A stretch of DNA of 64,000 nucleotides, taken from NCBI GenBank assembly GCA_028867755.1, contig JAGWFT010000002.1:208018-272017 (forward strand), given 5' to 3'. Made by a program: the position numbers and the translations under genes. How positions within the stretch are numbered: position 1 is the stretch's first letter; the number at the start of each line of letters is the position of its first letter. Under the pieces are notes generated by a model. That model ran no database searches, was not told the DNA's origin, and saw nothing but the letters and a program-made list of their open reading frames with translations. The stretch comes from Nitrososphaerota archaeon (lineage in GTDB: Archaea; Thermoproteota; Nitrososphaeria; Nitrososphaerales; Nitrosopumilaceae). Shown one piece after another: positions 1 through 64,000 of the stretch.

Positions 1-710
1 ATCCAACTGAGCCATGTTCTAGCAGAGAAAGGAGTGGGTGAAGGTGTGGAAGGTCCTGGTGGAAATATTGAACCAGTATAGACGATTTGGTCACCCGAAC
101 CCTTGGCAACCAGATCAGTCGCTTGATTTGTGATTTTATTGTATTGTTGCGTACCAAGAGCGTGCGGGGCCGAATGTTTGAAAACCGACGCAGCAGCATA
201 CAACCCTATTGCCACAATAGATGGGTCTCTGGTTTGAGCTTGGTAGTAGATAACCTCATGAGCACCATCGCTGTGTCCTGCAAGGAAGATGCTATTGTAC
301 CCTTGCTCTTTCATGAATTTCACTGCAGATGCAATATCCTTTACAGAATCTTCGAATACAGAAGTTGGGAAGTTATGAGATCGTGTCATATCAAGCGAGA
401 GAACAGTAAAGCCTTTCGAAGACAAAAGGTTTGGAATGGAGTTGAAAAACGGCTCATTGATGTTGCCCTGAAAACCCCCATGAATCAGAATTATGCCGAT
501 CTTCGTGGTTCCAGATGATGGAGTATTTAGCAGACCAGTCATCTGGACTCCGTCTCCACGTGGAAAATTTACTTGCTGGGAAGAAACACTGATAGCTGCA
601 GAGGACTTTACTAAAGGGTAAGGCGACAGAAAAAGTAAAGATATGACTAGAATTGTCTGGACTGTACGATTTAGTTGTAGCCTCACTTTGACTCTGTTCA
701 ATCTGGGCAT
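1..710 (-). CDS. Secreted alpha/beta-fold hydrolase (3' end runs off the left edge; absent from the ORF track)
   Basis: Manual translation from ATG at 710: MPRLNRVKVRLQLNRTVQTILVISLLFLSPYPLV (signal-like), IILIHGG oxyanion segment, GFTVLSLD and nucleophile elbow LAGHSDG; open to the window edge. Confidence 0.8.
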   Translation of the reverse strand, partial: MPRLNRVKVRLQLNRTVQTILVISLLFLSPYPLVKSSAAISVSSQQVNFPRGDGVQMTGLLNTPSSGTTKIGIILIHGGFQGNINEPFFNSIPNLLSSKGFTVLSLDMTRSHNFPTSVFEDSVKDIASAVKFMKEQGYNSIFLAGHSDGAHEVIYYQAQTRDPSIVAIGLYAAASVFKHSAPHALGTQQYNKITNQATDLVAKGSGDQIVYTGSIFPPGPSTPSPTPFSARTWLSW

Positions 711-819
711 GTGAATTATTTTATCTTTCCGTGGATAGAACACAATGTAATGGGAAAGTATGAGATCTATACAATGTTGGATTTATAACAAGAGAGTTTA
801 ATATGGAATTAAAATTTTA

Positions 820-1506
820 TTAAAGCTTAAACTCTGACTTGAAATTTTGGTAAAATGCTTGCATGTTGTTTTGTACGGCATCAATGTTTTCAGGAATGCC
901 CTTGAGTATGTCTTCAGGCTTGATGTATGGTACTGTACTTAGCTCTTCTTTTGATTTATCGAGCCACAACTGTATTGTAGATTGGTCTACCTCAAGATGA
1001 AACTGTATCCCTACTGCGCTTCCAATCTTTATTGCTTGATTCTGGTAATCTTTCGAGTGTGCAAGCCTGATCGCATTTTTGGGCAGAGAAAACGTATCTC
1101 CGTGCCAATGAAATACAGTGGCAGGACTTGATATTCCCTGAAACAGTCTTGACTCTGTATGCTCAAACTTGATATCATGGTAGAACCCAATCTCTTTTCT
1201 CTTGCCTTGGTAGACCGTGGCGCCAAACGCCTTGGCAATAAGCTGCGATCCAAGGCATATTCCTAGAACCGGTATATCCTTTTTGACCGAGTCTTGGATC
1301 AAAGCCAACTCTTCTTTCAGGTAAGGGAGGTCATCGTTTGCACTCTCAGGGGCACCAAGTATTACTATAACACGCGGGTTAATGGACGGAATTTTTTCTT
1401 TCTTGGCAAGAACTGTTGTGATTCCAAAACCGTCTTTTTCAAACAACCTGCCAAGTGTGGCAATCCCTTCATTTCTTGTATTTTGTATTACCAGTACATC
1501 TGACAC
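820..1506 (-). CDS. Type 1 glutamine amidotransferase (GMP-synthase-like)
   Basis: LGICLGSQ nucleophile Cys, FHWHGD, QFHLE His-Glu. Confidence 0.9.
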   Translation of the reverse strand: MSDVLVIQNTRNEGIATLGRLFEKDGFGITTVLAKKEKIPSINPRVIVILGAPESANDDLPYLKEELALIQDSVKKDIPVLGICLGSQLIAKAFGATVYQGKRKEIGFYHDIKFEHTESRLFQGISSPATVFHWHGDTFSLPKNAIRLAHSKDYQNQAIKIGSAVGIQFHLEVDQSTIQLWLDKSKEELSTVPYIKPEDILKGIPENIDAVQNNMQAFYQNFKSEFKL

Positions 1507-1555
1507 GAATAAATTTTTGAAAATTGCTTAATATGTTTTAGTTCCAAGTGGTATT

Positions 1556-1966
1556 ATGGACATAGACGAGTCAGAAATATCCGATATACGGGATTTTATC
1601 GAGTCTCTTAACTCAAAAAAAGACAGCATCGTAGTAGTGGAGGGAAAAAGAGACGAGGATGCTTTGAAGAAACTTGGGTTTTCTGGTAACGTCTGCCAGT
1701 TTCATAACTTCAAGGGACTGGTAAAATTTGTAGACTCGATGCCTTGGTCCAAGACTTTGATCATATTGCTTGACTTGGACAGGAAAGGGTCGTATCTTAC
1801 CAAAAGAATAATCACTCATCTTGCACATCGCATGACAGTTGATCTATCTTTTAGGCGCAAGCTTGTCGTAATAACAAAAGGCAAGGTACGTCATATCGAG
1901 GATCTGTCTTTGTACTCTGAGGCATTCAATAAGCACTTATATCTGCCCTTTGGGAACCTTAAGTGA
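1556..1966 (+). CDS. Small Toprim-domain protein
   Basis: IVVVEGKRD and LLDLDRKG (DxD) Toprim motifs. Confidence 0.85.
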   Translation: MDIDESEISDIRDFIESLNSKKDSIVVVEGKRDEDALKKLGFSGNVCQFHNFKGLVKFVDSMPWSKTLIILLDLDRKGSYLTKRIITHLAHRMTVDLSFRRKLVVITKGKVRHIEDLSLYSEAFNKHLYLPFGNLK

Positions 1967-1988
1967 TAAAAATTAAGAGGTTAATGAA

Positions 1989-3134
1989 TTGCCATATAGT
2001 GGAATTGTCAAGTATCACGTTAAGCTCAGCTTTGACGTCGATGGACTCGTTGAAAAAGCAGATATCATAGGAGCAATTTTTGGCCAAACAGAAGGACTGC
2101 TAGGGCCAGAGATGAATCTAAACGAACTCCAGAAGGTGTCAAAGGTAGGACGAATAGAGGTCAACACTACGAGTACGACTAATCAAACAAAAGGAGATGC
2201 CTTGATTCCTATGAGTACTGATATCAACACTGCTGCACTTATTGCAGCTGCAATAGAAAGTATTGATAAAGTAGGTCCATTCCAGGCGCACTTTAAACTC
2301 GAAGCAATAGAAGATGTTCGCTCTGCAAAAAAGAAAGAGATTGTTGACAGGGCAAAACAGATTGTCCAGAAATGGTCAACAAAGACAATTAGCGAAGGAG
2401 AGGAGATGCTAAAGGATGTTCAAGAGGTAACATCATCTGGAAAACTTGTTACATTTGGAAAAGAAAAACTTGCATGCGGTTCTGGTGTCTTTGACGCACC
2501 ATGGGTGATTCTAGTAGAAGGAAGAGCAGATGTGATAAATCTATTACGAGCAGGCTTTGATAACGCACTTGCAATAGAGGGAGCAAGAATTGACGAGTCT
2601 ATCAAGTCACTTTGCGAATCAAAGCAAAAAGTTGTAGCATTTCTTGACGGTGACAGAGCAGGAGGCTTTATACTAAAAGAATTAAAATCACTTGTAAATG
2701 TTGATGTGGTGCACCGCGCGCCAGAGGGTGTAGAAGTAGAAGAACTTACTCCAATACAGATTGCTGAGATCCTAAAGGATACGGCAGAAGAGATGAAAAA
2801 AGAGACTGCCAAACCAAAACTCCAGGATCCAAAAGACGAGCCAATTGCAAATATTGTGAAAAAAGTATATGCTGATCTTAACGAGTCACTTGAGGCAGTA
2901 GCGCTAGATGAGGGACTCAATAGTGTATTCAAGGTGCCTGTAAGCGAGATAGTATCAAAACTTTCTCCAGGTTCTGGAATAAAGTACCTTGTGTTAGACG
3001 GTATCATAACACAGAGACTCGTTGACTCGGCAAAACAAGCAGGAATAGAGTGTATCGTAGGACACAGGAGTGCCAACCTTAAATCAGCAGATGGGTTGAC
3101 ACTGAAAACATTTACAGAGCTTGGTATTGCATAA
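1989..3134 (+). CDS. dnaG: Archaeal DnaG-type primase
   Basis: GAIFGQTEGLLG, GRIEV, Toprim VEGRADV and FLDGDRAG; TTG start. Confidence 0.95.
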   Translation: MPYSGIVKYHVKLSFDVDGLVEKADIIGAIFGQTEGLLGPEMNLNELQKVSKVGRIEVNTTSTTNQTKGDALIPMSTDINTAALIAAAIESIDKVGPFQAHFKLEAIEDVRSAKKKEIVDRAKQIVQKWSTKTISEGEEMLKDVQEVTSSGKLVTFGKEKLACGSGVFDAPWVILVEGRADVINLLRAGFDNALAIEGARIDESIKSLCESKQKVVAFLDGDRAGGFILKELKSLVNVDVVHRAPEGVEVEELTPIQIAEILKDTAEEMKKETAKPKLQDPKDEPIANIVKKVYADLNESLEAVALDEGLNSVFKVPVSEIVSKLSPGSGIKYLVLDGIITQRLVDSAKQAGIECIVGHRSANLKSADGLTLKTFTELGIA

Positions 3135-3139
3135 AATCA

Positions 3140-3835
3140 ATGCCGGAACTTAAACTACAACACATACTAACACTTGCAGAATTATTCGCCAAGGGTGCTC
3201 GTTACAATTTCATTCCAATAACAACCTCGTCTCTTGGAAAAAGCATCCACAAGTCTCAGCAAGCTGCATCAAAACATCTCTTGGAACTGGAATCAGATGG
3301 ATATATTGAGAGGTTAAGGACTGGACCCAAAGTATCAGTCAGGATTACGACCAAGGGACATGCAGAAATGTCAAAAATTTTTTCTGCACTAAAATCAAGT
3401 CTTGAAACCTTTCCATCATATGTAGAGTTCAAAGGTGTAATAATTTCCGGGATGGGAGAGGGGGCGTACTATATGTCAATGAAAGGATATACAAAACAAT
3501 TCAAGTCAAAGCTTGGATACATTCCATTTCCTGGAACACTAAACGTAAAACTAAAAGACCGTGAGTTTATCGAAGCAAAACGATCACTTGATGTACATCC
3601 TGCAATAATGGTAAACGGTTTTTCTGATGGCAAGCGAACCTATGGCTGGGTCAAGTGCTATCCTGCAAAGGTTAACAATATTGTGGATGCTGCACTGATT
3701 TTGCTTGAAAGAACACACCACGATGATTCCATAATAGAGCTCATCTCAAAAGAGAACATCAAAAAATCGATAAAACTTTCAACAGGTTCTCAGGTTACGA
3801 TTCGGGTAAATGTAAAACCCAAAACTATACAGTGA
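3140..3835 (+). CDS. ribK: CTP-dependent riboflavin kinase with N-terminal winged HTH (RbkR-type)
   Basis: HTH SQQAASKHLLELE; kinase motifs SGMGEGAYY, PFPGTLN, ERTHH. Confidence 0.92.
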   Translation: MPELKLQHILTLAELFAKGARYNFIPITTSSLGKSIHKSQQAASKHLLELESDGYIERLRTGPKVSVRITTKGHAEMSKIFSALKSSLETFPSYVEFKGVIISGMGEGAYYMSMKGYTKQFKSKLGYIPFPGTLNVKLKDREFIEAKRSLDVHPAIMVNGFSDGKRTYGWVKCYPAKVNNIVDAALILLERTHHDDSIIELISKENIKKSIKLSTGSQVTIRVNVKPKTIQ

Positions 3836-3848
3836 TTATACATCAAAC

Positions 3849-4475
3849 TCAGAGACCATAGATAGATTTTCCGTAATCGCTTTCTATCTTTGAGCTCTTA
3901 ATGTCAGGTATTGGTGACTGGAGCCTTGCAATTGATACCTCAACTCCTATCTTTTTGCATCCATCTATGATGAATTTCTCTTGGTGTATCTGGTCATATC
4001 CCAGTGCTATGATGTCAGGTCTTACTTTTTCCACAGTCCTGAATATGTCTCCTTCGCGGCCAACTACTGCATAGTCTACTGTTGATAATGAGCTGACAAG
4101 ATCCCTTCGCAATTCCATGTTGTGCAGAGGCATTCGTTTTTTCATCTTTTGTGCTGTGGTATCAGTTGCAACCACCACAACTAGGACATTACCAAGAGCT
4201 CTTGCACCCCTTAGTGTGTGTATGTGTCCTGGATGTATGATGTCAAAGACGCCTCCTGCAAGCACAACCCTAATCGAGCCTCGTCCAAGATCGGTAAGTG
4301 TCCTGTCTTTTTCAATAAAGCCATTTTTTTCAAGAGAGTCTAGTCTGCTTGAGATATAGTCATTGCTGACAGATAGTTTCTTTCTAATTGTCTCTAGAGG
4401 ATCTTCTCCTGAAAGTGACGAGACATAGCACGCTGAAATTAATTCCTTGTCAAATGCGTCCAAGTGTACCATCAA
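3849..4475 (-). CDS. ribL: FAD synthetase (cytidylyltransferase family) with N-terminal HTH-like region
   Basis: GGVFDIIHPGHI (HIGH-like), PDIIALGYDQ. Confidence 0.85.
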   Translation of the reverse strand: MMVHLDAFDKELISACYVSSLSGEDPLETIRKKLSVSNDYISSRLDSLEKNGFIEKDRTLTDLGRGSIRVVLAGGVFDIIHPGHIHTLRGARALGNVLVVVVATDTTAQKMKKRMPLHNMELRRDLVSSLSTVDYAVVGREGDIFRTVEKVRPDIIALGYDQIHQEKFIIDGCKKIGVEVSIARLQSPIPDIKSSKIESDYGKSIYGL

Positions 4476-4501
4476 GGATCCAGTTTTACCACTTCATTAA
4501 T

Positions 4502-5539
4502 CTATGTCCATGGGTCTATGCCCTTGGACAGGCGCAGTGCATCAATCAACCCCTCTGCATACCCAATGCTAAGTATTGCAAGCTCTTCTTTTCCTTCACT
4601 TTGAAATTTTTCAGCATCATCGATATACAGCTGCGCATTTTCTATGACAGGCTGTAAGTTTCTGTCATCTTTGAACATCTTGATTACCTCGTCTAGTGCC
4701 CTTCTTGCCTTTGGAACATATTTTGTAATCATCTGATCTGATATTTTTTGAATCTTTGATGAATTGTCAAATGGCTCGTCAAGACATTTGGCAAACGCCT
4801 TGAGCGCATCTGTTTCTGTAAAATGCATCCTTCCTGGAATGATTATTGTATGCGGAGGTTTTCCAAAATCAATCTTGGCAAGACTTGATAGTTTTCCAGC
4901 TGTTATGTTCTGAGATTTTGAACCAATTCTTGAAGCTATTATGGCATACATTGAATCATCTATGACACTTCGCTTTTGTTCTTTTTCTGCAAACAAGAGG
5001 CTCGAGATTGCATCTTTTGGATCTAAAAAGAAATTTTCAATGCTACTGTATTCAAGTATCAAAATACTGTGTGCACCCTTTATGAGATTCTCGTAGATAG
5101 TATAGTATACGGTACTCCAAGACTGCTGCTCTCTCATTACCGTTACAGGGCGTCCAATCTTGTAATACTGCAGCCCACACTCGCCAACAAGGGATGGGAT
5201 TGCAGATGCTGCATGCACGGTCTTGGTTCTTATCTTTTCAAGCTCTGCTCTTGTTCGAAGCTCGATATGGGTGGTCGCAATGTAAGGATCACCATATGCA
5301 AGAAGGACGACTGTCTTTTTCTTGGCCTCGGCAAGAATTGTCTTTCCGTCCTCCACTAGCCACCGTGGAGCAACCCGAAACCTGTTTTTGACAAGTTTTT
5401 TTATTTTAGACTGGTCACTTTTTGGTATAGGGCTAGTAAAGTTCTCAAAGAATACCACATCAGCTTTTTTTAAAATCTTAATAGTATCAGGACTTGTCCC
5501 ATCGATTCCAGATATTCCAAGACCAATAAACCACAGCAT
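4502..5539 (-). CDS. dph5: Diphthine synthase with C-terminal DUF357-like helical domain
   Basis: LWFIGLG, GDPYIATTH, PPHTIIIPG; C-terminal A..Y..DA..F...G....A..SIGYAEGLIDAL. Confidence 0.9.
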   Translation of the reverse strand: MLWFIGLGISGIDGTSPDTIKILKKADVVFFENFTSPIPKSDQSKIKKLVKNRFRVAPRWLVEDGKTILAEAKKKTVVLLAYGDPYIATTHIELRTRAELEKIRTKTVHAASAIPSLVGECGLQYYKIGRPVTVMREQQSWSTVYYTIYENLIKGAHSILILEYSSIENFFLDPKDAISSLLFAEKEQKRSVIDDSMYAIIASRIGSKSQNITAGKLSSLAKIDFGKPPHTIIIPGRMHFTETDALKAFAKCLDEPFDNSSKIQKISDQMITKYVPKARRALDEVIKMFKDDRNLQPVIENAQLYIDDAEKFQSEGKEELAILSIGYAEGLIDALRLSKGIDPWT

Positions 5540-5581
5540 AGCAAGAATCTTTTCGTTGTATATTTTGATGTTCGTTTTGTG

Positions 5582-6718
5582 TTACTTGCCAGAATCCTTT
5601 TGGTTTACGTGCAATCTCTTTAGGTGATACAGCATTTGCTTGAAGACCTCGATGCTTCGAAGATATTCATCTGTTGATACACGCTCATCAACTGTATGTG
5701 ATGCATGGGGGTCACCTGGGCCATATGTTACAACTGGAATGTTCAACGAGTTTCCAATGATGTTCATGTCGCCTGTCCCAGTCTTTCTTATGAGCTGAGG
5801 CCTTGACTTTTCAACATCTAGTATTCCAAGTGTTAGTGCCCTAACAAGCGGAGAATTATGCGGCGCCTCAAATGGCTCTGTCTCGTCTAGAACAGAATAA
5901 AACGCATTGACTCCTTGTTTTTTGGCAACCTCTTGGACTGTTGTTGCAATTTTTTCTCCAACCATTTTGCAGTTCATGTCTACTGGAATTCTGATATCCA
6001 TGATAGCATCGCACTCTACTGCAGTTACGTTGTGGCTTGTTCCTCCCTTTATCTCAGTGATCACAGCAGTAAGCATCATACTTTTTGCTTTGCCATTTTG
6101 GTCTCCTTCCAGGGCTTGCTTGATTGCAGAGGTAAAGACATAAGATTCCTCGATTGCATTTTTTGCAAGCCATGGAGCACTGGCATGTGCACTATCCCCT
6201 ACATTGATTTTGAGGTTGATGGCAATTCTTCCCTTGTATGCAATGGTGATGTTTCTAATGCTGCTAGGCTCGCCAAAAATTGCATAATCGATATCAAGTT
6301 TTTGTTTTACTAAGCTCTTAATTCCAGTTGCATTTCCTTCCTCATCTACTACGGCAGCAAAGACTACAGTTCCGTTATCGTTGTGCGCCGAAGCAGCTGC
6401 TAGAAGCATGGCCATTAGTGGTGCCTTTGCATCAGAAGCTCCCCTTCCGTATATGTGACCGTTATCATTTCTAACCTTTATCTTTCCTGGCACTGTATCC
6501 ATGTGGCCGCAAAGAAGTATCTTCGGAGAGCCAGAGCCCTTTGTTGCAATAAGGTTTCCTACATCGTCAATGCGAATGTTCTCAAAGCCCAAGTCATCGC
6601 ACTTGTCTGCTAGAAATTCGGCAAGCGGCTTTTCAGAAAGTGATGGTGTGTAAAGCCTTAGAGCCTGCTCTAGCATCTTTACTGAAAATCTTGGTGTGAT
6701 GGTAATTGAAGAGTCCAA
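5582..6718 (-). CDS. lysK: [LysW]-lysine/[LysW]-ornithine hydrolase (M20 family)
   Basis: GHMDTV, GRGASDAK, DEE, TYGPGD..H; last gene of the lysW-lysX cluster. Confidence 0.9.
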   Translation of the reverse strand: MDSSITITPRFSVKMLEQALRLYTPSLSEKPLAEFLADKCDDLGFENIRIDDVGNLIATKGSGSPKILLCGHMDTVPGKIKVRNDNGHIYGRGASDAKAPLMAMLLAAASAHNDNGTVVFAAVVDEEGNATGIKSLVKQKLDIDYAIFGEPSSIRNITIAYKGRIAINLKINVGDSAHASAPWLAKNAIEESYVFTSAIKQALEGDQNGKAKSMMLTAVITEIKGGTSHNVTAVECDAIMDIRIPVDMNCKMVGEKIATTVQEVAKKQGVNAFYSVLDETEPFEAPHNSPLVRALTLGILDVEKSRPQLIRKTGTGDMNIIGNSLNIPVVTYGPGDPHASHTVDERVSTDEYLRSIEVFKQMLYHLKRLHVNQKDSGK

Positions 6719-6721
6719 TTC

Positions 6722-7570
6722 TTATTTTCTCGATTGTGTTGCGTAGTCTATCATCAAGGCTGGTATATCTACGCCAGTAACCCTTACGGTATTTTTGTAT
6801 TCCGTTGTGTTGTTAACCTCGTGAACTACCAGGCCATTTTCCTTGCTTTCCATTAGATCAACGCCTACTATCTGCCCTTGTACAGCATTTTTTGCCTTTA
6901 TGCAAATGTCTTCGAGTTCCTTTGTCACTTTCATGGGCTCTGCCTTGCCGCCTAGCGCCATGTTTGTCTTCCACTGTCCCTCACCAGAATAGCGGTATAT
7001 TGCAGCAACAACCTTGTCGCCTATCATTATTGCTCTAATGTCGCGGGGAGGTCTGTTGACAAATTCTTCGAGATAATACACTTGATAAATTGGATACATT
7101 GATTCCCGTGTCTCCATTATTCCTTGTGCAGAATCACGGTCATTTAGCAGTGCTATCATCCTTCCCCAGCTTCCAACAGTTGGTTTTAGAACCATCGGGT
7201 ATCCCCTTTTTTCTAAAAGTTCTAGTGCAGCTTCTTCAGAGAATGCGACTGCACTAAATGGAGTTGGGATACCGTTCTTTACTAATAACATGTGGGTGAA
7301 GAGCTTGTTTCCAGCAAATATGCTGGTGTTAAGTCCATTGATGACATTGACTCCTTTTCCTTCAAGTGCTGCTGTAGAATGAAGACTGCGATAATAGCTT
7401 ACACATCTTTGTATGGCAGTACCATACTCTTCTTTGCTTTTGTCCAAATTGATGAATAAACTCTTGCAATCAACCATCTTTGCTTCGACGCCCTTTTTCC
7501 TTGCGGCATCGAACAGAGCTTTTTCTTCCCACCTGATGGTATCGTAGAGTATCGATAGAACCGAGCTCAC
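6722..7570 (-). CDS. lysX: Alpha-aminoadipate--LysW ligase (RimK-family ATP-grasp)
   Basis: KPTVGSWGR, RDIR, WKTNMALG, HEVN; downstream of homocitrate synthase and lysW; GTG start overlaps the lysW stop. Confidence 0.88.
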   Translation of the reverse strand: MSSVLSILYDTIRWEEKALFDAARKKGVEAKMVDCKSLFINLDKSKEEYGTAIQRCVSYYRSLHSTAALEGKGVNVINGLNTSIFAGNKLFTHMLLVKNGIPTPFSAVAFSEEAALELLEKRGYPMVLKPTVGSWGRMIALLNDRDSAQGIMETRESMYPIYQVYYLEEFVNRPPRDIRAIMIGDKVVAAIYRYSGEGQWKTNMALGGKAEPMKVTKELEDICIKAKNAVQGQIVGVDLMESKENGLVVHEVNNTTEYKNTVRVTGVDIPALMIDYATQSRK

Positions 7571-7731
7571 TGGCCCCAGTCCTCACCAACAGTTTGTGCT
7601 GGTTTTAACTCAAAGCCTGAGGATCCTTTGGATAACTCAAAACTTGCACCACAGTCTGGGCAAGTCACAATCTCTCCCTCCATCGAATCTTTTGGGGGGT
7701 TGATATTGGCATCACATTCTGGACATTTCAT
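7567..7731 (-). CDS. lysW: LysW-family amino-group carrier protein, copy 2 (ends EDWGQ); 54 aa, below the ORF-track cutoff
   Basis: Manual translation MKCPECDANINPPKDSMEGEIVTCPDCGASFELSKGSSGFELKPAQTVGEDWGQ; two CxxC motifs. Confidence 0.93.
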   Translation of the reverse strand: MKCPECDANINPPKDSMEGEIVTCPDCGASFELSKGSSGFELKPAQTVGEDWGQ

Positions 7732-7732
7732 A

Positions 7733-8923
7733 TTATTTACCTGTCTTTACCTTAACTTTGGTGTCATTAATTATCTTTCTTTCAAGCCTGTCATCAAGCG
7801 GTATCTCAAGCAGGTCTCCCATCCTTAGGTCCTTGAGGCCTGCTGCCACCTTCTTTGCGTGTTCTTCATCTTGGTCAAGACCTAAAAGCGACATGAGATA
7901 TGCTGCACCATTCTTGCCTGCAAGCTCGCCAAATACTATTTTTCTCCTGTTGCCCACTACCTTTGGTTCAATTGGTTCGTATGCTGCGGGATTTCGAAGA
8001 ATTGCAGCCAAGTGAGTTCCTGCCTTGTGTTTGTATGCGGTTGCACCAACAACTGGCTTGGAGTCATATGGTACAATTCCTGTATATTGCTCAATTAGTC
8101 TTGAGAGGTCCATGAGCATATCAAGCCTGAAATTATTTGGAGATTTGTAAAGATAGGTAAGTGTTACAGCTGTTTCTGCAAGTGCTGGTATCCCGGTCCT
8201 TTCGCCAATACCGTCGATGGTTGTATGTATCTGGTCGGCTCCTGCATCACATCCTGCAAGTGCGTTTGCTAGTGCTAGTCCCATGTCATTGTGGCAGTGC
8301 ACGTCAAGTGGAGTCTTGATTTTCTCGCGAACTGTCTTTACAAGATTGTACATGCCGTTAGGTCTCATTATTCCAACAGTATCAGGTATGCTGATTCTGT
8401 CAACACCTGCATCTGAGATCTCTTTGCAAACCTTGAGGAGAAACTCTGGATCAGCCCTGCTTCCGTCTTCCACTGTAAATCGCATCTTAAACCCATGTGA
8501 CTTGGCATACTCGACTGTCTCGACTGCCCTTTGCAATGCCTCTTCTCTTGTAATTCTAAGCTTGTCTTTCATGTGTATGTCTGAGATTCCAAGATATGTT
8601 GCCATCCACGTGGCATCACACTCTAGTGCAATATCTACATCTTCTTTGAGGGCACGCACGTGAGCTACAATGTCTGCCTTGAGTCCTTGCTTGATTATTG
8701 TCTTGGTGGCCTCTTTGTGATCTGGCGATATTACAGGTGAAATCTCAATTTGGTCAACTCCAAAATAATCAAGCATCCATGCAATCTGGATTCTTTGTTT
8801 GTTAGAAAACGTAACCCCTGGGTGCTGCTCTCCTTCTCGCAGTGTACTATCCAAGATATGGATCTTCTTTGGTTTTTGTCCAATCTCGTTATACTTGTAT
8901 GCGTAATAATTCGGATCGTCCAT
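7733..8923 (-). CDS. Homocitrate synthase (2-isopropylmalate synthase/HCS family)
   Basis: DSTLREGEQ, HCHND.G, GIGERTG; lysine-cluster context favours homocitrate synthase. Confidence 0.85.
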   Translation of the reverse strand: MDDPNYYAYKYNEIGQKPKKIHILDSTLREGEQHPGVTFSNKQRIQIAWMLDYFGVDQIEISPVISPDHKEATKTIIKQGLKADIVAHVRALKEDVDIALECDATWMATYLGISDIHMKDKLRITREEALQRAVETVEYAKSHGFKMRFTVEDGSRADPEFLLKVCKEISDAGVDRISIPDTVGIMRPNGMYNLVKTVREKIKTPLDVHCHNDMGLALANALAGCDAGADQIHTTIDGIGERTGIPALAETAVTLTYLYKSPNNFRLDMLMDLSRLIEQYTGIVPYDSKPVVGATAYKHKAGTHLAAILRNPAAYEPIEPKVVGNRRKIVFGELAGKNGAAYLMSLLGLDQDEEHAKKVAAGLKDLRMGDLLEIPLDDRLERKIINDTKVKVKTGK

Positions 8924-8949
8924 TACTGAATCAGTATCAAAATTTTGGA

Positions 8950-8957
8950 AATATAAA
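8950..8957 (-). promoter_or_regulatory. TATA box of an internal promoter for the HCS-lysW-lysX-lysK unit
   Basis: Minus strand reads ATGTTTATATTT about 27-34 nt upstream of the ATG at 8923. Confidence 0.5.
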
Positions 8958-9039
8958 CATATTCGTACAGGTTTCGGCTATTTTTGTAGCTTTTCCGACG
9001 GTTTTCGTGAAATGCAGAAAATTAAAGCCGAACTTCGTT

Positions 9040-9459
9040 TTATGATACAGTTCTTAGTATGATGACAGTGTTTGTGTCAAAAACACCGGGTACCTTGCGT
9101 AGTGCATCTATGCATGCGTTAATCTCTGTGATGTTGGGAGCTCTGATAACTGTTGCAATGTCATACTGACCTGTTATCTCGTAAACTGTATGGACTCCTT
9201 GGAGTTTTGATAGTCTTGCTGAAACCTTTGATGTGTCTGTTGAGGAATCAACAGATATCAAAATTATTGCACTAGTTGAATTACTGTCTCCAGTCTCGAT
9301 CGTAAATTTTTTTATTGTACCACCGTCGGTTAGGTTTTTTACTCTGCGCCTTACTGCAGACTCTGACAGTCCAAGCTTTTGGCCTATTTCTACAAAAGAT
9401 TGTCTTGAATCTTTTTTTAGCATCTCAATTATTGTTTCGTCTGTCTTGTCTCTAGACAT
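9040..9459 (-). CDS. Lrp/AsnC-family regulator (LysM-like)
   Basis: N-terminal HTH DSRQSFVEIGQKLGLSESAVRRRV and C-terminal RAM domain VYEITGQYD; inside the lys/arg cluster. Confidence 0.92.
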   Translation of the reverse strand: MSRDKTDETIIEMLKKDSRQSFVEIGQKLGLSESAVRRRVKNLTDGGTIKKFTIETGDSNSTSAIILISVDSSTDTSKVSARLSKLQGVHTVYEITGQYDIATVIRAPNITEINACIDALRKVPGVFDTNTVIILRTVS

Positions 9460-10627
9460 TTCTTCTTTGTACCTCTTTTGTTAGTATTATATCTAGAGTT
9501 TCTAAAGTTTTGTTTATGTCAGACTCTGAAATGACAAGAGGAGGCAACAGTCTCAGTATGTTCTTTCCGGAATAGAGAAGAAGCAGGTTGTTTGCAATTC
9601 CGTCAAACAAGATATCTTTTACCTCAAACTTCATCTCAACTCCAATCATCAATCCCTTGCCACGAATCTCGCGAACTATCTTGTGTTTTTCTTTTAGTCT
9701 TTCCAGTCCCTCTCGGAAGAGCTTACCCATCTTGGCTGCGTTTTCGACCAGTCCATCTTCTGTCAGGGCCTGAATCGTAGCAATTCCACCAGCACATGAA
9801 AGCGGGTTACCGCCAAAAGTTGATGACTGTTCTCCCTTTCCAATACATGCAAGAATCTCTGGCTTGACCAGAGTTGCACCCATGGGCACTCCTCCTGCAA
9901 TTCCCTTTGCAAGACACATCATATCTGGTGCTGTATCCCAGTGCTGGCTTGCCCACATTTTGCCAGTCCTTCCAAGACCTGCCTGGATCTCATCGAAGAT
10001 CAAAACTGTTCCGTTCTCATTGCACAACTTTCTTACCTCTTGCAGAAAACCTTCTGGTGCCACATGGATTCCACTCTCTCCTTGAATTGGCTCTAGTATG
10101 ACAAGTGCAGTATCAGGAGTCATTGCAGACTTGAGAGCCTCGATATCACCAAATGGAGTAAAGGAGACATTGCTTAGAAGAGGCTCAAAGGCCTTGCGAT
10201 ATTTTGGATTAAATGTAAGTGAGAGTGAACCAAATGACTTGCCGTGGTAAGAGCCGTTCATTGCAATCATTCCCTTCTTTCCTGTGAACTTACGTGCAAA
10301 TTTTATTGCAGCTTCTACTGCCTCTGTGCCGCTGTTGTTTAGATATACCTGACCAAGACCAGGTAGTGAAATTTTAGCAAGTTTTTCAAGAAACTCTTCT
10401 CGGGTCTTGTTGTAAAGCGAACTGTGGACAGTGATTATTTTGTCAAGCTGTGACTTTAGTGCCTTTACTACACGCGGATTGCAGTGACCAACAAGGGCAA
10501 CACCGTATCCTCCCATGCAATCGATGTACTCTTTTCCGTTAAGGTCCCAGACATGGGCCCCAAGTCCTCGCTCTATTGTTACAGGAAATCTTTGGTAAAT
10601 ATTTCCCATGAATTGGTCTTCTGTCAT
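9452..10627 (-). CDS. argD: [LysW]-aminoadipate/glutamate semialdehyde aminotransferase (ArgD/LysJ)
   Basis: NSGTEAVEAA, EPIQGESG, FDEIQAGLGRTG, AKG; likely ATG at 10627 overlapping the upstream stop. Confidence 0.9.
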   Translation of the reverse strand: MTEDQFMGNIYQRFPVTIERGLGAHVWDLNGKEYIDCMGGYGVALVGHCNPRVVKALKSQLDKIITVHSSLYNKTREEFLEKLAKISLPGLGQVYLNNSGTEAVEAAIKFARKFTGKKGMIAMNGSYHGKSFGSLSLTFNPKYRKAFEPLLSNVSFTPFGDIEALKSAMTPDTALVILEPIQGESGIHVAPEGFLQEVRKLCNENGTVLIFDEIQAGLGRTGKMWASQHWDTAPDMMCLAKGIAGGVPMGATLVKPEILACIGKGEQSSTFGGNPLSCAGGIATIQALTEDGLVENAAKMGKLFREGLERLKEKHKIVREIRGKGLMIGVEMKFEVKDILFDGIANNLLLLYSGKNILRLLPPLVISESDINKTLETLDIILTKEVQRRNV

Positions 10628-11424
10628 TTTGATATCACCGTACAATTGTCGTTAGCTATGGCTCGTGATATTGGGTTTTCCCTCTGGCCGCTTGCAACTA
10701 GTGCCTGTTTTACACCCATCTCGATTGCTTCTGTAGCAGCTAGTATTTTCTTTTCCATGCCAAATCCTATCTTTGGAAGAATTGCCTTGGCCTCGTCAAG
10801 TGATAGTTTTGTCACTAGCTTGTCATCCATCAAAAGGCCGTCCACGTTAGTGAGAAACAAAATCTTGTCTGACTGCATCTTGCCTGCTACATAGGCAGCA
10901 GCTCTGTCACCATCTACATTTAGAAAATCAAATTCTTCACTTGTGGCAATAGGTGAGATTACCGGGACGTATCCTTGGTCTAAGATTACTTTTATGAGGT
11001 CAGTGTTTATCTCGCGTATCTTCCCTGTATATCCGCCGTCAATTGCCATCTTTCTTCCTTTTTCATTGATTACAATTAGTTTCTTTTTTCTCTCTGCCTG
11101 GATTATCTTGCCATCAATACCTGAAAGACCAACTGCATTGATTCCATTTTTCTGTAGCATTCCTACAATCATCTTGTTTATCTTGCCTGACATTACCATG
11201 GTGAAAATTTCTGCAGTCTCCTTGTCAGTGTACCTACTCTTGATGCCGCCAGGTGAAACTATGAATTTTTGTTCTTTTCCAAGAGCTTCTGAGATCCTCG
11301 TTACTTCTTTTCCTCCACCATGTACCAAAATTACTTTTTCTTGCTCTGAGACTTTTTTCAAGTCTGATATGGTAGAAGGATGAAGACCGTCTACAACACT
11401 TCCTCCTATCTTGATTGTGATCAT
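10624..11424 (-). CDS. argB: [LysW]-aminoadipate/glutamate kinase (ArgB/LysZ)
   Basis: IKIGGS, VHGGG, LNVDGDRAA, GGM-like KIGFGMEKK. Confidence 0.9.
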   Translation of the reverse strand: MITIKIGGSVVDGLHPSTISDLKKVSEQEKVILVHGGGKEVTRISEALGKEQKFIVSPGGIKSRYTDKETAEIFTMVMSGKINKMIVGMLQKNGINAVGLSGIDGKIIQAERKKKLIVINEKGRKMAIDGGYTGKIREINTDLIKVILDQGYVPVISPIATSEEFDFLNVDGDRAAAYVAGKMQSDKILFLTNVDGLLMDDKLVTKLSLDEAKAILPKIGFGMEKKILAATEAIEMGVKQALVASGQRENPISRAIANDNCTVISK

Positions 11425-11428
11425 CTTT

Positions 11429-12481
11429 TCACACAGGAGTTAGCGGGGAATATGCAAGGCCGTCCATCTCGTTGAACCCTGACATCACGTTCATGTTTTG
11501 TATGGCTGAGCCTGCTGCACCCTTCATTAGGTTGTCTGATGCTGATAATACCACTAACCTGTTGTTGTCTTCGTCAATATCAAACCCAACATCACAAAAG
11601 TTCGAGCCTACCACGAACTTTGGATCTGGGAACTTGTAGAATCCTTTCTTGTCACGAATTAGTCTGATGAACTTTTCATTTTGATATTGTTCACGATATA
11701 TCTTCCACAAATCCATTTCTGTTACTGGCTGCGTAAGAAATGTGTGGTTTGTGCACAAGATTCCTCTTACAATGTCTACTGCATGTGGACTCATTGATAT
11801 TTTGATCTTCTTTCCAGCTGCCTGGCTTAGCTCTTGCTCTATCTCTCCTGTATGTCTGTGCTTTGCTGGCTTGTATGGTCTGACAACACCTGACCTCATT
11901 GCATGATGGGTCCCTGCCTCAGAGCCTGCTCCAGCTCCTGAAGAGCCTATCTTGGAATCTACAATAATGTGTTCAGTGTCTATGATTCCTTTCTTTACCA
12001 GTGGGTATAGCGCAAGAATTGATGTTACTGCCATGCATCCAGGGCATGATACAAGCTGTGCCTTTTTGATCTCTTCTCTGTGAAGTTCTGGAACTCCAAA
12101 TACTGATTTTGGTAGATAGTCTGGATGTGGATGCTGCCAGCCGTACCACTTGTCATAGTCTGGTGCATTGTGCAATCTATAGTCTGCACTCAAATCAATT
12201 ACTTTCATTCCCCTGTCGTACAACTCTTTTACAATATCTACCGCTGTTCCATGTGGTACAGATGTAAAGACCAAGTCGCACTTGTCTGATAACTTGTCAT
12301 AATTTAGTTCCGAAAAAGTTAGATCAGTAAATCCTTTGAGGCTTGGCTGAATTCTGGAGATATATTCTCCAACATGTTGTCTTGAAGTTACTGCTGCAAT
12401 CTCAACTTTGGGATGGCTGACAAGCAGTCTGAGTATTTCTCCTCCAACATATCCTGATGCCCCGATTACTCCTATTCTCAT
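11429..12481 (-). CDS. argC: [LysW]-acyl-phosphate reductase (ArgC/LysY)
   Basis: GASGYVG, catalytic PGC, DNLMKGAAG. Confidence 0.92.
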   Translation of the reverse strand: MRIGVIGASGYVGGEILRLLVSHPKVEIAAVTSRQHVGEYISRIQPSLKGFTDLTFSELNYDKLSDKCDLVFTSVPHGTAVDIVKELYDRGMKVIDLSADYRLHNAPDYDKWYGWQHPHPDYLPKSVFGVPELHREEIKKAQLVSCPGCMAVTSILALYPLVKKGIIDTEHIIVDSKIGSSGAGAGSEAGTHHAMRSGVVRPYKPAKHRHTGEIEQELSQAAGKKIKISMSPHAVDIVRGILCTNHTFLTQPVTEMDLWKIYREQYQNEKFIRLIRDKKGFYKFPDPKFVVGSNFCDVGFDIDEDNNRLVVLSASDNLMKGAAGSAIQNMNVMSGFNEMDGLAYSPLTPV

Positions 12482-12540
12482 AAGTGATCTCCTAGCATAA
12501 CATAGTATAATTTAAACTCTAAAATTTTCTAAATTTCTTT

Positions 12541-13398
12541 TTATCTAACTGCTGAGCTAACTGCATACTCAATCATCTCTTTTGGAATATTGCGTTTGGC
12601 AACCTTTGCCAATCCCTTAAACTCTACAGTATTGTTGACCTCGTGAACTACAAATCCTCTTTTTTCATCTTCCATGATGTCAATTCCAAGAATTCCTCCT
12701 CCAACTGCTTTTGATGCTTTCATGCAAATATCTTCTAGGTCCTTTGTTATCTCGCATGGCACAGGCTCTCCACCGAGCGCGATATTTGTCTTAAATCCTC
12801 CAGACGAGGTCCTGTACATCGCAGCTATGACTTGGTCTCCTACTGCGATTGCCCGGATGTCTCTTGGAGGCCTCTTTATTGCCTCTTGGAGATAAAATAT
12901 CCTGTCAAGCGGGCCATCGGTTAGCTCCCTTACTTCGATAATTGCGTCTGCTGTCTCTCTGTCCTTTAGTAGTATCACTCCCCTTCCCCAGCTTCCTATG
13001 ATTGGCTTGATAACAAGTGGGTATCCTTGTTTTTCAAGCGTCTCAACTGCCGACTCGGACGAGAACGAAAAATAGGTCTTTGGTGTGGGAACGTTGTGTT
13101 TCTTTAGGAGAAGCGATGTTAACATTTTGTTTCCGCAGTTGTTTGCAACCTCAAACTTGTTGAAGACTGGGATATCGAGAAATTCTAGACATGCTGTAAT
13201 GTGCAGACCACGAAAATAGCTGACACATCTTTCAAGTACCACATCACCAAAATCAAAATCATTTTTCTTGCTTTCAGTACTGATGTTAGTTATCTTTGCA
13301 TCGATCATCTTTGTATCATGTCCAAGCTCTATTGCTTTTTCCTCGAGCATTTTCTCTTCTAGTCTTACTCTATCAAACACGATACGGAGTTTGGGCAT
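12541..13398 (-). CDS. argX: Glutamate--LysW ligase (ArgX), LysX paralog
   Basis: ATP-grasp KPIIGSWGRG, FKTNIALG, HEVN; lies between argG-lysW and argC. Substrate assignment is from context only. Confidence 0.75.
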   Translation of the reverse strand: MPKLRIVFDRVRLEEKMLEEKAIELGHDTKMIDAKITNISTESKKNDFDFGDVVLERCVSYFRGLHITACLEFLDIPVFNKFEVANNCGNKMLTSLLLKKHNVPTPKTYFSFSSESAVETLEKQGYPLVIKPIIGSWGRGVILLKDRETADAIIEVRELTDGPLDRIFYLQEAIKRPPRDIRAIAVGDQVIAAMYRTSSGGFKTNIALGGEPVPCEITKDLEDICMKASKAVGGGILGIDIMEDEKRGFVVHEVNNTVEFKGLAKVAKRNIPKEMIEYAVSSAVR

Positions 13399-13566
13399 TT
13401 ACTCTCCCCAATCTTCGCCGACTTTTTCAGCATGTTTTAGTTCGCATACTGCGCCGTTCTTTGAAGCAATCTCAAAATCTGCCCCGCAATCAGGACAAGA
13501 TATTATCTCTCCAACACTTGCGTCACCTGGAATTTTTAAATTTGCATCACATTCTGGACAATTCAT
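13399..13566 (-). CDS. lysW: LysW amino-group carrier protein, copy 1 (canonical EDWGE); 55 aa, below the ORF-track cutoff
   Basis: Manual translation MNCPECDANLKIPGDASVGEIISCPDCGADFEIASKNGAVCELKHAEKVGEDWGE. Confidence 0.95.
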   Translation of the reverse strand: MNCPECDANLKIPGDASVGEIISCPDCGADFEIASKNGAVCELKHAEKVGEDWGE

Positions 13567-13577
13567 TCTTTAATTTT

Positions 13578-14765
13578 TCACCCCTTTTTTAGTAATTTAT
13601 TAGCTTCTGTTGATTGCAGCCCCCACAATTCTACAAATCCTTTTGCAAGGGTCTGGTCGAAAGTGGAACCTGAACCATATGTTGCTAAGTCATGACTATA
13701 CAATGAATAATCTGATTTTCTTCCAACCACTCTAAGACTTCCTTTGAACATTTTGAGCTTTACAGTTCCGCTAACTCTTTTCTGTGACATATTGATAAAC
13801 ATATCTAAATCTGTTTTCAGAGGATCTTGCCAGAGCCCGGAATATGCGAGCCATGCCCATTCCGAGTCAACCATTGCTTTGAATTTTAATTCGTGTTTTG
13901 TAAGAACCATTTTTTCTAGATCGGTATGTGCCTCAATAAGACAGAGAGCTGCTGGCGTCTCGTATACCTCTCGAGATTTTATTCCAACCACTCTGTCCTC
14001 TATGTGATCTACTATTCCAACACCTGCCGCTCCGGCCTTTTTGTTGACGTATTGGATTAACTCCATTGGTTTTAGATTCCTGCCGTCTACTGCCACCGGT
14101 ATTCCCTGCCTGAACTTTATCTCCAAGTACTGTGGCCTGTCTGGCAAGTTTTTTGTCTTGACCCAGATGAAAGCGTCTTCTGGTGGCTCTGCAAATGCAT
14201 CTTCAAGATCACCTCCCTCTATTGCTCTTCCCCAAAGGTTTTGGTCTATGCTAAACCTCTTTGCTGCAGTATCAATCTGTATTCCATGCTTTTTTGCAAA
14301 TTTTAATTCAATATCGCGAGTAAGGTTGAGGTCCCTGATGGGGGCAATGATTGGCAAAGTAGAGCCTGATCGCATGGTGACATCAAATCGCACCTGATCA
14401 TTTCCTTTTCCAGTACAGCCATGAGCCAATGCCTCCGCGTTCTCTTTTTTTGCAATCTCTACTACCTTTTGAGCAATTAATGGTCTTGCAAGAGCCGTTG
14501 CAAGACAATATTTTTTTTGGTATAGTGCATTTGCCTTGATTGAAGGTATTATGAAATCCTCTACAAACTCGCTTCTTGCATCAACGTTGTAATGCCTTAC
14601 CACTCCAAGTTTTTTTGCCTTGGCTGTAATTTTTTTCAGATCGTCGCCCTGACCAACATCAACTGTAATAGTGACTACATCTAGTCCGTGTTTTTCTTGA
14701 AGATATTTTACGACAACAGATGTGTCAAGTCCGCCAGAGAAAGCTAAAACTGCCTTTCCTTTCAT
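13578..14765 (-). CDS. argG: Argininosuccinate synthase
   Basis: LAFSGGLDTS, HGCTGKGNDQVRF, SIDQNLWGR, YETP. Confidence 0.97.
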   Translation of the reverse strand: MKGKAVLAFSGGLDTSVVVKYLQEKHGLDVVTITVDVGQGDDLKKITAKAKKLGVVRHYNVDARSEFVEDFIIPSIKANALYQKKYCLATALARPLIAQKVVEIAKKENAEALAHGCTGKGNDQVRFDVTMRSGSTLPIIAPIRDLNLTRDIELKFAKKHGIQIDTAAKRFSIDQNLWGRAIEGGDLEDAFAEPPEDAFIWVKTKNLPDRPQYLEIKFRQGIPVAVDGRNLKPMELIQYVNKKAGAAGVGIVDHIEDRVVGIKSREVYETPAALCLIEAHTDLEKMVLTKHELKFKAMVDSEWAWLAYSGLWQDPLKTDLDMFINMSQKRVSGTVKLKMFKGSLRVVGRKSDYSLYSHDLATYGSGSTFDQTLAKGFVELWGLQSTEANKLLKKG

Positions 14766-15007
14766 TGAGGTTTTCTGTGATCAGATTTTAGCATTTATCT
14801 TTTATGGTATGCAATCTGATCCGTTCTGTCCTGTCAAAAAACTTGAAAAATTATTTTTTCATCAATGAGAGAAAGCAACTTAGTCCAAGCTAAAATTCGA
14901 TTACTATTTAACCGCAATATTATAACGCTGTTATATGAAAATTATTCCCCTTTCGGGCATATATTACGATATGTCGTACAGCAACAGTCAAAGAAGAGGG
15001 TAGTCAA

Positions 15008-15784
15008 ATGACAAAACTCCAGGCAAAAAACATTGTAAAACATTTTGATCACAACGGTAACTCAGTTCTTGCACTTGATGGAATAACTCTTGATGTGCAA
15101 GAAGGGGACTTTGTCTGCATTGTGGGACCATCAGGATGTGGCAAGTCTACATTTCTAAATATTGTTGCAGGTCTTGAAAAACCAGACTCTGGAGATGTAT
15201 TGCTTAATGGAAATTCTATCTCCACTCCAGGACCTGACAGGACGATGGTCTTTCAAGAAGGTGCGCTCTTTCCATGGCTCAAGGTTATTGATAACGTAGA
15301 GTTTGGACTCAAGATGGCAGGAATTCCAAAGGATGAACGCAGACAAATATCGCAAAGATATCTTGACATGATGCAACTAACCAAGTTTGCAGACTCGTAT
15401 ACATATCAGCTATCGACTGGAATGAAACAAAGAGTTGCAATAGCAAGAGCACTTGCTATGGATCCGGAAATTTTGTTGATGGATGAACCATTTGCAGCTC
15501 TTGACTCTCAGACAAGAGATCTCTTACTTGTAGAACTGCAACTCATATGGGAGAGGACAAAAAAGACAATCATCTTTGTAACACACAACATCTCTGAATC
15601 TGTCATACTGGGAAACCGCGTAGTAGTTTTCAAAAACAGGCCTTCTAAGATAAAAAAAGAGATAGTTATCGATTATAGAAGACCACGACTAATGGAGGAT
15701 GAGAATCTCCAGAAATATTATCATCAGATTGTAGAAGAGCTCAAGAGCGAAGTGATTGCGCAAATAAAGGATGAGAACCAATGA
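15008..15784 (+). CDS. Nitrate/sulfonate/taurine-type ABC transporter ATPase
   Basis: Walker A GPSGCGKST, LSTGMKQR signature, LLMDEPF, VTH. Confidence 0.93.
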   Translation: MTKLQAKNIVKHFDHNGNSVLALDGITLDVQEGDFVCIVGPSGCGKSTFLNIVAGLEKPDSGDVLLNGNSISTPGPDRTMVFQEGALFPWLKVIDNVEFGLKMAGIPKDERRQISQRYLDMMQLTKFADSYTYQLSTGMKQRVAIARALAMDPEILLMDEPFAALDSQTRDLLLVELQLIWERTKKTIIFVTHNISESVILGNRVVVFKNRPSKIKKEIVIDYRRPRLMEDENLQKYYHQIVEELKSEVIAQIKDENQ

Positions 15785-16581
15785 ACGAGAAAGTAATCTC
15801 TGAGAAAAACTCGCAAGGCCTTCACGACGCAGCAAACGCTGCTTTACTATTGGCAATCTTTGTTGGTGTGTGGCAAGTGGTATTCATGCTTGGAATATGG
15901 CCTCAGATATCCTTGCCATCTCCTGTCATGGTTGCAGAGTCGTTTGTCAAAATAATCTCAAACTTTTCTCTACCCGAAGGAATTGGTATAACGCTGGGAA
16001 GACTTGTGTCCGCATTTGCAATCTCCATAGTTCTTGGGACACTCATAGGACTTGCAATGATCCGATTCAGGGGGTTTGGCAAGACTCTTAATTCATTTTC
16101 TGCAGGTCTGCTATCATTTCCAAGCATCGCGTGGGTTCCGTTTTCAATTCTCTTGATAGGATTCAATGAGTTTGGCATACTGTTTGTAGTAATAATGAGC
16201 TCAATCTTTTCTGTGATGATCTCAACTTATAGCAGCATCAGAAATATTCCGCCGATATACCTTGATGCTGCAAAAAACATGGGTGCAAAAGGATTTGCCC
16301 TGTTCAGATATGTTACGTTGCCTGCAGCAACCCCGTCATTGATAATTGGGTTAAGACAAGGATGGTCATTTGCATGGCATGCAATAATTGGAGCCGAAAT
16401 ACTCATGTCAATTGTAGGCCTAGGACACATACTTTCAGTTGGAAGAGAATTTTTGGATATGGGCGAGGTCATTGCCAGCATGATTACAATATTTGCAATA
16501 GGATTGATAGTTGACAGATTTTTGCTCAACAAGATAGAGGAAAAGATACGAAGAAAGTGGGGACTTGATCACCATCGCTAA
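15781..16581 (+). CDS. Nitrate/sulfonate-type ABC transporter permease
   Basis: Multiple TM helices, EAA-like loop YLDAAKNMGA, AEIL; ATGA overlap with the ATPase gene. Confidence 0.92.
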   Translation: MNEKVISEKNSQGLHDAANAALLLAIFVGVWQVVFMLGIWPQISLPSPVMVAESFVKIISNFSLPEGIGITLGRLVSAFAISIVLGTLIGLAMIRFRGFGKTLNSFSAGLLSFPSIAWVPFSILLIGFNEFGILFVVIMSSIFSVMISTYSSIRNIPPIYLDAAKNMGAKGFALFRYVTLPAATPSLIIGLRQGWSFAWHAIIGAEILMSIVGLGHILSVGREFLDMGEVIASMITIFAIGLIVDRFLLNKIEEKIRRKWGLDHHR

Positions 16582-16605
16582 ATGAAAAGATCTGTGTGAA
16601 CTAAG

Positions 16606-17592
16606 TTGCTAGATGATCTTGTAAAAAATAGAGTAGATGCAAAAAAACCTCGAAAAGAAGGACTGACATATGTAGTTGATAGGCTTGAAAGCTACAACAA
16701 GGAAAACTGGGAGTTGCTTTCATCGTTTGTAGATGTAGTAAAGATAAACGGAGCACTGCCGCTTTTGGCATCAGAACAGAGTCTTATCAAGAAAATAAAA
16801 TTCTACCATGATCTTGGAATTCTTGTCTCGACAGGACATATTAGTACGGAATATTCAATTGCTCAGAACTCATTTGAAAGATACGCCAAAGAAGCTGCAA
16901 AGCTAGAGTTTGATGTGATAGAAATTGGCGAGAACATTGTAGACTTGAGTGCGGAAAGAAAAAAGAAAATTAATGAAACAATATTGTCGCTAGAACTAGA
17001 ATCGCAGTGGAAAGTGGGAAAGCGCGATCCAAGACATCAGCTTACAGTAGAAGATACGTTATCCAAAGTGGAAGAACTGGTAAGTTTAGGTTCAAAAAAA
17101 GTAATAGTAGAGGCAAATCAGGGGTTTGGAGTTGGAATTTACGATGAGAATGGCAACGTGAAATGGGGATCTGTTGCGACTCTTACCAACAAGTATCCTC
17201 CAAACACGTTCATCTTTGAGGCGCCTCTTGAAACACAACAGTTTGCACTGATAGCAGAATTTGGAGAACGTGTTAATCTCTCTGAGGTATACGTAGATTC
17301 CATAATATCGGTAGAATCAGAACGACGTGGAATCCTGTCAAAATCTGCCTTTACTACAGTGAACCTAAGAGAAGAACCAGAGGGTGGACCTGCTGCAAAA
17401 TTTATCTACTATATCATAAAGACAAAGTTTCCAATCGAGCAAAGTGACTTGATGAACTTGAGTTATCTTCCAAGAAGAACTGTACAAAGCGCTATTGAAG
17501 ATCTAAAAAATCAGGGTCTAATAATAGAAAGAACCAGTCTCAACGATGCAAGAAAAAGAGTTTACTATCCTATCAAGTCTGAATGGCTGTAG
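16606..17592 (+). CDS. ComA (phosphosulfolactate synthase)-like TIM barrel fused to a C-terminal winged HTH
   Basis: KPRKEGLT, DVVK, VGKRDP, IFEAP..QQ..LI..FG..VNL; C-terminal PRRTVQSAIEDLKNQGLI...DARKRVY. Confidence 0.85.
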   Translation: MLDDLVKNRVDAKKPRKEGLTYVVDRLESYNKENWELLSSFVDVVKINGALPLLASEQSLIKKIKFYHDLGILVSTGHISTEYSIAQNSFERYAKEAAKLEFDVIEIGENIVDLSAERKKKINETILSLELESQWKVGKRDPRHQLTVEDTLSKVEELVSLGSKKVIVEANQGFGVGIYDENGNVKWGSVATLTNKYPPNTFIFEAPLETQQFALIAEFGERVNLSEVYVDSIISVESERRGILSKSAFTTVNLREEPEGGPAAKFIYYIIKTKFPIEQSDLMNLSYLPRRTVQSAIEDLKNQGLIIERTSLNDARKRVYYPIKSEWL

Positions 17593-17712
17593 AAAAAACA
17601 ATCTGAAGAACAAAAATGACAAATAAAATTAATTGTATAATTTGCACATTATAATCATAATTTGCATATTTGAATTCGGTTATATTAGAACAAATTCAAG
17701 CACGCGTGTAAG

Positions 17713-18783
17713 ATGAACGTAATAGCAAAATTTGGAATTGCAGGTGTAATAATAGCAGTAGTAATTGCCCTAAGTTTTATCTCAATTTCTGGCAATACAC
17801 AAACACATGTAGTATCAGAATCTTCATCTGACACTCTACGCATTGGATATTTCCCAAACATAAGCCATGCACAAGCAGTAATAGGGCTTGGAAATGGTGA
17901 TTATCAAAAGGAACTTGGAAATATTCAAGTAGAAACACAGGTGTTCAATGCAGGACCTGCTGCTATCGAAGCACTCTTTGCAAATAGAATTGATGTTGCA
18001 TATGTAGGACCAAACCCTGCAATTAATGGATATATCAAATCAGACGGTCAAGGACTGCGAGTTATTGCTGGTGCCGCAAGTGGAGGCACAGTTTTTGTTG
18101 TACGAAATGATGATGGCATAAACTCAGTAAATGATTTGGGTGGAAAAAAATTTGCTTCTCCTCAACTTGGAAATACACAAGATGTAGCACTTAGGTCATT
18201 TTTACTCAAAAATGGATACAAAACTTCTGATAATGGTGGAACTGTTCAAGTAATCCCTGCTGCAAATCCTGATATCTTTACTATGATGTTAAAGAAAGAC
18301 ATTGACGGTGCATGGGTTCCAGAACCATGGGGGACTAAACTGGAAAAAGAAGCAAACGGAAAGATTCTAGTTGATGAGAGAGACTTGTGGCCAAATGGCA
18401 AGTTTGCTACTGCTTTGATAGTGGTAAGAACTGACTATTTGCAAAACCATCCTGATATAATCAAGAAATTGTTAGAGGCTCACGTCAATGAGACTAATTG
18501 GATAAACAACAACAAGGATAAAGCAATATCAGTTTTCAACGATCAACTAGAAAAATTGACAGGCAAACAGCTTCCATCAGACGAGCTTGAAGAAGCCTTC
18601 TCAAGAATGGACTTGACGTATGATCCAATGCAAGATTCACTTTACAAATCAGCAGATGCCGCATTTAACTTGGGATTCTTGGGTGATACAAAGCCTGATC
18701 TAAGCAACATATTTGACCTTAATCTTCTCAATCAAGTGTTAGGCGAAAATAACTTACCTGCAATATCTCAAATATCTGGTTAG
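17713..18783 (+). CDS. Aliphatic sulfonate-type ABC substrate-binding protein (SsuA/TauA-like)
   Basis: N-terminal anchor, LRIGYFPNISHA, FNAGPAAIEAL, QLGNTQDVALR, WVPEPW. Confidence 0.9.
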   Translation: MNVIAKFGIAGVIIAVVIALSFISISGNTQTHVVSESSSDTLRIGYFPNISHAQAVIGLGNGDYQKELGNIQVETQVFNAGPAAIEALFANRIDVAYVGPNPAINGYIKSDGQGLRVIAGAASGGTVFVVRNDDGINSVNDLGGKKFASPQLGNTQDVALRSFLLKNGYKTSDNGGTVQVIPAANPDIFTMMLKKDIDGAWVPEPWGTKLEKEANGKILVDERDLWPNGKFATALIVVRTDYLQNHPDIIKKLLEAHVNETNWINNNKDKAISVFNDQLEKLTGKQLPSDELEEAFSRMDLTYDPMQDSLYKSADAAFNLGFLGDTKPDLSNIFDLNLLNQVLGENNLPAISQISG

Positions 18784-19532
18784 AGTTTTTTCAGTACTTC
18801 AAGCGCTCCCCTGAAATCATTTGGAGAACTCAAAAGCACATCGCCTGCAATTCTATGAACTTGTTTTACAAATCCTACCATGTCCTTACTGTATCCCGAC
18901 CAGTCAAGGTTGAGCATCTGTGCAGATTTTTGGTTGAGCTCTGATGCTAACAACACACATGGTATTATCCTAAATCCTTGTGGCTTTAGCTTGTCAACTA
19001 TGTTTGTTACCTGATCAACAGAGCTTATGACCTGTGTGACAAACCCCTTTGGCCGTGCTTCAACTTTTTTGTGGATCTTGTCAAAATTGGGATTTGATGA
19101 AATTGAGAGATAAAGGTCAATTTTTTCTCCAAAGCCCTGCTCGTTGAATTGTTTTACAACTTCGCTTGGAACAAGTCTAGAGTCCTTGGGGCCAGTAGGC
19201 GGCGGGTCGCCTTTGACTACTAGCACCCCATTCAAGTTCAAAAGTATCGCATCACAAATGGTTTGCGTAATTGATGTGTGGTTCCTGTCCCGCACTCGTA
19301 CGCTTGCAGAAATCTTGATCTTGTCATTAGAGTTTTTAATGAAGAAACCCGCAGTTATTGGAGATATTCTTGGGATGCCAAGAACAGAATCTGTAACATG
19401 TATGCCATCGCAGACCTTTCCCACCTCTTCAGATTTTGACTTGAATTTATCAACAGATTCCTGTAATTCACTGTGAGAAAGTATTTTGCCCTGTATTACC
19501 TTTGGAGGGTTTAACTCATAAATTATCGTCAT
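18780..19532 (-). CDS. metF: Methylenetetrahydrofolate reductase-like protein
   Basis: IYELNPPK, HVTDS, RVRDRN, VVKGDPP; divergent from metH. Confidence 0.75.
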   Translation of the reverse strand: MTIIYELNPPKVIQGKILSHSELQESVDKFKSKSEEVGKVCDGIHVTDSVLGIPRISPITAGFFIKNSNDKIKISASVRVRDRNHTSITQTICDAILLNLNGVLVVKGDPPPTGPKDSRLVPSEVVKQFNEQGFGEKIDLYLSISSNPNFDKIHKKVEARPKGFVTQVISSVDQVTNIVDKLKPQGFRIIPCVLLASELNQKSAQMLNLDWSGYSKDMVGFVKQVHRIAGDVLLSSPNDFRGALEVLKKL

Positions 19533-19624
19533 AAAAGAGTGTCACGGCTACTTGATTATAACCTTTGAAGGTATTGATACATGACAAAATAAAAGAAAAT
19601 TAATACATTGAAAACCAGCATCAC

Positions 19625-20590
19625 TTGTTGTTGACAAAAACTCCTCTTGCTGAACTGATGAAACAAAAGGTAGTGCTCTTTGACGGAGCGATGGGAACTG
19701 AGATTCAAAAATTAAATCCGCAAGCAGAAGACTTTCCAGACGGAAAGGATGGCTTTAACGATGGCCTGTCTTTTACAAGACCTGAATGGATAAAAAATAT
19801 CCACAGAAATTATCTCAAGGCAGGAGCTGATTGCATAGAGACCAATACGTTTGGCTCAAACAAGCTCAAGCTAGAAGAATATGGCTATGGCGATAAAACA
19901 TTAGAGTTTAATAAAAAAATTGCAGAACTTGCAGTTGAAATTACAAAAGAATTTTCTGATAAACCAAGATATGTAGTTGGTTCAATGGGACCAACAGGAT
20001 ATTTGCCAAGCTCAAACGATCCATCTCTTGGACAAATACCTCTTGAGAAAATTAGGGAGGCGTTTGAGATTCAGGCAGAGGGTTTGATATTGGGAGGTGT
20101 AGATGCATTGTTAATTGAGACAAGCCAGGACATTTTGGAAGTAAAGCTTGCAATAGAGGCATGTCATAGTGCAATAAAAAAGACAGGAAAGAAAATTCCA
20201 ATCGTTGCAAATGTAACCCTTGACAAGTATGGCAAGATGCTGCTTGGGACAAATATCCAAGCGGCATATACCACTGTGTCAGACATGGGTGTAGATGCAT
20301 TTGGACTTAATTGTTCTACTGGACCTGTTGAGATGACACCTAGCGTACAGTGGCTCAACGAACAAGATGAGCTACCATTGCTTGTTGTCCCAAATGCAGG
20401 AATGCCTGAGAACCAGGGAGGACGGGCGGTCTACAAGATGGCGCCTGAAGAGATGGCCAAAGTAATGCGTGATTTTCTCTCTCAGTATAACAAAGTACGA
20501 ATTATAGGTGGTTGCTGCGGTACTGGCGTAGACCATATAGCATTTCTAAGAAAAATAATTGATGAAAAGCAATCAGAAAATAAGCGCTAG
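19625..20590 (+). CDS. Homocysteine S-methyltransferase domain (N-terminal module of split MetH)
   Basis: DGAMGT, AGADCIETNTF, GLNC, PNAG, GGCCG Zn ligands. Confidence 0.93.
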   Translation: MLLTKTPLAELMKQKVVLFDGAMGTEIQKLNPQAEDFPDGKDGFNDGLSFTRPEWIKNIHRNYLKAGADCIETNTFGSNKLKLEEYGYGDKTLEFNKKIAELAVEITKEFSDKPRYVVGSMGPTGYLPSSNDPSLGQIPLEKIREAFEIQAEGLILGGVDALLIETSQDILEVKLAIEACHSAIKKTGKKIPIVANVTLDKYGKMLLGTNIQAAYTTVSDMGVDAFGLNCSTGPVEMTPSVQWLNEQDELPLLVVPNAGMPENQGGRAVYKMAPEEMAKVMRDFLSQYNKVRIIGGCCGTGVDHIAFLRKIIDEKQSENKR

Positions 20591-20618
20591 GTTTTAGAAA
20601 AAGCAGTTGAGAGTCATT

Positions 20619-23123
20619 ATGTTGAAAGATCCTCGAGTAAGTTCTGCATTAAAAGCGGTAGACCTTAGGCAAAACCCCCCTCCTTTGATTATAGGTGAGA
20701 GGCTCAATGCACAAGGATCAAAGAAGGCAAAAGAGTGTGTACTAAACGACAATTTTGAGGAACTATCAAAGATTGCAAGAGATCAAGTGGAAGATGGGGC
20801 GCACTGTCTTGATGTATGTGTTGCCACGACAGAGCGTTCAGACGAACTTGAGTTTATGAAAAAACTTGTAAAGTTGCTAAGCCTTGAAATTGATGCTCCA
20901 CTTGTAATAGACTCGACTGAGGCCAAAGTCATTGCATCTGCACTAGAACAAATTCCTGGTAAACCAATCATAAATTCAATTAATCTGGAAGGAGATGGTA
21001 GCAGATTTCATTCGCTTGCTCCTTTGATGGTAAAGTACGGAGTTCCTGCAATTGCTATGTGTATAGGACCAAAAGGAATGGCAAAAACTCCACAGGAAAA
21101 ACTTGAAACTGCAGAACTTCTTCTTGAAACAGGAAAAAGTTATGGGCTGCAAGAGCAGCACTTTATCTTTGATGTTCTAACTTTTACATTAGCGACAGGT
21201 GAGGCAGAATTTCTTGATGCTGGAAAAAATACTCTAGAAGGAATCAGTCTAGTAAAGAAAAGATTTCCAAATTCGTTTACAACGCTTGGGTTAAGCAACG
21301 TGAGCTTTGGTCTTGCTCCAAGGGCAAGAAAGATACTAAATGCTGTATTTTTGTATCATGCTGTAAAAGCAGGTCTTGACACAGTCATAATAAACCCAAA
21401 AGATGTCATTCCATATCCAGAAATTGATGAGAAGGAAAGACATGTTGCAGAAGATCTGATATTCAACAAGCATCCAAACGCTCTTGCAGAGTTTATCGCA
21501 TATTTTGAGGCAACCAAATCAACTGCTCAGCTTGCTGCAAAGAAAGTCGAGGTTGATCCATCATGGCCTGCTGGAAAACGCTCTAACTTTAGGATAGTCA
21601 ATAGAATTCGAGACGGGATAGAAAGAGACGTTGTAAGTGCAATATCTGAAAAGATTTCAGGACAACATGACATCTTAGAAAAAGAAGGCATGATAACCAT
21701 TGATGCACCAAAAGAGGTTACACATTCTGCTGCAATCCAGACATTAAATGATGATCTACTGCCTGCAATGAAGGAGGTAGGTGACAAGTTTGGAGCAGGA
21801 GAGCTCATACTGCCATTTGTTCTAAAATCTGCGGAATGCATGAAGGCTGCAGTTGCAGAACTTGAGAAATATTTGCTGAAGGAGAAAGGTAGCACAAAAG
21901 GAAAACTTGTTCTGGGTACAGTTTATGGTGATGTTCATGATATTGGAAAGAATCTAGTCAAAACAATTTTTGAAAACAATGGATACACTGTCTATGATCT
22001 GGGAAAACAGGTTCCAATGCAAAAGTTTCTTGAAAAAATTGAAGAAGTAAAGGCAGATGCAATTGGATTGTCTGCACTCTTGGTTTCAACATCAAAGCAG
22101 ATGCAATTCTTCGTAGAACATGCAAGAAAAAACAATATGCATATTCCAGTATTGTGTGGAGGAGCTGCAATAAACAGTAATTATATCAACAGAATTGCAA
22201 AAGATGGTGGCATATACGAACCAGGAGTATTTTACTGCAAAACCATGTTTGATGGCCTTAAGACAATGGATAGTCTTGTGTCTGCAGAAAAACAAAAGTT
22301 TGTGCAGCAATGGCAGGAAAGAATTTCGAAATGGACAGAGACCGTAATTGAAAGACATGAAGGACAGGTAACAGAACGCAGCGAGATAAAGCCTGTTACT
22401 CCGCCAACTCCACCTCATACCAATAAGACAATAAGGCTTGAGCCAAAAGACATTGACCTAAATGAGGTATGGGAGTTTTTGGACAAGAAATCACTTTTTG
22501 TACTTTCTTGGGGACTACGTGGAAAATCTGCCAAAGAATCAGAAGCTGAACATGAAATACTTTTTGAAGAGTGGAAGAAAAAAGTTCTTGCAGAAAAATT
22601 GTTTGAACCACAATCTGTATATGGATACTTTGTATGTCATGGAAAAGATGGAAAGCTAACTGTAGACCATCCAAGTGGGGGAAAACTTGTGTTTGAGTTT
22701 CCGCGCTCGTCTAGGTCCAAGCATCTCTGCCTGGCTGACTATTTTGGTCAAGACGACATAGTTGCTTTTCAAGCAGTGACTGTGGGAAACAAAGTCTCTG
22801 AGATAATTGAAAAATGGAACAAGGAAGACAAGTACACTGATGCCTATTACTTGCATGGGCTTGCAGTTGAAACAGCAGAAGCCATGGCAGCATGGATAAA
22901 CCAAAAAATAAAAGATGAGCTAAAAATTGATGGAAAACGTGGATTGAGATACAGTTGGGGGTATCCCAGTTGTCCAGACGTATCACAACACTATATTGTC
23001 TGGAAACTACTGGAACCAGAAAAGTCTGGCATGACACTTACAGAATCAGGACAAATAGTTCCAGAACAATCGACTGCGGCTATAGTTGTACACCACCCAG
23101 AAGCAGAATATTTCGCACTTTGA
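20619..23123 (+). CDS. metH: Cobalamin-dependent methionine synthase (pterin-binding, B12-binding and activation domains)
   Basis: IGERLN, GLSNVSFG, B12 motif GDVHDIGKNLV, RYSWGYP; ATG at 20619 preferred. Confidence 0.93.
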   Translation: MLKDPRVSSALKAVDLRQNPPPLIIGERLNAQGSKKAKECVLNDNFEELSKIARDQVEDGAHCLDVCVATTERSDELEFMKKLVKLLSLEIDAPLVIDSTEAKVIASALEQIPGKPIINSINLEGDGSRFHSLAPLMVKYGVPAIAMCIGPKGMAKTPQEKLETAELLLETGKSYGLQEQHFIFDVLTFTLATGEAEFLDAGKNTLEGISLVKKRFPNSFTTLGLSNVSFGLAPRARKILNAVFLYHAVKAGLDTVIINPKDVIPYPEIDEKERHVAEDLIFNKHPNALAEFIAYFEATKSTAQLAAKKVEVDPSWPAGKRSNFRIVNRIRDGIERDVVSAISEKISGQHDILEKEGMITIDAPKEVTHSAAIQTLNDDLLPAMKEVGDKFGAGELILPFVLKSAECMKAAVAELEKYLLKEKGSTKGKLVLGTVYGDVHDIGKNLVKTIFENNGYTVYDLGKQVPMQKFLEKIEEVKADAIGLSALLVSTSKQMQFFVEHARKNNMHIPVLCGGAAINSNYINRIAKDGGIYEPGVFYCKTMFDGLKTMDSLVSAEKQKFVQQWQERISKWTETVIERHEGQVTERSEIKPVTPPTPPHTNKTIRLEPKDIDLNEVWEFLDKKSLFVLSWGLRGKSAKESEAEHEILFEEWKKKVLAEKLFEPQSVYGYFVCHGKDGKLTVDHPSGGKLVFEFPRSSRSKHLCLADYFGQDDIVAFQAVTVGNKVSEIIEKWNKEDKYTDAYYLHGLAVETAEAMAAWINQKIKDELKIDGKRGLRYSWGYPSCPDVSQHYIVWKLLEPEKSGMTLTESGQIVPEQSTAAIVVHHPEAEYFAL

Positions 23124-23156
23124 TCACAACAGAAAATAATAAACCTGAACATTAGC

Positions 23157-23723
23157 ATGGTATTGGAATTACAAAAAATCAAGAGTGCTCTGTCAAGTCA
23201 ACTATATCCAGATGTACACGGAAACAAGAAAACCAAACTCTCTGCCGTATTGATAATAATTTATGGTCCAGAGCCACATGTAATCATGACTGAGAGGCCA
23301 AAAACCATGGACCATCATGCAGGGGAAATATCGTTTCCTGGAGGGAGGTGGCAAAGCGATGACGCAGACCTATTGGTTACTGCTCTGAGGGAAACTGGAG
23401 AAGAGATGGGCGTAGGAATCTCAAGGAGTCAGGTTATAGGGCAACTCAAACCTGTTACAACACTGAATTCAGGCTTTACAATTGCTCCATTTGTTACAAT
23501 TCAGGAAAAAATTCCATCGGTAAAACCCAACTCTGAAATTGAATCTGTCTTGCAAATTCCATTGATTCCACTTTTGAAAACTATGGACCAAGACAAAGAT
23601 CCGGCGCACAACTCTATACAAGAGATGTACACTTTCAAATTTCAAAACCATCTGATATGGGGAGCATCTGCAAGGATGTTAAATCAGATTGCTAGCAATT
23701 TGTCTGTAAACGGTTTACTGTGA
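23157..23723 (+). CDS. Nudix hydrolase, CoA-pyrophosphatase (NudL/Pcd1) type
   Basis: HAGEISFPGG, ALRETGEEMG Nudix box, IWGASA. Confidence 0.9.
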   Translation: MVLELQKIKSALSSQLYPDVHGNKKTKLSAVLIIIYGPEPHVIMTERPKTMDHHAGEISFPGGRWQSDDADLLVTALRETGEEMGVGISRSQVIGQLKPVTTLNSGFTIAPFVTIQEKIPSVKPNSEIESVLQIPLIPLLKTMDQDKDPAHNSIQEMYTFKFQNHLIWGASARMLNQIASNLSVNGLL

Positions 23724-23771
23724 GCATTTTTCGAGATTCATTTAAAAAGAGGTCCAGATTTTCAAACTTTC

Positions 23772-23930
23772 ATGGCGGCACGCAAGTCAACTCCAAGGAA
23801 GATCCGATTGATGAGTAAAATAAAACAAAATGCAGCAGTTCCGGCTTGGATAATAGTGAAAACAAAACGAAAGGTAAGGACAAATCCGAAGAGGAGACAG
23901 TGGCGCAAAACAGACGTGAGAGTGGGTTAG
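23772..23930 (+). CDS. rpl39e: 50S ribosomal protein L39e (52 aa; below the ORF-track cutoff)
   Basis: Manual translation MAARKSTPRKIRLMSKIKQNAAVPAWIIVKTKRKVRTNPKRRQWRKTDVRVG. Confidence 0.93.
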   Translation: MAARKSTPRKIRLMSKIKQNAAVPAWIIVKTKRKVRTNPKRRQWRKTDVRVG

Positions 23931-24473
23931 TTGTCAGAGGAATCATTAGAGAGAATTTATACCATTAATTTAGGAAAAGTGCTGCTTTCTCCAAGCAACC
24001 AGAGAGCAAAACGAGCGATAAACATGATACGATCATTTGCTGTAAAGCACATGAAATCCGAAAGTGTAAAAATTGAAGAAGAGGTTAGCCACTTGGTGTG
24101 GGAGCGCGGAATCCGACATCCTCCAAGAAAGATCCGAGTCAAGCTCTCAAAAGATGACGATGGAGCTATCATAGTTTCAAAATATCAAGAAGAGAAAAAG
24201 TCAGGCGAAGAAAAACCAAAGAAAGATGAAAAGAAAACTGAAGAGAAGAAAATAGTAGAAGAAAAACCAAAAGAAAAGAAAGAGGAGAAAAAAGTATCAG
24301 AAGAAAAACCAAAGAAAGATGAAAAGAAAACTGAAGAAAAAATAGTAGAAGAAAAGAAGATAGAGGAAAAGCCAAAAAAAGAGGAAGAGAAGAAAGCAGT
24401 AGAAAAACCAAAGGTAAAGAAAGAAGAAAAGAAATCTTCAGAAACTAAATCTGAAAAGAAATCAAAAGAGTAA
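23931..24473 (+). CDS. rpl31e: 50S ribosomal protein L31e with a long Lys/Glu-rich C-terminal extension
   Basis: ERIYTINL, RAKRAINMIR, WERGIRHPPRKIRV; follows rpl39e. Confidence 0.93.
   Translation: MSEESLERIYTINLGKVLLSPSNQRAKRAINMIRSFAVKHMKSESVKIEEEVSHLVWERGIRHPPRKIRVKLSKDDDGAIIVSKYQEEKKSGEEKPKKDEKKTEEKKIVEEKPKEKKEEKKVSEEKPKKDEKKTEEKIVEEKKIEEKPKKEEEKKAVEKPKVKKEEKKSSETKSEKKSKE
24207..24337 (+). repeat. Coding direct repeat in the L31e tail (38-nt identical unit, 93-nt period)
   Basis: GAAGAAAAACCAAAGAAAGATGAAAAGAAAACTGAAGA at 24207 and at 24300. Confidence 0.9.
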
Positions 24474-24476
24474 ATT

Positions 24477-25430
24477 TTATTCTATTTGGTCTAATTCCAA
24501 GTCAATTTTTATGCTGGCATCTGGCTCGCTCCAATCAAGAACATTCTCCTTTGGAATCATTCCAAGAGGATCGTACTTGTCAAAACGTGTTTCGCCATCT
24601 ATTGAAGTCAGCAAAACAACCTTTGATCTTTCTCCATTTGCAACAGACAAGCTGACTCGCGTGCTGTCATTGCTAAATATGCCGCTGACTGTACTCACCA
24701 TAGAATTCAAAACACCTATTGGAACTTTGTTACCGCCTACTACATAGAGCAATGCACTCTTGATGCTATTTGGTGGTGCATCCTCGTAAAGCATCTTAAT
24801 CGAATCTCTAAGTGATGTTTCAACATCTGGTATGTCTTTGCTTGTTGACAAGATGTTTGTTTTAGAAGGCAAGGATGAATTTTTCAGAGTGGACACAACA
24901 TGCATCAAAGCACTGTTTGTGATAACATGACAGGCATCAGGAGTAAGATCTGGATTACTGTCAAGTAATGCATCGTTATCAATGATTATTGTACAATCTG
25001 AATTTGCTTTCAGTCTCTTCAATGAAACTCCTGAGAAGAAAATTCTATCCTTTTCGAACTTGAATGGCATTATTCCAAATGAAAGTATGCTCTTTCCTAG
25101 TTCTTTGCCAATCTGGGATACCACCGGGGCTAAAGCAGCGCCAGACTTGCCTGCTAGGTTAGCTACAATCATGATTGTAGAATAGGATTCTAGTCTTTCA
25201 GCAATAGAGTTTCTAACGCCAAGTGAGATGCCTCTGATGAGATATGCTGATGGATTGAGAATAGGACTTGTGTTTATCAAGATCTTGGATGACTCGTGGT
25301 TTAGGTCCTTTGGGTCATGGCTTATTAGAAGACAATCGCATCCAAGTTCTTCCTTTATACTTGTAGCAATTCTGGAACCAGCTCCACCTAATCCAACAAC
25401 TAAGATTGAATCTTGCATCTGAAATTCCAT
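24477..25430 (-). CDS. ftsZ: Divergent thaumarchaeal FtsZ-like protein
   Basis: VVGLGGAGSRIA, PFKFE, IIIDNDALL; signature loop degenerate (LAGKSGAA). Confidence 0.8.
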   Translation of the reverse strand: MEFQMQDSILVVGLGGAGSRIATSIKEELGCDCLLISHDPKDLNHESSKILINTSPILNPSAYLIRGISLGVRNSIAERLESYSTIMIVANLAGKSGAALAPVVSQIGKELGKSILSFGIMPFKFEKDRIFFSGVSLKRLKANSDCTIIIDNDALLDSNPDLTPDACHVITNSALMHVVSTLKNSSLPSKTNILSTSKDIPDVETSLRDSIKMLYEDAPPNSIKSALLYVVGGNKVPIGVLNSMVSTVSGIFSNDSTRVSLSVANGERSKVVLLTSIDGETRFDKYDPLGMIPKENVLDWSEPDASIKIDLELDQIE

Positions 25431-25504
25431 GACTCTTTCTTGCTTACAAAAATGATTAAAAAACTTTGTTGCTTAGTTTTGATCCAAAGTTCGATCTAAA
25501 AAAT

Positions 25505-26773
25505 TTAGCTCGCAATCTGGCCATAAAGTGCATGTTTTGTGGCCCTTGTTATCTTAATTTGGACTCTCTGGCCCATCTTGACTTTGTCTTCTATTATTAC
25601 TGGTTTGTATGCGTAGTTACGGCCCTTTGTGGTATTATCTGAGATCTCATCAAACAAAACCTCGCCTTTCCAGCCAACCCACTCTTGATTTCTCTCTTGA
25701 GCTATCCTGCTTACCATATCAAAAACTGTCTTGCTTCTCTGCATTATCTCAGAAACATCTATCTGGTCCATTGAGGCTGCTTTTGTTCCAAGTCTTGCGC
25801 TATATCTTGAGAGGTTGATGATATCAGGCCTAGTCTCTTCTATTAGGTCAACTGTCTGTTCAAAGTCATCCTCTGTCTCAGTTGGAAATCCTACAATTAT
25901 ATCAGTAGAAACTGTAAATCTACCGAATTTCTTTCTAAAAAGTTCGTTTGATTTTCTAAATACCTCTTCAGTGTGTCCACGTTTCATATCCTTGAGTACT
26001 TTGTTGCTGCCGCTTTGGACAGGAATGTGGATAAACTTGAAGACTTTGGGGCTTTCAAATGATTCTAGGAGACCTTCACGTATTCTTGGCATGTACATTG
26101 GGTTCATCATTCCTACACGAATCATGAAATTATGCTCTATCTGTGATACGGCGTTGACTAGATTTGGAAGATCTGTTCCAATGTCAAAGCCATAACAGCC
26201 ATTATCAGTAGATGTCAACCACACTTCCTTGCATCCATCCTCAACCTCATATCTTACCTGCCTCACAATGTCTCCCATCCTGAAGCTTTGGATCTCTCCT
26301 TTTGCTATCTTTGTCTGACAAAAAGTACACTCGCTCATGCACCCGCTAGCTATCTCAACTATCCCAATAGCGGAATTTAGGCGGACCTTTGGTAGTCCTA
26401 TCTTTGTAATGTCAGAGTCTTCAAGTTCAATTCTTTTTTGACCTCTGAGTGTGGAATCAATTATCGCTAGAGTTTTTCCAAGCGAGTTTGGTCCAAGTAG
26501 ACTTGCCTTTGGACTAAACTTTTCTACAGTTGTTGTCTCTGCCTTGGGAAGACAGCCAGCAACAACCAGTGGTTTGCTTCTCAATCGTTTTATTCTGTGT
26601 ACCATCTTGTCTGCGGTTGCATCCTTGACTGAACATGTTACAATAACATTGAGATCTGCATCTGATGGATTTTCTGCCAGTGTGTGACCGCCATTTACTA
26701 CAAGCCCGCTGATCATTTCAGAGTCTGCAAAGCTTGCAGAACATCCGTAAGCCTCAACCCAAATCTTTGCCAT
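25505..26773 (-). CDS. Radical SAM tRNA methylthiotransferase (archaeal MtaB/CDKAL1 type) with TRAM domain
   Basis: YGCSAS, CSVK, CMSECTFC, HIPVQSGS, DIIVGFPTE, C-terminal GRNYAYKPV. Confidence 0.92.
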   Translation of the reverse strand: MAKIWVEAYGCSASFADSEMISGLVVNGGHTLAENPSDADLNVIVTCSVKDATADKMVHRIKRLRSKPLVVAGCLPKAETTTVEKFSPKASLLGPNSLGKTLAIIDSTLRGQKRIELEDSDITKIGLPKVRLNSAIGIVEIASGCMSECTFCQTKIAKGEIQSFRMGDIVRQVRYEVEDGCKEVWLTSTDNGCYGFDIGTDLPNLVNAVSQIEHNFMIRVGMMNPMYMPRIREGLLESFESPKVFKFIHIPVQSGSNKVLKDMKRGHTEEVFRKSNELFRKKFGRFTVSTDIIVGFPTETEDDFEQTVDLIEETRPDIINLSRYSARLGTKAASMDQIDVSEIMQRSKTVFDMVSRIAQERNQEWVGWKGEVLFDEISDNTTKGRNYAYKPVIIEDKVKMGQRVQIKITRATKHALYGQIAS

Positions 26774-26774
26774 G

Positions 26775-28142
26775 CTATCCTAATAATGAGTTGACTTCTT
26801 TTTCACTCATCAGTCCTTTTGATACTACAAGATGTCGTATGGTCTTTCCAGTCTTCAGAGACTCTTTGTACAAGTCTGCTGAAACTAGATAACCAAGCTT
26901 TGGTGCAAGTAAGGTGACTATCACAGGACTGTTCTCAATATACTGACGAAGTTTCTGTTTGTTTGCACTAAGCCCTGCAACCAGATTGCGTGAAAATATT
27001 GGTGTAAAGTTCTTGAGCATGTCTGTTGATTCTAGCACTGCCTTTAACATTACAGGAAGCATCACATTGAGTTCAAACTGGCCTGATTGTACTGCAAGAG
27101 CAACTGTTGTGTCATTGCCTATTATGTTAAAGCATATCATGTTCATACATTCTGCAAGTGATGGGTTGACTTTACCTGGCATGATAGAAGAGCCAGCATG
27201 AACAGCGGGAATTCCTATCTCAGATAGGCCAGCAACAGGACCAGAGGCCATCAATCTGATATCATTTGAAAATCTTCCAAGTTCAAGCGCTAGGTTTCTC
27301 AAAGTGGATGATACGTATGCTACTGCAAACCTGCTCTGCAAACCATATTGCATATCGGACTGTGGTTTAAGAGGAAGTTTTGAAACCTTTGCAAGCTCTG
27401 ATATCGCAATAACTCTGTATCCCTTTGGTGTATTTACGCCTGTACCAACAGCAGTTCCGCCTAATGCTACATGTTCTAATTCTTTTTGTGCAACAAAAAT
27501 TGCATCGCGTGCTTTTGAAATGGAAGTTGCATATGCAGCAAACTCTCCTCCTAGGGTGACAGGAAGAGCGTCCATCAGATGTGTTCTACCTATTTTTTGA
27601 TAACTAGAAAACTCTTTTGCTTTTTTTGTTATAGTCTTTATCAATTCATCAAGTACTGGGATAACCTGTTTTATGTTGAAAAGTATTGCCACATGCATGG
27701 CGGTTGGAAATGTATCATTGCTTGACTGTGACATGTTTACATGATCATTTGGATGCAAGACCTTGTCACTTCCTTTCTTTTCTCCAAGAATCTCTAAAGC
27801 TATATTTGAGATCACCTCGTTTGTATTCATGTTAAATGCAGTACCAGCTCCAGAGTTGATTGGTTCTACGACAAATTGATTAAGAAATTTTCCTGCCAAT
27901 ATTTTGTCACAGGCCTTTACTATTCCATTGCCGCGTTTTGCATCAATTGCTTTTGTCTTTATGTTGGCAACAGCAGCTGATCGTTTTATCATAACAAATG
28001 CCATTATCAAATTGATGTGGGGTCTAAGACCAGTCACATGGTACTGGTTGATTGCTCTTGATGTAAAAGCACCATAGTATACATCATCTGGAATCTTTAC
28101 CTCTCCTAGAGAATCTCGTTCTATTCTGTATTCCACACACAA
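26775..28142 (-). CDS. Class II fumarase / aspartate ammonia-lyase family protein
   Basis: HPNDHVN.SQSSNDTFPT, GRTHLMDA, GSSIMPGKVNP; start may be the GTG at 28136. Confidence 0.92.
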   Translation of the reverse strand: MCVEYRIERDSLGEVKIPDDVYYGAFTSRAINQYHVTGLRPHINLIMAFVMIKRSAAVANIKTKAIDAKRGNGIVKACDKILAGKFLNQFVVEPINSGAGTAFNMNTNEVISNIALEILGEKKGSDKVLHPNDHVNMSQSSNDTFPTAMHVAILFNIKQVIPVLDELIKTITKKAKEFSSYQKIGRTHLMDALPVTLGGEFAAYATSISKARDAIFVAQKELEHVALGGTAVGTGVNTPKGYRVIAISELAKVSKLPLKPQSDMQYGLQSRFAVAYVSSTLRNLALELGRFSNDIRLMASGPVAGLSEIGIPAVHAGSSIMPGKVNPSLAECMNMICFNIIGNDTTVALAVQSGQFELNVMLPVMLKAVLESTDMLKNFTPIFSRNLVAGLSANKQKLRQYIENSPVIVTLLAPKLGYLVSADLYKESLKTGKTIRHLVVSKGLMSEKEVNSLLG

Positions 28143-28272
28143 CCTACCATAAAATTCCTAATATTCATTCGCATTTAAAAAATTACAAAAACATCTCAAG
28201 TAGCAACCAAAAGTTCTACTTATTTTGGTGTTAAAACCCAATAGGTTAATATACTTATAAAAAAGATTCGAG

Positions 28273-29577
28273 ATGATGAATAAACGATACAGTATACTGT
28301 CTATTGTTGCAGTAGCAGCAGTAACAGGAATTCTGTTCGGTAGCACATATTCAAACACTCAGATAGTAGCTGGTAACGCATTAGGCGTATCACCAGAGAC
28401 AATTGACAAAGTCACACCACAGACAATTGATTCTGTCACTGCAAAAGATGTACAGAGCGTCGGTGGTCTGGTATTCAATATGGTCGGAGCGGACGCAATT
28501 CCACTAGATCAAGTTGCAACTGAAAAAGCAAATGGTCGAACCGTTCATGAGGTTACCTTGACCGCACAAAGCGTCGATCTGCCAATTCCTGGCGGAAAGA
28601 TGTATCACGCAATGACTTTTAATGGCCAAGTTCCTGGTCCAACAATTAGAGTAACACAAGGCGATGTAATCGAAGTTACACTAAATGTACCATCAACTGA
28701 GCTAACAGGTCACAGCCTTGATATGCACGCTTCTAGAATCTCCGCAGTGCCAAACTTTGGTCCTGTGATGCCAGGCAAGTCAAATACATATGCATTCATT
28801 GCAAACACTCCAGGTGCCTTCAAGTATCACTGTGAAGGTGTAGGTGTTATCGGTATGGACCAACACGTTCTTTCCGGCATGTACGGAATGGCAATCGTTG
28901 ATCCACTCAATGGATATCACAAACTCCTAATCCAGAGAACTGCGACACAAAACGGCCAAGTTGTACTAAACAATACGTTAGTTAGCCCAGCCGCATACGA
29001 GTTTACTTTGCAATTCAACCAACTCTACATCGATGACAATGGATCCTATAACCAGGATGCAATGTTCAAACACCAAACAACTTGGACTGTTGTGAACGGC
29101 AAACCATTTGGTTATGATCCAGTAGTAACAAAGGTGTGGAAAGGTGCTGGTGGTCAAAATGAAGCTGCCCCGTTAATTCTACCAGTTGGTCAACACATAC
29201 GATACTTCGTAGTGAACCAAGGTAACATGCCATTATTCTTCCACATTGTGGGCGGACAAATGGATAGAGTTACACAAGGCAACATGGTACAAGCAATGGG
29301 CACTCAGACATGGAACATTGGTGGCTCACAAGATGCAATCATTGATGTAGTCTATGACGAACCAGGAGCGTATGTAGTAGTCAATCATGACTACGCTGCA
29401 ATATTCTCTGGCGCAGCTGCAGTCCAGCTAGCTCAAGCAAGTCCAGCTCCAAATCCATCGGATGCTGTACCTCCGGTTTCGAGTGTATCTGGAACAAGCA
29501 TGCCACAGCAAACATTTGTTCACTGTGAATGTACAAACGATCGTGCTGCCCAACTAGGAAACATGACTGGACAGTAA
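28273..29577 (+). CDS. nirK: Copper-containing nitrite reductase (archaeal NirK type)
   Basis: Signal peptide; HSLDMH, YHC...H....GM type-1/type-2 Cu ligands; FHIVG catalytic His; VNHD type-2 His. Confidence 0.88.
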   Translation: MMNKRYSILSIVAVAAVTGILFGSTYSNTQIVAGNALGVSPETIDKVTPQTIDSVTAKDVQSVGGLVFNMVGADAIPLDQVATEKANGRTVHEVTLTAQSVDLPIPGGKMYHAMTFNGQVPGPTIRVTQGDVIEVTLNVPSTELTGHSLDMHASRISAVPNFGPVMPGKSNTYAFIANTPGAFKYHCEGVGVIGMDQHVLSGMYGMAIVDPLNGYHKLLIQRTATQNGQVVLNNTLVSPAAYEFTLQFNQLYIDDNGSYNQDAMFKHQTTWTVVNGKPFGYDPVVTKVWKGAGGQNEAAPLILPVGQHIRYFVVNQGNMPLFFHIVGGQMDRVTQGNMVQAMGTQTWNIGGSQDAIIDVVYDEPGAYVVVNHDYAAIFSGAAAVQLAQASPAPNPSDAVPPVSSVSGTSMPQQTFVHCECTNDRAAQLGNMTGQ

Positions 29578-29592
29578 GTCCATTAACCCAAC

Positions 29593-29605
29593 TTTTTCCT
29601 TTTTT
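29593..29605 (+). terminator. Oligo-T terminator-like tract after nirK
   Basis: TTTTTCCTTTTTT 16 nt after the stop codon. Confidence 0.5.
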
Positions 29606-29655
29606 ATTATAATCCCACACAATGATTATATTCTGTACCTGTCGGTCTTTCTTGC

Positions 29656-30588
29656 ATGAGTATGAATCAGACAGTTCTAATCTGTGATCAGGTTGATAAA
29701 ATATTAAATGAGATCTTGCAAAAAAATGGTCTCAAGATTACTTACGAGCCAGAGATTACTCCTGAACAAATCAAGGAGAAGATTGGCAATTATGAAATTG
29801 TGATAGTGCGAAGCAGGACCAAACTAACAAAGGATCTGATAGAACAAGCGTCCAAATGTAAAATAATTGCGCGAGTGGGAGTAGGTCTTGACAACATTGA
29901 TGTTGACGCTGCAAAGACAAAGAACATTCGAGTAATTAATGCAGTGGAAGGCGCGATGAATGCTGTGGCAGAACTTGTCCTAGGATTGATGCTCTCTCTT
30001 GCAAGAGAGATACCAAGGGCGGACAGAGAGATACGAAATGGCAAGTGGCTAAAAAAGGAATTGATGGGCAGTGAACTTTCTGGAAAATATCTTGGAATAG
30101 TTGGACTAGGCAACATTGGAAAAAAACTTGCAAGACATGCAAAGGCTCTGAATATGAATATCATAGGATTTGATGTTATGCCTATACCGGACGAATTCTC
30201 AAGGGAAGTGGGACTGATCAAGGCAGACTTGGACACTTTATTATCAAGTGCAGATTTCATATCATTTCATGTTCCATTTACTCCGGAGACATATCATCTT
30301 GTAAATGCACAAAGACTGTCAAAGATGAAAAAAACAACACACATCATTAACACATCAAGAGGAGAGATAATCAATGAAGAAGATCTTTACAGTGCATTAA
30401 AGGAAGGAAAGATTGCAGGAGCAGCCTTGGATGTATTTGAAAAAGAGCCTGCAACAGGAAACAAACTTGCCACTCTTCCAAATGTAATCTGCACTCCTCA
30501 CATAGGAGCCCAGACAAGAGAAGCTCAGGCTTTAGCTGCAAATGTTATAGCAGAAAAGATAATAATGATTCTTCGTGGCGTAATCTAG
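29656..30588 (+). CDS. serA: D-3-phosphoglycerate dehydrogenase / D-2-hydroxyacid dehydrogenase
   Basis: RVGVGLDNID, GLGNIG, NTSRG, ALDVF..EP, TPHIGAQT. Confidence 0.8.
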   Translation: MSMNQTVLICDQVDKILNEILQKNGLKITYEPEITPEQIKEKIGNYEIVIVRSRTKLTKDLIEQASKCKIIARVGVGLDNIDVDAAKTKNIRVINAVEGAMNAVAELVLGLMLSLAREIPRADREIRNGKWLKKELMGSELSGKYLGIVGLGNIGKKLARHAKALNMNIIGFDVMPIPDEFSREVGLIKADLDTLLSSADFISFHVPFTPETYHLVNAQRLSKMKKTTHIINTSRGEIINEEDLYSALKEGKIAGAALDVFEKEPATGNKLATLPNVICTPHIGAQTREAQALAANVIAEKIIMILRGVI

Positions 30589-30590
30589 AC

Positions 30591-31355
30591 TTGGTACGCC
30601 TAGCGCTTGCAGTGCCTGTATTATTTCTGGTATGCTTTTCATTAGTTCCAGTCTTTGCAGATGTGAATACCTTTCCAGTTATTTTTGGTAGTACATATCA
30701 GGTAAATTACAACGCAAATGGAGTCAAGATACAAAGCATTGAGCCAAATCCGAAATATGATGAACTTACCGTGTCAGTTCAGGTTTCAAGCCCAAACGCA
30801 TCTCTTGATCTCACAATACCTCGTGCGCTACTTGATTCAAAACAAAACAATAACGACATTCCGTTTATTGCAGTAATTGACGGGACACTGGAAAATATTG
30901 AAGAAAAAAATCCAACTGGCTCCACAAGAACAATCTCCATACAACTCACTCCTGACAATAAGCAAATTGAGATAATTGGTACATATCTTGTTACACCTAA
31001 ACAAAACAATGGCGGTACTACAGTACCATCTAACCCTTCATTACAAACTACTACAACAGAGTCAGACCAAACCGAAAATACCACCCATGTACCAACTACG
31101 GCACCAACTCAGGTGCCTCCATCTACGACACAATACGTTCCTCCAACAACTCAAACAAACATAACGCAAGAAAATATGGGAAACCAAACAAACACAGGAC
31201 AAAATATTGTTTTCAAGATACCGTATCTTCCTAACATGACAATAAGTCTTAGTCCAATTGATTATGCTGTAATTGGAGCTATATTGCTTGTTGTAATAAT
31301 TGTAATTACAAGTGCTGCAAGAAAAAGGCCAAATAAAATTACAAAGAAACAATAA
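30591..31355 (+). CDS. Secreted, C-terminally anchored thaumarchaeal surface protein with a Pro/Thr linker
   Basis: Signal peptide, beta domain ending IEIIGT, T/P/Q-rich spacer, TM helix plus basic tail. Confidence 0.75.
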   Translation: MVRLALAVPVLFLVCFSLVPVFADVNTFPVIFGSTYQVNYNANGVKIQSIEPNPKYDELTVSVQVSSPNASLDLTIPRALLDSKQNNNDIPFIAVIDGTLENIEEKNPTGSTRTISIQLTPDNKQIEIIGTYLVTPKQNNGGTTVPSNPSLQTTTTESDQTENTTHVPTTAPTQVPPSTTQYVPPTTQTNITQENMGNQTNTGQNIVFKIPYLPNMTISLSPIDYAVIGAILLVVIIVITSAARKRPNKITKKQ

Positions 31356-31357
31356 GC

Positions 31358-31984
31358 CTAGATCTTCATTATGTTAGATTCTAAAAGATATTCTACTGCA
31401 TGACCAAAATCATAATCTGAGATAGAACCGTTTGACCACCAGAGTGCATCATTTTTGAACCATGATGGGATAACCGTCATATTTTGCTCGTGATAGTTGT
31501 TTGTCTTGATAATTCCTGAATTGACAAGATAGGAAATATTCTCTCCAAATAATTTACTGGATGTCTGATTTTGGGCCCAAGAACCTGCGACTGCCTTGAA
31601 CTGTGGAGGGATTGCAATATTTTCTGTATCTACAATCTGAAAACTTGTGGTTACACTGGCTCCAGCGTATTGAACTTTGATAAAATATGTGCCAGGAAGA
31701 AAAGTAGTTCTATAAAATGGGACTGGTGCAGTGATATTTGAGACAGGCTTTGTAATTATCATGTCGATTGGAGATGATGACTGGTTTGATTGGTCCACTA
31801 TCTCCAAAATTGCAGTACCTCCAGTAACATTTGAAACTATAACTGAAAAAGAAAGACTGTCGCCATATTGGTAAGTTGGCTTGCTTGTGACTATTGAAAT
31901 CTGTGGTGATGCATATGACGTACTAACTAACCCCAGAAATGCTATTGATGCTATGAAGATCGATACAGCCATAAACTTCTTCAT
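31358..31984 (-). CDS. Secreted protein with tandem thaumarchaeal IPxW..WW..G.ISD surface modules
   Basis: Signal peptide; IPPQFKAVAGSWAQ and IPSWFKNDALWWSNGSISDYDF. Confidence 0.75.
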   Translation of the reverse strand: MKKFMAVSIFIASIAFLGLVSTSYASPQISIVTSKPTYQYGDSLSFSVIVSNVTGGTAILEIVDQSNQSSSPIDMIITKPVSNITAPVPFYRTTFLPGTYFIKVQYAGASVTTSFQIVDTENIAIPPQFKAVAGSWAQNQTSSKLFGENISYLVNSGIIKTNNYHEQNMTVIPSWFKNDALWWSNGSISDYDFGHAVEYLLESNIMKI

Positions 31985-32028
31985 ATAATCCGCAGCAATC
32001 TAATTTCATAATAGGGTTTTGGATTTTT

Positions 32029-32067
32029 CTAATGTTATCGCATTAGCTATGACTGTATGTACAGTCA
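32029..32067. promoter_or_regulatory. Two adjacent inverted repeats in a divergent promoter region
   Basis: CTAATG-N6-CATTAG (32029-32046) and TGACTGTA-TG-TACAGTCA (32050-32067). Confidence 0.5.
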
Positions 32068-32135
32068 AGTGTTGAACGCCAGAGAACTTTATTACTTAAC
32101 AGAATATTAAGGGGTAATTTGGTAGTGCGAAGTAT

Positions 32136-32594
32136 ATGCTCAGTCATCAAGAACAAATCTGGCTGAAAATGTGGAAAGAAAACTCTCCTGAGCTTAGAGC
32201 AAAAGCTGTAGAATGGAGAAAGCAGCACGCCCTGGAAAGAATTGAAAGACCAAGCAGGCTGCAAAAGGCAAGACAACTTGGATACAAGGCAAAGCAGGGA
32301 ATTGTGGTAGTAAGAATGCGCGTGGGACGAGGTAACATGCGCAAAAAGAGACCTGTTGCTGGAAGAAGACCAAAACATCTTGGTGTATTGAGAATAAAAC
32401 CAGCTCTTAGTATGCAGAGAGTTGCAGAACGCAGAGTTTTGGAAAGATTTCCTAACATGAAACTTCTCGGTTCGTATTATCTTTACCAAGATGGTGTCTA
32501 TTTGTGGTACGAGATCATATTGGCAGATCCATCTCATAGACGAATATCTGCAGATAAGGAAATGCGCGGCAAAATTGCTGGCTTGAAGAATTGA
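32136..32594 (+). CDS. rpl15e: 50S ribosomal protein L15e
   Basis: RIERPSRLQKARQLGYKAKQG, GRRPK, VAERR, WYEIILADP. Confidence 0.95.
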   Translation: MLSHQEQIWLKMWKENSPELRAKAVEWRKQHALERIERPSRLQKARQLGYKAKQGIVVVRMRVGRGNMRKKRPVAGRRPKHLGVLRIKPALSMQRVAERRVLERFPNMKLLGSYYLYQDGVYLWYEIILADPSHRRISADKEMRGKIAGLKN

Positions 32595-33100
32595 AGATAT
32601 TTCTTTTCTTAACTTTTGTACTTGTTTTGAGTTTGTCATCGGCGTTATTTTCAACTGAGGCTTTTGGCCAAGCAGTGAGTTTAAAAAACTTTAACCATCC
32701 TGGAATAAAATGGGGTTGGCCCATCAAGGCAGAACAATATGTATTTACGGTGAACACAACCTCGAACTATGATATGCAAAATGTAACATTTAACAAAGAT
32801 GCCAAGACACTGACGTTTCTTGGCAACAGTTCTCATACTGGCAACATTGCAGAAATAGAGATACCGACTAACCTTATTGGAGGAAACTATACTGTTTATC
32901 AAGATGGCAATCAAGTCTCGCCTATCATACTGAAGAATGCAAATCTCACTACAGTGATCTTAAAGTTTAACGACACTGGAAATGTAAAGACTGACGTAAT
33001 AGGCACGACATATCTTCCAGAGTTTGCAGATATTGCCCCAATTGTCATGGTAGTTTCTTTTGGAATTTTGTTTCTGACTACGAAATACCGTAAAATCTAG
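32591..33100 (+). CDS. PEF(G)-CTERM-type sorted surface protein
   Basis: Signal peptide; C-terminal LPEFA, TM helix and KYRK. Confidence 0.8.
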   Translation: MKIFLFLTFVLVLSLSSALFSTEAFGQAVSLKNFNHPGIKWGWPIKAEQYVFTVNTTSNYDMQNVTFNKDAKTLTFLGNSSHTGNIAEIEIPTNLIGGNYTVYQDGNQVSPIILKNANLTTVILKFNDTGNVKTDVIGTTYLPEFADIAPIVMVVSFGILFLTTKYRKI

Positions 33101-33789
33101 TAATATCCATTCATGTAGTCTTCCCACATATTTGAACGCGTGGCAAACTTGTTGATCTGGTAAAATATTCCGCCGACTATTCCTGCTTGATAGCACGCAT
33201 ACAAGTAAACTTGAGAGTGTGTAGGGTCGTTATGTGTCAGGCTTAGGGCAATAATTGTGAAAAAAATGTATGTTCCAACAAAAGTGAAAACCCTACTTAG
33301 AAAGCCATCCATACCTACTATTCTCTTGGTCGCAGCTGCCATCATCGTAATGCTTGATACTATGAGAAACGTTAATCCGCCATTTGCCTGGACGAATTCA
33401 TTTGTCCATTGTAATACCCCTTCTTTCCAAATGGAGTCTTGTGGAGGATGAACTCCCCCATGGAGTGCAAATGAAACTGATGTGAATATTGAACCCATCA
33501 TAAAGATGAACAAAAATATCTTGATTATTCCTCTCCTTGTAGGACTTCGAGGTGCTGTAGGTGACATTACTCGTTCTGCCATCTTGATTCCATAAAGTAG
33601 ACCAATAAGAAAAGATGGAATGAACATCAAATCGATAATTATTGGAGCCTGTCTGATGGCTTTGTCAATGTCAGCTCCAAATACTGTGGAGATTAGTATT
33701 GAAAGAGTGGCTGCTCCAACAAACATGCCAATATCTATCCAGCTTCTTTTGTGTCGAAGCTCAAATAAGTCAGGTCCCCATTCGTCCAA
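33097..33789 (-). CDS. Multi-pass membrane protein, hypothetical
   Basis: About six hydrophobic segments. Confidence 0.7.
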   Translation of the reverse strand: MDEWGPDLFELRHKRSWIDIGMFVGAATLSILISTVFGADIDKAIRQAPIIIDLMFIPSFLIGLLYGIKMAERVMSPTAPRSPTRRGIIKIFLFIFMMGSIFTSVSFALHGGVHPPQDSIWKEGVLQWTNEFVQANGGLTFLIVSSITMMAAATKRIVGMDGFLSRVFTFVGTYIFFTIIALSLTHNDPTHSQVYLYACYQAGIVGGIFYQINKFATRSNMWEDYMNGYY

Positions 33790-33895
33790 ATCTGAGATTT
33801 GCTTTATGAAAGTGCATTAAAGAAAGAAATCCAAATGATTTTGCCTATTTTATCAACTCCTTTTACTTTTTATTGGAATTGTATTATGCAGTAGC

Positions 33896-34108
33896 ATGCA
33901 AATAGGAACGCCAATGATGGGTGTAGGAATAATTATTCTTGCGTTTGGTGTACTTTTCTTTTTGCAAGGAAACTCGATTGTTGGTCCCCACTCATCTTTC
34001 ATGTACTCTAATCCTAAATGGATTGTAAATGGCGAGTTGATATCTTCTGTGGGTGTTGGGATTATTGGACTGGGAATTGGAATTAGCTTACGACGCCCAA
34101 GGTCATAG
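33896..34108 (+). CDS. Small two-TM membrane protein
   Basis: Two hydrophobic helices flanking GPHSSFMYSNPKW; basic tail. Confidence 0.65.
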   Translation: MQIGTPMMGVGIIILAFGVLFFLQGNSIVGPHSSFMYSNPKWIVNGELISSVGVGIIGLGIGISLRRPRS

Positions 34109-34313
34109 TTGACCTAACTTTTTCCATCTTTCTGATCTTCTTTGTGATTAGGTTATCCAGTTGGGTATCAGTGCTTGCTTCTGCTTCTACCACGATATCA
34201 TAGTCTCCATAGACAACTCTTGCGTCCTTGACCTTGTCCATATGCTTTATCTTCTCTACTATCTCGCCTTCTGCGCCAAGTTCGCAGCCAATCAAAATGT
34301 ATGCTTTTTCCAT
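34083..34313 (-). CDS. Stand-alone Lrp/AsnC ligand-binding (RAM) domain protein
   Basis: AYILI.CE.G.E, VYGDYDIVV, IRKMEKVRSTMTL; no HTH. Confidence 0.9.
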   Translation of the reverse strand: MEKAYILIGCELGAEGEIVEKIKHMDKVKDARVVYGDYDIVVEAEASTDTQLDNLITKKIRKMEKVRSTMTLGVVS

Positions 34314-34469
34314 AGTAGATATCCAATATCATCTTCTTTAAATCCTTCTTGGGCTTTCATGTATTTTTATTCTTGTCAGCCTTCAGAAATCTAATTTATT
34401 TGCTAGATTTTATAGTAGGATAAGGAATTAGTTCTAGAGTTTTTAAATGCCCTGTATCTAACAAACCTT

Positions 34470-34736
34470 ATGGGACTTTTTGGTAAGACAAAACAAAAAG
34501 ACAAGAATGTAGAAAAACTAAGCGCCTTATTTGACAAGTTCGACTATCCGCATCTTGAAAAACTGTGTGCCGACGTGATAAAAATATCTCCAAGACCACC
34601 TGGCGGTGAACATTTGGAGAGAATACAGTATCTAGAGTTTGTCTGGGAACAATACAAGAAAGGGACAGTCAATTTTCAGCAAATCGAGGATTTTGCAGTA
34701 AGTCAAGAAATAATTCCAAAAGATTTCTTTGAGTAA
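34470..34736 (+). CDS. Hypothetical protein
   Basis: Clean ORF in a gap between genes; MGLFGK start typical of the lineage. Confidence 0.65.
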   Translation: MGLFGKTKQKDKNVEKLSALFDKFDYPHLEKLCADVIKISPRPPGGEHLERIQYLEFVWEQYKKGTVNFQQIEDFAVSQEIIPKDFFE

Positions 34737-34743
34737 ATTTTTA

Positions 34744-36234
34744 TCAAGTGGATATTTCTAGAGTCTTGAGAACATTTGTTTTAAGATCATAGACTCGTAT
34801 TAGGTGATTGTTGGTGTCTGAAATGTATATCTTGTCTTGATAAATCTCCACATCGCTTGGTTCATAGAGTTCAAGTGAATCACAATTTGGATCATCAAGC
34901 CTGCAAATTCCAGACATACCCTGCTTTCCAATCAGTGTTGACATCTTTTCGTTTTTCAAATCTATGACTCTTAATGCAGAGTTGTAAGTGTCTGCAACAA
35001 AAATTTGATTTGATATGACGCATAATCCTAGAGGATGTTGTAAGAGTGCCTCGTCAAGGTGACCATCTTTGTATCCAAAGGCAAAAAGCCCTTGCCCTAC
35101 AATCGTTCTAACATAGCCAGACTGTAGATCTATCTCGCGAATTGATGAGGTTTCACTGTCTGCAAAGTATAAACTGTTATCACGTATTGAAAGACCGCTT
35201 GGCTGAGCAAGTTGCGCCTGCATTCTATTCCCATCTATGATGTTCTCATGACCATTTCCAGCAAAAGGTAGAACCATACCTGTCTTGATGTCATACGTCC
35301 ATATCTGATGGTTTCCTGCCATTGCAATGAAAATGAGATTGTCTCTTACAGCAACATCCCACGGTGAAGAAAGCGATGTCTCTTTTCCTTTTCCTCCACT
35401 TGATACCCATGATCCTTGTTTTCCTGTACCTGCAACAGTTACTACATTTCTTGCAATCAGGTCTATCTTTCGTATGGCGTGGTTTTCAGTATCGGCAACA
35501 AAGATGAGGTCATCTTTCCAAACTACTCCCTGTGGCCTAAAAAATGAGGTTTTTACAAAACTTCCATCGACCAGTCCTGTCTTTCCGTTTCCTACGATAT
35601 GCTCAATTTTACCTGTCATGTCGGTTATTATGATTCTGTTGTGATTTGAATCAGAAATTGCTATCTTGTTATTTGATATTGATATCTTGCCTGGGTAGGA
35701 AAGAACTGCCTTGTCTTGTGAAATGTGGTGGGTAATTTTGATTGGCTCTTTGGCAAGACCTCCATTTTTGCCATATTTTTCTAGCAGAACATCGATGGTA
35801 TCCTCTATCACTTCTTTTTGGCCCTCACCAGATTGCTTGTAGACTACAATACCGTTTGGATCAATAATTACAATTGTAGGCCAGCCGCTCACGTCATATT
35901 TTTGCCAGATTGTCATTTGTTTATCGACTAAAACAGGATGTGATATTTCATAACGCTTCACGGCCTGTTCTATGTTCTTCCTATCCTGCTCGTTGAAGAA
36001 TTTTGCAGAATGGACTCCTATGAATACAACCGGCCTTTTCTCATATTTTCTTTCAAGCTGGGAAAGAATTGGTAATGTATGCATGCAATTTATACAACAA
36101 TACGTCCAAAAGTCTAAAACCACCACATGTCCTCTGAGTTTTTCAAGTGAGAGGGGCTCGGTTGAATTAATCCAGTCAAAACCTAATGGAAATTCTGGAG
36201 CCATTGTGACTCTGGTATAAAACTTGTCGAACAC
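34744..36234 (-). CDS. Thioredoxin-like plus NHL-repeat protein (NHLRC2/SOQ1-like architecture)
   Basis: DFWTYCCINC followed by repeated F..P.G/ADTENH.IR units. Confidence 0.9.
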   Translation of the reverse strand: MFDKFYTRVTMAPEFPLGFDWINSTEPLSLEKLRGHVVVLDFWTYCCINCMHTLPILSQLERKYEKRPVVFIGVHSAKFFNEQDRKNIEQAVKRYEISHPVLVDKQMTIWQKYDVSGWPTIVIIDPNGIVVYKQSGEGQKEVIEDTIDVLLEKYGKNGGLAKEPIKITHHISQDKAVLSYPGKISISNNKIAISDSNHNRIIITDMTGKIEHIVGNGKTGLVDGSFVKTSFFRPQGVVWKDDLIFVADTENHAIRKIDLIARNVVTVAGTGKQGSWVSSGGKGKETSLSSPWDVAVRDNLIFIAMAGNHQIWTYDIKTGMVLPFAGNGHENIIDGNRMQAQLAQPSGLSIRDNSLYFADSETSSIREIDLQSGYVRTIVGQGLFAFGYKDGHLDEALLQHPLGLCVISNQIFVADTYNSALRVIDLKNEKMSTLIGKQGMSGICRLDDPNCDSLELYEPSDVEIYQDKIYISDTNNHLIRVYDLKTNVLKTLEIST

Positions 36235-36465
36235 ATTTGAATGATAGATACATGATAATAAAAATTCTTACTAGTAATTTTTATCTAATCTTTAGGTACT
36301 GAGAAATAAAATGTGGTTCCTTCTCCTTCTTCACTTTCAAACCGGATCTACCAGGATGTAAGTGATTGATGGAATTAGTCGACAAAACACCTAATTCTCA
36401 ATATAAGAAACAATGTTAAATTGGAGCATGTCCTAGGTTTTCAACTTTTTCACAAACCTTTTTGA

Positions 36466-37320
36466 TCATGTTCTATTTTTTGTTATGATAAATTTTCCTC
36501 CAAGTATCATTTGATTTGAAAATATTGTTTCTTTTTTCTTATCATCACTAAGAATTGTTGAAAAGTTAGAAGTAGTTTTAATTACAGTGCCAGAATATTT
36601 GTCAGATGAATTTGTTAATTCAATATGATCACCTTCTGCAAAAGGCAACTGCTGGTTAGAGGGAACCTCTTTTGTTATTCTAATATTACCTTGAATTATA
36701 GCACTGTTTGGAACAACGTATTCCGCACCTTGCTCAGTCATTACTTTTGTGTACATCATGGTTATTTCTTCGATTTTTCCTCGAACATTGTCGTTTACTA
36801 TGACTACAGAATCGCCTATCTTGGCAGGAAATGTAGTAAGCATCAATCCGCCTGAAAAAATATTTCCTATTATTGTTGAGGTGCCGATTCCGAATACAAT
36901 GGCTGTCACACCTCCACCAACAAGAATCTCCTGTGGGTCGACATCCCATTGATACAATATTGATATGCATGTGATTAAAGCAATGAATACAATTACAAAA
37001 AATGAAAGCCCTGAAGAAATTCGTGGGTGAATTTTATTTGAAAATTTATGCAAAATACGTCGTGTAATTATGATGATTACAAGTGAGATAGTAATTGTGA
37101 TTACACTACCTACTATTTGAATATGAGAGTGTTTTAAGCCAATTATTGGTCCAGCGAAGATCTCAAAGATATACAGAGTGGACCATGATCCAATTACTAT
37201 GATGAATGTTTTTATTGCAAGGCTTGAGAGTTCTTTTCGTAAGGTAGATTGTTGTTTAGAATTGAATAATATTTTTTCATCTTTACCATAATTTCTCATA
37301 GTCTTTACATCTTCTAACAC
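36466..37320 (-). CDS. MscS-family mechanosensitive channel
   Basis: TM helices with GGGVTAIVFGIG, GNIFSGG, IGDSV...RGKIEEI...T...VPNS. Confidence 0.85.
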   Translation of the reverse strand: MLEDVKTMRNYGKDEKILFNSKQQSTLRKELSSLAIKTFIIVIGSWSTLYIFEIFAGPIIGLKHSHIQIVGSVITITISLVIIIITRRILHKFSNKIHPRISSGLSFFVIVFIALITCISILYQWDVDPQEILVGGGVTAIVFGIGTSTIIGNIFSGGLMLTTFPAKIGDSVVIVNDNVRGKIEEITMMYTKVMTEQGAEYVVPNSAIIQGNIRITKEVPSNQQLPFAEGDHIELTNSSDKYSGTVIKTTSNFSTILSDDKKKETIFSNQMILGGKFIITKNRT

Positions 37321-37499
37321 GTTCTAATAGATAAAAATTTGGAATAAATCCAAGTACACACTGCAAATCCCCCGCATACAATAACAATGGTCATCAAACT
37401 CTGTTTTAGTCCACTATCTTGTTCTATACTGGATTGCTCCAACATGTCAATGATATGATTACGTAGAACAATTGCATCAACTACGTGTCTTTGTTCCAT
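37314..37499 (-). CDS. Small single-TM hypothetical protein
   Basis: 61 aa with a C-terminal hydrophobic helix; overlaps the mscS start. Confidence 0.45.
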   Translation of the reverse strand: MEQRHVVDAIVLRNHIIDMLEQSSIEQDSGLKQSLMTIVIVCGGFAVCTWIYSKFLSIRTC

Positions 37500-37537
37500 A
37501 TTTAGAGTTCCAAGTATACTGTCATCTTTTTTAAGAC

Positions 37538-37963
37538 ATGGATGATCACTTGTGTATGGTAGGATTATTTAGCAAAGAAAAAGCATTTTGTACTGTTTGC
37601 AAGAAGGAACTATCCCACAAGCACAAGCCAAAGAAAAGCTGGAATGTAACAGGTTCGCTGTGTGGCAATTGCCATGTAGATTTGATGAAAGAACATTTTG
37701 AAGACGACAATGACAACAAGTGTGTTCTTTGTGGTGCAACACCTGGTTCATTTAATTTATGGAAATCAAAAAAAGAATGGGGAGTACAAGGGTGGCTATG
37801 TAAGCCTTGTTTTGATCAAAAAGAAAAACAAGATGATGAATTGAAAAAATTTTGTTGCCTATGCGGTGCAAAGGTTGGTTTTATCAGCTATGCACCAAAA
37901 AAAGAGTGGAATCTAAAAGGACAGGTATGTAAAAACTGCTGGAACTCTAGAACAAAAAATTAG
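37538..37963 (+). CDS. Cys-rich protein with three tandem CxxC...W..xG..CxxC zinc-finger-like repeats
   Basis: CTVC..CGNC, CVLC..CKPC, CCLC..CKNC; true start may be the MVGLFSK Met. Confidence 0.8.
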   Translation: MDDHLCMVGLFSKEKAFCTVCKKELSHKHKPKKSWNVTGSLCGNCHVDLMKEHFEDDNDNKCVLCGATPGSFNLWKSKKEWGVQGWLCKPCFDQKEKQDDELKKFCCLCGAKVGFISYAPKKEWNLKGQVCKNCWNSRTKN

Positions 37964-37980
37964 TTTGTAATTCTGATATG

Positions 37981-39180
37981 TTAGAAACCTGCTGCAATAG
38001 GATCCGATGGTTTCATTACCTCTCGCAATAAAATGGTTGCGTATGAGCCTCTTGAAAGTGTGAAACTCACATGTGGTTGGCTTGTTACAAAATCTTTGCA
38101 GATGATAACTGCATGTCTGAATCCGCCTTCTCCACTTATCTCCTGCATCTCTTTTACAAAAAAATCCTTTGAGCTTATCTGTTCTTCTTGAAGGATTTTT
38201 GATATCTGATAGTCAAACCTGTTTCTCTTTGAATATGAATAGCCAACAAGTGGTATGGCTAGATTTTGATCTGGGTCATTTTGATATCTACCAAGATTGT
38301 CATCCTTGTCATAGCACACGTCATCTGCTTGTGGTTGAAATAGATTCTCTCCCATTTCATATGCCATGCTGATAACACGATTAAAAATAAATGATTGATA
38401 TGCCTCAACAAAAAACCTTCTCAGCGATATGGGTATAATGCGTAATGCCTTTAGAGCATCACCATGCTCTATCATTTCCTTTAGGACGACTCTCTCAATG
38501 TCCATCTGGGGGGGAACATCATTGAAGACCTTTGAATAGTTTGTTCTGTCCTTGAGAAGTTCTCTAATTTTGTTGTTTTCAGGAAGGTCATATTCTGAGG
38601 TATACCCAAGCATGATTTCAATAACTTGGTCAAAATTTCTCTGTATCATTGCCTTTCCTATTAGGTGAGATACTGCCCTCTTGCTCCCAAATCTTTGGTA
38701 GCCGTAAAAGTTTAGAACCTTGTCATACTGGTCAAAGCCTGAAATCTTTGAAAAATCAGCATCCTCTATTTTGATCTTAAAGCGATTTCCAACCATATCC
38801 TTCTTTGTAAGTGGTTTTTGTACAAAACCTATTCTTTCAAGCGTATACCTGTTTGTTGTTATGTTTTCATGTGTATGTGATGTAGACATGTCGCAAACAA
38901 ATTGTTCAGTTATAGCATTTGCATCCTTTAACCCAAGAGCTTTTAATCGCAGGCCATATTTTTTTAATATGTCTGAGAGAGCATGGTTTGTATCAATTCC
39001 AGATTTTTTTAATCTAAAGACAGCATAATTTCCAGATTTTGAAATTTTGTCAAGTGTTTTCTCTCGCAAGACCTCTGACACAAAGAATTGATCCTGTGTT
39101 GTTCGTATCCTTCCTCCAGTACCCTGAGTCTTGGTGCTATAGATAGAAATTCCAATTATGTTATCTAATTTTGGAACCAC
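37981..39180 (-). CDS. truD: tRNA pseudouridine(13) synthase
   Basis: GLKDANAITEQ, GNRFKI, NFYGYQRFG, GSYATILLRE. Confidence 0.93.
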   Translation of the reverse strand: MVPKLDNIIGISIYSTKTQGTGGRIRTTQDQFFVSEVLREKTLDKISKSGNYAVFRLKKSGIDTNHALSDILKKYGLRLKALGLKDANAITEQFVCDMSTSHTHENITTNRYTLERIGFVQKPLTKKDMVGNRFKIKIEDADFSKISGFDQYDKVLNFYGYQRFGSKRAVSHLIGKAMIQRNFDQVIEIMLGYTSEYDLPENNKIRELLKDRTNYSKVFNDVPPQMDIERVVLKEMIEHGDALKALRIIPISLRRFFVEAYQSFIFNRVISMAYEMGENLFQPQADDVCYDKDDNLGRYQNDPDQNLAIPLVGYSYSKRNRFDYQISKILQEEQISSKDFFVKEMQEISGEGGFRHAVIICKDFVTSQPHVSFTLSRGSYATILLREVMKPSDPIAAGF

Positions 39181-39183
39181 TTC

Positions 39184-40734
39184 TTACTGTATAGTGACTG
39201 TAACAAATTGTGACATTGTTACATCTTGGTATCTTGCAGCAATTACTACCTTGTAGGTCCCTGAAAGAGCAAAGTTGTCAGCCAAAAGATTTACTGATAC
39301 TATTTTTTGTTTGTCAAGTGTAATTGTCTTATCACTTGTTGTAACATTAAGGTCTTGCTCGCCTGCAGTCTGCTGTGTCAATATCTGAACTTTATCGCTT
39401 AGTTGTCCACTTGGGATAAGTGTTACATTCACAGTTGAATTCTGGCCTCTATGCAGTGTAATATCTGAAGATGATACATTTAGGGCAAGTGGTAGTGGAA
39501 TAGTTGTATCAAGTACACCAATGTTATTTTCAACCCATTCTGGAAACCATACTTTGTTATTTGCAACTGTAAATTCTAGTACTTGAGCTACTCCACAGTC
39601 TGTTTGGTTGCCACAGTCTGACCAGTTGGGGTTCTTTGATGGTACCAGATATTCTACAAGGGATTCTTTTGTGGGATCAAATACTGCCAACGAATTTGCC
39701 ACCTGTTCGTTGAACCAGAGTTTTCCTTGATTGTCAAATTGATTCCAATATGGCCTTGTAATTGGAGTCTTGATTAATCCTGAAACATTACCATATGTTG
39801 AGAGTTGGGGTAGTGGAGTAATGTATTTTGTAAATTGCTGGGAATGTGGATCGAAGCTGACAAACATACTACTTGCAGTATCCGTGACCCATACTCTGCC
39901 ATCTGCCCCAATCGAGAGTCCATTTGGTGCCTGAATTCCAGAAGGAAGTGTATAGTTTGAGTACTGTGATGTTTGAGGATCATATCTTACAAGATCGCCA
40001 CCTAGTTGGTAGTTCCATATTGTATACCAAATCTTGTTTGAAGAATCGACTCTTATATCGCTTGTAAAGTTAAAGTTTCCAGGAGAAAGAATATTTGTTG
40101 CTTGCAGGTTAGATCCTGTTTGGTCTGTACTGAAGATAGCAACTTTTCTTCCCGTAAAGTCATTTACTATGATATCAGAACCATCAGCCCTTAGCATCTG
40201 GGGAAATGACTCTGATTGACCTTGGGTCCTTGGAAATATGAAACTTGAATAATTCTTTGCTTGAGTATTGAATTCCCAAATCAAGTTATGCTGTGAATCG
40301 CTAAACCAAATATTTCCATTAGGTGCATAGTAAATTCCCCACATCATTGATTTCTCTCCCTTTTGCCATAATGGGTTGTCAAATTCGTGAAATGAACTAG
40401 TGGCAGGAACATATTCTGCGATATTTCCTGTATTGGACTCAGTAAACCAGACATTGCCAGATGGATCAGTGGTAACAGCAAGAGGCTGTGTACACAGAGT
40501 TGGGATCTTGTACTCGCTAATGTATTTGGTTGATCCTGTCATGTTATCGCTTTGGCAAAAAGTTGTTCGCTTGTCAGGAGGATAATTGTCTTCTGGAGTT
40601 CCGGTCAAAACAACTGGTGGGGCAGTCTGTTGTGGGTTACCATGAAAGTAGCCTGCCCCCACTACAGCAATAGTTGAGAGTATGAAAACTGACATAAATG
40701 CAATAGCTAAAAGCTTTTTTAGGTTCTTCTTCAC
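39184..40734 (-). CDS. Secreted Vgb/streptogramin-lyase-like beta-propeller with a C-terminal Ig-like domain
   Basis: Signal peptide; repeated G.VWFTE / DGRVWVTD / GKLWFNE blades. Confidence 0.8.
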   Translation of the reverse strand: MKKNLKKLLAIAFMSVFILSTIAVVGAGYFHGNPQQTAPPVVLTGTPEDNYPPDKRTTFCQSDNMTGSTKYISEYKIPTLCTQPLAVTTDPSGNVWFTESNTGNIAEYVPATSSFHEFDNPLWQKGEKSMMWGIYYAPNGNIWFSDSQHNLIWEFNTQAKNYSSFIFPRTQGQSESFPQMLRADGSDIIVNDFTGRKVAIFSTDQTGSNLQATNILSPGNFNFTSDIRVDSSNKIWYTIWNYQLGGDLVRYDPQTSQYSNYTLPSGIQAPNGLSIGADGRVWVTDTASSMFVSFDPHSQQFTKYITPLPQLSTYGNVSGLIKTPITRPYWNQFDNQGKLWFNEQVANSLAVFDPTKESLVEYLVPSKNPNWSDCGNQTDCGVAQVLEFTVANNKVWFPEWVENNIGVLDTTIPLPLALNVSSSDITLHRGQNSTVNVTLIPSGQLSDKVQILTQQTAGEQDLNVTTSDKTITLDKQKIVSVNLLADNFALSGTYKVVIAARYQDVTMSQFVTVTIQ

Positions 40735-40760
40735 TGAAAAAGAGGCAGTTTTTACCTCGT

Positions 40761-40781
40761 TATATCTTATACGAAGATATA
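40761..40781. promoter_or_regulatory. Perfect 8-5-8 inverted repeat in a divergent promoter region
   Basis: TATATCTT-ATACG-AAGATATA, 27 nt upstream of the 40734 start. Confidence 0.5.
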
Positions 40782-40868
40782 GTTTCTATGAAAGAAGACT
40801 GATACTTTGTAGAACAATTCTGAATCTCATTCTATAAGATAGATATTAAACATAAGAGGGAGTACTTT

Positions 40869-41099
40869 GTGTCAAGTGAAGATGATCTAGAAAGGCTAAA
40901 GCTCTTGAATGTAGTGATGAGTAGAGGAATTCATGCACTATCGCGGGATGATCTTGAGCGCCTTCACTATCTTGTAGAACAAAAAGACTACAGTCATGAC
41001 AAAAAAGCACAAAAGTCAAAGAAAAAACTTCTCAAAAAAATTGCAATTGCAATTTATGATCAAGATGAAAAATATGGCAATTCATTTAAAATAAGCTAG
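40869..41099 (+). CDS. Small hypothetical protein
   Basis: 76 aa with an internal DDLERL..L repeat. Confidence 0.6.
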   Translation: MSSEDDLERLKLLNVVMSRGIHALSRDDLERLHYLVEQKDYSHDKKAQKSKKKLLKKIAIAIYDQDEKYGNSFKIS

Positions 41100-41114
41100 A
41101 AGGAAAGTCAGGCG

Positions 41115-41609
41115 ATGCTAGGCGACTTTATACATGCAATATTCAGTGACGCGTTGTTCATAAAATATGGTCTTCTGGGGCTTTTTTTCAATGGCATGTT
41201 TTCTTCGTTTATTCCAATTCCGACAGAGATCACAACCTCTACACTGCTTTTGGGAGGTGCAAACCCAGTTGATGTCTTTTTGGTTCTAACAGTTGGTTCT
41301 ATAATTGGGGGCTACATTGCTTACTATCTTGGGTATAACGGAAGGCTGATTGGGAAATTCCGAAAATCTACTCCAAAATATGAACAAAAAAGTGTGAACA
41401 TAATGACAAAGTATGGTTGGAGCACAGTAATTTTCTTTTCTCCTTGGATTCCAATACTTGGAGATATTGTATCTATCATAGCTGGGACCAAAAAATACAA
41501 CATAATAAAATATTCTATTGCCATGACAACTGGTAAGATAGTAAAATCTGTTGCAATAGTATTTTTCAGCATACACTTTCTGCACTTGTTATTTCACATT
41601 ATACATTAG
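41115..41609 (+). CDS. DedA/VTT (YqaA-like) membrane protein
   Basis: IPIPTE, GSIIGGYIAYYLG, YGW...FFSPWIPILGD. Confidence 0.88.
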   Translation: MLGDFIHAIFSDALFIKYGLLGLFFNGMFSSFIPIPTEITTSTLLLGGANPVDVFLVLTVGSIIGGYIAYYLGYNGRLIGKFRKSTPKYEQKSVNIMTKYGWSTVIFFSPWIPILGDIVSIIAGTKKYNIIKYSIAMTTGKIVKSVAIVFFSIHFLHLLFHIIH

Positions 41610-41647
41610 GTCAAAGGTATATTACTTGTATATTAGAACCAAATCCT

Positions 41648-44140
41648 ATGAAAGCAGTTTTACCAATTAACTATGATCTGGAATTTGAGCCAGACTTTAA
41701 CAAATTCAAGTTTAGAGGAAAAGAGAAAATTCTCATAAAAGTATCAAAACCAACACGACAGATAGTATTACATGCGGCAGAACTTGAGATCAACGACTGC
41801 ACTATACTCTGGAACGAAAAAAAGCTAAGGGCCAAGGTAAGACTTGATGAAAAAAATGAAGAACTAATTCTAAGCTTACCCAAAAAGATATCTGGCAAAG
41901 TAACACTTTTGATTAATTTTGTAGGGACACTAAACGACAAGCTGGTCGGTTTTTACAGGAGCAAATATGAGTACAAGGGAAAAGAGAGATATCTTGCAAC
42001 TACCCAGTTTGAGGCAGCAGATGCAAGACGAGCTTTTCCATGCTGGGACGAGCCAGAAGACAAGGCAACGTTTTGTGTCTCACTTGTAGTAGACAATAAT
42101 CTAACTGCAATCTCAAACATGCCAGTTGTATCAAAGAAAAGACTTGGCAAGAAGACGCTGTTTAGATTTGATAAAACTCCAGTCATGTCTACATATCTTC
42201 TATATCTTGGAGTAGGTGACTTTGAATTCTTGCAGGGCAAACTTGGTAAGACCCTTGTTCGAATTATCACAACTCGAGGAAAAAAGCAACAGGGAAAGAT
42301 GGCTCTGGTGTTTACAAAGCAATTTCTGTCATATTTTCAAAACTACTTTAAGATTTCATATCCATTGCCAAAGCTTGACATGATAGCAATTCCAGACTTT
42401 GCATCTGGTGCGATGGAAAATTGGGGGGCAATAACATTTAGAGAGACTGTGCTACTCTATGATCCAAAGACATCATCTACTGATACCCTGCAGCACATTG
42501 CAGAAGTAGTGGCACATGAGATTGCACACCAATGGTTTGGAAACCTTGTCACTATGAGATGGTGGAATGATCTGTGGCTTAACGAGAGTTTTGCTACTTT
42601 CATGGCAACAAAAGCAGTAGACAAGATTTATCCAGAGTGGGACTTTTGGGACCAATTCCTAATTTCAGAGATAACTGGAGGACTAAGTCTTGACTCGTTA
42701 AAGTCATCTCATCCAATTGATGTTGATGTAAAAAGCCCAGCAGAGGTCAGGCAAATATTTGATGAAATTAGTTACAATAAAGGTGGTAGTGTACTTATGA
42801 TGTTAGAGAACTTCATAGGACAAGAAAATTTCCGAAAGGGAATGCATAGCTATCTCAAAAAACATGCGTACTCAAATGCAACAACAGAAGATCTCTGGAA
42901 TTCATTGGGTGCCGCATCAAGAAAACCAGTACGTCATATGATGAATACGTGGGTAAGGCAGATTGGCTATCCAATAATAGATGCAACCGAAGTTGGCTCC
43001 AAAATAAAATTGTCTCAAAAGAGATTTCTGCTTGAAAACAATGGCAAAACTCGTCCTGGAAACTGGATAATTCCAATCTCAGTTAGGATGGAAGACAAGG
43101 TAGTCACAAAGATGATGATGAAGCACTCTATTACTATTTCATACTCAAGCAGATGGTTTAAGGTAAATGACGGACAAAAGGGATTCTATAGAGTAAGATA
43201 TGACGAAACTGCACTGGAAAGACTAGGTAAACTTGTAGAGGAAAAGAAGATATCCAATCTTGACAGATGGAGCATACATCATGACTTGACGGCGTTGGTT
43301 CTGTCAAACCAGTATCCGCTCAAGCATTATCTGGACTTTGTAAGATATTATGAGGATGAAGACGATTACGTAGTATTATCTGATATCATTGGATTTCTGA
43401 ACTTTTTGTATGTTTTGTTTTCAGGTGAAAAGTTCTGGGACGAAATAAAAGAATTTAACCAATACTTCATGAATGTTGTATTCCAAAAGATAGGATGGGA
43501 TCCAATCAAGGGAGAAAAATCTACATATGCACTATTGAGAAGTAGTCTGATAAGCTCACTTGTAAAACTCGATGATAAAGAAATATTGGAAGAAGCCAAA
43601 TTGAGATTTTCAAATCTTCTCAGAACAGATTTGTTAAACCCAGATCTAAGAAGTGTAGTATATTCTGCTATTGCATGGACTGGAAACTCAAATACTTATC
43701 AACAATTAATCAGTCTATATCGCAAGGCATCAACACAGGAAGAAAAAGTGAGGTTTCTTGGATCACTTTCAAACTTTAAGGAAGCAAAACTGCTTGACAA
43801 GACTTTTGCCTTTGCCCTCTCAAAAGATGTCAGGACACAGAGTCTTTTTGTGCCAATATCAAAGATGGTAGCAAATCCCAATGGAAAAGACTTGGTATGG
43901 CCTTGGATACAAAAGAACTGGAAAGGACTTGTCAAGAGATTTGGTGTAGGCAATCCGTTGCTTAACAAGGTCATTGGAAGTGTATCTGTTATGGCAGACC
44001 TAAAACATGAAAAAGAAATCCGCAGCTTTTTTACAAAACACCATATTCCAGGAACTGAGATGAAACTTGCTCAGAGTCTTGAAAGAATCAGAATCCATGC
44101 CAAGTTTCTTGAAAATGCAAGAAAAGAATTTGGGCAATAA
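41648..44140 (+). CDS. M1-family zinc aminopeptidase (ERAP1_C-type C-terminus)
   Basis: TQFEAADARRAFPCWDEP, GAMENWG, HEIAHQWFG...NES, YNKG. Confidence 0.96.
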   Translation: MKAVLPINYDLEFEPDFNKFKFRGKEKILIKVSKPTRQIVLHAAELEINDCTILWNEKKLRAKVRLDEKNEELILSLPKKISGKVTLLINFVGTLNDKLVGFYRSKYEYKGKERYLATTQFEAADARRAFPCWDEPEDKATFCVSLVVDNNLTAISNMPVVSKKRLGKKTLFRFDKTPVMSTYLLYLGVGDFEFLQGKLGKTLVRIITTRGKKQQGKMALVFTKQFLSYFQNYFKISYPLPKLDMIAIPDFASGAMENWGAITFRETVLLYDPKTSSTDTLQHIAEVVAHEIAHQWFGNLVTMRWWNDLWLNESFATFMATKAVDKIYPEWDFWDQFLISEITGGLSLDSLKSSHPIDVDVKSPAEVRQIFDEISYNKGGSVLMMLENFIGQENFRKGMHSYLKKHAYSNATTEDLWNSLGAASRKPVRHMMNTWVRQIGYPIIDATEVGSKIKLSQKRFLLENNGKTRPGNWIIPISVRMEDKVVTKMMMKHSITISYSSRWFKVNDGQKGFYRVRYDETALERLGKLVEEKKISNLDRWSIHHDLTALVLSNQYPLKHYLDFVRYYEDEDDYVVLSDIIGFLNFLYVLFSGEKFWDEIKEFNQYFMNVVFQKIGWDPIKGEKSTYALLRSSLISSLVKLDDKEILEEAKLRFSNLLRTDLLNPDLRSVVYSAIAWTGNSNTYQQLISLYRKASTQEEKVRFLGSLSNFKEAKLLDKTFAFALSKDVRTQSLFVPISKMVANPNGKDLVWPWIQKNWKGLVKRFGVGNPLLNKVIGSVSVMADLKHEKEIRSFFTKHHIPGTEMKLAQSLERIRIHAKFLENARKEFGQ

Positions 44141-44265
44141 CTTTCCTTTTTTGAAAAACTCTTAATGTTTAACAATATGATAAAATCAGCAATAAGAAAA
44201 AAATAACAACAAATTACATACTTTTTTGGAACTGTTTTTATAATTTGATACCTTGAAAGTTAGGG

Positions 44266-45546
44266 ATGGTTGACATAAGCATAGGGTCATTGTTTAGGAC
44301 AGAATGGATTCTTCCAATCTTTCTTGGCATGATCTTCCTTGCTTCGTTACTTGCAAAAAAAGTACGATTGCCATACACCATTATTCTTGTAGGTATAGGA
44401 ATAGCGGTATCTTTTATTCACATATCAGGCTTTGGCATATTTGATACCTCGAAATTTCATGTAGATCCAAAGCTAATTTTGTATTTTATTGTGCCACCTT
44501 TAATCTATGAAGCCATGATGAAAATAGATCGAGAACAATTCAAAACAGTACGAATTTCATCATTACTACTTGCTACGCTTGGCGTGGTGCTTGCAACAAT
44601 AGTTGGGGGATTTCTGCTATCATACGTTGCAGGTTTGCCTATAATTGTCGCATTTGCATTTTCTGCTTTGATTGCACCAACTGATGCTGCAATTGTAATC
44701 CAAGTTTTCAACAAAGTCAAGGTGCCAAGAGCATTAACAATGCTCATGGAATCAGAAGCCAGCTTCAATGATGCTACAGGTCTTGTCATTTTTTCCTCTA
44801 TTATTGCAATAGCTGCAGCTCAAGGGTCTACATTGGGCTCACCGGAGACCATTGGACAGATAAATGTCAATATTCTAGAGCAGATGGGGCATTTTGCTGT
44901 TGTATTTTTTGGTGGAATAGCTGTTGGTCTTGGCTTTGCACTGGGCGCAAGGTTCCTCTTCAGGCTTATGGACGAGCCATTTTCAGAGACTGCTCTTTCT
45001 GTTGCTGTATTGTTTGGTTCTGTAGTTGTTGCAAATGCACTACAACTTTCTGGTCTTGTTGCAGCAGCTGCCTCTGGTCTATATTTTGGCAATCTGGTTA
45101 TGAAAGGAAAAGGAATCATGAGCGAAAAAACACTGATGTACAGTTCTCACTTTTGGGAGATGATTGCCTTTTTTGCAAACTCGGTGGCTTTCTTGTATCT
45201 TGGATTGAGCATGGATATACAAAACATGGGAAGAAATCTGCCTCTCATTGCAATGGCATTTGGTGCAGTGCTAGCCGCACGCGCCGCATCTACATACCCA
45301 ATACTTGCAGCAACTCACAGATTTACCCATGAAAAATGGCCCAGTGCATGGAGACATGTGGTGATGATAGGAGGTATGAGGGGCGCATTGTCTGTTGCAC
45401 TTGTGGCAACTCTTCCAGACAGCAATTTCAAGGATATTTTAGAACCTATAACATTCGGCGTTGTACTCTCGTCTCTGATAGTTCAATACCCACTGCTAAC
45501 AAGATACATCAAAAAAGCATTCCCAGAAAGTGCAGTGTCTCAATAA
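44266..45546 (+). CDS. CPA1-family Na+(K+)/H+ antiporter
   Basis: APTD, ESEASFNDATG, GMRGALS. Confidence 0.93.
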   Translation: MVDISIGSLFRTEWILPIFLGMIFLASLLAKKVRLPYTIILVGIGIAVSFIHISGFGIFDTSKFHVDPKLILYFIVPPLIYEAMMKIDREQFKTVRISSLLLATLGVVLATIVGGFLLSYVAGLPIIVAFAFSALIAPTDAAIVIQVFNKVKVPRALTMLMESEASFNDATGLVIFSSIIAIAAAQGSTLGSPETIGQINVNILEQMGHFAVVFFGGIAVGLGFALGARFLFRLMDEPFSETALSVAVLFGSVVVANALQLSGLVAAAASGLYFGNLVMKGKGIMSEKTLMYSSHFWEMIAFFANSVAFLYLGLSMDIQNMGRNLPLIAMAFGAVLAARAASTYPILAATHRFTHEKWPSAWRHVVMIGGMRGALSVALVATLPDSNFKDILEPITFGVVLSSLIVQYPLLTRYIKKAFPESAVSQ

Positions 45547-45587
45547 ATAATCAAATAATATATCGATACTATTCACATAGTACTAGA

Positions 45588-46400
45588 TTGACACAAAACA
45601 CAAACGAGTCTAATGGAATGGTATTGGAAGGCAAGAGTTATGCCCATCTAGGAAAGCACAAGGATGCTGTATCTTTTTTTGACAAGGCATTAAAGGGAGA
45701 TCCACAAAATATGGATGCGTTATATAACAAAGGGTTATCACTTGTTCAACTAAAGAAAAACAAGGACGCTGTGGCGTGTTTTGAAAAAATACTTGAGAAA
45801 GACCCAAACCATGTGTTGGCTTTGAACAACTTGGGAAACTCGTATGCTGAACAACAACAATTTGAACGTGCGATAGGATTCTACGAAAAGGCATTAAAAG
45901 TAGATCCAAGTTATGTACCAGTTATCTACAACAAAGGTATTGCCGATATAGGAATTGGAAAATACGATGAAGCCCTGCGATGTTTCAATCAAGCTCTATC
46001 TGTTGAACCTGGAAATGTCTCTGCCATGTACTTTAAGGGTCTTGTACTTGGAAAACAGAAAAAACATGATGATGCATTGCTGTGTTTTGACAAGGTAATA
46101 GAAAAAGAACCAGAAAATATCGAAGCGTTGTTTTACAAGGCTACTAGTATTGCAGAGCTTGGAAGACACCAAGATGCAATTATACTATTTGATACAGTCC
46201 TAAAAGATAATCCAAAAAATGGTACAGTGATCTATTCCAAGGCAAGGAGTAAAGCAGAGCTTGGTGAAGACCGTGAGGCCCTTGAATTACTTGCGCAGGC
46301 GATATTGTACTATGGAAAGACAATAAAGGGATGGGCAGTCAAGGACTCGGCATTTAATAGACTAAAAGATGATTTACGATTCAAGGCAGTTGTGAAGTAA
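45588..46400 (+). CDS. TPR-repeat protein
   Basis: About seven tandem 34-aa A.Y.KG..L...A...F..AL..DP units; start at TTG 45588 or ATG 45618 rather than 45336. Confidence 0.9.
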   Translation: MTQNTNESNGMVLEGKSYAHLGKHKDAVSFFDKALKGDPQNMDALYNKGLSLVQLKKNKDAVACFEKILEKDPNHVLALNNLGNSYAEQQQFERAIGFYEKALKVDPSYVPVIYNKGIADIGIGKYDEALRCFNQALSVEPGNVSAMYFKGLVLGKQKKHDDALLCFDKVIEKEPENIEALFYKATSIAELGRHQDAIILFDTVLKDNPKNGTVIYSKARSKAELGEDREALELLAQAILYYGKTIKGWAVKDSAFNRLKDDLRFKAVVK

Positions 46401-46403
46401 TAC

Positions 46404-46700
46404 ATGTCAGAAGAGTTTCTAAAAGATGTGAAAATACTGCTTGTTTCTGGTAAGGGTGATACAGCAAGGTTACGAGAAATAATAGATTTCATAAAACAAA
46501 AACATCCAGTATACATGTCAGATTACAAATATGTTCAAAGCCTAATTTCTGTAGAATCCCAAGAAAACAAGACAGAAACCAAACCCCCCGAGGGAGTAAA
46601 AGTAGACAATCCTGTAGAACTTCTCAGAATAAGACTTGCAGAAGGGAAAATAACAATCGATGAATTCAGAGAGCTAAAAAAAGCTATAACTGAAATCTAG
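46404..46700 (+). CDS. Small protein with a C-terminal SHOCT-like domain
   Basis: LRIRLAEGKITIDEFRELKKAI; 3 nt after the TPR stop. Confidence 0.75.
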   Translation: MSEEFLKDVKILLVSGKGDTARLREIIDFIKQKHPVYMSDYKYVQSLISVESQENKTETKPPEGVKVDNPVELLRIRLAEGKITIDEFRELKKAITEI

Positions 46701-46756
46701 ATTTCCAAAAAGAATGATTCCTTCCTAAATCTTAAATTCAAAATAGGACATTTATC

Positions 46757-46770
46757 GCAATATATGTTGC
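46757..46770. promoter_or_regulatory. Near-perfect 14-bp palindrome upstream of the tubulin gene
   Basis: GCAATATATGTTGC (6 of 7 pairs), about 110 nt before the TTG start. Confidence 0.35.
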
Positions 46771-46879
46771 AATCAAGTGCAGTTATATCATTTTCATGTC
46801 TACAACAATCAAGTACAGGCTTTACAATCTTACACTCTCCGCTTAAAGTGGTCTGTTACCTGTAGTATGATGATTAGTA

Positions 46880-48274
46880 TTGTCCAATCTTAATGCTCCT
46901 CTACCACCAGCGCCGGTTCTAATGACCTGTTTTGGCCATTGTGGGATAGGTCTAGGTGCAGAGGCATACAGACGATTGTTAATTGATGTAGGAGCTGATC
47001 CTCTCAAGCCTACGCTAAAAGGAGAGAAGGAGGAGTCACGAGTTTTGAAAAGATACGGCAGTACAATTTTGAGATTTCCAAATTCTTATGGAGGAAACGA
47101 TATACCACTAATTCCAAGAGCATTATTGGTTGATTTAGACCCACGAGCCGCTAATTTGATACTCCAATCATATCCTGATCTGTTTGCACTAAGAGACAAA
47201 CATGTAATTCATGGATCTGGAGGAGCTGCAAGAAACTGGGCAGAAGGAAGAAGCAGATTCATCAATGAAGTAACTAAAAAGTTTGACTTGCAAAAACAAT
47301 TGTCAGGGTTGTCACCTGAACCAGTGAGAGGTTTTACGATACCATTTGCAATGGGTGGGGGTACTGGAAGCTCCTTTGCCAGTGCATTTATGCAATACAT
47401 CAAGAAAGATACCAAAGAGCATGCAACAATAGCATCGTTTGGGCTGTTGCCCGAATTTGGCTGGGATCCAGTTATCTTTGAAGCTGCAGCAATTAATATA
47501 GTCATGAATCTTGAGCACCAGATAAAATATAGTGACTGTTCTATTCTGTTTTCAAACAAGAAGCTAAGAGAGCTTGCCCACAGGCATGAGAAAAAGATTG
47601 AGAAGATACAGTCCATCATTGATGATCTTCCAAAGGAGCATGAGATTGGCTGGAAAGACTACAAAGGTATGAACCTGATTGCCGCAAATGCAATATCCAT
47701 GTTTATTGCATCATTTGCAAGAGAGACAGAATGGGACATGTCAAACTATAGGACATGGCTTGCAACAAAGAAACCAAGATTTGCAGTAGCATGGGTAATT
47801 CCAGTAGTTCCAGAAGAAAGGCAGTGGGGAACAGAGCTAATGTCAGGAGGAAAGGGAAACACTATGGAAGCAATTGTAGATAATATTCACAAGAAAGAGG
47901 ATGCAGTGTTGTTTGACATTGATGAAGGCGATGTCAGAGACAAAGGAGGACAGCGTGATTCCTGTGTCGCGCTGGTAAAAATTAAGGGAGAATTTGATGC
48001 AAAGGAAAGAGAGGTCCTAAAGAATCTGATAAAGGACAGATTCCATATTGAAGACTCGAGAATGATATTTGTCAAGATTCCTATACTGGAGACAGAACAA
48101 GCCAATGTCACCATACTTGTAAACACCAAGGCAATTGGACCCAAGATTTTAGAAATTGCAAGTGAAGCAGAATCTTCTTGGGATGGCTATAAAGAAGAAT
48201 ATGGCAAGTGGGGACTTACAACTGAGGAGTTCAAGCAAAGCCTGATGGATGTCGTTCACCAGTTTAGTGCTTAG
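46880..48274 (+). CDS. Tubulin-family GTPase (artubulin-like archaeal tubulin)
   Basis: GHCGIGLG (cf. GQCGNQIG), IPRALLVDLDP (cf. PRAILVDLEP), GAARNWAEG (cf. GAGNNWAKG), MGGGTGSS signature, FSNKKL, Y..MN; 464 aa. Confidence 0.92.
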   Translation: MSNLNAPLPPAPVLMTCFGHCGIGLGAEAYRRLLIDVGADPLKPTLKGEKEESRVLKRYGSTILRFPNSYGGNDIPLIPRALLVDLDPRAANLILQSYPDLFALRDKHVIHGSGGAARNWAEGRSRFINEVTKKFDLQKQLSGLSPEPVRGFTIPFAMGGGTGSSFASAFMQYIKKDTKEHATIASFGLLPEFGWDPVIFEAAAINIVMNLEHQIKYSDCSILFSNKKLRELAHRHEKKIEKIQSIIDDLPKEHEIGWKDYKGMNLIAANAISMFIASFARETEWDMSNYRTWLATKKPRFAVAWVIPVVPEERQWGTELMSGGKGNTMEAIVDNIHKKEDAVLFDIDEGDVRDKGGQRDSCVALVKIKGEFDAKEREVLKNLIKDRFHIEDSRMIFVKIPILETEQANVTILVNTKAIGPKILEIASEAESSWDGYKEEYGKWGLTTEEFKQSLMDVVHQFSA

Positions 48275-48278
48275 AGGC

Positions 48279-48830
48279 ATGGCAGACTTTAATTTCTTGG
48301 AACAGGTTGCAGCGCAAATCAAGAAAAACAGAAAACAACTAACAGATGTTGAAGACGAACTTTCAACAATAAATTTTAGAATCCACGAGATTCCACTGAA
48401 GATCTCAACTGAATCAAATTTTGCAAAGATGATTGGAGAACAATACAACGATGCCACCAAAGATTTGGAGTCTGCCAAGGAGAGACTTGTGAGAGAAAAG
48501 GAAACTCTAACCACAAAGATAAATGAAGACATATCAACATTTATAGCTGAATTTACATCGCAAGAACTTGTAATCCCACTTGAACTAAATCCAAAGATTG
48601 CTGATGGGAATACTGTTTTCAAATACAAAGGTGGTACCACATTTAAGAACATATTTGATATACTAAGCGAACTTTTGGGACTGAGCTCACCCATACTTGT
48701 AAAAGATGTCATGTTTTCTGCGAATGAAATTGTAATCAAGGTAACAGACGAGTATGAGGCAAAGCAGAAATTTCTAAGCAGTATTAATCAAGTACAGAAA
48801 ACGCTCTCAATAAAAAAAAGACAGGACTAG
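48279..48830 (+). CDS. Coiled-coil protein coupled to the tubulin gene
   Basis: ATG at 48279, 4 nt after the tubulin TAG; two long heptad-rich helices followed by an alpha/beta region. Confidence 0.8.
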   Translation: MADFNFLEQVAAQIKKNRKQLTDVEDELSTINFRIHEIPLKISTESNFAKMIGEQYNDATKDLESAKERLVREKETLTTKINEDISTFIAEFTSQELVIPLELNPKIADGNTVFKYKGGTTFKNIFDILSELLGLSSPILVKDVMFSANEIVIKVTDEYEAKQKFLSSINQVQKTLSIKKRQD

Positions 48831-48872
48831 ATGATAACAACCCTAAAAAATAGGGCTGCACAAATAATCTAA

Positions 48873-49271
48873 ATGAAAAGTTGGGTTGTTTTTCTTGCCA
48901 TTACGATAATTATCCTGTCTTCTGCAATGCCATTAGCTCATTCACAGCTTTCTCAGGTGTCTACCAGTCTGCAAAATGGAGTATGGACAGTTCCTGCAAA
49001 CAAGCAGGTGCAAATTGCTGCTGACATAACAAACGGTCTTGATAGGGATCAACCATTTGCTTACATTGTTCAAGTGTCAGACAAAAATGGGGTTGCAATT
49101 CAACTTTCATGGCTTACAGGTACCTTGAGTGCAGGTCAGTCGCTTAACCCATCTCAATCTTGGACACCCACTGTTCCTGGAAATTATACGGCACAGATTT
49201 TTGTGTGGTCGGGAATTAACAACCCCGATGCTCTTTCACCACCTCTTATCATGAAGCTTACGGTAACATAG
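48873..49271 (+). CDS. Secreted Ig-like domain protein (thaumarchaeal family)
   Basis: Signal peptide; QPFAYIVQV, SQSWTP..PGNYTAQIFVW. Confidence 0.75.
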   Translation: MKSWVVFLAITIIILSSAMPLAHSQLSQVSTSLQNGVWTVPANKQVQIAADITNGLDRDQPFAYIVQVSDKNGVAIQLSWLTGTLSAGQSLNPSQSWTPTVPGNYTAQIFVWSGINNPDALSPPLIMKLTVT

Positions 49272-49308
49272 TTCCATATCGGTTATAATTTGGATGGGAT
49301 AAGTATAT

Positions 49309-49665
49309 TTGATGAACAGGAAGGGAGGGCTTGTTACTGGTGTCATTCTTGCTGTTTCGTCAGTTTTCTTCTTCATCTTTCTTGGTTTTCCACTTTTTAA
49401 TTCGCAACCAAGTGATCAGGCAAACTCGCCATTTTCATCAAGCATGCAATCTCCTGACACCATAAACACAATTGCAAGCGACATTGATTCATGTGTCTCA
49501 AATCCGACCTCTGACTGCGATCAGGAGATGTTGCAGGTATCAAAATTCTGTGAACAAAACAAGGGACAAGCACAAAACTATCAGTTTTGTTCAGACGCCA
49601 GAGTCCAGATGTATCTTGAGCATCGCAACATGCAACAAATTACAGTCAACGGCGCAGGCAACTAA
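49309..49665 (+). CDS. Membrane-anchored small protein with four Cys
   Basis: N-terminal TM helix; C..C..C..C in the exported part. Confidence 0.6.
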   Translation: MMNRKGGLVTGVILAVSSVFFFIFLGFPLFNSQPSDQANSPFSSSMQSPDTINTIASDIDSCVSNPTSDCDQEMLQVSKFCEQNKGQAQNYQFCSDARVQMYLEHRNMQQITVNGAGN

Positions 49666-49724
49666 TCTTTAGGGTTTCTTTATTCTGTGTTTTGTTATCT
49701 TATTTTTTGAAATCTTTGTCTTGA

Positions 49725-50228
49725 TTAGTTTTCTAGTGTATCTTTCTGTCTTGTTGAAATCCTCTTGCTTAGAATTGTATACAATACAATGAATGCAATC
49801 TGAAAGAATTCGATTTGAGGTATGCTTGCAATGCCTCTAGGCGGGGGACCTCTTGGAAAATGACCACCAGTAATGTTTCCCTGTGGGGGTCCCTGTGACA
49901 TATTGCCTGGTGGAGCACCTGCTGGCATGTGACCTGAAGGAGCACTTCCTAGCAAACTGTGTGTGTGAGTGGAAAACCATAATATCGTAAAGACTATTGT
50001 CCCTACAATCCCAATAATTTGCCATATTCTGCCCCATTGTTTTATGACTGGGACTGCCCAGAAGATTTGCAATACTCCACCAACTAGGAAGAGTATTCCT
50101 TCGCCGATATCATGTGATATTGACATCGGAACTAATTGTAAATGCAATATGCCAGCAATCACTGTTGTACCAGCAGCTGTAAAAGCAAGAAGCCATGTTT
50201 TCTTGTCTATCTGTATGGTGCTACTCAT
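49725..50228 (-). CDS. Membrane protein with His-bearing TM helices and a Gly/Pro-rich loop
   Basis: AGILHL...H...G.LF..GG.LQ; GHMPAGAPPG...GGHFPRGPPP. Confidence 0.7.
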   Translation of the reverse strand: MSSTIQIDKKTWLLAFTAAGTTVIAGILHLQLVPMSISHDIGEGILFLVGGVLQIFWAVPVIKQWGRIWQIIGIVGTIVFTILWFSTHTHSLLGSAPSGHMPAGAPPGNMSQGPPQGNITGGHFPRGPPPRGIASIPQIEFFQIAFIVLYTILSKRISTRQKDTLEN

Positions 50229-50459
50229 CTATGGGAAATGTCATGTGTGACAATTATAATGTGTTGTCTAACAATGTGAAGGAATAATGTGCCACAAGTT
50301 TTATTAATTATTGTATAACTCCAAAAAAATTCGCTAATCTTATTTCATGATGATTTCATCACTAGATCATAATCATAAATTAGCAATAATAGCAGCTAAA
50401 TTTGAGTTTTCAAATACAATTTAGGTAAGAAACATACCTTACAAAATATTTTTAGATAT

Positions 50460-50870
50460 TTATTTTTCAGTAGCTTTGAGAAACTTTCCCATGTTCTTTG
50501 CAACCAATGGGATTATCTTCTTTGTAATTATTTGATGAAAGTTGTCTGCATCTGCATCAAATGAGAGCAATAGGACATGTGCCAGTCTGCTGTTTTCATC
50601 TGCAATGGGAATTGTGGCCCTTATCAATTTTGTATAGTGTGAGCTTGCATATGATATCTTTCCTAATCTGTACTCCCATCTTAATCTGGTATACTGCCTT
50701 GTTGCAGCAGTGATCGCATATTGTGCTCTTTCTTCAGCACTCAGTAATGGCTTGAGTCCATCTCTATCTGCAGTAGATTCTAGTTTTCCATCTACATCTG
50801 CAATTCCTGCAAATCTTATCTTAGGATCTAGTTTGACTACGTCCCTGCAGAACTCTTCGAATACGTTCAT
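50460..50870 (-). CDS. Thaumarchaeal conserved hypothetical protein (DUF6659/roadblock-like)
   Basis: C..V...DPKIRFAGI...G.L....R.GL..LL...E pattern. Confidence 0.7.
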   Translation of the reverse strand: MNVFEEFCRDVVKLDPKIRFAGIADVDGKLESTADRDGLKPLLSAEERAQYAITAATRQYTRLRWEYRLGKISYASSHYTKLIRATIPIADENSRLAHVLLLSFDADADNFHQIITKKIIPLVAKNMGKFLKATEK

Positions 50871-50987
50871 TCACTAGGGATATTGCCAGTCGCTATATTT
50901 TGTTTTCTGCAAAGCAGATATGTGAGTAATTGAGGCTATGTACTGTAAAACCTAATCTTGATGGAGTGTCAGCAAACGCCAAAAATA

Positions 50988-51197
50988 CTAGTTGTCTTTT
51001 GAAATGCTTCTAGGTTTTGCTTTCTGGAATACAAAATTTACTAGAAGCATAAAGCCAATCCATATTACAAGATACAGAATTGTGGTGTACGATCCAAGAC
51101 ATTTGTGACAGAAGAACTTGGAAACCAGAAATACAATTCCTCCACCTACAAAGACCCCTATTGCATAATCCAAGAGTCGCCACCAAAAATACTTCAT
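50988..51197 (-). CDS. Small two-TM membrane protein
   Basis: Two hydrophobic helices with a CHKC loop. Confidence 0.5.
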   Translation of the reverse strand: MKYFWWRLLDYAIGVFVGGGIVFLVSKFFCHKCLGSYTTILYLVIWIGFMLLVNFVFQKAKPRSISKDN

Positions 51198-51280
51198 TAG
51201 GTCCTGATTGTTATATCAACAATATAAAATATTTTTATAAACTCAGAACATTTATGAGATTAGATTGGGCGTTTTGATGT

Positions 51281-51496
51281 ATGTTCATTGACTGGACAGT
51301 CCCATTGTTAATTGGTGTAATAGGTGGACCTCTTGCAGTGATTGTCAAGATTTGGTACAAAAAGAATAAAAGCACCACAAGCAGGTTTTCTGACAATGGC
51401 ACTTACGTAAGAGATGATTCTTTGTATTCATATGATGAATCTACCAAGTCATCAGAAGACAAGGAAGCCAAGAACAACGAGAAAAACAACTCATAA
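51281..51496 (+). CDS. Small single-TM protein
   Basis: N-terminal hydrophobic helix and charged tail; abuts the next gene. Confidence 0.5.
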   Translation: MFIDWTVPLLIGVIGGPLAVIVKIWYKKNKSTTSRFSDNGTYVRDDSLYSYDESTKSSEDKEAKNNEKNNS

Positions 51497-51523
51497 ATGC
51501 GTGTCTTTGTCCTTGACAACAAT

Positions 51524-52000
51524 ATGGCTCTTCCACCAAAGAGTTCAAACGAATCCAAGGCAGAAATGACTGTCAGGATGTTTCCATCAGACGCCAACCC
51601 TGTAGGAAATGTTTTTGGTGGCGAGATACTAAAACAAATTGATCTCATTGCAGGACTTGTATCGCAAAGACACTCTAGAACAAATACAGTAACAGCAAGT
51701 ATTGACAGAGTAGACTTTCTAAAGCCTGTCTATGTCGGAAATGCGCTTATTCTAAATGCACGACTAAACTATGTTCATCACTCCTCGATGGAAATAGAGA
51801 TCAAGGTGGAAGCAGAAGACTTGATGACAGGAATTAGAACACTGACAAATACAGCATATGTTACGGCTGTTGCACTGGGGCCTAATGGCAAGACTACTGA
51901 GGTGCCGCCGCTCCTACTTGAAACTGAAGAAGACAAGCAAAGATTTGCAGACGGTGAGAGAAGAATGCTGCAAAGACTCAGGGAAAGAGGAAAAATCTAG
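51524..52000 (+). CDS. Acyl-CoA thioesterase (hotdog fold, YciA type)
   Basis: FPSDANPVGNVFGG.ILKQID, VTASIDRVDFLKP, SSMEI; start 51524 (or 51497). Confidence 0.92.
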   Translation: MALPPKSSNESKAEMTVRMFPSDANPVGNVFGGEILKQIDLIAGLVSQRHSRTNTVTASIDRVDFLKPVYVGNALILNARLNYVHHSSMEIEIKVEAEDLMTGIRTLTNTAYVTAVALGPNGKTTEVPPLLLETEEDKQRFADGERRMLQRLRERGKI

Positions 52001-52002
52001 TT

Positions 52003-52851
52003 CTAACCGCAACTAAAAGAGCCTGGAGGGCCATTTTTGAGCACGTCTTGGAACTGTGCTGCAGAATACTGCTTTACTACTGAAAATGGAATTACTCCAA
52101 ATATTGGGGCATCAATAGTTGTGGTAATTTTTGCAAGTGTTGGATCAAATGTAGCATTTGCTTGTTTTAGTTTGAATAATGTAGATGTATTTAGTGCAAA
52201 GACGCCATCAACTGTAGACATGGTCTTGGAGGACAACATATTTCCTCCAAATTCAGCTTTTTCTATAATGTCTGAATTGTAAAATGCAGTTATCTCGTAT
52301 TTGTTAAAACTGGTAGGAAAGAATGAAGGATTGCACACATCTGCCTGTATGTGAATTTCTGTGGGAGAGATTTGGTATTGATTTCCATTATTAGGGCGGA
52401 ATTGAAGTGTGCTTGCTGCATAGGAATCAAGCCCTATGTACGCTACAACTATTGCCGCAATCACAATTGATGCTATTACAATTTTTTTTCTTGAATATGT
52501 GTTTCTAATCTTGTTTGTTTCTGCATCCTCATTGAGATTCTCTTGAGGTGTTTCATCTTTGGGCGATACTATGGTGCCGAGAGGTTCTTCTTGTTTGTTA
52601 GTGGATTCATTCTCGGAAAGATCTGAAACCACAGTCGTGTCTATCTTTGACTGTTCCTGTGATTCTCCAGAAACTTCTTGTAAATAGTTCTGATCAGAAA
52701 CATCAAGGAACTTGCCTTGTTGTAGTGTATCATACATATGCTGCAACCTTACGACGTCTCCTTTTTTAGAATCAATAAGTGACTGAATTAGTCTAATTGT
52801 ATCATCTGACATTCCGTTCAAGTCAGATCGACTCAATTTAAAGGGTTCCAC
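52003..52851 (-). CDS. Single-TM hypothetical protein with an exported LEA-2-like beta domain
   Basis: N-terminal helical module, acidic linker, TM helix, then CNPSFFP..F; fold assignment is tentative. Confidence 0.65.
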   Translation of the reverse strand: MEPFKLSRSDLNGMSDDTIRLIQSLIDSKKGDVVRLQHMYDTLQQGKFLDVSDQNYLQEVSGESQEQSKIDTTVVSDLSENESTNKQEEPLGTIVSPKDETPQENLNEDAETNKIRNTYSRKKIVIASIVIAAIVVAYIGLDSYAASTLQFRPNNGNQYQISPTEIHIQADVCNPSFFPTSFNKYEITAFYNSDIIEKAEFGGNMLSSKTMSTVDGVFALNTSTLFKLKQANATFDPTLAKITTTIDAPIFGVIPFSVVKQYSAAQFQDVLKNGPPGSFSCG

Positions 52852-53008
52852 AGTAAACTGCGATGATGTTTATTGAGTTTGCAACTTGTTTGACTTTGCA
52901 TTCAATAAATAAGAATATGTTATTTGCAAGAAAAAGATGCAGTTATGCCTGCTATCTAATCGGGACGATTGTCGCAGAACCTTTAACAGGATGTCATCTA
53001 TCTAATGC

Positions 53009-53179
53009 ATGGCCTCTTTCAAGTCAGTCGTAAAGGCAATTGTTCTGATAATAAGCGGAATTGCAATTGTTGTTGTCGGCGGATTCATGATGGGAGCAGT
53101 TGCAAGATTGTGGCTACCAAAGGATGCAAAAAAACCAAAAGATCACGATGCAAACCTTGGTAACGATAATACAACATAG
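53009..53179 (+). CDS. Small single-TM protein (56 aa; below the ORF-track cutoff)
   Basis: Manual translation MASFKSVVKAIVLIISGIAIVVVGGFMMGAVARLWLPKDAKKPKDHDANLGNDNTT. Confidence 0.55.
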   Translation: MASFKSVVKAIVLIISGIAIVVVGGFMMGAVARLWLPKDAKKPKDHDANLGNDNTT

Positions 53180-53242
53180 TATATCTCACGTCGTTTTGCA
53201 TTATGAGAGTATTTAATACCGGCACATGTCAATAATTCCAAA

Positions 53243-54001
53243 ATGAGCTTAGAAGGGCTGTCGCACAAGTTTACAATAGTCGGTACTATGATTGCAATCT
53301 GTTTGTTTGTTATAGCAGTCATTGAAGTGTATCATTTCAACGAACTTGTAGATGAAACACAAAAATCAACATCTGATTTAGATCATCTCATAAATAAAAC
53401 TGACAATGTGTTAACAGAGATGCAAAAATCAACCATGAGTCTGACCGTGCTTGTCAATAAGACTGATCAGCTAATAAAAGCACAAAATAGCACAGCTTCT
53501 AACATTTCACAACAAACCATCATGAAAGAATACAGTGATGAGACTCCATTCAAAGTTGGTATATCGTATTGTAATTATGAAGCAAATGACAATGACATTG
53601 CATACTCTATAATTATTTTGGATAAAAATGGGGATCCGACCACATTGAAATTCATGCTAATCAGGTTTTTTGGATATTATACATTGCCAACTGATAATGC
53701 AGTTCGGACTGCAGTAGCAAAAAATACTTTAGAGTATAACACAAATCCAGAACTAGTTGATCCTAGTGATGAAAAATTGCATAGGTTACAACTTTTGCCA
53801 GCATTAAACCAAACTAAAAATTCAAACGACACGTATCTTTTCATACGATCAGAGTATTATTCTGCACCATATTCTGAAGCAACTGGTAACTTGATTACTA
53901 AATATACTTACGACCCTGTAGGACAGCAAATGATAGAATTTAAGAAGAATACTAGCGGAAATTGGGAATTGTACCAAACCCCAAACTCCGTCTGTAAATA
54001 G
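53243..54001 (+). CDS. Membrane-anchored protein with a coiled-coil stalk and exported domain
   Basis: N-terminal TM helix; 21-aa repeat QKST..L..L.NKTD; many N-x-S/T sequons. Confidence 0.7.
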   Translation: MSLEGLSHKFTIVGTMIAICLFVIAVIEVYHFNELVDETQKSTSDLDHLINKTDNVLTEMQKSTMSLTVLVNKTDQLIKAQNSTASNISQQTIMKEYSDETPFKVGISYCNYEANDNDIAYSIIILDKNGDPTTLKFMLIRFFGYYTLPTDNAVRTAVAKNTLEYNTNPELVDPSDEKLHRLQLLPALNQTKNSNDTYLFIRSEYYSAPYSEATGNLITKYTYDPVGQQMIEFKKNTSGNWELYQTPNSVCK

Positions 54002-54042
54002 ACGGTGCGTTAATATAAAACCCAAAAAGTTCTGATAGTAAA

Positions 54043-54711
54043 TTGTCACATCCAAACGAAACGCTTTCAATAAACGATCGCGTCTCAAAGTTAAAGTCAA
54101 TAAAGTACTTTACTCCTGCACGAACTCTCAGTGAGGCAAACTCGATTCTTCCAAAAGTAAACGAGGTCTTAGATAACTATGTCAAATCCCTTGTACCATG
54201 GCAGAGAGAAGGTCAGACCATGCAGCATGCTAGCGATTCATTATGGGATCTCGCAAGGATTGCCGCAGCAAAATCTGGCACGACTAACACTTGGGATTCT
54301 GCATGGGATTATACATGGAAGGAGGCAAGCTACAGTGCGCGAGACAATTATGGGTGGTATGGGGGAGGATATGTCTCAGGTGAATCAGCACGAGATGCTG
54401 CACGTGATGCTGCAAAGTATGCTGCAAGATACCTCGCATACGAGTCTGCAAAAGACAAGCTGCAGAGAACAAATCCATTTAGTTTTATAATTGATCTTTA
54501 CTCTATGGGATTACGACCAACATATTTTAGAAAAATAGATGAGCAAGAAAAATTTATCGTAGACTTTCCACTAAAGGACGGAGACAAATTTCTGATTGGG
54601 TGTTATGCTCATGGAGACAAGGAGATTTTCTTTACTCATCCATGGAAAGAATACTGCTCGAGTCTTATTTCTCTAAAAGGCCAAGACGCTCCAGCCCGAG
54701 TCATAGTATAA
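54043..54711 (+). CDS. Hypothetical protein with Trp/Ala-rich AWD/ARDAA repeats
   Basis: WDSAWDYTWKEA and SARDAARDAAKYAARY. Confidence 0.75.
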   Translation: MSHPNETLSINDRVSKLKSIKYFTPARTLSEANSILPKVNEVLDNYVKSLVPWQREGQTMQHASDSLWDLARIAAAKSGTTNTWDSAWDYTWKEASYSARDNYGWYGGGYVSGESARDAARDAAKYAARYLAYESAKDKLQRTNPFSFIIDLYSMGLRPTYFRKIDEQEKFIVDFPLKDGDKFLIGCYAHGDKEIFFTHPWKEYCSSLISLKGQDAPARVIV

Positions 54712-54754
54712 AATCTACACAGAATTTAAGTATCTGATCTCAATATTGGTATCC

Positions 54755-54874
54755 ATGTGCGAAATGATTGATGAGATAGAGATCGAGCATCTAAAGATGG
54801 CGCTTGCCAGAGCACGAAAAGAAATGCAAGAAGAACCCACAGAAGAAACACCACTGGTTGCTGTTGCTAACTAA
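54755..54874 (+). CDS. Putative 39-aa acidic peptide
   Basis: Manual translation MCEMIDEIEIEHLKMALARARKEMQEEPTEETPLVAVAN; TATA-like TTTAAGTA about 25-30 nt upstream. Confidence 0.45.
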   Translation: MCEMIDEIEIEHLKMALARARKEMQEEPTEETPLVAVAN

Positions 54875-55115
54875 TGGTGTAGTCAAGCCTTACAAGGACT
54901 TGAATCTAAAATTATGAATGAACCGGTTCTGAACTCATTGAATTATTTTTAAAATTTATCAAAAATCAATAACTAATAGTAAAGATATGATGTGGTTCGA
55001 CAAACCAGCCAGAGTACTTCATAAAAATGCAAATTCTAAATTAGTCATATTATAATAAGATCTGGAAAAAATTTGGAATAAGGCTTATCTACTAAATCCA
55101 GACATAATAGCGTTA

Positions 55116-56444
55116 ATGATGAAGAAACAATATCTCGGGTTGCTGCTAATCATACCAATATTTACTGTATCTGCAGCAAGTACCTTTACAATATCTCCAG
55201 CAAATGCGTTGGTACAAAGAGACTTTTCTTTCCTAAATGATCAACATCTAACAGCAGGATTTGGTGAAAACAAAGTTTGCGGAGATCACATGTGTGCACC
55301 TGGAGAATGGAGTAAATTACAAATGTCTATTAATGCTGCCCAGCTTGGCAATAAAACTGAAAGCACATCTCATGTTACAATGACCACTGTTCCATCAATG
55401 AGTGCTCCAGTTCAGAATGTATCTGGCATGACTCCACAAGCATCAACTGCATCATCACAAGACTTAGGTTCTGTTCTAAAATTATCTAATGCCAACCTGC
55501 CAATTGTTATACCGCTGGTAAGGGGCTTATACGATGGTAAAGATGTCTTTTACATCACAACTGAGGCATCCAATTCCAACGTGGCTTCAACTCTTACGAA
55601 CTTTACCAACTTTCCAGTGACATATGCACCAACATTGGCAAAAGCACCTCCGTCTGCTCTTGCACAATTTTATATCTTCAAGAATGGTGTGAAAGGATCT
55701 GGCGAACTTGGATTTCAGCCAACAGTATCAGATTCTATACCTGGAGACTCGGGCTATAGTCCTCTTTGGCAGATTAACTATGTAGAGTGGAAAGATCCAA
55801 CCAATGCCACAATTCTTGGCTCAGATGATCAAATCACTGATGTGTTAAACCAAGGAAAGATCACAGTAACTCCTACCAATATTGTTGTTAACGCTCCAAT
55901 AATTCAATGGGGTGGAAATAACCAAGGTACAATTTCTGCTGGGAATATGAAGATGAGAGACAACATAACTGAATCCGGTGCATATGGAAATGCACAGGTG
56001 CTGAGCATAGATACACAAAAGATGCAAGTGACTTTTGTGGCTCACAGGGGATTTGCACCAGACGGTTCTACCATATACTATATAGCAACCGACGCATCAC
56101 AAATGGGCCCTGCTAACGCATTAGGTGTAGTTTTTACAAACAAGACCCAGAATACAATCTCAACTAGCTCATCTGCAGACCTATACCAATTCTCAAACGG
56201 AATTGCAGGCTCTGGACCACTTGGATTTCAATCAGGAGTCGCTAGTGCAAAAGAAGGTGACAAGTACTATAGCCCCATGTGGAGAATACAGGTCATAACA
56301 TGGAAAGATCCATCGATGGCAACTGTACTTGAAAACATACATGATATTACCAGTAAGAGTGACTTGACAACAACAAAGCTAGCTGGTTTTGTTGTAAATT
56401 GTCCATTTTTCAGTGCAGAAACTGTGTACTCTCATATGCAATGA
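55116..56444 (+). CDS. Secreted protein with two tandem YSP(L/M)W-type domains (DUF7482-like)
   Basis: Signal peptide; VCGDHMC motif; two units each with NG..GSG.LGFQ, YSP.W and VN.P. Confidence 0.8.
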   Translation: MMKKQYLGLLLIIPIFTVSAASTFTISPANALVQRDFSFLNDQHLTAGFGENKVCGDHMCAPGEWSKLQMSINAAQLGNKTESTSHVTMTTVPSMSAPVQNVSGMTPQASTASSQDLGSVLKLSNANLPIVIPLVRGLYDGKDVFYITTEASNSNVASTLTNFTNFPVTYAPTLAKAPPSALAQFYIFKNGVKGSGELGFQPTVSDSIPGDSGYSPLWQINYVEWKDPTNATILGSDDQITDVLNQGKITVTPTNIVVNAPIIQWGGNNQGTISAGNMKMRDNITESGAYGNAQVLSIDTQKMQVTFVAHRGFAPDGSTIYYIATDASQMGPANALGVVFTNKTQNTISTSSSADLYQFSNGIAGSGPLGFQSGVASAKEGDKYYSPMWRIQVITWKDPSMATVLENIHDITSKSDLTTTKLAGFVVNCPFFSAETVYSHMQ

Positions 56445-56462
56445 GATAACTCCAGTAATTGA

Positions 56463-56717
56463 CTAGTACTTCCATTCTTCTGTAATGCCATTCCATAATG
56501 TGCGATAAGGGTTAGCATCTTTTTGGATCTCTTCTTTTATTCTGTTTTGTACGGCAAAGTACATGTTTACCATTGCATCCGCTCCTCCATCACTATAAAG
56601 CTCCCTACCTATCTCCACAATCCTTGATTTTTTTGAATCATAATCTGGTACTGTAGGTGAGTTTTGTATGCAAAAAGTCACCAAGTCGTACAACTCTTCT
56701 TCAAGATATGCATCCAT
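56463..56717 (-). CDS. Hypothetical protein
   Basis: 84-aa ORF, EIGRELY..GG.DAM pattern. Confidence 0.7.
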   Translation of the reverse strand: MDAYLEEELYDLVTFCIQNSPTVPDYDSKKSRIVEIGRELYSDGGADAMVNMYFAVQNRIKEEIQKDANPYRTLWNGITEEWKY

Positions 56718-56803
56718 TGTAAATTACACGGTATTACAAGTGTATAAAAATTTCACTAGTGTTCAATTTACATTGTAGTTGGTTATCTGTTCTGATTCTG
56801 TTT

Positions 56804-57427
56804 CTATGAAGATATTCTCATGAATCTCTCTTCTATCTCAGGCCAGTTGACAACATTCCACCAAGCTTCAACATATGCAGCTCTCTTGTTTTGATACTTG
56901 AGATAGTATGCATGCTCCCAGACATCAAGACCCAATAGTGGAATGCGTCTTTGTGTGCATGGATTTGTCTGATTTGATGTTGTCATAAATTCCAGTCTTG
57001 CATATGTCTGGTTGTATGCAAGCCACCCCCAGCCGCTTCCCTGTATTGATATGGTTCCATCTGAGAATTTTTTCTTGAACTCATCAAAACTACCAAAATA
57101 GACACCTATCTCATCTGCCAGCCTTCCGCTGGGCTTGCCTCCACCATTTGGTTTCATGCTCTCCCAGAACATCCTATGGTTCTCATATCCTCCGCCATAG
57201 AAGTTAATGGCCTCCCTTGCATTTTCTGGTACAGTGGTAAGATCAGACAAGATCCCAACAATGTAGTTTTTGTGTGATAGTGCGTTTATCTTTGCAAGCG
57301 TATCGTTTAGCCCATCTGCATAAGCCTGATGGTGTTTTGTATGATGAATCCTCATGGTTGTCTCATCTATGTATGGCTCTAGTGCACTGTAGGAATATGG
57401 TAGAGGTGGAAGCTCATATTTTCCCAT
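56804..57427 (-). CDS. sod: Fe/Mn superoxide dismutase
   Basis: HHTKHH, NH..FW, DVWEHAYY metal ligands. Confidence 0.97.
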   Translation of the reverse strand: MGKYELPPLPYSYSALEPYIDETTMRIHHTKHHQAYADGLNDTLAKINALSHKNYIVGILSDLTTVPENAREAINFYGGGYENHRMFWESMKPNGGGKPSGRLADEIGVYFGSFDEFKKKFSDGTISIQGSGWGWLAYNQTYARLEFMTTSNQTNPCTQRRIPLLGLDVWEHAYYLKYQNKRAAYVEAWWNVVNWPEIEERFMRISS

Positions 57428-57509
57428 GCTTTGAATTTTGGTAAATTCTCCTTATATCTCATGTAGAATAACTGGAAGGTATTAATCACATTCAAGATAA
57501 AGAACTAGA

Positions 57510-58199
57510 GTGAAATTTTCTCAAATAAAAGAACCAGATCTGCAGAAACCTCTGATGATTGCAGCAATGCAAGACATGGGAGATGTAGGAAGTATAGTGA
57601 TTGATTTTATCGGCACAAATCTTGATACAACTGCCTTTCGAGAAGTTCTTCCATCTTATCCAGCTTATGTTATAGATAACGGTGGTTACATCGACTTGCC
57701 AGAAGAAAAATGGGAATACAGATCTGGCAAGGACACAATTGTTTTTGGGGGAGGCTCTGGGCAGCCATCTTCAACTGAGGAACTAAATGTCTTGTGTCAA
57801 GATGTCATAAATGTTGCAAAAAAATATTCAACAAAATTTATCTACACTCTGGGAGGTTTTCATACAACAAAACCTATTGGAAAAGAGCCAAAGACATTTG
57901 TTACTACAACATCATTAGAAATGACAGACCAAGTAAGAAAACTTGGAATTGAGACAACCCCAGAAGCTTCCATAATCACCGGATTTAACGGCCTCATCTT
58001 GGGATTTGCAAAGATGAATGGAATTCAAGGAATTGGTCTTTATGCTGAGCTCAACGAGCCAAAACTTCCACAATATCGTGCTGCAAAAAGCATAATCAAG
58101 ACACTTGAAAAACTAACGTATCAAAAACTTGGAGATACCTCAGAACTGGATCTTATGGCAGACGAGGTAGAGTCCAAGACTAGTGAACATACAGATTAA
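57510..58199 (+). CDS. PAC2-family proteasome assembly chaperone-like protein
   Basis: QDMGDVG, YTLGG, ITGFNGLILG, P..RAA; GTG start. Confidence 0.88.
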   Translation: MKFSQIKEPDLQKPLMIAAMQDMGDVGSIVIDFIGTNLDTTAFREVLPSYPAYVIDNGGYIDLPEEKWEYRSGKDTIVFGGGSGQPSSTEELNVLCQDVINVAKKYSTKFIYTLGGFHTTKPIGKEPKTFVTTTSLEMTDQVRKLGIETTPEASIITGFNGLILGFAKMNGIQGIGLYAELNEPKLPQYRAAKSIIKTLEKLTYQKLGDTSELDLMADEVESKTSEHTD

Positions 58200-58217
58200 T
58201 CTTTGATTGGTTTTGGA

Positions 58218-58571
58218 TTATCTTTGTCGCCACATCTTCTGCCATGTCTCTGCAAACTTGTTCATCATGTCTCCGTATGTCTGGAGCTGGTCTAGTCCTG
58301 ACTCGCTGATTGATTTTTGCCAGTTCTCGCCAAATTGTTTGAAGGCAGTTGCTCCTGCCTCGGTCATGGCCTTTTGCCAGTTCTCCTGAAACTCTTTTAT
58401 TGTCTTCTGGCTTGACTCGCTGATTGCTTTTGACATGACTTCGTTGTATTTTTCTTGTACCTCGGCACTTGTTTTTTGCAGGGACTCTAAATTCTGCATC
58501 CATTTCTTTAGAAGTTGTGTGTATTCATCCCATATGCTATCCCAATCTTTGGTTTTGCTGTCTCTTGACAT
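58218..58571 (-). CDS. Trp-rich amphipathic helical protein
   Basis: Repeated F.E(N/T)WQK units; all-helical composition. Confidence 0.75.
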   Translation of the reverse strand: MSRDSKTKDWDSIWDEYTQLLKKWMQNLESLQKTSAEVQEKYNEVMSKAISESSQKTIKEFQENWQKAMTEAGATAFKQFGENWQKSISESGLDQLQTYGDMMNKFAETWQKMWRQR

Positions 58572-58666
58572 GTTATCCTATTGTGGTATCATTTGATAAA
58601 TATGATCTTCAAAAAATGTTGTGCGCAGTTGATTTTTCATGTGTAAACCGTAGAAAATGAAATGAC

Positions 58667-58918
58667 TTACTCGCTTATTGCCTGCATGAATTTAACCAGT
58701 CTTTGATTGTTGTCAAATTCATGCAATTCCTTTCTAATTTTATTTACTATTATCCGACGTGTGTCGTTTTGCAGCTCTTTTAGAGCCAAATTAAGAACTC
58801 CTGGTTTCTTATAGCAATCTGCGAATGTAAGGTTGTGCTTTGCCAATGTTTCTGACACTTGAGTATAAGTCAAAATGCCTACCTCCATGAGTGTTTTTTC
58901 TATAATGGATGCAACCAT
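58667..58918 (-). CDS. Small thaumarchaeal 'Nitrosopumilus output domain'-like protein
   Basis: IEKTL.EVG...Y..V...L......DCY.KP..L...LKEL; start reassigned to ATG 58918. Confidence 0.55.
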   Translation of the reverse strand: MVASIIEKTLMEVGILTYTQVSETLAKHNLTFADCYKKPGVLNLALKELQNDTRRIIVNKIRKELHEFDNNQRLVKFMQAISE

Positions 58919-59048
58919 ATCTCCGATTACTTTTTCACTATTCCGTATTTTCCCACAACCCCACCCCAGATATTTTTTTATTGTTAAAAAGAATATCGCT
59001 TGTATAAGAAAAAACTCTTTTTTAATTGGTCTTGGTAATTGTTTTATC

Positions 59049-59768
59049 ATGAAAGACTATAATTTTTCAGGAAAGGTAGTACTTGTTGCTGGTGGGAGTG
59101 GAGGATTGGGAATAGAAGTAGGGCAGGTATTTCTCAAAGCAGGTGCATCTCTTATTTTGACATATCACTCAAGCAGTTCACTGGTATTATTACAAAAGAT
59201 TTGTGGTTCAGCAAAAAATGTATTTTTGCTAAGAGGGGATTTTAAGAAAGAAGAGGACGCAAAGATTCTGGTATCTGAGGCAGTAAAGAAGTTTGGAAGA
59301 ATAGATGTACTTGCAAATGTGATTGGAGGCTATATTGCAGGAAAGCCTGTCACCGAGATTGATGAGAAAGATTGGGATGCGATGATGGACCTCAACCTCA
59401 AATCTGCATTTTTGCTAAGCAAGCATGTTGTTGAGCAGATGATAAAACAGTCTGGTGGTAAAGTGATTCACGTGGCAGCAAGATCTGGGCTCAAGGGTGC
59501 AGGGCGTGATGCTGCATATGTTGCATCAAAGAGTGGTGTTGTACGACTGGTAGAGTCCTTGTCAGAAGAAGTAAAGTCAAAAGGAATCAATGTCAACTGT
59601 ATTTTGCCAAGCATAATTGATACAGAAGAGAACCGGGCGGCAATGCCAAGTGCAGATCATGCAAAATGGGTTACACCAAATGATATCGCAAGAGTGATTC
59701 TCTTTTTGGCTTCAGATGATGCAAAGGCAATAAACGGTGCTGCTATCCCAGTTTATGGATTGGCCTGA
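59049..59768 (+). CDS. Short-chain dehydrogenase/reductase (classical SDR)
   Basis: AGGSGGLG, DVLANVIG, Y..SK (AAYVASKSG), NCILP; ATG at 59049. Confidence 0.93.
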   Translation: MKDYNFSGKVVLVAGGSGGLGIEVGQVFLKAGASLILTYHSSSSLVLLQKICGSAKNVFLLRGDFKKEEDAKILVSEAVKKFGRIDVLANVIGGYIAGKPVTEIDEKDWDAMMDLNLKSAFLLSKHVVEQMIKQSGGKVIHVAARSGLKGAGRDAAYVASKSGVVRLVESLSEEVKSKGINVNCILPSIIDTEENRAAMPSADHAKWVTPNDIARVILFLASDDAKAINGAAIPVYGLA

Positions 59769-60549
59769 CTCGTGCAAATAGCACGATTGCAAATATAGCG
59801 ATTGCAAGAACTATGCCAGCTAGAGGGCCAAACTCTGGCACTACCTGTGTTCCTACGATGCTCACCTGTTCTGTAACTGGGGTAATGGGTATTGTGACAA
59901 CTTCTATTCCCTGTTGATCTGAAATTGTAAAGTTCTTTGTAAACTGGCCATCAAGCTGTACGCCAAAAAATGGCGGAGTGATAAGACCTGTGGGAAGTCT
60001 AAGAACTAGATCGCTATTCTGGTCTGTCTGTCCGACAAGAACTAGATTGAGTGACCTGTCTTTTACACCAATGTCAGCAGATATGATATTTTTCACTGAC
60101 TGGTACTGGACATCAAATGTTGTCTTGCCATCTCCTACGTCTGCACCGACATTATGAATTACTTTGAATCCTATTGGTGCTTCTTGTACTACAATACTTC
60201 CTGTCATCCATGGATAATTCTTATCATAAAAATGAAAAGTACCTACATCGTATTCAGTAAGCGTATAAGAATAATACTGACCAGTGTTTATTGCGTTAGA
60301 ATCAAATTTCCCATCAGGGCCAGAGTCTGGAGTTCCAGAGACCACCTCATGTGATACACTATCTCTATTTCCAAATTGAAGTGTATCTCCAACGTATGCA
60401 CTTGTTGTAGCTGAATAGAAAGTCAGTTGTGAATGTGGATCTGAGGAGCCTGAAGCTATGAGAATTTCAACATTACCAGATGCAAAAGAATGGCCTGCCA
60501 GAGGAATTAGCAAAACTACTGCAGCAAAGATTATGGCTATCTTATACAC
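59743..60549 (-). CDS. Cupredoxin-fold surface protein with a PEFG-CTERM anchor and degenerate Cu site
   Basis: GDTLQF.N.D..SHEVVSG, FDS..I..G, FYDKNYPWMTG; C-terminal VPEFG, TM helix and basic tail. Confidence 0.85.
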   Translation of the reverse strand: MYKIAIIFAAVVLLIPLAGHSFASGNVEILIASGSSDPHSQLTFYSATTSAYVGDTLQFGNRDSVSHEVVSGTPDSGPDGKFDSNAINTGQYYSYTLTEYDVGTFHFYDKNYPWMTGSIVVQEAPIGFKVIHNVGADVGDGKTTFDVQYQSVKNIISADIGVKDRSLNLVLVGQTDQNSDLVLRLPTGLITPPFFGVQLDGQFTKNFTISDQQGIEVVTIPITPVTEQVSIVGTQVVPEFGPLAGIVLAIAIFAIVLFARVRPIHKLG

Positions 60550-60640
60550 GAGAACGACTCTAGAAATGTTAGTTAATAAGTTTGGCTATTTAGAAAAACT
60601 GCTATCGCATAAAATCATGTTTGAACTATACTTCGATATT

Positions 60641-62167
60641 TCAATGAGACCAATTTACCTGTGAAACAGTAACTATATTCTTCCATGGGCCGTCAGGAAC
60701 ATTTGCATAGTTTACAAACTGCCAGCTTACTTGGTCTATTCCTTTTTCAAGTCCCAGATAATCCCATGTGGCAGGCGAGAGGTCAATTCCAGCGTTTTTG
60801 TTTATGGTATTTTGCGGCGTTGCAGAACCAAATACGTATCCTAGATCATCTGATTGAAACGGCCCTGCATCTTCCCACTGTGCATATGCAGTCTTGTCCC
60901 CTTTTGTTATCATTACCCATGTGTTCTTTACCATTGACTCGTTTTCTTGCCAATTCTTTTCATGGTACCAATAGGTCGCATTTACGTCTGGCTTTCTTGT
61001 ACCATTGTCTGCAAAGTCGTCATATGGTAATGCCACATAGAATGGATTTTCATGTGGATGAAATCCTAAAGGCATGAGAGCATCTCGCTTTGTTGGATCA
61101 TCTACACCACCAAAGTCTTGTACCCATTGGCTGTCCCATGCACTAGCTAAATTATTGATGTAATCATTGTCTGCAGATGCTGGCTCACCAACCCAAAAAT
61201 ATGTTGCAGAAATGTTTTTGTGAACAGGATATGAACTGACAAGACTTGTTGTCACAAGTTTCTGGTCCTTTAGAAAGTCTACCAAATTTGTAAATTCTGC
61301 TGATGACACATTTCCCTTAAAGTCCCAATGAGATACAATATCAAGCCATGAAGGATATTTGACATATAACTTTGACTGGTTTGGAATCTCTGACATTGTA
61401 ACTATCTTTATGTTCTCACTTCTTAATTGATCCATTATGGAACTGAGCTCGTCAATTCTAGTCGAGTTTACTGTATTGGTGTAGTTGAATCGATGCTTCA
61501 TTGAAAAATCCTGCGGATGAAGTACAACTACTGCATAGCCATACTGCAAAAGCCCCCTGAGAATTTCCGAATGAACATGTGTTTGATCATAGTTTATCCA
61601 GTCTGTAGCATTCTTGTTTAAATCTCCCAGTGCACCCACATATGGCAATCTGAAGAGGCTGGCATTTTCTAATGGATATGGAGGAGGATCAGATGTTTCA
61701 TTTGCGCTGATGAACTTTAAGTTGTTCTCTCTTGCAGCTTGGAACGTGTCATTATTGATTGAATCATACGGAGTTATGAAGACATCTGGCATTATGCCAG
61801 TTACATTGAGTATCTTTTGATTTGCTTGATGTAAGAGCCACCACTGTCCATTTTCTGTAAATGTTGCAAAATGTTCATGATTCCATCCGTGATTTGCAAT
61901 CTCAAGCAATGGAGAACCATGTACTCTTTGTTTTACTAGATCTACTATCTTGTTGTCTAGTCCAAAATAATTTGCAATTATGCCAATTGTGAGGCTTGCA
62001 TTCTTTTCTTGAAACGTATTGATTATCTTGGTCTGTACATCATCTAGCCAATAATCCTGTATGTCATCTAGTCTAAACGCCACACAATTACAGGATTCTA
62101 TGGCATATGTTGGTGTTACAAAGCCTACCAGTGATAGCAAGAAAATGGCAATCAGTGTCTTTAGCAA
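60641..62167 (-). CDS. Secreted polysaccharide deacetylase (NodB/CE4-like) fused to an uncharacterised C-terminal domain
   Basis: Signal peptide; FRLDD, HGWNH, TPY, VLHP; C-terminal TYFWVGE...WEDAGP...GIDLSPA. Confidence 0.82.
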   Translation of the reverse strand: MLKTLIAIFLLSLVGFVTPTYAIESCNCVAFRLDDIQDYWLDDVQTKIINTFQEKNASLTIGIIANYFGLDNKIVDLVKQRVHGSPLLEIANHGWNHEHFATFTENGQWWLLHQANQKILNVTGIMPDVFITPYDSINNDTFQAARENNLKFISANETSDPPPYPLENASLFRLPYVGALGDLNKNATDWINYDQTHVHSEILRGLLQYGYAVVVLHPQDFSMKHRFNYTNTVNSTRIDELSSIMDQLRSENIKIVTMSEIPNQSKLYVKYPSWLDIVSHWDFKGNVSSAEFTNLVDFLKDQKLVTTSLVSSYPVHKNISATYFWVGEPASADNDYINNLASAWDSQWVQDFGGVDDPTKRDALMPLGFHPHENPFYVALPYDDFADNGTRKPDVNATYWYHEKNWQENESMVKNTWVMITKGDKTAYAQWEDAGPFQSDDLGYVFGSATPQNTINKNAGIDLSPATWDYLGLEKGIDQVSWQFVNYANVPDGPWKNIVTVSQVNWSH

Positions 62168-62220
62168 TTAAAAGATTATCCAGTGCCATACTATTAGATA
62201 ATTGCGACTAGAAGAACTTA

Positions 62221-63525
62221 CTATAACGATGCAGAAAACCTGTCTGATGCTGCAATGAGGTCTTTGATGTCTGCCTTGCTGTGGGCATAAGATATTGCCC
62301 CAAGTTTTCCTGGAAGGAAGAATATTCCATCCCTTGCAATCATCTCAAAGTGATACCTGTGTAACAGTTCTGTATTACATCTAGAGGCATCTTCGGCGTT
62401 TCTAATCTCGGTTATACCATTTGCCAAAAAGTGTGGCGTAAAAAGAGAACCCTTTCCAGTGATTACTGCCTTGCCATCAAAGACCTTGCCAAGTCCCTTT
62501 CTAGCTTGGTCCCCGAGATTTCCTATCTTATTGTACACTGCAGAATTTTTCTTGAGAAACTGCAACATTGCTCTACCCGAAGTCATTGTAATGGGATTTG
62601 CAGAAAATGTACCGCCGCCTATGTATGACCTGTTATGTCTTGCATGCGTGCTTGTATCAGAAATTTTCATCACTTCTTCTTTTCCGCAGATTACACCAAT
62701 TGGAAATCCACCCCCAACAATTTTTCCCAGTGTTACAATGTCTGGGTCTAGCTTCATGGAAGGATACAGGCATCCAAATGAAAATCTAAATCCTGTCACT
62801 ATCTCGTCAAGCAATAACAATGCATTGTTCTTGTGGACAAACTCTTGTATTCCAGACAAGTATTCTTTTGTTGCAGGGATACATCCGCCGCCACCAAGAA
62901 CTGGCTCTATTATTACACCGGCAAGATCGTTTTTTACTGATTGCAATATCTGAATTGACTTTGCAAGATCGTTGTATGGTATCGATATGATGTGCGACTC
63001 ATCTGCAAGCCCCAAGCTCTCTGGTTGCTCAAAGGGCCAGTTGACTGACTTGAGAAGATCTGTTGTATAGCCATGCCAGCCTCCATCAATTTTTGCAATT
63101 ATTTTTTTTCCTGTAATGGCTCTTGCAATCCTTACTGCATACATTGTGGCCTCAGTACCAGTTGACACATAACGAATCTTCTCAGCTACTGGTACTGCGT
63201 TTTGTATGACTTCGGAAAATGATACTGTCATCTCGTTTACAGTTCCATGCATCCAGCATGAAGGCAACTGTTTTTTGACAAGGGTTGCAACAGGTGGTGC
63301 CGCATGTCCTAAAATGAGGCTCCAGTGTCCCATCCAGTAATCTGTATACTTGTTGCCGTCAATGTCTGAAATGGACTTGCCCTTTGCAGACTTTGTAACA
63401 AACGGGTAAGGCTTGAAAAATCGTATGTTGTGGCTTACACCGTTGACATGAAACTTTTTTGACTTTTCAAAAACCTTGGCAGACTTGCTAGTTTTTTTCT
63501 TGTAGATGTCAACTGCAGAAGACAA
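62221..63525 (-). CDS. hemL: Glutamate-1-semialdehyde 2,1-aminomutase (class III aminotransferase)
   Basis: [47 protein letters not shown]. Confidence 0.88.
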
Positions 63526-63789
63526 TGTAAAAACTAGAGCTTGGACGCATATTAGTGATCGGAAAAAATGCAGTTTTCAGGCAGGATTTCTGCATGATTT
63601 ATATTATTTCGCTTTGATCCCCTCTTTGCATACGTAACAGCAAGGCGGCGCTTGTGATGACACTTGGTAGTGTACCATCGCATGATTCACAGGCCTCCAG
63701 TTGCGCATACAAGATGTGGGTATGACCTAACGGTTTTATCTGAAATTTGAAGAAAGTGTGTGAATCCACCAATTCCCAATATAATGTGT

Positions 63790-63833
63790 GAATTAAAGTC
63801 GTACTTCGACAAGGTACTTGAAATAAAGTACCT
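63790..63833 (+). other. Stem-loops in the rRNA operon 5' leader
   Basis: GTCG-TACTT-CGAC (63798-63810) and AGGTACTT...AAGTACCT (63812-63833) directly upstream of the 16S start. Confidence 0.5.
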
Positions 63834-63841
63834 ATTAAACG

Positions 63842-64000
63842 AATCCGGTTGATCCTGCCGGACCTGATTGCTATCGGATTGGTACTAAGCCATGCGAGTA
63901 AGTGTAGCAATACACTGCAGACGGCTCAGTAACACGTGGTCAAGCTAACCTATGGACGTGGATAACCTCGGGAAACTGAGAATAAACCGCGATAGATCAT
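63842..64000 (+). rRNA. rrs: 16S rRNA gene, 5' end (runs off the window)
   Basis: AATCCGGTTGATCCTGCCGGA archaeal 5' end, CTAAGCCATGCGAG, GTGTA-GCAA-TACAC hairpin, GATAACCTCGGGAAACTGAG. Confidence 0.97.

What the first reader, a model, noticed from the sequence alone, without database searches (positions are those of the whole stretch)
7567..7731. Second LysW carrier ends in EDWGQ, lacking the substrate-accepting C-terminal Glu
Seen: codons GAG GAC TGG GGC CAG TGA. Known: LysX/ArgX ligate the amino acid to the gamma-carboxyl of LysW's terminal Glu (EDWGE), so Gln cannot be used by that chemistry. This copy sits between homocitrate synthase and lysX, where the lysine-branch carrier is expected. 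The GTG overlap with lysX does not force Q, because GAG-TGA overlaps equally well. Inference: post-translational deamidation, a transamidating or alpha-carboxyl-ligating LysX, or a decoy/regulatory carrier that partitions the Lys and Arg branches.
Basis: partly seen in the sequence, partly recalled or inferred. Interest (0 to 1): 0.75.

Follow-up and report, generated by a model that had tools for sequence, protein, structure and literature searches.

The report
Glutamine-capped LysW lysine carrier protein
The small carrier protein this ammonia-oxidising archaeon uses to build lysine is genuinely encoded with a terminal glutamine where the known chemistry needs a glutamate, and since this holds across ammonia-oxidising archaea and several other lineages, an undescribed uncapping or attachment step must exist.

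Summary
Window 7567-7731 (-) encodes a 54-aa LysW ending GEDWGQ (CAG TGA), between homocitrate synthase and lysX.

- **Not an error or one-off.** 115 of 120 orthologue clusters end in Q. So does every lysine-type LysW sampled in three families of ammonia-oxidising archaea (AOA), including genes whose stop does not overlap lysX.
- **Specific to one copy in Nitrosopumilaceae.** The arginine-linked copy ends in E in 113 of 113 full-length clusters. Both states therefore look selected.
- **Not a decoy.** In a soil AOA genome and in two other archaeal families the only LysW ends in Q. Gln-ended LysW also sits in ordinary lysWXYZJ operons elsewhere.
- **E and Q swap between close relatives.** An abundant marine lineage has reverted to E with a 95%-identical LysX. 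Neither LysX nor LysK shows a residue that tracks Q.
- **One shared downstream set.** The genome has a single lysZ, lysY and lysK for both branches.

My best reading (about 50%) is a working carrier made as a Gln-capped pro-form and deamidated to Glu, like Pup/Dop, probably by LysK or LysX. The main rival is ligation to the alpha-carboxyl. No searchable paper contains "EDWGQ". This scan has already noted the same feature in at least 8 other genomes.

The parts
7567..7731 (-). lysW, lysine-type amino-group carrier protein, 54 aa, ending GEDWGQ
   Evidence: Translation. NF041070 86 bits against a cut-off of 75. Four zinc-ribbon cysteines at C3, C6, C24 and C27.
7570..7572 (-). Terminal Gln codon CAG, where canonical LysW has Glu
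   Evidence: Conserved as CAG in 30 of 30 family loci and across AOA families f41 and f42.
6722..7570 (-). lysX, ATP-grasp LysW:aminoadipate ligase. Its GTG start overlaps the lysW stop. It has the GSWGR motif and the ...EYKNT (N-T) aminoadipate-type signature.
   Evidence: TIGR02144 336 bits against a cut-off of 275.6. Best solved relatives are Thermus LysX 3vpd and 1uc8. The signature is as defined in PMC12998189.
5582..6718 (-). lysK, M20 [LysW]-lysine/ornithine hydrolase. It is the only copy in the genome and a candidate uncapping enzyme.
   Evidence: TIGR01902 256 bits against a cut-off of 163. Single tblastn hit in the genome.
7733..8923 (-). Homocitrate synthase, the first step towards aminoadipate
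   Evidence: Top NCBIfam hits are isopropylmalate/homocitrate synthase models, all below their curated cut-offs. Orthologues carry Pfam HMGL-like and HCS_D2.
9040..9459 (-). LysM-type Lrp/AsnC regulator
   Evidence: NF040947 189 bits against a cut-off of 180.
9452..10645 (-). lysJ/argD aminotransferase, shared by both branches
   Evidence: TIGR00707 424 bits. It is the only close copy in the genome.
10624..11424 (-). lysZ/argB [LysW]-aminoadipate/glutamate kinase, single copy
   Evidence: NF010662 293 bits.
11429..12481 (-). lysY/argC reductase, single copy
   Evidence: TIGR01850 424 bits.
12541..13398 (-). argX-type ATP-grasp ligase with the G-L signature, partner of the Glu-ended carrier
   Evidence: TIGR02144 305 bits. 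48% identical to lysX. It falls in a separate clade of the LysX tree.
13399..13566 (-). lysW/argW, arginine-type carrier, 55 aa, ending GEDWGE
   Evidence: 113 of 113 full-length orthologue clusters end EDWGE.
13578..14765 (-). argG, argininosuccinate synthase, heading the arginine module
   Evidence: ORF and translation. Orthologues carry Pfam Arginosuc_synth.

Best explanation
The gene encodes a working lysine-branch amino-group carrier protein made in a Gln-capped form. Shown: it is a bona fide LysW by sequence and operon context. The terminal Gln is inherited and kept by selection across ammonia-oxidising archaea. Gln-ended LysW can be the only carrier of a genome. Inferred: before or during its first loading, the terminal gamma-carboxamide is turned into a gamma-carboxylate (deamidation, releasing ammonia). 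From then on the carrier cycles as the ordinary Glu form through LysX, LysZ, LysY, LysJ and LysK. The most economical uncapping enzyme is one the pathway already has. LysK normally hydrolyses the gamma-glutamyl amide bond to lysine or ornithine, and a terminal Gln is the simplest such amide. Alternatively LysX could do it through a glutamine-synthetase-like gamma-glutamyl transfer. This parallels Pup, which is made ending in GGQ and deamidated by Dop, an enzyme that also cleaves the isopeptide, while some actinobacteria encode GGE directly.
For: - **Carrier identity and context:**
- **Conservation of Q:** 115 of 120 orthologue clusters. All lysine-type LysW sampled in AOA families f1, f41 and f42 end in Q, with or without the lysX overlap. 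Both Gln codons occur among Q-type genes.
- **Q as the only carrier:** G377 (soil AOA), G129 and G143 (f10), G136 (f16) and G274 (f31) each have one LysW above the Pfam cut-off, and it ends in Q.
- **Ordinary operons elsewhere:** L037, L040 (Ca. Caldarchaeum) and L041.
- **No enzyme re-tooling needed for a swap:** P0282 and P0294 differ only in the last residue. The E-revertant lineage L182 (listed in 157 blocks of the collection) has the same operon and a LysX 95% identical to that of its Q sister L185. No LysX or LysK alignment column tracks Q. The LysX tree needs at least 6 E/Q changes.
- **One shared downstream set:** this genome has a single lysZ, lysY and lysK serving the Glu-ended and Gln-ended carriers. 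That is simplest if both end up with the same gamma linkage.
- **A glutaminase-type release enzyme elsewhere:** in operon L037 a class-II-glutaminase-like hydrolase beginning Met-Cys sits where LysK would be. Such an enzyme could both release the product and uncap Gln.
- **The gamma-carboxylate matters:** ArgW E54A abolishes arginine synthesis in Natrinema (PMC10433800).
Against: - No deamidase has been identified, and no activity was tested.
- If Q is used only once per molecule, it is hard to see why selection keeps it so strictly. In Nitrosopumilaceae the lysine-type copy is Q in 115 clusters against 2 E, and the arginine-type copy is E in 113 against 0. That pattern would fit a lasting role for Q better.
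- LysK shows no substitution linked to Q. This is neutral rather than supportive.
- The L037-type amidohydrolase has no homologue in this genome.
- LysX belongs to the RimK family, whose other members ligate to an alpha-carboxyl, so the rival chemistry has precedent.
Confidence: 0.5

Rival explanations
1. The Gln is permanent. LysX ligates aminoadipate to the free alpha-carboxyl of the terminal Gln, as RimK does with ribosomal protein S6. LysK then acts as a carboxypeptidase. The neutral side chain keeps ArgX, which needs a gamma-carboxylate, off the lysine carrier.
For: LysX scores strongly against the RimK alpha-L-glutamate ligase family (TIGR00768, 294 bits). LysK is an M20 enzyme of the carboxypeptidase/deacylase type. 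The sharp copy-specific split in Nitrosopumilaceae (lysine-type Q in 115 clusters against 2 E, arginine-type E in 113 against 0) is what a lasting identity mark would give. A reversion to E would still leave an alpha-carboxyl, so L182 is compatible.
Against: A single LysZ, LysY, LysJ and LysK would have to process both alpha-linked and gamma-linked substrates. Arginine-type carriers also flip to Q in G379 and G018 while close relatives keep E, and G377 has one Q carrier for both LysX and ArgX. ArgX would then have to switch regiochemistry repeatedly. No LysX column tracks Q across 7 Q lineages.
Confidence: 0.2
2. LysX, or another transferase, uses the Gln carboxamide directly as the acyl donor. 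This could be ADP/phosphate-dependent gamma-glutamyl transfer or ATP-dependent activation of the amide. The first loading would release ammonia with no separate deamidase.
For: It needs no extra gene, which fits the absence of any conserved neighbouring amidase. Glutamine synthetase and Dop show this kind of chemistry (established knowledge, not tested here). E/Q swaps need no LysX change.
Against: This chemistry is not known for ATP-grasp enzymes. After LysK release the carrier is Glu anyway, so it shares the difficulty of explaining selection for Q. There is no LysX signature for Q partners.
Confidence: 0.12
3. The Gln-ended protein is a non-substrate decoy or regulator that binds LysX or the downstream enzymes without being loaded.
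For: In this genome a Glu-ended LysW is also present, so in principle one carrier could serve both ligases, as in Sulfolobus.
Against: Genomes exist whose only LysW ends in Q and genomes where both copies do (G379, G018). Q-type LysW occupies the carrier position in ordinary operons. An abundant lineage carries E at this position in an otherwise unchanged operon.
Confidence: 0.03
4. Sequencing or assembly error, or a private mutation of this strain.
For: None.
Against: The same codon is found in 30 of 30 related genomes and in hundreds of metagenome clusters.
Confidence: 0

Closest known systems
LysW/ArgW amino-group carrier proteins of Thermus thermophilus (3wwl), Sulfurisphaera tokodaii (3vpb chain E) and Thermococcus kodakarensis (5k2m chain E)
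   Same: Same about 55-aa zinc-ribbon fold family and the same acidic EDWG tail. The gene lies directly upstream of an ATP-grasp LysX that has the GSWGR motif, and the same downstream enzymes LysZ, LysY, LysJ and LysK are present.
   Different: All three solved carriers end in EDWGE, and the substrate is attached to the gamma-carboxyl of that Glu (PMC10433800). Here the last residue is Gln, which has no gamma-carboxylate.
Pup and Dop/PafA of Mycobacterium (prokaryotic ubiquitin-like protein)
   Same: This is a resemblance in how it works, taken from established knowledge and not tested here. Pup is a small protein whose terminal gamma-carboxylate is the attachment point. Many species encode it as terminal Gln and some as Glu. 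The Gln form is deamidated by Dop, which also cleaves the isopeptide bond.
   Different: There is no sequence or fold relationship. The ligase here is an ATP-grasp enzyme, not a glutamine-synthetase-like one. No Dop-like gene was found, and deamidation of LysW has not been shown.
RimK and ribosomal protein S6
   Same: LysX is a RimK-family ATP-grasp ligase (TIGR00768; 4iwx and 5zct). RimK adds an amino acid to the alpha-carboxyl of a protein's C-terminus, which is the chemistry of the main rival explanation.
   Different: RimK adds glutamates processively and has no carrier cycle. LysX has only been shown to use the gamma-carboxyl of LysW.
Natrinema gari ArgW E54A mutant (PMC10433800)
   Same: It is an experimental test of the terminal residue of the same carrier family.
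   Different: Replacing Glu54 with Ala gave arginine auxotrophy. Nature's replacement here is Gln, which can be converted back to Glu, and it is tolerated or favoured.

Membership tests
LysW/ArgW amino-group carrier protein (NF041070, PF21344) | Profile score above the curated cut-off | tested here: met
   NF041070 86 bits against a cut-off of 75. Orthologues carry PF21344.
LysW/ArgW amino-group carrier protein (NF041070, PF21344) | Zinc ribbon with CxxC...CxxC | tested here: met
   C3, C6, C24 and C27 in the translation.
LysW/ArgW amino-group carrier protein (NF041070, PF21344) | Acidic C-terminal recognition tail EDWG | tested here: met
   The protein ends ...VGEDWGQ.
LysW/ArgW amino-group carrier protein (NF041070, PF21344) | C-terminal Glu whose gamma-carboxyl carries the substrate | tested here: not met
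   The terminal residue is Gln (CAG), conserved in orthologues.
LysW/ArgW amino-group carrier protein (NF041070, PF21344) | Encoded next to a LysX/ArgX ligase within a lysine or arginine operon | tested here: met
   The order is hcs-lysW-lysX-lysK, and the same order is found in relatives.
LysW/ArgW amino-group carrier protein (NF041070, PF21344) | Covalent loading with aminoadipate or glutamate | not testable with these tools
   This needs mass spectrometry or an in vitro assay.
LysX, LysW:aminoadipate ligase (TIGR02144), for the partner gene | Profile score above the cut-off, GSWGR motif, and N at the TtLysX N258 signature position | tested here: met
   336 bits against a cut-off of 275.6. 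VGSWGR and ...EYKNT are in the translation. The signature is as described in PMC12998189.
Pup/Dop-type pro-form activation (considered as an analogy only) | Dedicated deamidase homologous to the ligase; terminal GGQ | tested here: not met
   The cluster has no extra LysX-like or amidase gene. The tail is EDWGQ, not GGQ. The resemblance is functional, not membership.

The most novel reading that the evidence does not exclude
The Gln is never converted to Glu. LysX would join aminoadipate to the alpha-carboxyl of the terminal Gln, or act through an activated cyclic imide that leaves a lasting alpha-amidated terminus. The lysine carrier of ammonia-oxidising archaea would then carry a chemically different linkage from the arginine carrier. 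That difference would insulate the two branches even though they share one LysZ/LysY/LysJ/LysK set.
Probability: 0.2. Interest if true: 0.85.

Novelty: new variant of a known kind. Interest (0 to 1): 0.65.

Why it matters
The terminal Glu of LysW is treated as invariant and essential in all published work on carrier-protein lysine and arginine synthesis. Ammonia-oxidising archaea are among the most abundant microbes in oceans and soils. All of those sampled here encode Gln at that position in the lysine carrier, and some have no Glu-ended carrier at all. Lysine synthesis, and sometimes arginine synthesis, must therefore include either an undescribed maturation step or an undescribed ligation chemistry. 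Either one can be tested directly with recombinant LysW, LysX and LysK and with mass spectrometry. It also affects metabolic models of these organisms and how these genes are annotated.

Tried and rejected
- **Reads check:** Conservation makes an error implausible anyway.
- **Literature:** no paper in the library contains "EDWGQ". Searches on LysW with Thaumarchaeota and on carrier-protein papers found only the Glu-ended description.
- **LysX residues that track Q:** 144 ligases were aligned, covering 7 Q lineages. The best column is the known aminoadipate-versus-glutamate signature position, not a Q-specific one.
- **LysK residues that track Q:** 42 sequences gave only conservative differences.
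- **Dedicated amidase:** the class-II-glutaminase-like gene of operon L037 has no homologue in this genome. Neighbourhoods of the same-genus pair G274 (Q) and G223 (E) hold no amidase and are not syntenic.
- **Stop-codon read-through:** considered and dropped. Relatives have TAA or TAG stops, in L043 followed by a second in-frame stop.
- **Complex prediction:** not used. A pass for LysW with LysX or LysK is expected under every hypothesis and would not separate them.

Full report
**Observation.** The minus strand of window 7567-7731 encodes a 54-residue protein, MKCPECDANINPPKDSMEGEIVTCPDCGASFELSKGSSGFELKPAQTVGEDWGQ. Its last codons are GAG GAC TGG GGC CAG TGA. It scores 86 bits against the archaeal LysW/ArgW carrier model, whose cut-off is 75. 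The GTG start of the next gene overlaps the stop (caGTGa).

The gene order on the minus strand is argG, lysW ending EDWGE, an argX-type ligase, lysY, lysZ, lysJ, a LysM regulator, homocitrate synthase, lysW ending EDWGQ, lysX and lysK. The whole genome is 99.95% complete. It holds two lysW and two lysX-type ligases but only one lysY, one lysZ, one lysK and one close lysJ. Both carriers therefore feed one downstream enzyme set.

**Not an error and not a one-off.**
- Of the 120 closest protein clusters in public data, 115 end GEDWGQ.
- All 30 loci fetched from the family read CAG TGA, while the neighbouring Gly codon varies among GGC, GGG and GGA. Three of these loci (L008, L018, L034) come from genomes flagged unpublished; the other 27 say the same.
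- The lysine-type LysW also ends in Q in the two other families of the order, f41 and f42. There the stop is often TAA or TAG and does not overlap lysX (L042-L050).
- Arginine-type genes can end GAG-TGA (L051), and Q-type genes elsewhere use CAA (L039, L041, L174).

The amino acid is what is conserved.

**Specific to one copy in Nitrosopumilaceae.** The arginine-linked copy ends EDWGE in 113 of 113 full-length clusters. The lysine-linked copy is Q in 115 clusters and E in 2. The two states are one G/C change apart, so both look maintained by selection. The lysine-type tail also has Gln where the arginine type has Glu nine residues upstream (KPAQ against K.AE).

**Distribution beyond this order.**
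- Sampled non-ammonia-oxidising families of the same class have one LysW ending in E (29 loci).
- Elsewhere in the phylum, all sampled members of f10 (3) and f16 (4) have a LysW ending in Q. One of two f31 genomes does, and G264 has one of each.
- A Pfam-profile search confirms that G377 (a soil ammonia oxidiser with both LysX and ArgX), G129, G143, G136 and G274 each have a single LysW above the cut-off, and it ends in Q.
- Among the 150 best representatives at 50% clustering, 89 end W-G-E and 18 end W-G-Q.
- Q-type genes sit in ordinary operons. L037 reads lysW-lysX-lysY-(amidohydrolase)-lysZ-lysJ. L040 (Ca. Caldarchaeum) reads lysY-lysZ-lysW-lysX-lysJ...lysK-argH-argG. L041 reads homoaconitase, homoisocitrate dehydrogenase, then lysW-lysX-lysY-lysZ.

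This rules out a decoy as a general reading.

**E and Q interchange easily.**
- Within single 90% clusters the two endings alternate. P0282 and P0294 differ only in the last residue, and P0158 and P0275 also differ there.
- The E-ended marine lineage (P0281, listed in 157 blocks of the collection) has the same operon with GAG-TGA. Its LysX is 95% identical to that of its Q sister, with only conservative differences.
- Arginine-type carriers end in Q in G379 and G018 while close relatives keep E.
- On a tree of 144 partner ligases the carrier ending changes at least 6 times, and at least 4 of those changes are forced by well-supported branches. The 43 lysine-type ligases of ammonia oxidisers form one clade, all paired with Q.

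**No enzyme signature.** No LysX column separates Q partners from E partners. The best candidate is the Asn at the position matching Thermus LysX N258, part of the published aminoadipate-versus-glutamate signature. LysK from Q lineages differs from E lineages only at four conservative positions.

The 212-residue gene inside operon L037 starts Met-Cys and weakly matches class-II glutamine amidotransferase domains. It has no homologue in this genome.

**How it most likely works.** Published work shows that substrates attach to the gamma-carboxyl of the terminal Glu, and that ArgW E54A causes arginine auxotrophy (PMC10433800). A Gln cannot be phosphorylated by an ATP-grasp ligase in that way.

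My best reading, at about 50%, is that the Gln form is a pro-carrier deamidated to Glu once. Four observations favour it:
- Q-ended carriers are sometimes the only carrier of a genome.
- E and Q swap without changes in LysX or LysK.
- Arginine-type carriers flip to Q within the lineages that already live with a Q carrier.
- One LysZ/LysY/LysJ/LysK set serves both carriers here.

The likeliest uncapping enzyme is LysK, which already hydrolyses gamma-glutamyl amides. LysX acting through a gamma-glutamyl transfer is the alternative. This mirrors Pup(GGQ)/Dop by analogy only.

The main weakness is that a one-time cap does not obviously explain the strict Q/E split between the two copies in Nitrosopumilaceae. 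That split is what keeps alpha-carboxyl ligation alive as a rival, at about 20%.

**Comparison with the known.** All solved LysW structures (3vpb chain E, 3wwl, 5k2m chain E) end in EDWGE. The protein meets every testable LysW criterion except the terminal Glu. It is a variant of a known carrier, not a new kind of system. No paper in the searchable library contains "EDWGQ".

This scan has already flagged the same feature in at least 8 other genomes and twice more in this one. The finding is therefore not new to the scan, though I could find no publication describing it.

Noticed in passing
L039:8001-8168 (JGI contig Ga0209486_10000035, 66.6 kb): A LysW-like zinc-ribbon protein ending EDWGQ (P0173, codon CAA) sits on a contig made mostly of tiny ORFs with no Pfam match. 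The contig looks viral and has no lysX nearby. A TROVE/Ro60 gene and glycosyltransferases lie downstream.
   Followed up: no
window 7594-7596 (-) compared with 13426-13428 (-): The lysine-type tail reads KPAQ.VGEDWGQ, while the arginine-type tail reads K.AE.VGEDWGE. A second Glu-to-Gln difference, nine residues before the end, separates the two copies across ammonia oxidisers. It may be an identity mark for LysX against ArgX.
   Followed up: partly
LysX tree: The ammonia oxidisers' lysine-type LysX groups (support 82) with homocitrate-synthase-linked LysX of other classes (f14, f20). Their ArgX nests within their own class. The lysine module (hcs-lysW-lysX-lysK) may therefore have a different origin from the arginine module.
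   Followed up: no
L037:10113-10751: A 212-aa protein beginning Met-Cys, with weak class-II glutamine amidotransferase matches, lies between lysY and lysZ of a Q-type operon that has no M20 lysK nearby. It is a candidate combined release and uncapping enzyme.
   Followed up: partly
L062-L065, L068, L070, L087, L095-L101 (families f9, f15, f24, f28): These loci show an argG-lysW-lysZ-lysK arrangement with no LysX-type ligase within 3 kb of the carrier gene.
   Followed up: no
G377:C1:2642458-2649298 (L176, L178): This soil ammonia oxidiser has ArgX and LysX about 6 kb apart but only one LysW, which ends in Q. One carrier apparently serves both ligases there.
   Followed up: partly
window 3140-5539: Downstream of lysK, and conserved with it in relatives (L182), lie a diphthine-synthase-like methylase (4502-5539), a cytidylyltransferase-like gene with an N-terminal helix-turn-helix (3849-4475) and a CTP-dependent riboflavin kinase (3140-3835). 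They appear unrelated to the carrier pathway.
   Followed up: no

Follow-up and report, generated by a model that had tools for sequence, protein, structure and literature searches.

An artubulin gene and its conserved neighbor form a two-gene cassette in an archaeon of the genus Nitrosotalea

A 64,000-nucleotide stretch of a Nitrosopumilaceae genome (hereafter the window) encodes what is almost certainly an artubulin, directly followed by a gene for a helical-hairpin protein with which it forms a two-gene cassette. The explanation that best accounts for the locus as a whole, and that we consider highly likely, is that this artubulin is a tubulin-family GTPase encoded by an inherited, constrained gene that travels with its partner. 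Artubulins were described in 2012 in Ca. Nitrosoarchaeum limnia and Ca. Nitrosoarchaeum koreensis (Yutin and Koonin, PMC3349469) and extended in 2013 to Ca. Nitrosotenuis uzonensis (Lebedeva et al., PMC3835317); the family has been known since the first of these reports, and the window adds one member to it, not a new kind of gene. Few prokaryotic proteins resemble true tubulin from end to end; artubulins do, and since 2012 they have figured in discussions of how tubulin originated. The points sharpened here for testing are a constrained core gene, a settled start, retained GTP contacts, an Asn at the position of alpha-tubulin Glu254 and a 183-residue neighbor.

The artubulin reading frame is uninterrupted (Table 1), and its product ends in ...VVHQFSA, with no acidic tail. 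The match of the protein to Pfam PF00091 (E 2.8e-17) and a dN/dS of 0.02-0.035 against close relatives both lie far above chance and indicate a real gene, which is also the most conserved one within its neighborhood; an NCBIfam search returned no meaningful match. In GC content it does not stand out from the window, so a recent genomic island is an unlikely source. We regard the TTG start codon as settled by comparison among relatives, because the peptide APLPPAPV that follows it is kept in relatives down to 52% identity and because the position of the start is shared across the loci inspected: TTG stands there in 14 Nitrosotalea-type loci and ATG in one other, while Nitrosotenuis-type loci have ATG at the matching position.

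Table 1. Coordinates of the artubulin gene, its motifs and related genes in the window
Feature	Position	Strand	Description
Artubulin gene	46880..48274	+	464 aa, TTG start; N-terminal GTPase domain, core helix H7, intermediate domain, two C-terminal helices
PRALLVDLDP	47114..47143	+	Residues 79-88; aligns with tubulin 'PRA..(I/V)DLEP', strand S2/T2 region
GAARNWAEG	47222..47248	+	Residues 115-123; T3-loop signature; aligns with tubulin GAGNNWA
GGGTGSS	47354..47374	+	Residues 159-165; T4 nucleotide-binding signature of the tubulin/FtsZ superfamily; GGGTGS core at residues 159-164 (47354-47371)
Y261-K-G-M-N265	47660..47674	+	Start of helix H7; aligned by hhalign with tubulin Y224/N228
RETEWDMSNY	47720..47749	+	Residues 281-290; atypical T7/H8 region
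Partner gene	48279..48830	+	183 aa; ATG 4 nt past the artubulin stop
FtsZ-like gene (PF00091)	24477..25430	-	Separate from artubulin

The window protein is 77-94% identical to more than 100 full-length proteins from Nitrosotalea, Nitrosotenuis and Nitrosopumilus, and a second, more distant artubulin group lies at 52-60% identity; in sequence space the family is compact. Relatives are encoded in 198 species genomes. The best named ones are from Nitrosotalea (up to 94%), and the chromosome of Ca. Nitrosotalea devanaterra (LN890280), which shares its GTDB genus with our source genome, encodes an ortholog at 85% identity. A 16S gene adjoins at 63842-64000, truncated by the window end. Identity to named Nitrosotenuis loci is 79-81%, beside a published value of 79% between Nitrosotenuis and Nitrosoarchaeum artubulins (Lebedeva et al., PMC3835317), and reaches 78% (residues 6-463) with the artubulin of a locus, here L090, whose Snf7, dCMP deaminase, PolB and TBP neighbors agree with Fig. 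2B of PMC3349469. Sequence comparison thus establishes the window gene as an ortholog of the published artubulins (PMC3349469, PMC3835317), with which it shares family, length class and motifs, as well as the presence in the genome of a separate FtsZ-like gene of thaumarchaeal type; the published genes start with ATG, whereas that of the window starts with TTG. In public records the orthologs are mostly labeled 'cell division protein FtsZ' or 'tubulin gamma', and the former label, carried by many copies, is misleading.

The placement of the window protein within the superfamily rests on profile comparisons and fold Z-scores. Using hhalign, we matched it to a profile of 20 eukaryote-type tubulins with a probability of 99.9 (E 5e-33, 395 columns, residues 11-455), whereas its match to the FtsZ-like protein of the same genome was barely significant (probability 7.8, E 0.004, 117 columns). 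Beyond the artubulin family, eukaryote-type tubulins come next among the sequence matches, at about 27% identity. All of the best 60 PDB sequence matches listed belong to the Asgard, gamma, alpha, beta or Odin tubulins, with no FtsZ, CetZ or TubZ/PhuZ among them, and the best 50 Foldseek matches are all eukaryotic tubulins. The AlphaFold2 model of artubulin, built from 20 sequences, reaches an intermediate confidence (mean pLDDT 70), and AlphaFold2 may favor tubulin folds given the many tubulin structures in its training; with VIA-align it scores Z 32.1 against OdinTubulin (396 residues aligned), 31.9 against both BtubA and AtubB2, 31.2 against beta-, 30.5 against gamma- and 29.7 against alpha-tubulin, compared with 24.2 and 23.8 for CetZ, 21.8 for FtsZ and 15.9-17.6 for TubZ/PhuZ. 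Only the alignments with tubulins reach residue 464, those with CetZ, FtsZ and TubZ ending at 417-439. The model thus displays a full-length tubulin-type fold, including two predicted C-terminal surface helices (H11 and H12) that have no counterpart in CetZ, FtsZ or TubZ; the two long helices at its end (419-443 and 448-463) fit the C-terminal helical region noted in the preliminary description. Pfam Tubulin_C has no match at E up to 1 and leaves the C-terminal half unrecognized, but hhalign reaches residue 455 and matches the stretch YKEEYGKWGLTTEEF to the corresponding C-terminal motif of the tubulin profile, and the model (pLDDT 70) superposes over about 395 residues. These comparisons uphold the earlier assignment of the protein to the tubulin family, as an artubulin rather than an FtsZ, CetZ or TubZ.

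Among known systems, OdinTubulin and the Asgard tubulins AtubA/AtubB (PDB 7EVG, 9F6T/9F6V, 24RT; PMC13394414) are likewise archaeal, are the best sequence matches among solved structures (family profile, E 1e-21 to 1e-13) and give the top fold matches (about 396-399 residues aligned, Z 32), although they are only 16-19% identical to artubulin in the fold alignments. AtubA and AtubB form an A/B pair, whereas artubulin is encoded by one gene, and unlike these proteins artubulin carries an insertion ahead of H7 and, at RETEWDMSN, an atypical T7 region. The BtubA/BtubB(-BtubC) proteins of Prosthecobacter are also prokaryotic and adopt the tubulin fold in full (BtubA Z 31.9, 395 aligned). Their small operon with a non-tubulin partner resembles the artubulin cassette, but it comprises two tubulin genes and a TPR partner, as opposed to one tubulin gene and a hairpin partner. 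CetZ, FtsZ and TubZ/PhuZ have in common with artubulin the GTPase domain of the superfamily (PF00091) and a fold with the same two-domain core, at lower scores (Z 24, 22 and 16-18) and over shorter alignments (263-328 residues).

Artubulin is restricted to the Nitrosopumilaceae and two sister families of one order. Of 60 genomes of the host genus, 57 carry it, as do 152 of 399 across the family. In the marine genera that were sampled it was scarce or went undetected, and sampling of 17 further families of the class did not turn it up, one of them at 0/78 genomes. The patchy distribution previously suggested therefore holds insofar as some genera lack the gene or rarely carry it, but the pattern follows genus boundaries rather than chance, with several genera in which nearly all genomes carry the gene. 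The suggestion of a different lineage was borne out, the host genus being Nitrosotalea as against Nitrosoarchaeum in the original reports. As judged from the sampled genomes and their sequences, artubulin is a core, strongly constrained chromosomal gene in Nitrosotalea, Nitrosotenuis and related genera, and its near-universality there implies that cultured strains carry it.

This restricted range bears on where the gene came from. Artubulin might be a true but derived tubulin, gained horizontally from the eukaryote or Asgard line by the ancestor of the Nitrosopumilaceae and sister families and then diverging fast, in which case it would have little bearing on how tubulin arose. The confinement to three families and the Asgard tubulins and gamma-tubulin as best sequence matches are in keeping with such a gain, and placement inside the eukaryote/Asgard tubulin group is one of two main outcomes of a 2026 study, in which artubulin has a very long branch and an unresolved position (PMC13394414). 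Against it, and none of this decisively, stand the ordinary GC content, stable inheritance and near-universality in several genera, an identity of only about 27% to any tubulin, and the trees of Yutin and Koonin (PMC3349469) and Santana-Molina (PMC9871819), which favor a basal position. Monophyly with the eukaryotic and Asgard tubulins is supported by these two studies and opposed by PMC4202323. We consider the horizontal origin unlikely, although it is the strongest of the alternatives.

The four motifs singled out in the preliminary description (PRALLVDLDP, GAARNWAEG, GGGTGS and Y..MN), together with the length of 464 residues and the lack of an acidic tail, are all present in the translated frame. 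Nine of the ten residues of PRALLVDLDP are invariant in the family alignment, V84 being variable, and so are Y261 and N265. hhalign pairs GHCGIG with GQCGNQ, GAARNWA with GAGNNWA, GGGTGSS with GGGTGSG, and Y261 and N265 with Y224 and N228 of the tubulin profile. In established tubulin structures, Y224 and N228 contact the guanine. By these profile alignments, artubulin has kept the motifs that contact GTP, namely T1, T3, T4 and H7.

The T7/H8 region is less typical. All residues of RETEWDMSNY are invariant in the family except M287, which is almost invariant, and hhalign places E284 opposite tubulin N249, D286 opposite D251 and N289 opposite position 254, so that the equivalent of alpha-tubulin Glu254 would be an invariant, non-acidic Asn. 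The loop appears two residues shorter than tubulin loops, and this gap, together with a model pLDDT of about 55 here, makes the residue mapping uncertain. By eye, GMNLIAAN could be taken for the T7 loop, but both hhalign and the model put it in helix H7, with T7 at RETEWDMSN. beta-Tubulin itself carries a Lys at the Glu254 position, and the catalytic Glu is a functional trait rather than a criterion of membership among tubulins.

GTP binding, polymerization and the cellular role of artubulins have to date been inferred (PMC3835317, PMC13394414). We propose that the window gene encodes a tubulin-family GTPase, chromosomally inherited in ammonia-oxidizing Nitrosopumilaceae and two sister families, that would bind GTP and assemble head-to-tail into homopolymeric protofilaments, as its superfamily relatives do. 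The predicted binding of GTP is very probable; the formation of filaments in vivo, predicted by analogy, is likely, if less firmly so. To our knowledge, all structurally studied relatives polymerize (FtsZ, CetZ, TubZ, PhuZ, BtubAB and OdinTubulin). Hydrolysis of GTP on assembly would probably be slow, or rely on other acidic residues (E282, E284 or D286) or on another factor, as expected from the Asn at the Glu254 position.

The same Asn, with the shortened T7 loop, and the fact that gamma-tubulin is the best sequence match among the eukaryotic tubulin classes could also mean that artubulin binds GTP without making dynamic filaments, serving instead as a stable scaffold, nucleating or capping in the manner of gamma-tubulin, or exerting a regulatory GTPase function by way of its partner. 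As D286, the counterpart of D251 in the alignment, and two invariant Glu close by could serve hydrolysis, the alignment of the loop is uncertain and polymerization is established for the structurally studied relatives, we think this improbable. Lower still, as highly improbable, we rate the view of Findeisen et al. 2014 (PMC4202323) that artubulin is not a tubulin at all and instead arose within Thaumarchaeota as a diverged paralogue of FtsZ or TubZ type, for which the artubulin-TubZ grouping recovered in each of their trees, the very long branch of artubulin and Pfam's detection of the shared GTPase domain only would speak, but against which stand the far stronger match to the tubulin profile than to its own genome's FtsZ-like protein, fold scores of Z 30-32 with tubulins, 22-24 with FtsZ/CetZ and 16-18 with TubZ/PhuZ, C-terminal helices that align with tubulins only, and the dispute of the TubZ link by Santana-Molina (PMC9871819).

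Artubulin, read as a tubulin-family GTPase, comes with a companion. The partner gene lies 2-15 nt 3' of artubulin in 79 of 80 loci, the remaining locus ending at a contig edge, and is also present in six further loci, those of the most divergent artubulins included. The two genes thus form a two-gene cassette, and the partner, not Snf7, is the sole universal neighbor of artubulin. The single-subunit system envisaged in the preliminary description stands as regards the tubulin, each genome having a single artubulin gene beside one FtsZ-like gene, but not as regards the locus, where a dedicated partner gene occurs in all checkable cases.

In its model, the partner opens with a long hairpin of two helices (residues 4-51 and 60-92), continues into a small alpha/beta domain and finishes in a C-terminal helix whose end is basic; the protein fits no known family. 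Searches returned only a sub-threshold coiled-coil match in Pfam, coiled-coil noise in PDB profiles, nothing below E 0.1 with Foldseek against the PDB, and a cluster of Nitrososphaerota hypothetical proteins in the ESM Atlas. VIA-align found generic helical hairpins (CHMP4B, Snf7, SMC, prefoldin and designed coils) at Z up to 9.6, below a meaningful level for helical proteins.

The partner, which is probably co-transcribed, would be the best candidate for an adaptor or regulator acting on the filament, for instance an anchor, a bundler or a nucleator. Whether this candidate binds artubulin directly we judge to be evenly balanced; a complex prediction with both proteins given as alignments (score 0.01, mark 0.32) counts neither for nor against binding. 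More tentatively, artubulin and partner may constitute an obligate two-component cytoskeletal system of soil and freshwater ammonia-oxidizing archaea, in which a tubulin without the catalytic Glu would have its assembly, anchoring or nucleotide turnover controlled by the partner. If true, this would be a minimal tubulin-plus-cofactor system, separate from the ESCRT-III link proposed in 2012.

That link came from the first description of artubulins, which noted an adjacent Snf7/ESCRT-III gene (PMC3349469); it is not a defining feature, being absent in Ca. N. uzonensis, whose artubulin likewise has no nearby Snf7 (PMC3835317). We considered whether the partner could be the Snf7 of the 2012 paper and rejected this, because L090 has a Snf7 gene directly upstream of artubulin and the partner downstream, and hhalign between the partner and that Snf7 gave a probability of only 0.4. 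No Snf7 gene was found in the artubulin neighborhood of the present genome, whose two weak Snf7 (PF03357) matches sit on another contig. The Nitrosoarchaeum-type context thus has Snf7 beside artubulin, whereas the Nitrosotalea window has no Snf7/CdvB nearby. Two genes upstream of artubulin the window carries a TPR gene, which occupies this place in Nitrosotalea-type loci only (49 of 80).

The uninterrupted tubulin-like reading frame in the window is a further member, in another genus, of a known family, the artubulins, rather than a new kind of gene. This family was described in 2012 (Yutin and Koonin, 2012; PMC3349469), extended in 2013 (Lebedeva et al., 2013; PMC3835317) and re-analysed in 2014 (Findeisen et al., 2014; PMC4202323), 2023 (Santana-Molina et al., 2023; PMC9871819) and 2026 (PMC13394414). 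It is compact: a search of 5.8 billion proteins returned over 100 relatives that are full-length and 77-93% identical, alongside a second, more distant group (52-60%); those with a named source come from Nitrosotalea, Nitrosotenuis, Nitrosopumilus, Nitrosopumilaceae or Nitrososphaerales. An exhaustive HMMER search across 1.84 billion cluster representatives added just one full-length 50%-identity cluster, at 54%, before dropping to eukaryote-type tubulins (~27% identity, E 1e-17 and weaker; the ones checked by name are beta- or gamma-tubulins). Relatives are encoded by 198 GTDB species genomes, and the best matches there, up to 94%, come from Nitrosotalea or 'Thaumarchaeota' MAGs. Public records of the orthologs carry the label 'cell division protein FtsZ' (NCBI, many) or 'tubulin gamma' (JGI).

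The Candidatus Nitrosotalea devanaterra chromosome (LN890280) carries a copy 85% identical to that of the window, whose genome (1.64 Mb, 99.95% complete) is itself a Nitrosotalea because it belongs to the same genus as the sampled genome G010, whose match coordinates equal those in LN890280. In G064, a closed genome from another genus of the family, artubulin is 78% identical and has a Snf7 gene (PF03357, E 2e-9) immediately upstream (locus L090, at and around 7395-8015, minus strand), with dCMP deaminase, family-B DNA polymerase and TBP genes flanking; this order matches the context published for Nitrosoarchaeum, with the same neighbours named in the Figure 2B legend of Yutin and Koonin (2012). 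Named Nitrosotenuis loci show 79-81% identity to the window protein, and the Nitrosotenuis and Nitrosoarchaeum artubulins share 79% (Lebedeva et al., 2013). Judged from sequence, the window gene is thus an artubulin-family member, orthologous to a neighbourhood-matched gene in another genus. The preliminary description had proposed a bona fide, artubulin-like tubulin gene, possibly in a different lineage: family membership at 77-94% identity bears out the former, and the host genus, Nitrosotalea and not Nitrosoarchaeum, the latter. Like published artubulin hosts, this genome carries a separate FtsZ-like gene.

Features of the artubulin neighbourhood and related genes (window coordinates)
Feature	Position	Strand	Remarks
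FtsZ-like gene	24477-25430	-	317 aa, thaumarchaeal FtsZ-like; second PF00091 gene of the genome
TPR-repeat protein	45336-46400	+	Two genes upstream of artubulin
Upstream neighbour	46404-46700	+	98 aa, directly 5' of artubulin
Artubulin	46880-48274	+	464 codons, TTG start
Partner gene	48279-48830	+	183 aa, probable ATG 4 nt past the artubulin stop
16S rRNA gene, 5' end	63842-64000	+	Archaeal; cut by the window end

The motifs, 464-aa length and lack of an acidic tail previously described are all found in this frame: PRALLVDLDP (residues 79-88), GAARNWAEG (115-123), GGGTGS (159-164) and Y-x-x-M-N (261-265), with a C-terminus ending in VVHQFSA. Its TTG is the true start, as three features of the locus comparison show: the APLPPAPV that follows is kept even in relatives with only 52-60% identity; the start position is shared, as TTG in 14 inspected Nitrosotalea-type loci and as ATG in one other and in Nitrosotenuis-type loci; and codons further downstream differ at synonymous positions. 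Artubulin is the best conserved protein of its neighbourhood, with a dN/dS of 0.02-0.035 against five close relatives (dS near or beyond 1) and a GC content, 0.39, that is ordinary for the window.

A Pfam scan of the protein detected only the tubulin/FtsZ GTPase domain (PF00091, residues 16-232, E 2.8e-17). Aligned with hhalign to 20 eukaryote-type tubulins, the artubulin profile matches over residues 11-455 (395 columns, probability 99.9, E 5e-33), so that homology covers the C-terminal half that Pfam misses, whereas similarity to the genome's own FtsZ-like protein is marginal (117 columns, probability 7.8, E 0.004). Searches with the protein alone and with its family profile both give tubulins for all of the best 60 matches shown among sequences of solved structures: Asgard tubulins from Heimdall and Loki come first (E as low as 1.2e-21), then gamma-tubulin, alpha-/beta-tubulin and OdinTubulin. 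In an AlphaFold2 model built from 20 family members (mean pLDDT 70, pTM 0.76), the N-domain is of Rossmann type, helix 259-285 forms a long core, and an intermediate domain and two helices at the C-terminus complete the fold. Its best 50 PDB matches in Foldseek are all eukaryotic tubulins (TM 0.63-0.75, ~480 columns).

Exhaustive structural alignment of this model, whose confidence is middling and whose predictor saw many tubulin structures, gives Z-scores that fall in a clean gradient from tubulins through CetZ and FtsZ to TubZ/PhuZ: OdinTubulin (Z 32.1, 396 residues aligned), BtubA (31.9, 395), Asgard AtubB2 (31.9, 399), yeast beta-tubulin (31.2, 390), gamma-tubulin (30.5, 400) and alpha-tubulin (29.7, 395), then CetZ (24.2 and 23.8; 311 and 316), FtsZ (21.8, 293) and TubZ/PhuZ (15.9-17.6, 263-328). 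The last artubulin residue is reached in tubulin alignments only. Profile (E 5e-33) and fold (Z ~30-32 versus 16-24) comparisons both assign the protein to tubulin rather than to FtsZ, CetZ or TubZ/PhuZ. Findeisen et al. (2014) considered artubulins TubZ-like, a view against which the predicted fold and the profiles speak; the position given by Santana-Molina et al. (2023) agrees with them, and the latest analysis (PMC13394414) reports a very long artubulin branch of unresolved position.

Nucleotide binding is very probably retained, since G19, G22, G115-A116, N119-A121, G159-G163, Y261 and N265 are invariant across the family. In hhalign, GHCGIG corresponds to tubulin GQCGNQ (T1), GAARNWA to GAGNNWA (T3), GGGTGSS to GGGTGSG (T4), and Y261/N265 to Y224/N228 (H7), ahead of which ~11 residues are inserted that have no tubulin counterpart. 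The T7/H8 stretch, RETEWDMSNY, is unusual: it is invariant save for the nearly invariant M287 and is two residues shorter than in tubulin. E284 would correspond to tubulin N249, D286 to D251, and N289 to the site that catalytic Glu254 occupies in alpha-tubulin, a mapping that is provisional because model confidence is low there.

Artubulin also has a constant companion. Every checkable locus is trailed by a homologue of the partner gene: it is there in 79 of the top 80 genome loci, the remaining one being cut short by a contig edge, and in six others, three from the divergent 52-60% group and three from further genera, with partner identities of 26-88%. The start listed for the partner ORF, 48249, probably lies 10 codons upstream of the true one, as homologues align from residue 11 of that ORF on and have their ATGs 2-15 nt past the artubulin stop. 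The predicted structure, confident at pLDDT 88.7, folds residues 4-51 and 60-92 into a helical hairpin and adds a small alpha/beta domain and, at the C-terminus, a further helix; searches for family or fold relatives returned none apart from generic hairpins. We rejected its identification as Snf7: L090 holds Snf7, artubulin and partner in that order on one strand, so the Snf7 neighbour of the literature is a gene distinct from the universal partner. Snf7-like matches in the window's genome lie only on another contig, so the link to ESCRT-III put forward in 2012 does not hold generally, a point already made for Nitrosotenuis (Lebedeva et al., 2013).

Upstream conservation is narrower. The 98-aa gene, with a weak C-terminal SHOCT-like match (Pfam E 0.0027, below cut-off), is kept in position in 57 of the 80 loci (36-78% identity), went undetected in most loci of the Nitrosotenuis type, and could belong to the cassette as a third, lineage-specific component. 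The TPR gene is kept in 49/80, all Nitrosotalea-type, and is reminiscent, perhaps by coincidence, of BtubC, the TPR protein encoded in the Prosthecobacter btubAB operon. Its true start is probably later than listed, given an overlap of ~210 nt with a Na+/H+ exchanger ORF.

Artubulin occurs in 152 of 399 sampled genomes of the family (91/245 of high-quality ones). Its distribution, previously described as patchy, follows lineages rather than random scatter: it is near-universal in the window's own genus (57/60), present in 38/41 (a genus including a genome whose coordinates match a named Nitrosotenuis record), 11/11, 8/11 and 20/31 in four others, at only 5/99 in one large genus (which includes the contig with the 'Nitrosopumilus sp.' protein) and at 0/45 in another. 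Seven of the genomes counted are flagged as unpublished: five from the window's genus (G077, G199, G222, G252, G336), one from the genus at 20/31 (G259) and one from the genus at 11/11 (G092). Leaving them out gives 52/55, 19/30 and 10/10, and 145/392 in total; nothing else stated here depends on them. Class-wide sampling placed artubulin in a single order, in three of its families (75/222, 5/11 and 4/4), and did not find it in the 17 other families sampled, one of them at 0/78. Two attributions are probably binning or contamination errors: a 90%-cluster member assigned to a 'Candidatus Bathyarchaeia archaeon', and locus L066, placed in a 'Gammaproteobacteria bacterium' assembly. Finally, G480, a genome from another family of the same order, has two full-length matches, on contigs C69 and C7, which could reflect a duplication or a mixed bin.

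What the first reader, a model, noticed from the sequence alone, without database searches (positions are those of the whole stretch)
48279..48830. Coiled-coil partner gene 4 nt downstream of tubulin: candidate two-gene filament system
Seen: TAG-AGGC-ATG coupling; a predicted long helical hairpin (about residues 5-95) followed by an alpha/beta domain and a basic KKRQD end. Known, from memory: artubulin genes were described next to a Snf7/ESCRT-III-like gene. This ORF has a hairpin-like N-terminus but no obvious Pro-rich MIM tail. Inference: a dedicated tubulin adaptor, nucleator or membrane-remodelling partner, giving an uncharacterised tubulin-plus-hairpin module.
Basis: partly seen in the sequence, partly recalled or inferred. 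Interest (0 to 1): 0.75.

Follow-up and report, generated by a model that had tools for sequence, protein, structure and literature searches.

The report
Conserved partner gene of archaeal artubulin
A 183-residue protein of unknown family sits 4 bases after the tubulin-like "artubulin" gene of this ammonia-oxidising archaeon and follows that gene in every artubulin-bearing genome searched, so it is very probably artubulin's dedicated working partner, though it is not an ESCRT-III protein and binding is untested.

Summary
Window 48279-48830 (+) is a real gene under purifying selection (dN/dS 0.05-0.12). It starts 4 nt after the stop of a Pfam-confirmed tubulin-family gene (46880-48274). AlphaFold2 (pLDDT 91.9) gives a helical hairpin (residues 4-51 and 60-92) followed by a small alpha/beta domain and a basic tail.

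- **Linkage:** in a 401-genome sample of the order, all 78 artubulin-bearing genomes carry an orthologue. It lies on the same strand, 2-15 nt downstream in the 34 loci measured. The flanking genes differ between lineages.
- **Co-loss:** where artubulin was deleted, in two lineages, the partner is a frameshifted or truncated remnant while the neighbours stay intact.
- **Not ESCRT-III:** there is no Snf7 HMM match and hhalign gives 0.3% probability. An alpha/beta domain replaces helices 3-5. The genuine Snf7 gene lies upstream of artubulin and only in Nitrosarchaeum.
- **Family:** no Pfam or PDB relative was found. Matches are confined to Nitrososphaerales. Distant homologues live without artubulin: a long form in one genus and a short form in one family.

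Best reading: a stoichiometric artubulin-binding accessory subunit or adaptor. Binding is inferred, not shown. The scan reached the same reading on another genome (e1-2570963). None of the papers I found describes the gene.

The parts
46795..46850 (+). Conserved non-coding block upstream of the artubulin gene. It holds two ACAATC repeats and a TTAAAG TATA-like box (46843-46848), about 33 nt before the TTG start. Candidate operon promoter/operator.
   Evidence: Alignment of 10 Nitrosotalea-like loci shows long invariant runs in otherwise diverged intergenic DNA. Promoter function is inferred, not tested.
46880..48274 (+). Artubulin gene (464 aa, TTG start preceded by a conserved GTGAT Shine-Dalgarno-like motif). 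First gene of the pair.
   Evidence: Pfam Tubulin PF00091 at 64.1 bits, cut-off 33. The profile hits Asgard and gamma/alpha/beta tubulins in the PDB. Orthologues are 52-94% identical in 78 of 401 genomes.
48272..48281 (+). Stop-start junction TAG-AGGC-ATG (4-nt spacer).
   Evidence: Read directly. The equivalent spacer is 2-15 nt in 34 orthologous loci, several with GAGG/GGAGG in the spacer.
48279..48830 (+). Partner gene (183 aa plus stop), a new protein family.
   Evidence: 274 homologues, all named 'hypothetical'. dN/dS is 0.05-0.12. No Pfam or NCBIfam family.
48288..48554 (+). Antiparallel helical hairpin 'arm', residues 4-92 (helix 4-51, loop 52-59, helix 60-92). The motif PLKxxTESxFAKMIG lies near the tip (P39, F48 and G53 are invariant).
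   Evidence: AF2 model at pLDDT 83-97 over this region. Conservation. Net charge is acidic, -1 to -11, in orthologues.
48576..48827 (+). C-terminal alpha/beta domain, residues 100-183 (strand-strand-helix-strand-strand-strand-helix), ending in the basic tail IKKRQD. The motif LSELLGLSxP is conserved.
   Evidence: AF2 models of the whole protein and of the domain alone, pLDDT 91.9 and 90.2. The best structural matches are weak: archaeal TBP Z 6.0, RpoL/Rpb11 Z about 4. This domain alone is shared with 130-150 aa homologues in family f15.

Best explanation
Window 48279-48830 is the second cistron of a two-gene artubulin operon. It encodes a protein built as a long acidic helical-hairpin arm on a small alpha/beta base.

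The most likely mechanism runs as follows. The pair is transcribed from the conserved promoter upstream of artubulin. The partner is translated by coupling or re-initiation 4 nt after the tubulin stop, so it is made in roughly fixed proportion. It then binds artubulin directly as a dedicated accessory subunit, most plausibly decorating, cross-linking or anchoring the artubulin polymer. BtubC does this for BtubA/B and ZapA for FtsZ.

Shown here: tight adjacency, strict co-occurrence, co-inheritance, co-loss and purifying selection. Inferred: co-transcription, direct binding, and the adaptor/stabiliser role.
For: 1. Linkage. All 78 artubulin-bearing genomes of 401 sampled in the order (22 genera, 5 families) hold a full-length orthologue. 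It lies directly downstream on the same strand, with a 2-15 nt spacer in the 34 loci measured. The only apparent exceptions are contig breaks (G113, G249, G037).
2. Only the pair is conserved. Flanking genes differ between lineages.
3. Co-inheritance. The tubulin and partner trees share 21 of 30 splits, against a mean of 0.24 under label shuffling. Distance correlation is r=0.97. Relatedness alone explains part of this.
4. Co-loss. In G199 and G382 the artubulin gene is cleanly deleted between an intact Snf7 (85% identity) and intact flanks. The partner is left in two to three frames with no ORF over 42 aa. In G307 only residues 140-183 remain.
5. No genome searched has an orthologue of the tubulin-linked clade without an artubulin somewhere in the genome. 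The orphan copy in G003 co-exists with a second, intact cassette.
6. The gene is real and constrained: dN/dS 0.05-0.12, with a confident fold.
7. A conserved promoter-like block lies upstream of artubulin, and there is no room for one between the genes.
Against: - Family members can function without artubulin. A full-length homologue (33-38% identity) occurs in 7 of 11 genomes of family f9, which have no artubulin and only a distant, unlinked FtsZ-like gene.
- Short homologues that keep only a truncated N-terminal helix and the alpha/beta domain occur in 64 of 111 f15 genomes without artubulin.
- Decay of the partner after artubulin deletion could simply reflect loss of the shared promoter rather than functional dependence.
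- No RNA, protein or interaction data exist. No recognised tubulin-binding motif or fold was found.
- Artubulin itself has never been shown to polymerise, in any of the papers read.
Confidence: 0.62

Rival explanations
1. Monomer-directed assembly factor. The partner binds unpolymerised artubulin as a folding/holding cofactor or as a sequestering/assembly-control factor. This would resemble tubulin cofactor A, prefoldin arms or stathmin in eukaryotes, or TubY for TubZ. It would not decorate a filament.
For: The same genomic evidence applies as for the best explanation. The protein is a rod-like acidic hairpin, an architecture shared from general knowledge with TBCA, prefoldin and stathmin. Weak Prefoldin_2 Pfam hits appear in 2 of 30 members (E 0.002), and archaeal prefoldin is among the hairpin matches (Z 8.1). 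Both are at noise level.
Against: There is no specific similarity to any of these families. Every hairpin match has Z 8-9, like unrelated hairpins. A fixed 1:1 co-translation does not separate this reading from the filament-adaptor reading.
Confidence: 0.2
2. Operon passenger with a tubulin-independent function. The family is an older Nitrososphaerales protein with its own role, seen in the f9 and f15 homologues. Its linkage to artubulin would reflect only shared transcription or joint transfer of a cassette.
For: Homologues exist without artubulin in f9 and f15, in different gene contexts: a radical-SAM gene and an AMP-binding enzyme, or a DAG-kinase-like gene and a dual-specificity phosphatase. 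In the family tree the f9 clade falls outside the tubulin-linked clade, with weak support of 55%. The orphan copy in G003 is intact.
Against: Linkage persists over divergence down to 52% tubulin identity and 25% partner identity while every other neighbour changes. Such persistence is not expected of a passenger. The partner is not retained after artubulin loss in G199, G382 and G307, although a useful independent gene would be expected to be kept or re-promoted.
Confidence: 0.12
3. ESCRT-III/PspA-like membrane-remodelling protein that polymerises on membranes and cooperates with artubulin.
For: There is a helical hairpin of ESCRT-III-like length. CHMP4B hairpin scores Z 9.2 and Snf7 core Z 8.7. 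The literature links artubulin with Snf7 (PMC3349469).
Against: - No PF03357 hit at E<=1. The true artubulin-adjacent Snf7 scores 37.7 bits.
- hhalign probability is 0.3%.
- The hairpin is followed by an alpha/beta domain, not alpha3-alpha5.
- Equal or better Z values go to unrelated hairpins such as p85 iSH2 (9.3) and designed hairpins (9.0).
- The Snf7 of the literature is a separate upstream gene, present only in Nitrosarchaeum-like genomes.
Confidence: 0.04

Closest known systems
BtubC (Bklc), third gene of the Prosthecobacter btubAB operon
   Same: A non-tubulin protein encoded directly after tubulin gene(s) in a patchily distributed prokaryotic tubulin cassette. From general knowledge, it binds and stabilises the polymer. 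Here the same operon logic applies: a partner 2-15 nt downstream in all 34 loci measured, in genomes that all carry both genes.
   Different: BtubC is a TPR protein. This protein is a helical hairpin plus an alpha/beta domain with no TPR and no sequence or fold relation. Binding is shown for BtubC and not for this protein.
ZapA / ZapB and TubY: coiled-coil accessory proteins of FtsZ and TubZ
   Same: Small proteins that combine a coiled-coil rod with a small globular part (ZapA). They act on a tubulin-superfamily polymer and are often operon-linked (TubY). This comparison rests on general knowledge.
   Different: No homology. A weak ZapB Pfam hit in 1 of 30 members (E 0.008) is coiled-coil noise. 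The topology here is an intramolecular hairpin N-terminal to the globular domain. Oligomeric state is unknown.
ESCRT-III / Snf7 (archaeal CdvB)
   Same: The alpha1-alpha2-like helical hairpin has similar length. A real Snf7 gene neighbours artubulin in Nitrosarchaeum (PMC3349469).
   Different: It fails the HMM and profile tests and lacks alpha3-alpha5. Snf7 stays intact when artubulin is deleted, whereas this gene decays.
Tubulin cofactor A / prefoldin / stathmin (eukaryotic and archaeal rod-like tubulin binders)
   Same: Elongated helical hairpin or rod that, from general knowledge, grips tubulin monomers or dimers.
   Different: No sequence similarity at E<10 in the PDB profile search. Structural matches are no better than to unrelated hairpins. 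These proteins have no C-terminal alpha/beta domain of this kind.
TBP half-domain and RpoL/Rpb11 dimerisation fold (C-terminal domain only)
   Same: A two-layer alpha/beta sandwich with strand-helix-strand...helix order. Best matches are archaeal TBP (Z 6.0, rmsd 3.3, 76 residues aligned) and RpoL/Rpb11 (Z about 4; Foldseek probability up to 0.72).
   Different: The scores are below the level that indicates more than a common arrangement. Sequence identity is 8-14%. No function can be transferred.

Membership tests
ESCRT-III / Snf7 (PF03357) | Significant match to the Snf7 family HMM | tested here: not met
   No PF03357 hit for P0001 at E<=1, and none among the 30 family members. The genuine artubulin-adjacent Snf7 of a Nitrosarchaeum-like genome scores 37.7 bits against a cut-off of 27.3.
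ESCRT-III / Snf7 (PF03357) | Profile-profile similarity to thaumarchaeal Snf7/CdvB | tested here: not met
   hhalign of A4 (33 partners) against A5 (4 Snf7 proteins): probability 0.3%, E 0.22, 21 columns.
ESCRT-III / Snf7 (PF03357) | N-terminal alpha1-alpha2 helical hairpin | tested here: met
   Helices 4-51 and 60-92. CHMP4B hairpin Z 9.2 and Snf7 core Z 8.7. Unrelated hairpins score the same, so this feature does not discriminate.
ESCRT-III / Snf7 (PF03357) | Helices alpha3-alpha5 packing on or releasing from the hairpin (all-helical core) | tested here: not met
   Residues 100-183 form a strand-strand-helix-strand-strand-strand-helix domain at pLDDT above 90.
ESCRT-III / Snf7 (PF03357) | C-terminal MIM for Vps4/CdvC binding | tested here: inconclusive
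   The tail is short and basic (IKKRQD). No MIM-like motif is visible by eye, and no tool here scores MIMs.
Artubulin-linked partner family (unnamed; noted earlier in this scan as e1-2570963) | Encoded immediately downstream of an artubulin gene on the same strand | tested here: met
   4-nt spacer in the window. 2-15 nt in 34 loci. 78 of 78 artubulin genomes hold it.
Artubulin-linked partner family (unnamed; noted earlier in this scan as e1-2570963) | About 180 aa, full-length alignment to family members with the conserved motifs (LE..A start, FAKxIG tip, LGLxxP, A-K in the last helix) | tested here: met
   Alignments A1 and A4. Invariant residues are E8, L28, P39, F48, G53, L70, S94, P100, L133, G134, P138, V144, A161 and K162.
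Tubulin/FtsZ superfamily (for the upstream gene) | Match to Pfam Tubulin GTPase domain above the gathering score | tested here: met
   PF00091 at 64.1 bits, cut-off 33. The best PDB matches are Asgard and eukaryotic tubulins.
TBP-like / RpoL-like alpha/beta fold (C-terminal domain) | Structural match clearly above background | tested here: inconclusive
   Best Z is 6.0 (TBP), with about 4 for RpoL/Rpb11. Foldseek E is 0.1 or worse. An Atlas TM of 0.67 is found only to a Nitrososphaerota hypothetical cluster, probably the family's own short form.

The most novel reading that the evidence does not exclude
The hairpin protein is an obligate non-tubulin subunit of the artubulin polymer, acting as co-assembling partner, nucleator or cap. 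Artubulin would then never work alone. The two-gene cassette would constitute a third, self-contained cytoskeletal system of ammonia-oxidising archaea beside Cdv/ESCRT-III and FtsZ. The cassette would have recruited its partner from an older Nitrososphaerales-specific protein family, whose short and tubulin-free forms still exist.
Probability: 0.2. Interest if true: 0.8.

Novelty: new variant of a known kind. Interest (0 to 1): 0.6.

Why it matters
Artubulin is cited in debates on the origin of eukaryotic tubulin. In the papers found here, nothing is known about its assembly, localisation or function. Discussion of its context has centred on an adjacent Snf7 gene.

This analysis shows that Snf7 is a lineage-specific neighbour, whereas the small hairpin protein is the invariant companion. 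Any biochemical or structural work on artubulin should therefore co-express both genes. A failure of artubulin to polymerise alone could be explained by the missing partner.

The gene also defines a new order-restricted protein family with a confidently predicted fold that has no clear solved relative. It offers a natural evolutionary series for asking how a cytoskeletal accessory protein is recruited: a short form, a long tubulin-free form, and a tubulin-linked form.

Tried and rejected
- **Complex prediction.** Artubulin alignment A3, GTP and partner alignment A4 scored 0.00 against a mark of 0.32. The tool's verdict is 'no answer', so this counts neither for nor against binding.
- **Family and structure searches.** Pfam and NCBIfam gave only sub-threshold coiled-coil noise: HMMR_N, Dam1, ASRP, Prefoldin_2, ZapB, PspA in single members. 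The PDB profile search gave only coiled-coil and designed-hairpin matches. Foldseek against the PDB found nothing at E<=0.001 for the whole model or the C-terminal domain. The ESM Atlas by features gave no usable hit.
- **Mobile-element test.** The partner profile found nothing in IMG/VR viral contigs. The artubulin profile found only two distant tubulin-like hits at 27-28% identity. There is no GC anomaly around the locus.
- **Earlier T7-loop notes.** I tried to check the notes that the artubulin T7 loop lacks the catalytic acid. HMMER aligned only residues 13-237 to solved tubulins, so that loop could not be placed. I make no claim on it.
- **Fused forms.** The only longer protein found (P0198, 407 aa) is a singleton. 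In it an artubulin lacking about 45 C-terminal residues runs in frame into the partner from about residue 9. I treat it as a deletion or assembly artefact, not as Rosetta-stone evidence.
- **Third conserved gene.** The flanks are not conserved beyond genus level.
- **Literature.** The 14 papers that mention artubulin and the accession-number searches gave no description of this gene. Santana-Molina et al. 2023 remark only that neighbours of archaeal tubulin-like genes are often unknown coiled-coil proteins.

Full report
**What is at the coordinates**

The + strand carries an ORF at 46880-48274 (464 aa, TTG start). It matches the Pfam Tubulin GTPase domain at 64.1 bits against a cut-off of 33. 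Its profile hits Asgard, gamma, alpha and beta tubulins among solved structures. This is an artubulin, the thaumarchaeal tubulin-like protein of Yutin and Koonin 2012 (PMC3349469).

Its stop codon TAG (48272-48274) is followed by AGGC and then by the ATG at 48279. That ATG opens a 183-codon ORF ending at 48830. A longer reading from an ATG at 48249 exists. It is not supported, because all 33 aligned orthologues begin at the position of 48279. Names attached to close homologues place the genome in or near Nitrosotalea.

**The gene is real**

The protein has 274 homologues at E<=1e-3 in the 5.8-billion-protein collection. Every one that carries a name is called 'hypothetical'. In the 1.8-billion representative library, only 31 clusters at 50% identity match. 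Pairwise dN/dS among Nitrosotalea-like orthologues is 0.05-0.12, compared with 0.01-0.06 for the tubulin.

AlphaFold2 on a 30-sequence alignment gives mean pLDDT 91.9 and pTM 0.79:
- helix 4-51, a short loop, and helix 60-92, which together form an antiparallel hairpin;
- then a strand-strand-helix-strand-strand-strand-helix domain up to residue 182;
- then a short basic tail.

**Linkage to artubulin**

I searched 401 genomes drawn evenly from the order with both proteins. Artubulin (E<=1e-10) is present in 78 genomes, spanning 22 genera and 5 families. Every one of the 78 also has a full-length homologue of the partner.

In all 34 loci that I extracted, the partner lies on the same strand directly after the tubulin stop, with a spacer of 2-15 nt. 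These loci cover tubulin identity of 94% down to 52% and partner identity of 88% down to 25%. Several spacers contain GAGG or GGAGG.

The three apparent exceptions are contig ends:
- G113, where the two genes are on different contigs at contig ends;
- G249, where the partner is at the start of its contig;
- G037, where the contig ends right after the partner.

Nothing else in the neighbourhood is conserved across lineages. The two gene trees share 21 of 30 splits, against a mean of 0.24 under label shuffling. The pair has thus been inherited as a unit, although common descent alone gives much of this signal.

One genome in these tallies and one of the 34 loci (G271, L005) is unpublished. Removing it changes 78 to 77 and 34 to 33. 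No other claim rests on it, and it was left out of alignments A3 and A4.

**Co-loss**

Three genomes gave only short partner fragments and no artubulin. In G199 and G382 (Nitrosarchaeum-like) the synteny is dCMP deaminase, Snf7, [gap], partner remnant, mechanosensitive-channel-like gene. The Snf7 is intact at 85% identity and the flanks are 81-95% identical. The artubulin gene is gone. The partner survives only as pieces in two or three reading frames, with no ORF longer than 42 aa.

In G307 (Nitrosotalea-like) the TPR gene and the two downstream genes of the window are present. The small upstream gene, the artubulin and partner residues 1-139 are deleted, leaving residues 140-183.

So at least two independent losses removed or inactivated both genes, while neighbours, Snf7 included, stayed under selection. 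A caveat applies: deleting artubulin also removes the presumed shared promoter, which alone could silence the partner.

In G003 an intact 'orphan' partner copy lies next to a trypsin-like peptidase with no tubulin remnant. That genome keeps a second, complete artubulin-partner cassette, and its relative G021 has two complete cassettes. In the genomes searched, no member of the tubulin-linked clade is found in a genome without artubulin.

**Transcription and translation**

Ten Nitrosotalea-like loci share a conserved non-coding block upstream of artubulin, at window 46795-46850. It contains two ACAATC repeats and a TTAAAG box about 33 nt before the start codon. A conserved GTGAT lies just before the TTG. 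This looks like an archaeal promoter with an operator and a Shine-Dalgarno site.

Between the two genes there are only 4 nt. A bicistronic transcript with coupled translation is therefore the simplest reading, but it is inferred.

**It is not ESCRT-III**

The literature's Snf7 is a different gene. In Nitrosarchaeum-like genomes, including the one matching N. koreense MY1, a 206-aa protein scoring 37.7 bits on PF03357 lies directly upstream of artubulin. The order there is Snf7, artubulin, partner. No Snf7 is adjacent in the Nitrosotenuis-like genomes. None is adjacent in this genome either, whose only weak Snf7 match is on another contig. This agrees with the remark on Nitrosotenuis uzonensis in PMC3835317.

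The partner itself fails the defining tests:
- it has no PF03357 hit;
- hhalign against the Snf7 alignment gives 0.3% probability;
- after the hairpin it has an alpha/beta domain rather than helices alpha3-alpha5.

Its hairpin aligns to the CHMP4B and Snf7 hairpins with Z 9.2 and 8.7. It aligns equally well to p85 iSH2 (9.3), a designed hairpin (9.0), ExsD, HlyD and many others. That shows only that it is a hairpin.

**The fold and the wider family**

The C-terminal domain modelled alone (pLDDT 90.2) has no convincing solved relative:
- archaeal TBP, Z 6.0, rmsd 3.3 A, 76 residues aligned;
- RpoL/Rpb11, Z about 4;
- Foldseek E of 0.1 or worse.

The best Atlas match (TM 0.67) is a 128-aa hypothetical cluster from Nitrososphaerota, probably the family's own short form.

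A family profile found matches in a 401-genome sample of the phylum only within this order. Inside the order there are two tubulin-free forms:
- **Long form in f9.** In 7 of 11 genomes of one genus, a full-length homologue (33-38% identity) lies between a radical-SAM gene and a 93-aa gene followed by an AMP-binding enzyme. These genomes have one FtsZ-like gene far away and no artubulin.
- **Short form in f15.** In 64 of 111 genomes, 130-150-aa proteins keep the N-terminal LE..A helix start and the alpha/beta domain but have a much shorter hairpin. In two of the three loci inspected they lie next to a DAG-kinase-like gene and a dual-specificity phosphatase.

The start of helix 1 is conserved together with the C-terminal domain in all forms. 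I infer that these two parts make up the globular base and that the hairpin is a variable arm projecting from it. I could not inspect contacts in the model.

In a maximum-likelihood tree rooted on the short forms, the f9 clade falls outside a single tubulin-linked clade, but support is weak at 55%. This fits recruitment of an older lineage-specific protein into the artubulin cassette. It also shows that the family as such does not require artubulin.

**How it most likely works**

The evidence supports functional dependence on artubulin and roughly fixed co-production. Prokaryotic tubulin-superfamily systems typically come with dedicated operon partners: BtubC with BtubA/B, TubR and TubY with TubZ, and ZapA or SepF with FtsZ (general knowledge).

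I therefore judge direct binding to artubulin the most likely mechanism. A filament-associated role (decorating, bundling or anchoring) ranks ahead of a monomer-directed role (holding or sequestering).

Sequence features do not decide between them:
- the hairpin is acidic (net -1 to -11);
- the base is neutral to slightly basic, with a basic tail that tubulin-free homologues also have;
- artubulin has no acidic C-terminal tail;
- the partner has no transmembrane segment and no DNA-binding motif;
- the most conserved positions lie near the hairpin tip (P39, F48, G53) and in the LGLxxP helix of the base. These are the first candidates for an interface.

The structure-based complex test gave no verdict.

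**Comparison with what is known, and novelty**

The operon logic is that of known tubulin-plus-accessory cassettes, but the protein is unrelated to any known accessory factor. It belongs to no Pfam or NCBIfam family.

None of the 14 papers that mention artubulin describes it. Neither do the papers returned by the other searches. Yutin and Koonin list a 'conserved hypothetical protein' in their neighbourhood figure. Santana-Molina et al. note in general that neighbours of archaeal tubulin-like genes are unknown coiled-coil proteins.

An earlier follow-up in this scan (e1-2570963) reached the same reading from another genome. I re-derived it independently here and added five points:
- the co-loss cases;
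- the two tubulin-free forms;
- the order-restricted distribution;
- the promoter block;
- the finding that Snf7, unlike the partner, survives artubulin loss.

I rate it a new variant of a known kind, of moderate-to-high interest to archaeal cell biologists, because it changes how artubulin should be studied.

Noticed in passing
window 46795-46850: Strongly conserved non-coding block upstream of artubulin in 10 Nitrosotalea-like loci. It has the form ATGTCTAnAACAATCAAG ... ACAATCTT ... TTAAAG, with two ACAATC repeats about 20 nt apart. A conserved GTGAT follows before the TTG start. This is a candidate promoter plus regulator-binding site.
   Followed up: partly
window 24957-25409 (- strand): A second tubulin-superfamily gene (PF00091 at 61.5 bits, open frame 331 aa), presumably the regular FtsZ. 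It lies about 22 kb from the artubulin cassette in the same window.
   Followed up: no
L024 5395-6015 (-), L042 5089-5709 (-); L045 1558-2181 (-), L046 2999-3610 (+): A genuine Snf7/CdvB paralogue sits directly upstream of artubulin only in Nitrosarchaeum-like genomes. It remains intact (85% identity) in the two genomes where artubulin is deleted and the partner has decayed. Its function therefore does not depend on artubulin.
   Followed up: partly
P0198 (407 aa, single metagenomic sequence): An in-frame fusion. The artubulin C-terminal half, lacking its last 45 or so residues, is joined to the partner from about residue 9. The partner part matches that of locus L026 over the stretch compared. 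It is probably a deletion at an ..LE/..LE microhomology or an assembly artefact.
   Followed up: partly
window 46404-46700 (+); L025 5419-5763 (-); L026 2419-3081 (-): A small gene upstream of artubulin (98 aa, with a weak SHOCT-like C-terminus). It carries an N-terminal 'GDxxRL...SDYKYV' motif that recurs upstream of artubulin in two other genera and in another window ORF (52003-52851, - strand). It is deleted together with artubulin in G307.
   Followed up: partly
L014 5116-5766 (+) and L015 4601-5149 (-); L014 5789-6070; L019 6408-6725: The tubulin-free long homologue in family f9 lies between a radical-SAM gene and a 93-aa protein of no Pfam family (MDERIR...GRxYNSFYYQSR). A similar small protein lies 1.3 kb from the orphan partner copy of G003.
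   Followed up: no
L016 4677-5066 (+), L018 5102-5500 (-), L017 5142-5558 (-): Short 130-140 aa homologues (alpha/beta domain with a short hairpin) in family f15. In two of three loci they neighbour a DAG-kinase/YegS-like gene and a dual-specificity phosphatase.
   Followed up: partly
L047 and L048 (G021); L019 and L029 (G003); L049 4392-4934: One family (f4) has two diverged artubulin-partner cassette types. G021 carries both. G003 carries one complete cassette plus an orphan partner of the other type. The partner in G053 (an 85%-complete MAG) has one in-frame stop.
   Followed up: partly
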